NCBI GenBank assembly: GCA_963743875.1
Contig: CAVURM010000002.1
Coordinates: forward strand, 84,740-108,739
Source of the DNA: an uncultured Solirubrobacterales bacterium
GTDB taxonomy: Bacteria > Actinomycetota > Thermoleophilia > Solirubrobacterales > 70-9
Reading direction: 5' to 3'
DNA: 24,000 nt
A program made the position numbers and the translations under genes. Under the pieces are notes generated by a model. That model had not been told where the DNA came from and made no database searches. It saw only the letters and a program-made list of their open reading frames with translations. Below are positions 1-24,000 of the stretch, piece after piece (the stretch's first letter is position 1; every line of letters begins with the position of its first letter).

Positions 1-361
1 CCTTGATCGCGGTCTCGACGGCTTCGGCGCCGGTATTCATCGGCAGGACCCGTTGCTGTGAGCACATGTCGGCGAGGCGGTGACAGAACTCGCCGAGCTG
101 GTCGTTGCGGAAGGCGCGGCTGGTCAGCGTGAGCCGATCGAGCTGCTCGTGGGCGACCGCGACCAACCGCGGATGCCGGTGGCCGAAGTTCAGCGCCGAG
201 TAGGCGGAGAGCGCGTCGAAGTAGCGACGTCCATCGATGTCCTCGACCCAGGAGCCCTCGCCGCGGCTGATGACCACCGGAAGGGGGTCGTAATTGCCGA
301 CGCCGTACTCCTCCTCGAGGCGTGCAGGATCCTGGATCGTGCTCACGAGGGCGTTATCCAT
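1..361 (-). CDS. rocD: Ornithine--oxo-acid aminotransferase (class-III PLP aminotransferase). Only the N-terminal ~120 codons are present; the gene continues past the window start.
   Basis: Absent from the ORF track because it runs off the edge. Reverse-strand translation from the ATG at 361 gives MDNALVSTIQDPARLEEEYGVGNYDPLPVVISRGEGSWVEDIDGRRYFDALSAYSALNFGHRHPRLVAVAHEQLDRLTLTSRAFRNDQLGEF..LPMNTGAEAVETAIK. From memory this follows the RocD/OAT N-terminus block by block (NY.PLP, LSAYSA.N.GHRHP, LTSRAF.NDQLG, PMNTGAEAVE). Confidence 0.85.
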   Translation of the reverse strand, partial: MDNALVSTIQDPARLEEEYGVGNYDPLPVVISRGEGSWVEDIDGRRYFDALSAYSALNFGHRHPRLVAVAHEQLDRLTLTSRAFRNDQLGEFCHRLADMCSQQRVLPMNTGAEAVETAIK

Positions 362-465
362 GGGACCTCGCGCATATGCAGCTCGATGCTTATCGGATAC
401 CTCCGGGCGGCTCGCGTTGGGGGCAGGCTACCGCCGATCGGGCCGCGGAACCGTCGATGGCGCCT

Positions 466-1803
466 CTAGGAATTGCACCCGGGGCTCTGGAACTCCGCCT
501 CGGAGGTGTAGGTCCCCTTCGGGTAGTAGGGCCCCATGATGTCCTGCTCATCGCCGGGAACCGAGGTGTTCTGCACCGCGTGCTTGAAGCTCGGGTCCGG
601 AAGCATGTTGCGGACGATCAGCAGCCCGTCGAGCAGGTGGCCGTCGCCATCTCCCGCCGCCGGCCACGGGATGAAGGCGACCCCGCATTTCTTGCGGGCG
701 GTCTCCGGGCGGTCGGCCGGCAGGCTGGTGACGATCGTGTAACGCCTCTTCGCGTCGGTCGGAATCTGTTCGTCGTAGACGCAGCCGGCGCCCCTGGTCG
801 TAAAGAGCGACTCGTTCTGACAGATCGACCAGTACCTCATCTGGCCTTCCTGCATCTTCCCCCGGCCGTCCAACGTCCTCGGGGTCCTCGGCAGCTTGCC
901 CCTGAGCACGAGCACGTCCCCGAAGCCACGACTGACCAATGAGGAGACATAGTTGTTGTCGATGTTGCTGTACTGGCCGCCCACCCGCTCCGGCGTTCCA
1001 GCGCAGTTGCCCTGGTAGGAGCAGCTGATTGTGAACCCGGTGCTGTAGTAGGCCCTGAAGACCGGCGAATCATTGGCCGGAAACGTCTCGGGCTTGCCCG
1101 GCTGATCGCGGAGGCTCTCGTACAGGGTCTCGGGGAGGAGCGTCAGCGGCAGCCGTTCCCTGGTCGACTGGACCGCGTTGCAGGCGGAGGCGCCGGTCAT
1201 CGTCGTGCCGTCGGCGAGCTTCAGCTCGGGCCTGGGCAGGCCGACACCGCCGGTCAGGTCCTCGCCCTTGTCGGGGAGGTAGACCCGATAGATCAGTCGC
1301 TGTTGGTCCTGGCCCTCAACGCCGGCGTAGAGCGTGTTCGGCCGTCGATCGGCGCTGTCGAGCGGGACCGGAGTGGGAAGTATCCGCGCCACGTAGTCGC
1401 GCTTGCGAGCGTCTCGATTCGCGCCCCTGAGGAAGGGGTTCTGCGAGCCCTTCGAGGGCTGGGTGTTCAGGTCGTTGAGCGCGTCGGTCGGGGCCGCATC
1501 GCTGCCGTAGGAATTGAGCGACTGATAGCGGGCGTGGGTGAACTTGCCGTTCAGCTTCAGCACCGACCCGGCCGGTATCTCGATCTGCGATGACCAGTAG
1601 ACGGCACCCGCATCGGGAAACGCGAAGTTGCTCTCCGCGCTCAGGTCATTCCCGGCCGCAGGACCCAGCCACAGGCAGTTGCTCAGCCTGTGCTCCTGGC
1701 GCTTGGCCGCCGAAGCCTCGCTGACCCCAAGACCAACGAACGCAGCCACGGCCGCGAAGGTGGTGAGCAATCCGACCGCACGGCCGGCTGATCCCGGTTT
1801 CAT
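466..1803 (-). CDS. Secreted hypothetical protein (~445 aa), family not recognised
   Basis: The track ORF is 466..1842. I prefer the internal ATG at 1803, which is preceded by GAGGGAGAG with a 6-nt spacer. The N-terminus MKPGSAGRAVGLLTTFAAVAAFVGLGVSEASA is a classic signal peptide. The ORF is long with strong GC3 bias and several Cys pairs. Confidence 0.75.
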   Translation of the reverse strand: MKPGSAGRAVGLLTTFAAVAAFVGLGVSEASAAKRQEHRLSNCLWLGPAAGNDLSAESNFAFPDAGAVYWSSQIEIPAGSVLKLNGKFTHARYQSLNSYGSDAAPTDALNDLNTQPSKGSQNPFLRGANRDARKRDYVARILPTPVPLDSADRRPNTLYAGVEGQDQQRLIYRVYLPDKGEDLTGGVGLPRPELKLADGTTMTGASACNAVQSTRERLPLTLLPETLYESLRDQPGKPETFPANDSPVFRAYYSTGFTISCSYQGNCAGTPERVGGQYSNIDNNYVSSLVSRGFGDVLVLRGKLPRTPRTLDGRGKMQEGQMRYWSICQNESLFTTRGAGCVYDEQIPTDAKRRYTIVTSLPADRPETARKKCGVAFIPWPAAGDGDGHLLDGLLIVRNMLPDPSFKHAVQNTSVPGDEQDIMGPYYPKGTYTSEAEFQSPGCNS

Positions 1804-1905
1804 CAACGTCTCTCCCTCAATCTCGCTGGTCGGGCAGCGCACCGCGTCCGGTGTCGTCCAGGAATCCGAAAGGTAGCTGGAATCCCTCGCCGTGGTGTCA
1901 GCAGA

Positions 1906-2694
1906 TCATCGGCCCTGGCTTTGGTCAACGAGGTCGCGGAGCTGGTGAGCGGGGGTGAAGAAGTTGCGATAAGCGAGCGTGGTCGAGACGAGGGCTGAGA
2001 TCGCGACGGCACCAAGCAGCACGTAGAGGAGGATCAGCTGCAGGCGGACGGCGTCGACCGGGTCAGCGCCGGCGAGCAGCATGCCCACCATCGTGCCGGG
2101 GAAGAAGATCAGCCCCGTCGTCTTCGTCGAGTCCACCAGGGCGATCGTGCCGGAGCGCAGCGCCCGCCTGACGCTGGGCTCGGCCGCTTGCCGGGAGGTC
2201 GCCCCGAGCGCCAACGTCGCCTCGATCCGCAGCGCCTGCCCCCGCATCTCGTCGCCGAGCCGGTCCAGCGCCACCGCCGAGGCCGTCATCGCGTTGCCGA
2301 TCACCATCCCGCCGACCGGGACCAGATAGCGGGGCGTCGCCGGGAAGATTCCGAGGACGAGCACGAGGCCGAGCGTCGCCGCCGCCGAGAGGGCCAGGGC
2401 GATCAGCAGCGGTCCGATGGCTCCAGGCACATGGCGCGCCCGAGCCCGCGCCGTGAAGGCGCCGAAGCCGACCATGACCGCAAGCAGTGCGAGTACCAGC
2501 AGCAGGCTGTCGACATCGAAGATCGCCGTGATCACGAATCCGATCGCGGTCAGCTGCACGAAGCTGCGCAGCACCGCGATCCCGATGTCGGCCTCGAGCC
2601 CGGCCCGCCGCCAGCGCGAGATCGCCACGGCGACCGCGACCAGCACCAACGATGCGGCGACCTCGCCGACGCTCACGTCGATGCCGCCGCTCAC
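1906..2694 (-). CDS. fetB: ABC exporter permease, FetB/YbbM (UPF0014) family
   Basis: The 262-aa polytopic membrane protein has blocks typical of the YbbM/FetB family (RSFVQLTAIGFV, VPVGGMVIGNAMTA, ALVDSTKTTGLIFFPGTMVGMLLAG). Its GTG start overlaps the upstream ATPase stop (GTGA at 2691-2694). Confidence 0.85.
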   Translation of the reverse strand: MSGGIDVSVGEVAASLVLVAVAVAISRWRRAGLEADIGIAVLRSFVQLTAIGFVITAIFDVDSLLLVLALLAVMVGFGAFTARARARHVPGAIGPLLIALALSAAATLGLVLVLGIFPATPRYLVPVGGMVIGNAMTASAVALDRLGDEMRGQALRIEATLALGATSRQAAEPSVRRALRSGTIALVDSTKTTGLIFFPGTMVGMLLAGADPVDAVRLQLILLYVLLGAVAISALVSTTLAYRNFFTPAHQLRDLVDQSQGR

Positions 2695-3347
2695 GCCAGC
2701 ACCTCCGCGGCTGACCCCTCGACCACGAGGCGTCCCTCATCGACCCTCACGATCCAGTCAGCGAGCCGGGACGCCTGCGCGGGGTCGTGGGTGACGATCA
2801 CGATTGACGCGCCGAGCCGCCGCCGCAGGTCGACGACGGTGCGCTCGATCGAGTCGCGCGCGCTCTCGTCGAGCGCCGACGTCGGCTCGTCGAGGAGCAG
2901 GACCTCGGGGTTGGTCGCGAGCGCCCGGGCGATCATCGCCCGCTGCTGCTCTCCCACCGACAGACGCTCGACGTTCCGATCGGCGAATGAACTGTCCAGC
3001 CCGGCGAGGCCGAGGAGCCGGTCGAGGTCCGGCTCGCGGTCGGTGAGGCCGGCGGCGAAGCGGAGGTTGTCCGCGACCGTGACGTCGAGCAGCGCCGGTA
3101 GCTGCGGTACGAGTGCGACCTCGCGCCGAAGCTGCAGCGGGTCGAGCTCGCGGGCGTCGATCCCGCGGAACCGCACGACCCCGTGCTCGGGGTCGGAGAG
3201 CCGATTGAGCAGCCGGAGCATCGTGGACTTACCTGATCCCGAGGGGCCGACGACGGCGCTGACCCCTTCCGGGAGCTGCGCCGAGAGCCCCTCCAGGACC
3301 GTCTCGCCACCGCGGCTCAGGGACACCCGCTCGAGTTCGAACAGCAT
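2691..3347 (-). CDS. fetA: ABC transporter ATP-binding protein, FetA/YbbL type
   Basis: Walker A GPSGSGKST, ABC signature LSVGEQQR, Walker B LLLDEPTSALD and the H-loop VTHD are present. I chose the start at internal ATG 3347 (MLFELERVSL..). The 44 codons upstream in the track ORF look non-coding. Confidence 0.9.
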   Translation of the reverse strand: MLFELERVSLSRGGETVLEGLSAQLPEGVSAVVGPSGSGKSTMLRLLNRLSDPEHGVVRFRGIDARELDPLQLRREVALVPQLPALLDVTVADNLRFAAGLTDREPDLDRLLGLAGLDSSFADRNVERLSVGEQQRAMIARALATNPEVLLLDEPTSALDESARDSIERTVVDLRRRLGASIVIVTHDPAQASRLADWIVRVDEGRLVVEGSAAEVLA

Positions 3348-3362
3348 TGGGCCATTATCGGG

Positions 3363-3385
3363 CCTCGGTCGTTGTCGGACCGAGG
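3363..3385. promoter_or_regulatory. Perfect 8-bp stem-loop (CCTCGGTC-7 nt-GACCGAGG) in the divergent fetA / lysyl-oxidase-like intergenic region
   Basis: Read directly from the sequence. It lies 16 nt upstream of the fetA ATG on the fetA strand. A second 8-bp inverted repeat, ATCCCTGG (3412-3419) / CCAGGGAT (3443-3450), lies in the same spacer. Confidence 0.25.
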
Positions 3386-3494
3386 GCTGAAATCGCTCAG
3401 CTGCCTGCCGGATCCCTGGGCCGATCTTCTTTCGCCGCCCATCCAGGGATAGGATCGATGCGCAGGAGCTCGGGGTCACTGATCGGAGAATTCC

Positions 3495-4328
3495 TTGCCG
3501 GCTCGAAAGTCATTGATCGCAGCGGGGGCCCTGTCGGCCTGCCTGGCGGCGGTGGGGGCCTCGGTCGCAGTGGCGCCCCCGGCTTCGTCTCACGGAACCG
3601 ATCGCCATCCGGTGGCCAAGGACAACCCGTGCGCCACTCCGAAGATCCGCAAGGAGCGCGGCCTGCTCTGCCCCGACCTGGCGATGTCGAGGCCCGCCGA
3701 TCTCTACGGAGACAAGGATGAGGGCGTCCGCGTGTTGCGTGCCACGAGCTCGATCAACAACATCGGCCGAGGCGCCGCCGAGCTTCACGGCAGGCGGACC
3801 GGCCGGCTGAGCATGAAGGCGGAGCAGCGCGTCCACAAGAAGGGTGGCGGCCTGGCGCGCTTCGGCACCCACGCGGAGCTTCGCTTCAAGTCGATTCCCG
3901 GACAGGGCCGGTATTGGAAGTTCGACAACGCCGCCCGCTTCGAGCTTTGGAGCCTCGATCGCGACGGCCGCAGAAAGCGCTTGGTGACCACCGGGGAGAA
4001 GCAGGTCTACTGCCTCCGCGACCTCGTACACACAAGGCCCGGCATCCCACACTCGCCGTCGGGTGAGGTCTATCCGGGATGCAGCCAGAACCCGAACCGC
4101 CGCCACGTGACGCTCGGGACCAGCGTCGGCTGGTCCGACATCTACCCCGCGAGCTACTACGAGCAGTACGTGAAGCTCAACAGGATCCGCGGTCGAGGCT
4201 GCTACTCGCTCGTCCACATAGCCGACCCGAGGAACAAGATCCTCGAGCTCGATGAGAGGAACAACAGTGCGTCGAGGGACGTCTACCTGACCGCTCACGG
4301 CCGCTACCGGCCCGGGCACGATTGCTGA
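3495..4328 (+). CDS. Secreted lysyl-oxidase-like domain protein that lacks the copper-ligand His triad
   Basis: TTG start preceded by GGAG with a 6-nt spacer. Signal peptide MPARKSLIAAGALSACLAAVGASVAVA. The C-terminal ~200 aa follow the block order of the LOX catalytic domain as I recall it (see finding). The alignment was done by eye only. Confidence 0.7.
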   Translation: MPARKSLIAAGALSACLAAVGASVAVAPPASSHGTDRHPVAKDNPCATPKIRKERGLLCPDLAMSRPADLYGDKDEGVRVLRATSSINNIGRGAAELHGRRTGRLSMKAEQRVHKKGGGLARFGTHAELRFKSIPGQGRYWKFDNAARFELWSLDRDGRRKRLVTTGEKQVYCLRDLVHTRPGIPHSPSGEVYPGCSQNPNRRHVTLGTSVGWSDIYPASYYEQYVKLNRIRGRGCYSLVHIADPRNKILELDERNNSASRDVYLTAHGRYRPGHDC

Positions 4329-6923
4329 CTAGCGGAGCGCGCGAACGCCGAGCGGGAAGACGTCGGTGATCACCCAGGCCTCGACCTGGTCGGGGATCTC
4401 GGTGCCGGCTGGCAGGCGCAGGTCGAGTCCGGTGATGTCGCCGCCCGAGCGCCGCAGGGTCGCCAGCCCGTTGTAGTCGAGGGGGAGCGGCCGATCGTCG
4501 GCGGCGTCGACGAGCATCACGTCGGCGGTGTGGCGCCTGGCGGCGAACTTCGCTCCGCGATCGAGGTCGAGCCGGACCTGCACCGAGCCGTCGGCCCCGG
4601 CGGTCGGTCGCTGTAACTCCACCGATCCGATCCCCACGCCCTTCGGTCGCCGGTTCGCCGGTCCGCTGTAGCCGCTGGTCAGGTAGCTGCCGGACGAGAT
4701 CAGCTTCTGATCCTGGTTGCAGAGCCCGGCGACGATCAGGGCCGCGCCCAGGTTCGGCACCTCCGGGCAGTTGACCTCGCCGTAGACGGCAGCTCCCGGG
4801 CCGACCCGTCGATCCGCGTCGAGACGGCCGCGGAACTGGAGCTGATCCAGCGGCACCGGGCCGAAGGTGAACAGAAGCTCGAAGCCTCGCTGCTCGAGGA
4901 TGATCGAGTTGCCGACGTAGCGGCCGGTCAGCGGGAAGGCGAACTCGCTCTCGGAGTCGGCGACCCGCCGCCCCTGGCCGTCCTCCTTGGAGCCCACCAC
5001 CCAGAGCAACAGCCGTCCGCGGTTGCCGTTCCCCGCCCTGGTGCGCGACAGCGTCCCCGTGATCCAGTCGTAGCTGTCGAAGCCGATCTGGTTGACCGAG
5101 GGCAGAAGCGACGGCAGCGGCAGCGCGAGCCGGCTCAGGTTGAAGGCGCCAACGCGCTTGCGGCCCGTCGTCAGCGGCAGCCTGGTGCCGTGGCGGCGCT
5201 CGGTCGTGAACCGGATCCGATCCGAGAACGAGCCGCCCCCGCCGCCCGTGTACTGGCCGGTGAGATCGACGGTGTAGTCCGTGTCGGCGTCGAGAAAGCC
5301 CCTGGGCACGATGTGGAGGTCGCGCCCGTCGGCGGAGAGCTGCGCCGTGAAGGGGAACGGCGGATCGACGCTCTCGACCAGCGACTTCGCGTCCGGGCTC
5401 GGCTGCATCCGCACGTCCTGCGTCTCACCGGCCCGGCGCACGACCAGGCGGGACGTGATCGTGGTCGCCGTCGGTAGTCGCTGCGGGTAGCCGCTGGGTT
5501 CCGTCGAGCCGCCCGCCGTGACCGGCAGGGTGCGGGTGAGATCGTCGCCGAAGCGCTCTCCCGGGTCGGTCTCGCAGCGCTGGTCGTCGCTCCGGTTGCC
5601 GAGGCAATATTCGTAGGGGACGAAGTGGAGGGATCCATCCTCGCCGCCGATCCAGATGCCCCGCTTGCCGAGCGCGGGGCTGCCGTTGAGGTCGTTGCGA
5701 TCGCGGAGCGTTCGGCTCTTCGGCGTCGTGTCGTAGGACCAGCGGCGGGAGCCGTCGCGAGCGTCGATCGCGTACAGCAGGCCGTTCGAGGAGCCGACGT
5801 AGAGGATCCGGCCGGACTCGCCCTTCGGCGGGAGGCCGAGGACCGGGGAGGAGCGGATCGCGTCGCCCGTGTCGTAGCGCCAGATCAGGTCGCCGTCGGG
5901 GTCGAGCTTGTAGATGGACCCGTCCGCGGAGGCGACGTAGATCGCGACCGTGTCGCCGGCGTCGTCTTCCTCCAGCGCCGCCGACGCGTAGATGTGGTCG
6001 CTCGTCTTGAACTTCCACCGCTCCGCGCCCGTCGCCGGGTCGAGCGCGTAGAGGTTGCCGTCGAACGATCCGATGTAGACGGTCCCGTCCCCTCCGATCG
6101 CCGCCGAGGCGGCGTTGAATCCGATCGTGAACTTGTTCCACAGCGACGCTCCGGCCGAGTCGATCCCGTAGAGGAAGGTGTCGACGGAGCCGAAGAAGAT
6201 CCGGCCGGCGTCGTCGATCGCCGCGGCCGACCAGACGGCGTTCCCGGTCGGAGAGTTCCACAGCTCCTCCCCCTCGGGGCTGATCGCGTACATGCCGCCG
6301 CCCGTGTTGCCCGCGTAGAGGACGCCGTCGGGGCCGGTGACGACGTTGCCCTCCCACCAGTTGACGATCTGCCCGCCCTGCGGGGGCTTCTCGGTCCGGA
6401 ACCGCCAGACGATCCGCTGCTTGCGGGAAAGGCCACTGCGCTCGGGGTCGCGCAGGCGGTAGATGTGCTCGTCGGCGGAGCCGAACGTCACGGTCGGCCC
6501 GCCGGCCTCGGGGTCGCGAGCACCGAGGGTCGCGGCCGAGTCGATGATCTCGCCGGTCTTCAGCTTCCAGCGCTGCTCGCCGTGGCGGTCGACGGCGTAG
6601 AAGCGACGATCGGCGGAGCCGAAGTAGGCCGTGTCATCCCCGTCGATCACCGGCGTCGAAAAGACGCCCTTGCCGGTCTTGAAGCGCCAGGGACGGGTCC
6701 CTGTGTGGTAGCGGGCGCGCAGCGGCGAGGATCCGGTGTTGCGGCGGTCCCGGCGCATCGCCGGCCACGGCGAGCTCTTCATGACGGGGGTGTCGTAGCT
6801 GAACGTCCGCGTCGCCCGGGCGCGATCGGGGGCCGCGGCGAGCGTGACGAGCAGCGCCCAGGCGGCGGCGACGGTCACGATCAGGATCGAACGGCGGCCG
6901 ACAGCGTTCACGTTGCCGATCAT
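4329..6923 (-). CDS. Secreted PQQ-like (BamB-type) beta-propeller repeat protein with a ~400-aa uncharacterised C-terminal region
   Basis: 864 aa with an N-terminal signal/TM segment (RRSILIVTVAAAWALLVTLAAAP). It carries many repeats of the PQQ-propeller pattern (FYAVDRHGEQRWKLKTG, MYAISPEGEELWNSPTG, LYGIDSAGASLWN, LYALDPATGAERWKFKT, IYKLDPDGDLIWRYDTG, LYAIDARDGSRRWSYDT). Confidence 0.85.
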   Translation of the reverse strand: MIGNVNAVGRRSILIVTVAAAWALLVTLAAAPDRARATRTFSYDTPVMKSSPWPAMRRDRRNTGSSPLRARYHTGTRPWRFKTGKGVFSTPVIDGDDTAYFGSADRRFYAVDRHGEQRWKLKTGEIIDSAATLGARDPEAGGPTVTFGSADEHIYRLRDPERSGLSRKQRIVWRFRTEKPPQGGQIVNWWEGNVVTGPDGVLYAGNTGGGMYAISPEGEELWNSPTGNAVWSAAAIDDAGRIFFGSVDTFLYGIDSAGASLWNKFTIGFNAASAAIGGDGTVYIGSFDGNLYALDPATGAERWKFKTSDHIYASAALEEDDAGDTVAIYVASADGSIYKLDPDGDLIWRYDTGDAIRSSPVLGLPPKGESGRILYVGSSNGLLYAIDARDGSRRWSYDTTPKSRTLRDRNDLNGSPALGKRGIWIGGEDGSLHFVPYEYCLGNRSDDQRCETDPGERFGDDLTRTLPVTAGGSTEPSGYPQRLPTATTITSRLVVRRAGETQDVRMQPSPDAKSLVESVDPPFPFTAQLSADGRDLHIVPRGFLDADTDYTVDLTGQYTGGGGGSFSDRIRFTTERRHGTRLPLTTGRKRVGAFNLSRLALPLPSLLPSVNQIGFDSYDWITGTLSRTRAGNGNRGRLLLWVVGSKEDGQGRRVADSESEFAFPLTGRYVGNSIILEQRGFELLFTFGPVPLDQLQFRGRLDADRRVGPGAAVYGEVNCPEVPNLGAALIVAGLCNQDQKLISSGSYLTSGYSGPANRRPKGVGIGSVELQRPTAGADGSVQVRLDLDRGAKFAARRHTADVMLVDAADDRPLPLDYNGLATLRRSGGDITGLDLRLPAGTEIPDQVEAWVITDVFPLGVRALR

Positions 6924-6967
6924 CGCACGGATCCGGATCAGATCCGACCGCTCCGCGAGGCGAACGG

Positions 6968-7258
6968 TCAGCGATTGGCGGCCGGCGAGTCGCTCGAACG
7001 TCCGTCGACGATCGCGAGGACTGCCACCAGGTCACGGTCTGGGTAGAACCGATAGATGACGATCATCCAGCGCCACGGGCCAAGCAGGAATCTGCGACCG
7101 GCGAGTGCTCCAGCGAGGGGCGCTCCAAGCTCCGGGAAGTCCTCGAGTGGCAGCAGTGAGCGCTGGACCCGCGCGACCGTGTGATCAGGGAGCTGGTGGC
7201 TGCGGATCAGCGCCTGAAGCTCGGCGGCCGCGGCTTCGGTCACGACCACTCGCGCCAT
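6968..7258 (-). CDS. Type II toxin, ParE/RelE family
   Basis: 96 aa. The pattern ..LEDFPELGAPLAGALAGRRFLLGPWRWMIVIYRFYPDRDLVAVLAIVDGRSS is the typical ParE/RelE C-terminal core. It starts 6 nt after a small upstream ORF on the same strand. Confidence 0.8.
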   Translation of the reverse strand: MARVVVTEAAAAELQALIRSHQLPDHTVARVQRSLLPLEDFPELGAPLAGALAGRRFLLGPWRWMIVIYRFYPDRDLVAVLAIVDGRSSDSPAANR

Positions 7259-7264
7259 TCGCCG

Positions 7265-7471
7265 CTAGAGATCTCGCAGCTCGACGACCGCTTCGGACGC
7301 CACCTCGTCCTCGGCCCGATCGAGCCGGGCCGGGAGGCCGGGGATGCCCTCGAGGATGTCGGTGATGGATTCGGCGTCAGGGTCGGATTCATCGATCGCT
7401 GCCGAGAGCAGCGATCGAGCCAAGGTTCCATCGGGAACGTGGGCGCGGTCGCACCCGAACTCCGCCGGCAC
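7265..7471 (-). CDS. Putative cognate antitoxin; the start is uncertain and may be disrupted
   Basis: Position immediately upstream of the toxin. The C-terminus ESITDILEGIPGLPARLDRAEDEVASEAVVELRDL resembles the toxin-binding tails of Phd/YefM-type antitoxins. The first canonical in-frame start is GTG 7471, but a strong AGGGAGG plus ATG at 7490 lies one base out of frame (see finding). Confidence 0.5.
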   Translation of the reverse strand: MPAEFGCDRAHVPDGTLARSLLSAAIDESDPDAESITDILEGIPGLPARLDRAEDEVASEAVVELRDL

Positions 7472-7515
7472 CGCGCCGCAGACGCTACATTCGAGCCTCC
7501 CTAACCTTCATCGGC

Positions 7516-8088
7516 ATGAGGGATATCTTCGGTCCACCGCTGCGGGCGGCAGCGTTCACCGCCTTCCTCGCGGGGGTGGCGTGGCTCTTCCTCAAGCCGC
7601 CGTCGATGGACGGAGCCGTCGGCCTGCTGACCATCCTGGCGGCCGTCGTGGTGATCGTGTTCGTGACCGCGTGGATCACCGCGTCCCTGGTCGGCAAGGA
7701 GATGTCTGAGGCGGAGTTTCAGCGCCTCGCCGATCGCAGTGACGCGCTCGCTTCGCTGCCGCCGCCCGATCAGCCGCCGAGCGAGTTCGACGAGCTCGTC
7801 ATCGAGGCCCTTGACGACCTGCCGGAGGAGTTCCGAGAGGTGCTGAAGACAACGCCGGTCACGGTCTCCAATCGCGGTCACGAGTTCCACGCCTACGGCC
7901 ACTACATCGGCGGCACGGTCGCCCGCGACAGCTACGCCGACCACATCGTCGTCTACCGGGACACCCTCGAGCGGGATTTCGGTCACGACCCCGAGCTGCT
8001 CCGGGCGCAGGTCGTCCGTACGGTCCGGCACGAGCTCGCCCACCACCTGGGCTGGGATGAGCGCGGGGTCCGCGACCTCGGCCTCTGA
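7516..8088 (+). CDS. Membrane-anchored zincin-like metallopeptidase family protein (Zincin_1/DUF1025 type)
   Basis: 190 aa with two N-terminal hydrophobic helices (AAAFTAFLAGVAWLFL, LLTILAAVVVIVFVTAWITASLV). The C-terminal domain ends in VRHELAHHLGWDERGVRDLGL, the HExxH-type motif characteristic of this small peptidase family. Confidence 0.8.
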   Translation: MRDIFGPPLRAAAFTAFLAGVAWLFLKPPSMDGAVGLLTILAAVVVIVFVTAWITASLVGKEMSEAEFQRLADRSDALASLPPPDQPPSEFDELVIEALDDLPEEFREVLKTTPVTVSNRGHEFHAYGHYIGGTVARDSYADHIVVYRDTLERDFGHDPELLRAQVVRTVRHELAHHLGWDERGVRDLGL

Positions 8089-8101
8089 CGACCGATACGG
8101 C

Positions 8102-8707
8102 TCAGTCGCTGATGCCGGTCACGTCGCCGATCTCGACGGCGACGATGTTCGCCGAGTTGACCCGGGTTCCTGAGGCGGGATTCGTCTTCGAGCACTGAAG
8201 CTGGAGCGCCTGCCCGTCGGTCACGTCGAAGAGGGCCGTGAGCGTGAAGTTCTCCGGCTCCGCGGAGGGATTCACGTACTGCGTTCGCGTGGTCGCCGTG
8301 GAGCCGATCCCTCCGGCGCCGTTGATCAGGCGGCAGTCGACATTGCTGTCGAGTGCGTTGACGGTTTGGACCTGGACCGTGGCGGTGGCGAAGTATGCGC
8401 CCGGCGGGACGTCGAGGCTGACGACCGTCGAGCCGAAGAGGCTCGAGCTGAAGCTGTCGTAATTGACCGAGCCGCTCGCCTGGAACCCCTGAATCGGACC
8501 GGGCAGGACCCCGCTCGCCAAGTCCTCGCCCTTCAGCGTCGCGTTCTTCACCTTCGCGCTGGTCACGGCGTCCTTCTTGAGCTGCTTCGTGCCGACGCTG
8601 TGCTTCCCGATCTTGCCGGCCGCGTAGGCACCCCCGCCGAGGAGGACGACGAAGGCGAGCAGCGTGACCATCACGTTCGCGTACGTCAGCTTTGGACGGA
8701 TTCTCAT
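8102..8707 (-). CDS. Membrane-anchored hypothetical protein
   Basis: 201 aa with an N-terminal anchor (YANVMVTLLAFVVLLGGGAYAAG), followed by KIGKHSVGTKQLKKDAVTSAKVKNATLKGEDL and a beta-rich domain. Coding bias is good. Family not recognised. Confidence 0.75.
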   Translation of the reverse strand: MRIRPKLTYANVMVTLLAFVVLLGGGAYAAGKIGKHSVGTKQLKKDAVTSAKVKNATLKGEDLASGVLPGPIQGFQASGSVNYDSFSSSLFGSTVVSLDVPPGAYFATATVQVQTVNALDSNVDCRLINGAGGIGSTATTRTQYVNPSAEPENFTLTALFDVTDGQALQLQCSKTNPASGTRVNSANIVAVEIGDVTGISD

Positions 8708-8788
8708 GGCGAGTCTGCCGAGTGTAGTCGCACTTCGGGGCCGGGCGTGCGCCTTGACAATCCTTGCGCCGGAGACGAAGGTGACGAC

Positions 8789-9542
8789 ATGGCGGCGGAG
8801 CTGATCATCGACCCCCGATTCTGCGGCCCCGCCGGCTACGGAAACGGCGGCTACTGCTGCGGCATCTTCGCGAATGAGCTGGAGGGCCCGGCCGAGGTGA
8901 CGCTGCGGGCACCCGTCCAGCTGGACAAGTCCTACGTTGCGGTGCGCGACGGGGAGGGCCTGACGATTCAGGCCGATGACGGCTCGCTCGTCGCCCAGGT
9001 GGCTCCGGTCGGTCCGCTCGATGATCTCGAGCCCCCGGTCCGGCCCTCGGCCGAGCGAGGCTCGCGCCGCCGCCGAGGGCTCACCGTTCAGGACCGACGC
9101 CCATCCGTACCCCGGCTGCTTCGTCTGTGGTCCCGAACACCCCCACGGCCTGCAGATCCAGGTCGGAGTCGATTCCGGGTCACGAGACTGCTGCGGCCGC
9201 CGCCTTCACCCCTGACGATTCCCTGCCGTCGGTCGACGGGGAGCTGCGGCCCGAACTGGTCTGGGCCGCCCTCGACTGCCCGAGCTTCGTGCCGAGCCTG
9301 TGGTCCGATGATCCGGTCCTGCATGGGGCGGCTCACCGCGGAGCTGCTCGCCCCCGTCCCGATCGGCGAAGAGGTGGTCGCGGTTGCCTGGGAGACCGGG
9401 TCGCGAGGGGCGGAAGCTTCATTCGGCGAGCGCGCTGATCGATTCCCACGGCGAGCTGCTGGCGCGGGCACGCGCCCTCTGGTTCCGCGTCCCCGCCAAG
9501 CCTCGGCAGCCCGGCGATGCGGGCGACGGCGATGCGAGATAG
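8789..9542 (+). pseudogene. Hotdog-fold (PaaI-like) thioesterase family gene broken by four +1 frame shifts; either a true pseudogene or sequence error
   Basis: A coherent protein emerges only by hopping frames at ~9056, 9177-9180, 9322 and 9407-9410: MAAELIIDPRFCGPAGYGNGGYCCGIF..PSAE|EARAAAEGSPFRTDAHPYPGCFVCGPEHPHGLQIQVGVDSG|HETAAAAAFTPDDSLPSVDGELRPELVWAALDCPSFVPSLWSDDPVL|MGRLTAELLAPVPIGEEVVAVAWETGSRG|RKLHSASALIDSHGELLARARALWFRVP..*. CFVCGP.NPHGL is the hallmark of this thioesterase family. Confidence 0.7.
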
Positions 9543-9554
9543 GGTCGTCTCGCC

Positions 9555-10144
9555 ATGCGAAAGCTGCAGAGCCAGGGCGTCCACCACATCACGATCACGG
9601 GAGCCGATCGGCAGACCTCGATCGACTTCTGGGAGGGCCTGCTCGGCATGCCGTTCGTGTTCGAGCAGCCGAACCTCGACAACGAGGCCGAGAGCCATCT
9701 CTACTTCGATCCCGGCGACGGCCGGCTGATCACGATCTTCACCAACGAGGAGCGCGAGGGCAACCCGGAGCGGACCCCGACTGGACCCCGGATGCGTCCA
9801 CCACGTGGCGATCTCCGTCTCGCAGGCGACCTTCAACCAGGCGGTCGAGCGGCTCGACGAGCGCGGGATCGAGCACAGCGAGGTCAAGGACCGGGGGTTC
9901 ATGGACTCGATCTACTTCAAGGACCCGCTCGGCCTGCTGATCGAGCTCGCCTCCTATCGCTTCGAGCCCCCGGCAGGCACACTCCCACGCCGACGTATTG
10001 CTCGAGGCTCACAGGATCCGGATCGAGCGCGGCGACTACAACATCGCCCAGATCCACCTCGCCGATGCGATCGAGATCCTCGTCACCCGATCGCAGGCGT
10101 CCCTGTCTGAGGATCGGGCGCCGAAGGATCCATACGGATCCTGA
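9555..10144 (+). pseudogene. VOC (glyoxalase/bleomycin-resistance/dioxygenase) family gene with two +1 frame shifts
   Basis: Frame 0 reads MRKLQSQGVHHITITGADRQTSIDFWEGLLGMPFVFEQPNLDNEAESHLYFDPGDGRLITIFTNEEREGNPERTPTGP. After the CCCC run at 9786-9789 it continues in the next frame as GCVHHVAISVSQATFNQAVERLDERGIEHSEVKDRGFMDSIYFKDPLGLLIELASYRFEPPAG. After ~9976-9981 it continues in the third frame as HSHADVLLEAHRIRIERGDYNIAQIHLADAIEIL..PYGS* (stop 10142-10144). Confidence 0.8.
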
Positions 10145-10187
10145 CGGGTCTGACTGGAAGGCCGTCGTCGGGGTAGGGAAAGGAACC

Positions 10188-10214
10188 TGTACAACTCAGA
10201 CGATGAGTTGTACA
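10188..10214. promoter_or_regulatory. Perfect 11-bp inverted repeat TGTACAACTCA-gacga-TGAGTTGTACA; likely antitoxin operator overlapping a TACAAT -10-like box
   Basis: Read directly from the sequence. The right arm ends 8 nt before the ATG of the YefM-type antitoxin. TACAAT (10211-10216) overlaps the right arm. The region is a locally AT-richer island in GC-rich DNA. Confidence 0.6.
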
Positions 10215-10222
10215 ATAGGGCC

Positions 10223-10471
10223 ATGGCGACTTTCAGTATCAGCAAGGCGCGGGAAGAACTGGCCGACGCTGTCGACCTCTGCCGGACCGAGGCCGTGTTC
10301 CTCGAGCGCCGTGGCGAGCCGGCGGCCGTCCTTGTCAGTCCCGAGCGTTACGAAGAGATGGTGGACGCACTTGAGGACGCCGAGGACGTCGCTGCCTTCG
10401 ATGCGGCGATGGACGAAGAGGGCCCGAACATCCCCTGGCGAGAGGTCAAGGCCGACCTCGGCTGGAGTTGA
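10223..10471 (+). CDS. Type II antitoxin, Phd/YefM family
   Basis: MATFSISKAREELADAVDLCRTEAVFLERRGEPAAVLVSPERYEEMVDALEDAEDVAAFDAAM.. is the canonical Phd/YefM fold signature. The stop overlaps the toxin start (TTGA at 10468-10471). I preferred ATG 10223 over the track start at 10208. Confidence 0.85.
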   Translation: MATFSISKAREELADAVDLCRTEAVFLERRGEPAAVLVSPERYEEMVDALEDAEDVAAFDAAMDEEGPNIPWREVKADLGWS

Positions 10472-10728
10472 CCAGGTACCGGATCGAGCTCAGGCCGGCC
10501 GCAGTTCGTGCGCTGCGCAAGCTCGATCCTCCGATGCGCCGTCGGTTGCAGGGAGCCATCGCGCTACTTGCGGAGGATCCGCGCCCACCGGCGGCACGTG
10601 CGTTGAAGGGGAGGCCCGGCCTCCGGGTCAGGGTCGGTGATTACCGAATCATCTACACGGTGAAAGATGACGTCTTATTGGTGATCGTCGTCACGCTCGG
10701 CCATCGGCGGGAGATCTATCGGCGCTGA
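10468..10728 (+). CDS. Type II toxin, RelE/ParE family
   Basis: 86 aa. IELRPAAVRALRKLDPPMRRRLQGAIALLAEDPRPPAARALKGRPGLRVRVGDYRIIYTVKDDVLLVIVVTLGHRREIYR is a textbook RelE/YoeB-superfamily pattern. It is translationally coupled to the antitoxin. Confidence 0.85.
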   Translation: MTRYRIELRPAAVRALRKLDPPMRRRLQGAIALLAEDPRPPAARALKGRPGLRVRVGDYRIIYTVKDDVLLVIVVTLGHRREIYRR

Positions 10729-11264
10729 GGCTTGACGCGGTAATGAAGATGAACCATGCCGCCGTCGAAACGCCGTTCATCCAGCAGCTCCAGTTGGATG
10801 CGAACACCTTCGGGAAGGGACCGGCTTCCGCCGCCCACGACGATGGGCGCGACGAACTGGTGGCACTCGTCGACCAGGCGGGCCTTGAGCGCCTGGACGG
10901 CGAGGTTGGGACCTCCCACGGTGATGTCGCGTTCCGCTGCCTCCTTCATCGCCCGAACCGCCCTGGGATCGAAGTCCCGCTCGATACGCGTTCTGGCGCT
11001 GGCAGGCGTCTCGAGCGTCCTGGAGTACACGACCTTGTCGGCCGCCTGCCAGATCTCGGCGAAGTCCCGGACGAACGGCGGCTGGTCGGCGATCGTGTGT
11101 GCGGTCTCCCAGTAGACCATCGTCTCGTACATCCGGCGTCCATAGAGGTAGGTGCCGACCGGCCGCTCGAGGTCGTTGAAGAAGGTATGCACCTCCTCGT
11201 CCGGCGCAGCCCAGTCGAAGTTGTCGTCCTCGTCAGCGACGTAGCCGTCGAGGGACGTGATCAC
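10716..11264 (-). CDS. Dihydrofolate reductase family protein (RibD C-terminal domain)
   Basis: ITSLDGYVADEDDNFDWAAPDEEVH..YLYGRRMYETMVYWE..ITVGGPNLAVQALKARLVDECHQFVAPIVVGGG are typical RibD_C blocks. The first canonical start is GTG 11264, but conserved N-terminal residues continue upstream in frame (see finding). The 3' end overlaps the convergent toxin gene by 13 nt. Confidence 0.8.
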   Translation of the reverse strand: MITSLDGYVADEDDNFDWAAPDEEVHTFFNDLERPVGTYLYGRRMYETMVYWETAHTIADQPPFVRDFAEIWQAADKVVYSRTLETPASARTRIERDFDPRAVRAMKEAAERDITVGGPNLAVQALKARLVDECHQFVAPIVVGGGSRSLPEGVRIQLELLDERRFDGGMVHLHYRVKPQRR

Positions 11265-11341
11265 CGAGTAGATCAGCTTCGCGACGACGAGCCCCGATCC
11301 GGGCGGGTGGATTGCATCCCGCGATAAACCCGGGACATCAT

Positions 11342-12274
11342 TCAGCCGAACCTGCCGCGCTCGAGTGCATCGGCCAGCGCTTCGGGGTCGTAGCCGGGAA
11401 GCTCGCCGGTGGTCTCGGTGCCCTCGACGTAGGCCGCCATCGCCCGTTCGGACGGCTCGGTGACCAGCGCCGACATGAACTCGGCCCGCTCGAGTCGCAG
11501 CCCTGCCGGCAGGGTCTGGGCGCCGCCGATGTAGACGGCTCGCTTGACGCCGGCGATTCCCGCCTTCGGCCGACGCGCGAGGCGGGTCGCTACCTCCAGT
11601 GCGCGGTCGAGCAACTGCCCTGCGGGGACGACTTCGTCAACCAGGCCCAGATCGGCGGCCTGCTCCGGGTCCAACGGGCCGCCGTCGAGGCAGAGATGAA
11701 GTGCTCTTCCGGTGCCGAGCAGCCGTGTCAATCGCTGCGTGCCGCCGCCGCCGGGAGGAAAGCCGAACAGCACCTCGGGCTGACCGATCGAGAATGGCCC
11801 CGCCGCCATCAGCCGCATATCGCAGGCGAGGGCCAACTCGCAGCCGCCGCCCATGGCCGAACCGTTGATCGCCGCAACGATCACCGCGCCGCAGGTGTTG
11901 AAGCGCAGCAGGATCTCGCCGAAGCGCTCGGCCGCCGACAACCCCGCCGCCGGAGTGCGCTCGAGCGCGCTGCGACCGCCGGGCAGTCGCCGGACCGCGC
12001 CGACCGCACCGAGTGAGGCGCGGGCAGCCGACGGACCGACGTTGGGGGCCTGCCTCGCGCCGTCGAGCAGCTCAGCGATGTCGTAGTGGGCGACGAATCG
12101 CTCGGCGTGCTCACCGGTGATGACGATCCCGGTCACCGCCTCGTCGGACTCGGCCCGTTCGACGAGTTGCTCGAGGCCGGCGACGATCCCGTCGTCCATC
12201 AGTCCGTGCGGCGGATTGGAGATGGTCGCCAGAAGCACCCCCTCGCCGCCTTGCTCGACTCGCACCTCACCCAT
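11342..12274 (-). CDS. Enoyl-CoA hydratase/isomerase (crotonase) family protein
   Basis: 310 aa with VIVAAINGSAMGGGCELALACDMRLMA..IGQPEVLFGFPPGGGGTQRLTRLLG, which is the crotonase oxyanion-hole and active-site region. It is divergent from the heliorhodopsin gene. Confidence 0.9.
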   Translation of the reverse strand: MGEVRVEQGGEGVLLATISNPPHGLMDDGIVAGLEQLVERAESDEAVTGIVITGEHAERFVAHYDIAELLDGARQAPNVGPSAARASLGAVGAVRRLPGGRSALERTPAAGLSAAERFGEILLRFNTCGAVIVAAINGSAMGGGCELALACDMRLMAAGPFSIGQPEVLFGFPPGGGGTQRLTRLLGTGRALHLCLDGGPLDPEQAADLGLVDEVVPAGQLLDRALEVATRLARRPKAGIAGVKRAVYIGGAQTLPAGLRLERAEFMSALVTEPSERAMAAYVEGTETTGELPGYDPEALADALERGRFG

Positions 12275-12362
12275 CGGTCCGAGGCTATCGCGCCGGTGCC
12301 CTACCCGGTCGGTCGGAGAACCGCTCGAAAGCCGAAGGTGGCCGGTGCGTAGGGTGGGCCGA

Positions 12363-13139
12363 GTGCAGGACGCCGATTCGAATCAGATCCGACCGGAAGA
12401 GGCAGGCAGGCTGCGTCGCTACAACGTCGCGATGGGCATCCTGCACCTGATCCAGGGGCTCGCAATCCTGGTTCTTTCGAACGGATTCTCCCTTCCGGTC
12501 ACAGCCACCTTCGCCAATAGCCAGCCGGGTGGCCCGGTCGATCCGAACAGGCTCTCGGAGTTGTTCACAGTTCCCCTCGGGCCGGCGGTGGCTGCGTTCC
12601 TGCTGATCTCGGCCCTCGCACACCTGATCGTCGCGTCCCCGTTTGGGTTCCCGGGCTACATCTCCGAACTCGAGCATCAGCGCAACCGGTTCCGCTGGGT
12701 CGAGTACGCGTTCTCGGCCTCGTTGATGATCGTTCTCATCGCGATGCTCGCCGGCATCTCCGACATTGTCGCCCTAATCGGGCTATTCGCGGTCAACGCC
12801 TGCATGATCATGTTCGGCTGGCTGATGGAAACCGGCAGTCGCCCCGGGGCTGACGCCGACTGGACGCCTTTTTGGATGGGCTGCTTTGCCGGCGTTGTGC
12901 CCTGGGCGTCGATCACGATCTATCTGATCGGTGCCGGCTCTGACGTTCCCGGGTTCGTCTACGTGATCTTCGCGACCCTCTTCGTCGCCTTCAACAGCTT
13001 CGCGCTGAACCAGTACCTGCAGTACAGGCGGATCGGGCCCTGGCGCGATTACCTATTCGGGGAGCGCGTCTACATCGCCCTCAGCCTGACGGCGAAGAGC
13101 CTCCTCGCCTGGCAGGTATTCGCCAACACGCTCGTCTGA
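12363..13139 (+). CDS. Heliorhodopsin (seven-helix retinal protein with inverted membrane topology)
   Basis: 258 aa counted from GTG 12363. The track ORF opens at 12117, but that start would overlap the crotonase gene. There are seven hydrophobic helices. Family blocks are AMGILHLIQ, ISALAHLIV, NRFRWVEYAFSASLMIVLIA (Glu114), VNACMIMFGWLME, PFWMGCFAGVVPW, PGFVYVIF..FNSFALNQYLQ and GERVYIALSLTAKSLLAWQVF (Lys245, codon 13095-13097). From memory this is a close, colinear match to heliorhodopsin 48C12. TAGGGT (12350-12355) lies 7 nt upstream of the GTG and could be either a -10 box (leaderless mRNA) or part of an AGGGTGGG Shine-Dalgarno sequence. Confidence 0.9.
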   Translation: MQDADSNQIRPEEAGRLRRYNVAMGILHLIQGLAILVLSNGFSLPVTATFANSQPGGPVDPNRLSELFTVPLGPAVAAFLLISALAHLIVASPFGFPGYISELEHQRNRFRWVEYAFSASLMIVLIAMLAGISDIVALIGLFAVNACMIMFGWLMETGSRPGADADWTPFWMGCFAGVVPWASITIYLIGAGSDVPGFVYVIFATLFVAFNSFALNQYLQYRRIGPWRDYLFGERVYIALSLTAKSLLAWQVFANTLV

Positions 13140-13209
13140 AGACGCCCGGTCACGGCTCGTTCAGCCATGGCGGCTCCGGCTGGCCACACTTGCCCTAGCC
13201 TTCCGAGCG

Positions 13210-14785
13210 ATGAAACGGTGGCTGCTAGCGGGAACGCTCTGGGGGGTGTTGGTCATGACCGCCGCCGCGCCCGCCAATGGCGCGATTGATTCCCGGAGCT
13301 TCCCGAAGGATTTCCTCTGGGGCACCGCGTCAGCCGGGTTTCAGTCCGAGGCCGGTGGGTCTCCCGCGAGGGTCGATCGCCGCAGTGACTGGTTTGCCTT
13401 CACGACCGATCCCGAGCTGATCGATGACGGGATCGTCAGCGGCGACCGGGTCGCCGACGGTCCCGGGTTCCTCCACACCTGGCGCGGCGACCTCGACCGG
13501 GCGCGCACGGACCTCTCCAACAACGCGATCCGCCTCGGGATCGAGTGGAGCCGGGTCTTCCCGCGCTCGACGGCCGGCGTGGAGACTGGCAAGCGGGTCT
13601 CCGGGAAGGAGTTGCGGAGGCTGGATCGGGTCGCCGATCAGTCGGCGGTCCGCCGCTACGGCCGGATCCTCCGGGGCGCCCGCGAGCGCGGCCTGCGAGT
13701 GATGCTGACCCTGAACCACTTCACGCTGCCGATCTGGGTCCACGATCCGCAGGCGGTGCGTGCCGCCTTCGCCGGTCGTGGGGCCGACGATCCGGTCCCG
13801 GAGGACCTGCGTCGGGCGGGCTGGCTCGACCGCTCGACCGTCGACGAGTTCCGCAAGTACGCGGCCTATGCAGCCTGGAAGTTCCGCGATCAGGTCAACC
13901 TGTGGGCGACGCTGAACGAGCCGCTGGTCACCGTTTCGCAGGGCTTCGTCTCGATCCCGGGCGTCACCGGGGTGAAGGCGCCGGGCGTGCTCTCCTACCC
14001 GGCGGCGCTGGCCGCGGTCGAGAACCTCGGTCTCGCCAACGCCGCCGCCTATGACGCGATCCACGCCCGTGACGACCGTGCGCGGGTGGGCTTCGTCCAC
14101 AACATGCTCGACTGGCGAGCGTTCAATCCCGCCAGCCCCGCCGACGAGACCGCGGCGAGCCACGCCGACCAGATCCTCAACCGCACGTACCTCGAGATCG
14201 CGATCAACGGTTGGTACGACCTCGACGCCGACGGGGTCAAGGATCCCGGCGAGGTTCGCAAGCAGCTTCGCGACAAGGCTGACTTCGTCGGCCTCAATCA
14301 CTACTCACCCGCCCGCGCCCAGTCGCTCGGATTCCCCGTCTCGGCCACGATCCCGACCTTCGATTTCGTCCCCTACATCACCTATCAGGGCACGGGCAAC
14401 CCGAGTGGCGGCCCCTGCCCGACCACCTGCACCGACTTCGGTTGGCAGATCGACCCATCGGGTCTCCGCAACGTCGTCGAGGAGGCCGCCGGCTACGGCA
14501 AGCCGATCTACGTGACCGAGAACGGCATCGACGACGCCGAGGACGACCAGCGGCGTGAGTACCTGCGCGGTTACCTCGAGGCCCTTCAGGGCGCGATCGC
14601 AGGCGGCGCCGACGTCCGTGGCTACTTCTACTGGTCGCTCGATCGACAACTACGAGTGGGCCGAGGGATTCGCCGCGAGCTTCGGCCTCTACGGCTTCGA
14701 CCCCGAGACGCTGGAGCGCACGATGCGGCCGAGCGCGAAGCTCTATCGGCGGATCGCGCGTACCGGGGACGTACCCGCCGGCTAG
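13210..14785 (+). pseudogene. Secreted glycoside hydrolase family 1 beta-glucosidase with a single +1 frame break at 14641; either authentic or a sequence error
   Basis: Signal peptide MKRWLLAGTLWGVLVMTAAAPANG. GH1 blocks present are FLWGTASAGFQSEAG, the acid/base TLNEP, the nucleophile YVTENG, and YFYWSL|IDNYEWAEGF. The last motif is split: TGG TCG CTC g ATC GAC AAC TAC GAG TGG. The downstream frame (track ORF 14555..14785) ends in ..LYRRIARTGDVPAG*. Confidence 0.9.
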
Positions 14786-14798
14786 AAAGCGAGCTCCG

Positions 14799-15984
14799 CT
14801 ATCCCTTCAGATTGACCTTGAAGGACTGCGACGTGCCGTTGATCGTGTTGGTCAGCTTCAGGCTGGCCTTCACCTTGCCCTCCTTCTTGAGCAGGCGCTT
14901 GCCGTTGCGGGTCAGCTTGACCGTCACCTTGCCCTTGCTCGCGGGCTGGACGGTGTACTTGCCCTTCGCGATCTTGGTGGTCTTCTTCGGCGCGCGCCGA
15001 TACGCGCTTGTTGCCCCCGGTTGATGCGGTGATCAGCGCGTTCCCCACGCACGGATCGGTCGCCCCGGCCGGAAGCTGACAGGACACCTTGAAGGTGCCG
15101 TTGCTTCCCTTGACCTTGATCTTGTTGCCGGCCGGACCGGCGCCCACCGCCCCTTCGAAGAGGTCCTGCGGGCGACAGCTGGAGGGCGGCTCGGCGCTGA
15201 ACCTCAGGTTGTCGACGAACACGGCCGAGTCGTAGATCGCGTCGCCGAGATCGAAGATCGACAGGTAGATCGAATGGGGGCCCGGGGTGACCGGGGTCTT
15301 TGCCGTCAGCGTCCCGGTCGCGGCGTCGTAGGTCGTCCCGGCCGCTTCGGCTTCGCTGACGATGGTCGGGCCGAGTGTGTCGACGGCAACCTGATCGCCG
15401 TAGCCGGCCGCGAAGTCCCCGGGGGCGGAGACCTCGTAGCTGGGAGGCCCAGACTCAAAGGTCAGGGTGCTCGACCAAGTGGTGCTGTCGAGCTCGGCGA
15501 TGAATGTGTCGTTGACTCCCTTGTCGACGTACTCCGGAAACTCCTCCGAGAGGAACTTGTAGTCGAGTTGCAGGCAACTCTGCCCGTCCGGGACAATGAA
15601 TTCCGCCTTCAGGGTCACCGGGTCGAAGGCATCGCCTCGAGTGGGATCGAGGAGGCCGTACGCCGAGCCGCTGTTTCCAGCACTGTTGGGAGCGTCGGCG
15701 ATCGTGACATCGCCTGAGCTGAGTAGACCGAATGATCCACCGGCGGTCGGGAAACCCCCGAGCGGCGCATTGGCGACGCCGTACTGCGCCGCGTTCGAAA
15801 TGAGCGACCCACTCCCCGCTGAGGCTTCGAGCGACTGGGCGACCGCGTTCGGAGGCGACTGGGTGACCGCCGCGCTGGCGACGCTCGCCGGGCCCATTGC
15901 AGCAAGAGCGGTGACGGTTAGGGCGGCACAGAGCGCAAGCCGGCCGACCACCGGTCGGTGGGTCGAGTTCGATGGGCTTCCCAT
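14799..15984 (-). pseudogene. Secreted protein resembling the choice-of-anchor-L domain family, with a Lys-rich beta C-terminal tail and one +1 frame break near 14989-14999
   Basis: Start preceded by GAGAGGAA. Signal peptide ..RLALCAALTVTALAAMGPASVASA. The core has LDYKFLSEEFPEYVDKGVNDTFIAELD and LSIFDLGDAIYDSAVFVDNLRF. After ..ITASTGGNKRVSAR the track frame becomes QGDGQ-type junk. The adjacent frame reads PKKTTKIAKGKYTVQPASKGKVTVKLTRNGKRLLKKEGKVKASLKLTNTINGTSQSFKVNLKG* (stop 14799-14801). The family assignment is from memory of the motif style only. Confidence 0.7.
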
Positions 15985-16146
15985 ACCGGGTTCCTCTCTC
16001 TAGTGGTTCCGCGCCGACGTGCTCGTCGCCCGCGATCCGAACAATCGAACCGAAGCTACTTCACGTGAGCCGTGATGAACAGCAGCCTGGACAAAGGTCC
16101 TAGCTCACGGCATGCGAACGCCCCACCGCCCGTACCGTCGGGGTGA

Positions 16147-17376
16147 TCAGGAGAGCTTGACCGGGAGCGTCTTGAGCTGGTTGAGGAACTGGGTCACCGC
16201 GGGGCGGGCCTCGCCGTTGCGGGTCATGTCCGGGTAGCGCCTCAGCGTCTCCTCGAAGAGGACCTTGAGCTCGAGCCGGGCGAGCGCGGTGCCGAGGCAG
16301 AAATGGCGGCCGCCGGCACCGAAGGCCTGGTGTTCGGGATTGCGGTGGATGTCGAAGCGTTCTGCATCCTCGTAGACGGCCTCGTCGCGGTTGCTCGAGA
16401 CGTACCACATCAGGACCTTGTCGCCCTCGGCGATCGGCTGGCCGTGGACCTCGGTGTCGGTCGTCGCCGTGCGCCGGAAGTTGCCGAAGGCGGGGAACAT
16501 CCGCAGGCACTCCTCGATCGCGCCCGGAATCAGCGACGGGTCCTCGACCAGCTCGCGCATCTGATCGGGATGGTCGAGCAGCGCGTTCATGCCGCTGGTG
16601 AACGTGGCCTTGGTCGAGTCGTTTCCGGCCGCAACCAGCAGGAAGAACCCCATCACGATCTCGTGGTCGGCGAGGGTCTCGCCGTCGATCTCGGCGTGGA
16701 CGAGGACGCTGGTCAGATCGTTGGTCGGGTTCTCGCGACGTGCGTCGATCATCTCCTGCGAGCGTCGGAAGATCTCGGGGAAATCCTCGGCGAGGACCTT
16801 CTCGAGTCCGCCCGGGGCGAGATCCTCGTCGCCCACGCCCAGCGTCGTGTTCATCAGGGTCGCCCAGGCCTTGTCGTCCTTCTCCTCGATGCCCATGAAG
16901 CTGCCGATCACCCGCGAGACGACGGGCTGGGCGATGTCTTCGACGATGTCGCAGCTCTCGCGCCCCTCGAGCCGGTCGAGGACCGTATTGGTGATCGTGC
17001 GGATCCCGTCCTCGTGCATCGCGATCCGCTTCGGGGTGAACCCACGCTGAAACAGAGCCTTGATCCGATCGTGCTTGGGCGGATCCATGGCGATGAACAT
17101 CGAGGTCATCAGCTCGAGCGGGATCGCGTGGGTGAGCGCCATGCAGCCGCCGCGCTCGGAGGAGAAGGTGCGCCAGTCCCGGCTCACCGCATGTACGTCT
17201 TCGGCCGTGACGACGGACCAGATGCCGGCCTCATCGGGGTACTCGTTGATCTCCGACCACTGCACCGGGCATTCGTGGCGCAGCCGCTTGAAGAGCTCGT
17301 GCGGGGGTCCGTTCTCCCAGTGCTCGCGGTCGACGATGTCGATCTGATCGAGGCTTTGATCCATCTCGGTGGCCAT
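16147..17376 (-). CDS. Cytochrome P450 monooxygenase
   Basis: 409 aa from ATG 17376. It has the I-helix LLVAAGNDSTK, the ExxR (EECLR), and the heme-thiolate loop FGAGGRHFCLGTALAR. The 250 codons upstream in the track ORF (16147..18126) are Arg/Gly/Pro junk that overlaps the GNAT gene. Confidence 0.92.
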   Translation of the reverse strand: MATEMDQSLDQIDIVDREHWENGPPHELFKRLRHECPVQWSEINEYPDEAGIWSVVTAEDVHAVSRDWRTFSSERGGCMALTHAIPLELMTSMFIAMDPPKHDRIKALFQRGFTPKRIAMHEDGIRTITNTVLDRLEGRESCDIVEDIAQPVVSRVIGSFMGIEEKDDKAWATLMNTTLGVGDEDLAPGGLEKVLAEDFPEIFRRSQEMIDARRENPTNDLTSVLVHAEIDGETLADHEIVMGFFLLVAAGNDSTKATFTSGMNALLDHPDQMRELVEDPSLIPGAIEECLRMFPAFGNFRRTATTDTEVHGQPIAEGDKVLMWYVSSNRDEAVYEDAERFDIHRNPEHQAFGAGGRHFCLGTALARLELKVLFEETLRRYPDMTRNGEARPAVTQFLNQLKTLPVKLS

Positions 17377-17450
17377 GTTTCGCTTCGTCTCCAGGTCGGC
17401 GTTGCGGTGCCGCCGAAGCCTACTGGCCAGCCAGCCAGATTCTTGGGCCG

Positions 17451-18209
17451 CTACTCGGGCCAGCGCGTCAGCTCCAGCGTGGTGAGGACGGGCCGGAAGC
17501 CAAGGCGGGCGTAGAGCTTCTTCGGCCGATCCTCGTCGTCGGCGACGATCCAGATATCCCCGACCGCGCCGGCGGCGCCGATGGCCGCCTTCGTCAGGGC
17601 CGTGCCGAGGCCGCGTCCGCGCTCGTCGGAATTGACGAATACCTCCGTGATCTCGGCCCCGTCGCCGTTCCGCTCCAGCTGTGCGAATGCCACCGGGTTC
17701 TCGTCCTTGACGACGGCGAGCACCCTCACGTCCAGCCGGGCCGCCACCTCGGCTGCCTGCCGGTGGTAGTCGCCGGGATCCTGGTCTGGGGATTCCTCCT
17801 GAAACCAGGCCACCCGCAGGTCGTGGACGGAGTCGTAGGGAACCTCCTCGACGGCGATCGCCTCCCCCGACGGCGCCGGGGCTTCGTGGCGCATCAGGAC
17901 CAGCCGCAGCGACCTCCAGCCGATCGCCTCGAAACCGGCCCGCAGCGGCTCGGCGATCGAGATGAGCTCGAAGTCCAGACGCCGGTGGCTGAGTCCTTCG
18001 AGCGCCTCGTCGGCGAACCTGGCCACTTCCTCCACGCTCAACCCCGGATCCCCTTCGACCCTGACCACGTTGAAGTCGTGGTAGCCGGGGTACTCCGTCG
18101 CCCGGACCACGGTCCCATGCGCCCACGACTCAACCCGGTCGCAGATCGCGGCATGGCGGGAGTGGTACCAGTCGAGCCCGCGGGCGGTCGCAGAGTCTGG
18201 GTCGGCCAT
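17451..18209 (-). CDS. GNAT family N-acetyltransferase (two-lobed, ~252 aa)
   Basis: The C-terminal lobe has the acetyl-CoA loop VFVNSDERGRGLGTALTKAAI and ..KKLYARLGFRPV. I chose ATG 18209 (MADPDSATARG..) rather than the track start at 18323. Confidence 0.75.
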   Translation of the reverse strand: MADPDSATARGLDWYHSRHAAICDRVESWAHGTVVRATEYPGYHDFNVVRVEGDPGLSVEEVARFADEALEGLSHRRLDFELISIAEPLRAGFEAIGWRSLRLVLMRHEAPAPSGEAIAVEEVPYDSVHDLRVAWFQEESPDQDPGDYHRQAAEVAARLDVRVLAVVKDENPVAFAQLERNGDGAEITEVFVNSDERGRGLGTALTKAAIGAAGAVGDIWIVADDEDRPKKLYARLGFRPVLTTLELTRWPE

Positions 18210-18304
18210 CGATGCCCAGATTACGTCTGAGGAGCCGGTTGACGAAGGTCGGAGCGGCACTGATCGCGATCTCAACCGTTGGCGGGGGTTGGAACAATCT
18301 CCGA

Positions 18305-18790
18305 GTGAGCTCGCCTCCGCCAAGGGTCCGCCGCGCAGATCCGACTGACGCCGGGACCATCGCCCGTCTCCTGCATCGGTTCAACACCGAATTCGATGAG
18401 CCGACGCCTTCGGAGGAGGCTCTTGCCGAGCGCATGGCTGAGCTGATGGCCGCAGGGGATACGTCGGTGCTGCTGACTGAACCCGGGCACGACGGCATCG
18501 CCGTCCTCCGGTTTCGCCCGGCGATCTGGAGCAGCGGGCTCGAGTGTTACCTGGCCGAGCTCTACGTCGTGCCCGAGCGGCGCGGGCAGGGCCTCGGGCG
18601 GGCCTTGATGGAGGTCAGCATCGATCACGCGCGCAGCCGCGGGGCCGATTACATGGACCTCGGCACCTCCGAGGACGATGTGGCCGCCCGCCGGCTCTAT
18701 GAGAGCTTGGGATTCACCAACACCGAGGGGACGCCCTCGGGCCCCGTGATGCTCTTCTACGAGCGCGGACTTGGGCTCGATCGCTCGTGA
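18305..18790 (+). CDS. GNAT family N-acetyltransferase
   Basis: RVRRADPTDAGTIARLLHRFNTEF.., the acetyl-CoA loop LYVVPERRGQGLGRALMEVSI, and ARRLYESLGF. The start is tentatively GTG 18305, which sits just upstream of the first conserved GNAT residues. It is divergent from the other GNAT across a 95-bp spacer. Confidence 0.8.
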   Translation: MSSPPPRVRRADPTDAGTIARLLHRFNTEFDEPTPSEEALAERMAELMAAGDTSVLLTEPGHDGIAVLRFRPAIWSSGLECYLAELYVVPERRGQGLGRALMEVSIDHARSRGADYMDLGTSEDDVAARRLYESLGFTNTEGTPSGPVMLFYERGLGLDRS

Positions 18791-18864
18791 GCACGGGGCG
18801 ACGCAGGTGACGGTTCAGGCTGCGTAGCTCGGCCACGCGCGCCGCAGCTATTCATACTGCCCCG

Positions 18865-19914
18865 ATGGCCTTGATCGACCTCTATCGAAGCACCGGAGCG
18901 GACGTGCCTTGGGGTGATCAGCTGCGAGCGCATCCCGGCGTGCGAATGGAGGGCTACTTCTGGCGCTTCACCGCCCCCCGCGATGACGGTCGCGTCCTGA
19001 TCGCGCTCTGCGGGGTCAACAGGGCCGACGACGGCAGCTGGTCCACCCTGGGACTGGGGGCGCACCCGGTCGGCCTTCTGCGAGCGGTGGAGCACCCCGA
19101 GGGCCGCGCCGACCCCGACGAGCTCGGTGCAAGGGCGGGAACCGCCTTCGAAGGGTCGCGCGATCACCTGCGGGTCGACCTTGGCGACGACGCCCAACTC
19201 GACGTAGGCGTTATGGCGCCGGTTCCCTGGGGGCGACGCATGTTCGGCGGATCGAGCTACTTCCAGTCGGTCCCCGCACTCAACCAGTACTGGCATCCGT
19301 GGCTGCTCGGCGGAACCGCGCAGGGAGTCGCGAACGTGGGCGGGGAGCCATGGGAGATCGACGGCTGGCAGGTCTACGCGGAGAAGAACTGGGGTCGGGG
19401 CGGGTTTCCGGACTCGTGGTGGTGGGGGCAGGCCCAGGGGTTCGCCGAGCGCGAGGCCTGCGTCGCCTTCGCCGGCGGGGAGATCAAGTCGGGGCCGCTG
19501 CGGACCGAGGTCACGGCGGTGGTGGTGAAGCTGCCCGACGGCCGGCTCCTGCGCCTCGGCAATCCCGGTACGTCACCCGTGGAGGCGCAGGTTGCCGATG
19601 AGCGCTGGTCGTTGCGGGGTGGAGGTTCCAGGTGGCGGGTGGAGATCGAGGGCGAGGCTCCGCGCGGGGCCTCGCACGTGCTGCCCGTGCCGTTGCCGCG
19701 CGAGCGCCGGAACGTGGCCGGCGCCCTCGAGCACCTCGGCGGCACGATGCGGGTCGTCGTTCGCTCGCGCAGAGGCGGCGTCGTCTGGCGCGGCGAATCG
19801 CAGCTGGCCGCACTGGAGCACGGGGGCCTCGAGCGCGCCGCACGGGAAGCTGAGCGCCGCGGCTTCCCGGGCGCTTCGGCGGTCGCTCCGATGGGCGCGA
19901 CCGCCGGCGACTGA
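18865..19914 (+). CDS. Tocopherol cyclase-like family protein
   Basis: 349 aa. MEGYFWRF.., NQYWHPW.., and YAEKNWGRGGFPDSWWWGQAQGF match the signature region of the tocopherol cyclase (VTE1) family as I remember it (EKNWG..FP..W.W.Q.N.F). Confidence 0.7.
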   Translation: MALIDLYRSTGADVPWGDQLRAHPGVRMEGYFWRFTAPRDDGRVLIALCGVNRADDGSWSTLGLGAHPVGLLRAVEHPEGRADPDELGARAGTAFEGSRDHLRVDLGDDAQLDVGVMAPVPWGRRMFGGSSYFQSVPALNQYWHPWLLGGTAQGVANVGGEPWEIDGWQVYAEKNWGRGGFPDSWWWGQAQGFAEREACVAFAGGEIKSGPLRTEVTAVVVKLPDGRLLRLGNPGTSPVEAQVADERWSLRGGGSRWRVEIEGEAPRGASHVLPVPLPRERRNVAGALEHLGGTMRVVVRSRRGGVVWRGESQLAALEHGGLERAAREAERRGFPGASAVAPMGATAGD

Positions 19915-19934
19915 CCGCCGGCGACTGACCGCGG
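19899..19934. repeat. 14-nt tandem repeat GACCGCCGGCGACT x2 plus a partial third copy (GACCGC)
   Basis: Read directly: 19899-19912 is identical to 19913-19926, and 19927-19932 is the partial copy. The tocopherol-cyclase-like stop codon (19912-19914) is formed across the copy junction. Confidence 0.9.
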
Positions 19935-19968
19935 CATCCCCAAGAGGCTCGCCTCGCCCCAACCGGGG

Positions 19969-20367
19969 CTACGAATACCTGCGCCCGATCTCTCCGAAGA
20001 AAGCCTCCGACAGACGAGAGAAGTCCGCTTCGCTCAGCTCGATCCTCTCGCCGACGCGGTAGCCCAAGATCGACTCGGCAGGGTCCAGCTTGATTGTCTT
20101 GTCGGCGGTCAAGATACCGTCGTCGTCCCGCAACGAGTTGCAGAGAACCCGGACCTCGTTGAGGGGGTTCCCGTCCTTCCCCTCGACGCCCCTGGCCCGA
20201 TGGCAGAAATAGTTGTCCAGCGCCAGGACCATGTGGTTGAAGAGCAACGGCTCGAACGACTGCCTCTGCGCCGACGATGCCATCTCCCCGTAGGCGGAGA
20301 TCAGCTCTGCGATCCTCAAGCGGCATTCGGCGACGTAATCGGGGGAGTAGTGGTTGATCGAGAGCAT
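19969..20367 (-). CDS. Hypothetical protein (132 aa)
   Basis: Intact ORF MLSINHYSPDYVAECRLRIAELISAYGEM.. with a plausible globular composition. Its codon usage looks less GC3-saturated than the neighbours. Family not recognised. Confidence 0.6.
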   Translation of the reverse strand: MLSINHYSPDYVAECRLRIAELISAYGEMASSAQRQSFEPLLFNHMVLALDNYFCHRARGVEGKDGNPLNEVRVLCNSLRDDDGILTADKTIKLDPAESILGYRVGERIELSEADFSRLSEAFFGEIGRRYS

Positions 20368-20441
20368 CGAATCTCCAGTTTGTTCTTCAGCATCTGAGAC
20401 GATAGGGACCGCCGAAAACCTACATCGATCGAGTTCTTCCC

Positions 20442-20852
20442 TCAGAGAGCCAGCCGCGACTCAAGCTGTGCCTTGGGAAGGGCTCCGGCGACTCGGTCGA
20501 CCTCGGCGCCGTCACGAATGAGGACCAGCAGCGGAATGCTCATCGCCTGATACCCCGACGCCAGCCCCGGGTTCTCGTCGACGTTCACCTTGACGACCTT
20601 CAGCAATCCGGCCCGCTCGGCCGCCAGCTGCTCCAGAACTGGCTCCACCATCCGGCATGGGCCACACCAGGGTGCCCAGAAGTCCACCAGCACGGGGACG
20701 CCGGCCTGGATTTCATCGGCAAACGTCGCCTCGTTCGCATGGACGATCCAGGGCAGGGCGTGCTTGCAGCGGGCGCACCGCGGGGTCCCTCGGGGAATGA
20801 CTCCGACGCGGTTCCTCGCCTCGCAGGACGGACAGGTGATCACCGACGGCAT
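20442..20852 (-). CDS. trxC: Thioredoxin with an N-terminal zinc-finger extension (Trx2/TrxC type)
   Basis: 136 aa from ATG 20852. The N-terminal CPSC..(13)..CARC zinc ribbon is followed by VLVDFWAPWCGPCRM (WCGPC active site) and the cis-Pro segment MSIPLLVL. Only this C-terminal part of track ORF 20442..22031 is credible. Confidence 0.9.
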   Translation of the reverse strand: MPSVITCPSCEARNRVGVIPRGTPRCARCKHALPWIVHANEATFADEIQAGVPVLVDFWAPWCGPCRMVEPVLEQLAAERAGLLKVVKVNVDENPGLASGYQAMSIPLLVLIRDGAEVDRVAGALPKAQLESRLAL

Positions 20853-20870
20853 TCCGGTCAGACTACCCCG

Positions 20871-21761
20871 ATGGAGGCTTTCCGAGGCGCGAAGGAGCAG
20901 GCGGGTTTCAGCCCGCCAGGCCCGGCCGAATTCGCGGCCGCCAGGGCGCTGCTGGGGCCGTGGCAGGCGCTCACCGATCCGTCCGTCGACGGGTACGAGA
21001 ATCTCCCGGGGAACGGTCGCTACCTGTTGGTCGGCAACCACACGACGCTTGGGGTCTTCGACGTTCCGTTCCTCGTCCTCGGCATCCACGAGCACACCGG
21101 TGTGCTCGTGCGCTCGCTCGGGGAACATCAGCACTTCCGGGTGCCGATGTGGCGTCAGCTGCTCTCCCGGTTCGGGACCATCGACGGCACCCGCGAGAAC
21201 ACCCGCCGGCTGCTGGAAGCGAATCAGCCCGTCCTCGTCTTCCCCGGCGGGGGACGGGAGGTGGCCCGGCGGCGCGGCGATCACTATCCGCTCGTCTGGC
21301 GCGAGCGCATCGGCTTCGCACGGCTGGCGCTCGAGTTCGGCTACACGGTCGTCCCGTTCTCGATGATCGGCGTCGACGACATGTGGGACGTCGTCGTCGA
21401 TGCCGACGACGCGCTCTACGCACCGGCGCGCGCCCTGGCCGCCCGGATCGACGTCGATCCGGAGATGCTGCTTCCGATCGTGCGCGGCCTCGGGCCGACG
21501 CCGCTGCCCCGGCCGCAGCGCATCTACGTCCGTCTCGGCCACTCGATCGAGGCGGGTGACTTCGGTTCCGCCTGGGACGACCGGGCGGGCGCGGCTGTGC
21601 TTCGCGACGCAGTTCGGGTGGCGGTCGCAGCCGGCATCGAGGAACTCCAGCGTGAGCGTGAGCGCGATCCCGCTCGCCACCTCATCCCCCGCCTGCGGGA
21701 TGAGGCCCTGAGATTGACGCGACCGCAGAGAGCGGCCTTGCGCCGGATGCTGCCGCTGTAG
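20871..21761 (+). CDS. Lysophospholipid/glycerolipid acyltransferase family protein (PlsC-like)
   Basis: YENLPGNGRYLLVGNHTTLGVFD (acyltransferase block I), VLVFPGGGREV (block III-like FPGG) and GFARLALEFGYTVVPF. I chose ATG 20871 (MEAFRG..), which is 18 bp from the divergent trxC start. Confidence 0.8.
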   Translation: MEAFRGAKEQAGFSPPGPAEFAAARALLGPWQALTDPSVDGYENLPGNGRYLLVGNHTTLGVFDVPFLVLGIHEHTGVLVRSLGEHQHFRVPMWRQLLSRFGTIDGTRENTRRLLEANQPVLVFPGGGREVARRRGDHYPLVWRERIGFARLALEFGYTVVPFSMIGVDDMWDVVVDADDALYAPARALAARIDVDPEMLLPIVRGLGPTPLPRPQRIYVRLGHSIEAGDFGSAWDDRAGAAVLRDAVRVAVAAGIEELQRERERDPARHLIPRLRDEALRLTRPQRAALRRMLPL

Positions 21762-21781
21762 GACACCTCCGTAAACGACAA

Positions 21782-21803
21782 GACCCCCGCGGCGGCGGGG
21801 GTC
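21782..21803. terminator. GC-rich hairpin GACCCCCGC-ggcg-GCGGGGGTC between convergent genes; a candidate bidirectional intrinsic terminator
   Basis: Perfect 9-bp stem with a 4-nt loop, read directly. It lies 21 nt after the acyltransferase stop and 39 nt after the stop of the small minus-strand ORF. The U-tract is weak (TCTCGGTC), as is common in high-GC actinobacteria. Confidence 0.6.
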
Positions 21804-21841
21804 TCGGTCGCCCGTCGAGCTCTCCTCGGCGAGGGCCGGAG

Positions 21842-21967
21842 TCAGCCGATGCCGATCGCGATCGCCAGCATCGTGACGACCACCGTGAGGAAGGTGATCG
21901 TCGAGCCGAGGCCGCCGGTGTGGTTGCGACTGACCTGGGAGACGTACGGAGTGGTTGAGCGGATCAT
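21842..21967 (-). CDS. Possible 41-aa single-pass membrane peptide
   Basis: MIRSTTPYVSQVSRNHTGGLGSTITFLTVVVTMLAIAIGIG*. ATG 21967 is preceded by GAAGGGA about 10 nt upstream, and there is one clear hydrophobic helix. It is short, so it remains speculative. Confidence 0.35.
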   Translation of the reverse strand: MIRSTTPYVSQVSRNHTGGLGSTITFLTVVVTMLAIAIGIG

Positions 21968-22001
21968 TGGAATCGGTTCCCTTCTGTCGGTTCCCGCGCG
22001 G

Positions 22002-22032
22002 GTTGCGGCGGTGGAACCAAGATCGCCGCAAC
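22002..22032. other. Perfect 9-bp stem (GTTGCGGCG / CGCCGCAAC) with a 13-nt loop, inside the 234-bp spacer upstream of the archease-like gene
   Basis: Read directly from the sequence. Function unknown; I did not recognise any riboswitch consensus. Confidence 0.3.
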
Positions 22033-22201
22033 GGGCGCCTGCAGCCAGGGGTCCACGGGCGGAAGCCGGCCCGCTTTCGGTGTGGTCCCGCTCACCCCCA
22101 CGGCGGGCCAATCGGGGCTGAGTACCGATGCGGAATGCGGCCCGAAGCGCCAGGATGGATCAATAGACGCCCTGAACGTCCTCGCCGAAAGGAACCTGCG
22201 G

Positions 22202-22606
22202 ATGTACAACACGATCGAAGACGGATCGAGCCTCGAGATCCTGCTCGATGACGTCAGTCCCGAGACCCTATTCACCGAGTCCCTGTTGGCATTGAGCGAC
22301 GTGCTGTCGGAGGCGACGGGCGGCACCCAGGTGACCCACGAGGTCCAGGTCGCTGCCTCCGATCTGCAGGGATTGCTAACGGCATGGGTGGAGGAGTTGG
22401 TCCGCTTGGCCGAGAGCGACGGTTTCATCCCCGAGCGGGTCTACAAGGAAAGGCTCGAGAGCTCCAGCTTCAGGGCGATGGTCGCCGGTGAACGTTCGAT
22501 CCCGCGGGCTGAGATCAGGGGCGTCACCTGCCGCGCAGTCGAGCTCAAGCGCCTGGATGACGGCGCATGGGCGGCGCGTGTGACTCTCGACGCCGACGCC
22601 GATTAG
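22202..22606 (+). CDS. Archease-like protein
   Basis: 134 aa from ATG 22202 (AAAGGAAC Shine-Dalgarno sequence 6 nt upstream). The pattern ..SPETLFTESLLALSDVL..VQVAASDLQGLLTAWVEELVRLAESDGF..FRAMVAGER..AEIRGVTCRAVELKRLDDGAWAARVTLD parallels archease blocks (..LEE.F..AA.A....v.....D...LL..WL.EL......F..G.A.GE....KAVT.H...v...dg.w.a.v..D). The usual N-terminal H.AD motif is not evident. Confidence 0.6.
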   Translation: MYNTIEDGSSLEILLDDVSPETLFTESLLALSDVLSEATGGTQVTHEVQVAASDLQGLLTAWVEELVRLAESDGFIPERVYKERLESSSFRAMVAGERSIPRAEIRGVTCRAVELKRLDDGAWAARVTLDADAD

Positions 22607-22672
22607 CGCCGCAGCCGACACCTGGTCGTCGCGCGAATGCGCGCCTTGTGAAGTCGACGCCGGCGACGGGAT

Positions 22673-23134
22673 CTAATCTGCCGGCTCCGCCCTGCTGGAG
22701 TCGCTCTCGAGCACTCGTTTGAGCGTCGAGCAGTGACCACTGAACTGCCGCCTCAACATGAGGCTCAACGCGGGCTGAAGGAGGCGCATGGCCCCCTCCG
22801 GTTGCCCATGAACGGTGAAGAGCATCCGGGTGCCGGAGGCGGTCGGCTCGAACCCGATTCCCGCATGAATCGGAAGCGAGCCCTCGATCATTCGAAGCGC
22901 GAACACCCGATCCCTCTCGAACTCAGAGACCTCCACCAGCGACTCGATCTCCTTCCCCCCAGGGCCTCGATGGACCTCCCGTATACGTGATCCGAGCTCG
23001 AGTGGCCCGTCTGTCTCGGGTACTGCCGAGACCGTGTTCGTCTGCCAGCTCGGCAGATTCGACGGATTCACGACGTAGGCGAACACCTCGCTCACGGGGC
23101 GCTCGATCTCTGTCTCGACCGTGAACGCAATCAT
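22673..23134 (-). CDS. SRPBCC (START / polyketide-cyclase-like) family protein
   Basis: 153 aa from ATG 23134. MIAFTVETEIERPVSEVFAYVVNPSNLPSWQTN.. is the typical opening of the SRPBCC family. The ATGA overlap with the TetR stop (23131-23134) indicates translational coupling. Confidence 0.8.
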   Translation of the reverse strand: MIAFTVETEIERPVSEVFAYVVNPSNLPSWQTNTVSAVPETDGPLELGSRIREVHRGPGGKEIESLVEVSEFERDRVFALRMIEGSLPIHAGIGFEPTASGTRMLFTVHGQPEGAMRLLQPALSLMLRRQFSGHCSTLKRVLESDSSRAEPAD

Positions 23135-23703
23135 CGTCCCTTCCTTTCTCTGACGTTTTCCCACCAGGATTCGAAGTTGGAGCGGCGCCAACCCTGACCG
23201 GTGTCGACGCCGGCGAACACGCGCGCCAGAAGTGGACCTGCCAGCGAATCCAGCACGGCCTCGGGATCAACGTCCTCCCTGATGTCGCCACGCTCCTGCC
23301 CACGTTCGATCAGCGACTTCACGGTTGCCCGGCGTGGGCTGAGGATGTTGTCGCGAAAGGCCGCGATCAGCTCTGGATGTCGCTCTTCCTCCGCGATCAG
23401 TCCGCCGATCAGTCGCACGTAGGAGGGTGCATCCGGGGGGAATCCTCGTTCCATCGCCGTCCGGAGTTCGAGGCGGGTGTCGCCGAGGTCGGGCACGTGG
23501 AGCTCTGGGAGCTGACGCCCAGCGATTGCGGCCGCCACCAGCGTGGCCTTGTCCGGATAGCGCCGGTAGATCGCGGGCTTGCCCACGCCGGCACGGCCTG
23601 CAACCGCCTCGATGGTCATCGCACCGAAGCCGGACTCGTCCAGAAGCGCCAGCGTCGCTGCGGCTATCGCTTCATCGACGTTCGGATCCAGAGGACGAGC
23701 CAC
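23131..23703 (-). CDS. TetR/AcrR family transcriptional regulator
   Basis: The N-terminal HTH FGAMTIEAVAGRAGVGKPAIYRRYPDKATL is the canonical TetR DNA-binding signature. GTG start at 23703. Confidence 0.9.
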   Translation of the reverse strand: MARPLDPNVDEAIAAATLALLDESGFGAMTIEAVAGRAGVGKPAIYRRYPDKATLVAAAIAGRQLPELHVPDLGDTRLELRTAMERGFPPDAPSYVRLIGGLIAEEERHPELIAAFRDNILSPRRATVKSLIERGQERGDIREDVDPEAVLDSLAGPLLARVFAGVDTGQGWRRSNFESWWENVRERKGR

Positions 23704-23712
23704 GATTCATAA

Positions 23713-23730
23713 CGTAACGCGATCGTAACG
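23713..23730. promoter_or_regulatory. Direct repeat CGTAACG-cgat-CGTAACG centred on a CGATCG palindrome; candidate TetR operator
   Basis: Read directly. It lies 10-27 nt upstream of the TetR GTG in a locally AT-richer spacer shared with the divergent gene at 23803. Confidence 0.3.
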
Positions 23731-23802
23731 GTATGTCAATATCGCCAAGATGAGAGTGGAGCCGCAGCCACCACTGAGTCCGGCCAGGGTTAACCTCAGC
23801 CC

Positions 23803-24000
23803 ATGGCCATCACCCAGCGGGAAGCGCGGCAGCAGATCCTCGACGACCTCGGCGGGGCGAGCGAGCGGATCGGCTTCTCGGTCGCCTGCCTCGGCACTGC
23901 CTACGAGCTGCTCAGCATCGGTCCCGCCGACCGCCTGGAGGCCGAGTTGTACCGGCCGGTGCAGAAAGCGTACGGACGGGCCAAGCGAACCCGCTCCCAG
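23803..24000 (+). CDS. Hypothetical protein; 5' fragment that continues past the window end
   Basis: Not in the ORF track because no stop is reached. ATG 23803 opens MAITQREARQQILDDLGGASERIGFSVACLGTAYELLSIGPADRLEAELYRPVQKAYGRAKRTRSQ, with GC3-rich codons and no stop through the edge. The Shine-Dalgarno sequence is weak. Confidence 0.45.
   Translation, partial: MAITQREARQQILDDLGGASERIGFSVACLGTAYELLSIGPADRLEAELYRPVQKAYGRAKRTRSQ

Follow-up and report, generated by a model that had tools for sequence, protein, structure and literature searches.

Background

Heliorhodopsins (HeRs) are membrane proteins that bind retinal and are regarded as light sensors. Their prototype is 48C12, a member of subfamily 1 encoded on an actinobacterial fosmid from Lake Kinneret. 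Its crystal structures have been solved (PDB IDs: 6su3, 6su4 and 6uh3), its membrane topology is established and its outer face has been described as strictly negative (PMC7049168). Structures are also available for TaHeR from a Thermoplasmatales archaeon (PDB IDs: 6is6, 7u55 and 7clj). Certain heliorhodopsins transport protons (PMC9448325), and viral V2HeR3, a member of subfamily 2, is the example considered here. Other heliorhodopsins have demonstrated protein partners: AbHeR acts with glutamine synthetase, TfHeR with photolyase and OcHeR with the ABC exporter OmrDE (PMC9529153, PMC9769723, PMC11109279). A "two-antenna" proposal, put forward in a 2025 preprint (10.1101/2025.11.27.691015), adds a carotenoid as a second light-harvesting pigment.

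Genomic surrounding of heliorhodopsin genes has been surveyed as well. Ten recurrent groups of neighbours are recognized: glutamine synthetase (GS), NAD+ synthetase, photolyase, MerR, TerC, ABC transporter, SDR, α/β hydrolase, DUF2177 and DUF2238 (PMC11109279); glutaredoxin/GSHPx forms a further recurrent operon group (PMC8612252). According to the published surveys, most heliorhodopsin genes nevertheless stand alone. Members of the family have already been described in Thermoleophilia.

Our present results concern one heliorhodopsin gene lying in a 24-kb stretch of DNA (the window, meaning the whole stretch that was analysed). We propose, with a probability of roughly 0.85, that the gene encodes a functional canonical subfamily 1 heliorhodopsin of a Solirubrobacterales-like actinobacterium.

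Results

Gene model and family membership

The gene is intact, as the preliminary description had claimed: one reading frame of 258 codons runs from a GTG to a terminal TGA (Table 1). All peptide strings quoted in that description were recovered in the translation, and the codon coordinates it gave for His28, His87, Glu114 and Lys245 were all right.

Table 1. Coordinates of the heliorhodopsin gene, its functional codons and adjacent features within the window
Feature	Position	Strand	Description
Putative −10 hexamer TAGGGT	12350..12355	+	7 nt upstream of the HeR GTG; presumed leaderless-type arrangement
Heliorhodopsin CDS	12363..13139	+	258 aa plus stop, GTG start; from ORF and translation, family profiles
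His28 codon CAC	12444..12446	+	48C12 His23; invariant in 65 homologues
AB (TM1-TM2) loop, predicted β-hairpin	12489..12575	+	DSSP on AF2 model
His87 codon CAC	12621..12623	+	48C12 His80 by alignment; also examined in the set of 65 homologues
Glu114 codon GAG	12702..12704	+	Schiff-base counterion position (48C12 Glu107, TaHeR Glu108); invariant
Lys245 codon AAG	13095..13097	+	Retinal Schiff-base lysine position (48C12 Lys241); invariant in 65 homologues
GH1 β-glycosidase	13210-14784	+	Immediately downstream of HeR, 70-nt gap; signal peptide

Each in silico check suggested in the preliminary description gave the expected outcome. Assignment of the product to heliorhodopsins, proposed earlier from the sequence by eye, was borne out by profile searches. 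The Pfam model PF18761 matched with E=1.6e-101 and 339 bits (cut-off 26.7) along its whole length (model positions 1-242 of 242), and the NCBIfam heliorhodopsin equivalog NF038020 scored 326.5 bits (cut-off 100). 48C12 itself was matched with E=3e-74 and about 55% identity across 239 aligned residues, and more than 7,000 homologues were found at E<1e-20. Membership of the query in the heliorhodopsin family is virtually certain.

The reading frame is open upstream to position 12117 and contains further in-frame GTG codons at 12345 and 12354. The codon at 12363 is the best supported start, because the hexamer TAGGGT, conserved in four relatives, lies 7 nt upstream of it and because an 88%-identical homologue has been called from the equivalent codon. 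The two other candidates are less likely: the GTG at 12354 is replaced by GTT in the relative L060, and the one at 12345 precedes the −10-like hexamer that the relatives share. In the case of P0001, a gene caller chose the codon equivalent to 12345. An exact-sequence search with the 258-aa protein and a 264-aa version of it retrieved no identical record for either.

Functional residues

Comparison of the query with the 48 functional positions published for 48C12 (PMC7049168) revealed 43 identical residues in the alignment. The remaining five positions differ as follows (48C12→query): S112→A119, S201→T205, R91→G98, K218→R222 and K222→P226. The four residues singled out in the preliminary description, Lys245, Glu114, His28 and His87, do align with K241, E107, H23 and H80 of 48C12, and in the comparison with TaHeR Glu114 falls on the very residue that was changed in the E108D structure (7clj). 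The expected counterion arrangement, a single TM3 glutamate combined with serine in place of the type-1 Asp212 position, is present in both its parts, and the serine triad is kept (Ser83, Ser118 and Ser241, corresponding to S76, S111 and S237 of 48C12).

The histidine pair and the polar cytoplasmic cavity are fully preserved, with 13/13 residues of the list from PMC7049168 identical: H28, H87, N21, N108, R111, Y115, Y99, E234, E156, Q220, Y230, W112 and Q217 in the query correspond, in this order, to H23, H80, N16, N101, R104, Y108, Y92, E230, E149, Q216, Y226, W105 and Q213 in 48C12. Colour-tuning positions are Q217 and A244, as in 48C12 (Q213 and A240). Subfamily 1, the 48C12 group, is characterised by nearly complete conservation of the cavity, the hydrophobic barrier L12/L96/L227, Gln213, Asn138, the AB loop and dimer contacts (Kovalev et al. 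2020; 48C12 numbering), and the corresponding markers L17, L103, L231, Q217, N145, P45, Y187 and D134 are all identical to 48C12. Judged by these residues, the query is a canonical 48C12-type heliorhodopsin of subfamily 1. The small clade to which it belongs has substitutions of its own (A86, F94, F117, C147, M150 and M172), which are conservative and located in membrane segments; comparison with the clade revealed no clade-specific change at any of the listed functional positions.

Predicted structure and topology

The AF2 model of the query, with pLDDT of 93.4 and pTM of 0.87, shows seven transmembrane helices in a confidently predicted heliorhodopsin fold, including a β-hairpin in the AB loop (strands 43-49 and 64-71) and a helix in the BC loop. 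Foldseek aligned this model to the crystal structure of 48C12 (6su3) with TM-score of 0.92, rmsd of 1.7 Å and E of 4e-21; type-1 rhodopsins reached TM-scores of only about 0.5-0.66 with E≥1e-4. Pro45 in the AB loop corresponds to the family-conserved Pro40 (48C12 numbering; PMC7049168).

Twelve of the 13 arginines and lysines other than the Schiff-base lysine are located on the N-terminal face and one, Arg63, on the opposite face; the buried Lys245 is counted separately. This charge distribution fits the inverted topology proposed earlier, with the N-terminus predicted to be cytoplasmic, and the query is colinear with 48C12, whose topology has been established (PMC7049168). The earlier assertion that alternate loops are neutral or acidic is not entirely accurate, as Arg63 is located in the long TM1-TM2 loop. 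This residue is kept across the clade of the query; with a positive charge predicted on the outside, the query deviates from 48C12, whose outer face was described as strictly negative.

Promoter-like elements and transcription

A block composed of GGTGCGTAGGGT, 7 nt and GTG is common to the window and the related loci L060, L083 and L082, and the sequence farther upstream diverges. A similar hexamer, TAGCCT, is conserved 8 nt before the ATG of the downstream GH1 gene. The pattern TANNNT at −13/−14 was first noticed by direct inspection; it occurs 35 times in 48,000 positions and is found at −13/−14 of 5/16 gene starts (P ~3e-11). A scan with the sigma-70 consensus promoter gave no match. Leaderless transcription is known in Actinobacteria, and on this ground we infer that TAGGGT may function as a promoter element. 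The heliorhodopsin gene appears to be monocistronic, with a putative leaderless-type promoter of its own. As the GH1 gene possesses its own TAGCCT hexamer, independent leaderless transcription of GH1 is likely. No terminator-like hairpin was found in the intergenic region between both genes, which folds no better than its shuffled versions (z=0.65); the sole terminator-like match lies inside the heliorhodopsin coding region and is at shuffle expectation. Rfam and tRNA scans across the window were empty.

Neighbourhood, selection and host

The heliorhodopsin gene is flanked by a divergent enoyl-CoA hydratase (ECH) gene on one side and by the GH1 glycosidase gene on the other. GH1 also follows the heliorhodopsin gene in L060 and L083, two relatives with 93% identity, but this adjacency is gone in L082 (88% identity) as well as in L080 and L081 (80-84%), where convergent unrelated genes are found instead. 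It is likewise missing from 78 other loci. Flanks vary among genomes whose heliorhodopsins are 88-93% identical. When 20 proteins of the window were compared by tblastn with 79 related loci, neighbours were shared by the sister genome L060 only. Pfam analysis was extended to the genes next to related heliorhodopsins, 68 of them downstream and 52 upstream, and revealed AAA_28 (13), TrkA_N (5), ThrRS (4) and CopC (4) as the commonest families; GH1 and ECH occurred once each, the GH1 case (1/68 downstream) being L060 itself.

No adjacent co-oriented gene of any published partner class, glutaredoxin included, is present at the locus, and the locus agrees in this respect with the solitary position of most heliorhodopsin genes. 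An unrelated ABC ATPase/UPF0014 pair is located 9 kb off on the opposite strand. Pfam and NCBIfam searches of the 24-kb window detected no genes for retinal or carotenoid synthesis (crt, blh), and no signalling genes were found in the window. The expectation of the preliminary description that each new genomic context would be informative finds no support here, with a context that is unconserved beyond near-identical genomes and matches no published partner class.

The dN/dS ratio of the heliorhodopsin gene is 0.08 against the 93%-identical L060 and 0.08-0.22 across four relatives (0.15-0.22 against the more distant ones); the value of 0.08 shows that the gene is under purifying selection. Single-base frameshifts interrupt at least two neighbouring genes of the window, and the heliorhodopsin gene is intact. 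Different frameshifts occur within the same GH1 gene in the window and in the genome of a relative, which suggests indel errors of assembly rather than decay.

The nearest genome is a metagenome-assembled genome of Solirubrobacterales (Actinomycetota), syntenic with the window and sharing 93% protein identity and 88-90% DNA identity with it. Through the lineage of this nearest genome the host counts as monoderm, and we infer it to be a soil Solirubrobacterales-like actinobacterium.

Discussion

Proposed function

By analogy with characterised heliorhodopsins, the query would bind all-trans-retinal and absorb near 550 nm. In a slow photocycle, the proton of the Schiff base would pass into the internal cavity, not across the membrane. 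As the proton is proposed to stay in this cavity, no ions would be moved. The protein would then serve as a light sensor and, via its cytoplasmic surface, change how active a partner protein is. It also retains the residues of the lateral fenestration, which has been proposed to accommodate a carotenoid antenna. We consider the role of a non-transporting photosensor or regulator probable. Since the output of heliorhodopsins is still debated, the step from photocycle to sensor or regulator rests on a few characterised homologues (PMC9529153, PMC9769723, PMC11109279).

Alternative interpretations

With the GH1 gene immediately downstream, the heliorhodopsin might form a pair that scavenges sugars under the control of light, through co-transcription or through physical interaction. 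Both genes are read in the same direction and are separated by 70 nt, a gap that folds no better than shuffled sequences and contains no terminator-like hairpin, and they stay together in L060 and L083. The gap, however, exceeds the operon criterion of <10 bp (PMC8612252), glycosidases are outside the ten published neighbour classes, and the single GH1 among 68 downstream neighbours is that of L060. The enzyme is moreover predicted to be secreted, in contrast to characterised heliorhodopsin partners, which bind to the cytoplasmic face (PMC9529153, PMC11109279). An operon of both genes was set aside as the main reading because of the adjacency lost at 88% and at 80-84% identity and the separate −10-like elements, the one of GH1 being conserved in its own right; such a pair is very unlikely. 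We regard as even more improbable its bolder version, in which the heliorhodopsin was newly recruited beside the secreted GH1 and modulates extracellular sugar scavenging by light, through the outward AB loop with its unusual Arg63 or through co-expression; if true, both the partner class and the interaction at the outer face would be new for any described heliorhodopsin. Any specific partner named for the query would be improbable.

The remaining alternatives concern the protein itself. That it mainly harvests light instead of signalling, using a xanthophyll taken up from outside as second antenna, seems unlikely, although the site proposed to hold a carotenoid antenna (preprint 10.1101/2025.11.27.691015) is complete by sequence. 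The motif consists of opposed aromatic residues at 162/206, non-bulky residues at 166/210 and Gly169 (48C12 numbering), and the fenestration residues of the query are those of 48C12: the aromatic pair F170/F210, small C174/A214, Gly177 and Asn211. The monoderm lineage of the host also agrees with this role. The same motif is however present in 91% of all heliorhodopsins and says nothing specific about the query, and the proposal is based on docking and sequence motifs, biochemically unproven in bacterial heliorhodopsins (10.1101/2025.11.27.691015). Carotenoid genes are absent from the window and, with no ion transport, there is no known conversion of the harvested energy. A light-driven or light-gated proton transporter resembling V2HeR3 may be considered, since some heliorhodopsins do transport protons and the query has the Schiff-base lysine and counterion. 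The viral type is recognized by Glu at the position of Glu191 (48C12 L202), Trp at Trp195 (F206) and Glu or Gln at Glu205 (Q216); with Leu206, Phe210 and Gln220 at these positions, the query does not carry the viral combination. It shares about 55% of its residues with 48C12 and falls into the 48C12 subfamily, in which the extracellular half is hydrophobic and transport has not been measured, and the probability of a transporter is close to nil. A silent or decaying passenger, intact in sequence but unused, for example for want of chromophore supply, might be suspected in a region with frameshifted neighbours, where no retinal pathway was seen in the window and where even genomes with 90% identity do not share the same gene context. 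Yet dN/dS is low against close and more distant relatives alike, every invariant position of the family is retained, the promoter-like block is conserved, and the differing GH1 frameshifts in two genomes point to assembly errors; the passenger is highly improbable. The reading as a functional canonical subfamily 1 heliorhodopsin is preferred to all of these.

Significance

Thousands of heliorhodopsin sequences are known, and the query is an ordinary one among them. PGAP would assign the heliorhodopsin name automatically. The value of the analysis lies mainly in correct annotation, namely of one more canonical subfamily 1 heliorhodopsin in a soil actinobacterium of Thermoleophilia type, and in a useful negative result: the neighbourhood gives no functional signal for the gene. 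With its monocistronic look and changing flanks, the locus makes the question of heliorhodopsin output no more testable than before. If expressed, the protein would add to the natural variants that spectroscopy can compare; its residues A119, C147 and M150 are located close to the retinal pocket.

Comparison with known heliorhodopsins

With viral V2HeR3 the query shares the family fold, the lysine and the counterion, but it lacks the Glu191/Trp195 gate and Glu205; conversely, it has the carotenoid-site motif, which is missing in subfamily 2. The heliorhodopsins with demonstrated partners belong to the same family and would share the same presumed mode of action, that of a slow-cycling photoreceptor modulating its partner via the cytoplasmic surface. 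Their partner genes are located in the same operon, whereas the 24-kb window contains no such gene apart from the distant, unrelated ABC ATPase/UPF0014 pair. TaHeR is colinear with the query over residues 16-257 (E=2e-64), its counterion and lysine are aligned, and its structures superpose on the predicted query model with TM-scores of 0.86-0.88. It differs in its archaeal origin, in identity of only about 45% and in methionine at the position of Gln217, a natural site of colour tuning.

The closest counterpart is 48C12. Its host is a freshwater actinobacterium, that of the query a presumed soil Solirubrobacterales-like one; the AB loop of the query, in which Arg63 lies, exceeds that of 48C12 by 2 residues, and its EF loop is shorter by 4 residues. 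Shared by both proteins are the Schiff-base lysine, the glutamate counterion, the serine triad, the histidine pair, the residues of cavity, retinal pocket and fenestration, the position of the proline-induced bulge, the dimer contacts Tyr187 and Asp134, and the predicted AB β-hairpin.

Identity of the heliorhodopsin gene

Computation places the product of the gene under study (HeR) in the subfamily of 48C12, the prototype heliorhodopsin, with the fold, the charge asymmetry and every residue of the chromophore site and cavity present and the gene under purifying selection. The heliorhodopsin identity claimed in the preliminary description is borne out by Pfam, whose PF18761 model is matched from end to end (positions 1-242 of 242; 339 bits, cut-off 26.7; E=1.6e-101). 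HeR also scores 326.5 bits with the NCBIfam equivalog "heliorhodopsin HeR" (NF038020; cut-off 100), so the NCBI pipeline would name the protein automatically. Top sequence matches among solved structures are three 48C12 entries (E about 3e-74), followed by the Thermoplasmatales heliorhodopsin (TaHeR, E=2e-64) and eukaryotic Cv06 (E=8e-43).

Homologues are abundant: among 8,000 candidates examined, more than 7,000 proteins match HeR with E<1e-20. The best identities are 93%, 88%, 84% and 80%, below which lies a broad plateau of 60-68% formed by proteins of Acidimicrobiia, other Actinomycetota and Chloroflexota (Limnocylindria). Among species-representative genomes only one has a close locus: L060, a sister MAG labelled uncultured Solirubrobacterales (93% identity in the HeR protein, 88-90% in DNA, partial synteny). 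Solirubrobacterales belong to Thermoleophilia (Actinomycetota), whose heliorhodopsins have already been assigned to a cluster (Bulzu et al.). HeR brings no taxonomic novelty; it is an ordinary new addition to a large family that is annotated automatically, and heliorhodopsins were known from its class before.

Reading frame, start codon and putative promoters

Features of the locus are collected in the table. All peptide motifs quoted in the preliminary description occur in the HeR translation, and its codon positions for Glu114 and Lys245 are right. The frame is open upstream as far as 12117, and two further GTGs in it, at 12345 and 12354, are alternative candidate starts. The GTG at 12363 is supported as the true start, because the GTG at 12345 lies upstream of the putative −10 hexamer and that at 12354 is GTT in L060. 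The block GGTGCGTAGGGT, followed by 7 nt and GTG, is shared by the window, L060, L083 and L082 (88% identical); farther upstream, the sequence in L082 is unrelated.

Hexamers of the pattern TANNNT start 13/14 nt upstream of the start codons of HeR (TAGGGT), the β-glycosidase gene GH1 and the enoyl-CoA hydratase gene (both TAGCCT), and the zincin-like and TetR genes. The pattern occurs 35 times in 48,000 positions (both strands of the window), and stands at −13/−14 in 5 of 16 predicted gene starts (P about 3e-11; a post-hoc test with a large effect). In the light of actinobacterial leaderless mRNAs, the spacing between hexamer and start here would fit a −10 element with transcription beginning at the start codon. 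The distribution of the pattern is consistent with widespread leaderless transcription in the host organism, and the hexamers suggest a separate promoter for HeR and for GH1. No terminator-like structure was found in the gap between these two genes, so some read-through is possible.

Features of the heliorhodopsin locus (window positions)
Feature	Position	Strand	Remark
No Pfam/NCBIfam match	466-1842	−	GC3 coding-like (0.85-0.86)
No Pfam/NCBIfam match	3495-4328	+	GC3 coding-like (0.85-0.86)
No Pfam/NCBIfam match	8102-9205	−	GC3 coding-like (0.85-0.86)
RibD_C protein	10716-11264		absent at corresponding place in L060
Enoyl-CoA hydratase	11342-12274	−	upstream of HeR, divergent
Putative −10 hexamer TAGGGT	12350-12355	+	TANNNT before HeR start codon
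HeR	12363-13139	+	GTG 12363 to TGA 13137-13139; 258 residues
Arg63 codon	12549-12551	+	conserved DPxRL, predicted extracellular AB loop; sole positive charge on that face
Glu114 codon (GAG)	12702-12704	+	counterion position
Lys245 codon (AAG)	13095-13097	+	Schiff-base lysine position
GH1 glycosidase	13210-14784	+	70 nt downstream of HeR; N-terminal signal peptide (unusual for GH1)
Choice-of-anchor L protein	14782-15984	−
P450	16147-18126	−	listed ORF of 659 aa
GNAT acetyltransferase	17451-18323		one of two
Tocopherol-cyclase-like protein	18865-19914	+	PF14249, E=9e-18; conserved in L060
Starts with TANNNT at −13/−14	12363, 13210, 12274 (−), 7516, 23703 (−)
Other genes			class-III aminotransferase fragment; UPF0014/ABC ATPase pair; large PQQ-type β-propeller protein; zincin-like protein; glyoxalase-domain protein; second GNAT acetyltransferase; thioredoxin; acyltransferase; archease; SRPBCC protein; TetR regulator

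Gene neighbourhood

Searches with Pfam and NCBIfam found no retinal or carotenoid gene, photolyase, glutamine synthetase, histidine kinase or MerR regulator in the window; the three regions without a match in the table are ORFs of considerable size. HeR and GH1 remain neighbours in both relatives of 93% identity, L060 and L083. HeR is followed by a convergent unrelated gene in L082, and by a convergent aldo-keto reductase in the 80-84%-identical L080 and L081; in the other 78 genome loci neither GH1 nor any other neighbour from the window lies near the heliorhodopsin gene. L060 itself carries an extra methyltransferase-like gene of ~1 kb between hydratase and HeR. Pfam families next to related HeR genes comprise AAA_28 (13/68) and ThrRS (4) downstream, TrkA_N (5/52) upstream, and CopC (4) and TerC (2); these recurrences are only lineage-bound. 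The preliminary description expected the genomic context to be informative. This expectation failed: the neighbours are not conserved, and the locus does not help to explain what heliorhodopsins do.

The AAA_28 gene (about 201 aa) is convergent and lies just downstream of HeR in loci including L003, L005, L006, L008, L009, L013, L014, L015, L021 and L045; most of these loci come from MAGs of Limnocylindria and Chloroflexia. The gene is outside the ten published neighbour classes, and its recurrence may reflect synteny of related genomes.

Several neighbouring genes show irregularities. GH1 contains one extra A relative to L060 in TCGCTCGATCGAC, near 14642, which puts its last ~47 codons (including conserved DNYEW) out of frame; the listed ORF therefore continues as far as 15024, whereas with the frame restored GH1 ends at 14782-14784. 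In GH1 of L060 the single-base indel is another one, located in the part that encodes the signal peptide (L060 about 10890-10900, corresponding to about 13266 in the window), and the ORF there starts late. Because the indel in GH1 differs between the two assemblies, errors of homopolymer or long-read assembly appear a better fit than gene decay. In the choice-of-anchor L gene, the high-GC3 frame switches near 14930 and the listed ORF stays in the low-GC3 frame, suggesting that this gene too has a frameshift, near its 3' end. The P450 domain is confined to the C-terminal third (residues 451-631) of its listed ORF, which overlaps the GNAT gene and was probably called too long or merged from different frames. 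Micro-rearrangements relative to L060 occur at 10144-11338, 12290-12330 and 14799-18186 (the genomes are about 89% identical in DNA), the blocks 14799-16095 and 16147-18186 being swapped in order. The tocopherol-cyclase-like family is uncommon for an actinobacterium.

Because the neighbouring genes are not all intact, selection on HeR itself matters. Pairwise dN/dS (Nei-Gojobori) against the four relatives with DNA available is 0.08 for L060 and 0.15-0.22 for the 80-84%-identical relatives; HeR is under purifying selection.

Predicted structure and topology

The AlphaFold2 model, built on 65 homologues (mean pLDDT 93.4, pTM 0.87), has seven long helices. In the model, as in the description of 48C12, the TM1-TM2 loop forms a β-hairpin (residues 43-49 and 64-71) and the TM2-TM3 loop contains a short helix. 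By Foldseek, the closest fold in the PDB is that of 48C12 (6su3_A, E=4e-21, TM-score 0.92, rmsd 1.7 Å), followed by TaHeR (TM-score 0.86-0.88); type-1 rhodopsins are far behind (TM-score 0.5-0.65, E≥1e-4).

Twelve of the 14 Arg/Lys residues are on the N-terminal face (spread over the N-terminal tail, three loops, namely TM2-3, TM4-5 and TM6-7, and the helix ends next to them), one is buried (Lys245) and one is on the opposite face (Arg63). This asymmetry supports the family-defining N-in orientation, as predicted beforehand from the charges. The accompanying statement that the alternate loops are neutral or acidic was slightly off, since Arg63, conserved in relatives, lies there; the outer face of 48C12 was described as bearing negative charges only. 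All computational refutation tests named in the preliminary description were passed.

Proposed mechanism and alternatives

By analogy with characterised homologues, we propose that all-trans-retinal would be covalently bound at Lys245 with Glu114 as counterion, and that HeR would absorb green light. In a slow photocycle, the proton would go to the internal cavity of histidines and water, with nil net transport, and light would alter the activity of a partner via the cytoplasmic surface of HeR. The partner is not encoded nearby. GH1 is an unlikely candidate: although it lies on the same strand across a short gap free of terminator-like structures and stays adjacent in L060 and L083, it is not found next to the heliorhodopsin gene in the other loci compared and has its own promoter-like TAGCCT. 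Glycosidases are not among the ten recurrent operon partners compiled in PMC11109279, a survey in which 173 of 448 heliorhodopsin genes shared an operon with at least one neighbour, and the gap exceeds the <10 bp of a strict operon criterion (PMC8612252).

A silent gene is improbable in view of dN/dS of 0.08-0.22. Light harvesting based purely on an antenna would accord with the presence of all carotenoid-fenestration residues defined in a 2025 preprint (F170, F210, C174, A214, G177, N211), but this motif is found in 91% of the family and is thus not distinctive, so we hold this role improbable as well. Transport is improbable too: Glu191, Trp195 and Glu205 of V2HeR3, a proton-transporting viral heliorhodopsin, correspond to L202, F206 and Q216 of 48C12 and are replaced by Leu206, Phe210 and Gln220 in HeR, which lacks the hallmark of that group. 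The partner-directed mechanism is our preferred reading.

Comparison with characterised heliorhodopsins

Substitutions particular to HeR and its four closest relatives (I35, I82, A86, F94, A116, F117, A143, C147, M150, M172, V201, A204, T205, S212, T256) are conservative and lie in membrane segments. Two natural colour-tuning positions, Q213 and A240 in 48C12 (PMC7807009), are Gln217 and Ala244 in HeR, so HeR is expected to absorb maximally close to the 48C12 value of about 550 nm.

Structurally important residues of 48C12 (Kovalev et al. 2020, PMC7049168) were transferred by pairwise alignment. Only 5 of 48 positions are changed: S112→A119, S201→T205, R91→G98, K218→R222 and K222→P226. In place of S112, most close relatives likewise carry alanine. 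The Schiff-base lysine (K241→K245), counterion (E107→E114) and histidine pair (H23, H80→H28, H87) are identical, as the preliminary description had assigned them, and so are the stabilising serines (S237, S111, S76→S241, S118, S83). The polar cavity is fully kept (N16, N101, R104, Y108, Y92, E230, E149, Q216, Y226, W105, Q213). Also identical are the hydrophobic barrier (L12, L96, L227), the retinal-pocket residues F72, M115, M141, I142, F206 and N207, the residues N138, P172 and P40, and the dimer contacts Y179 and D127. In TaHeR, the residue mutated in the E108D entry (7clj) aligns exactly with Glu114.
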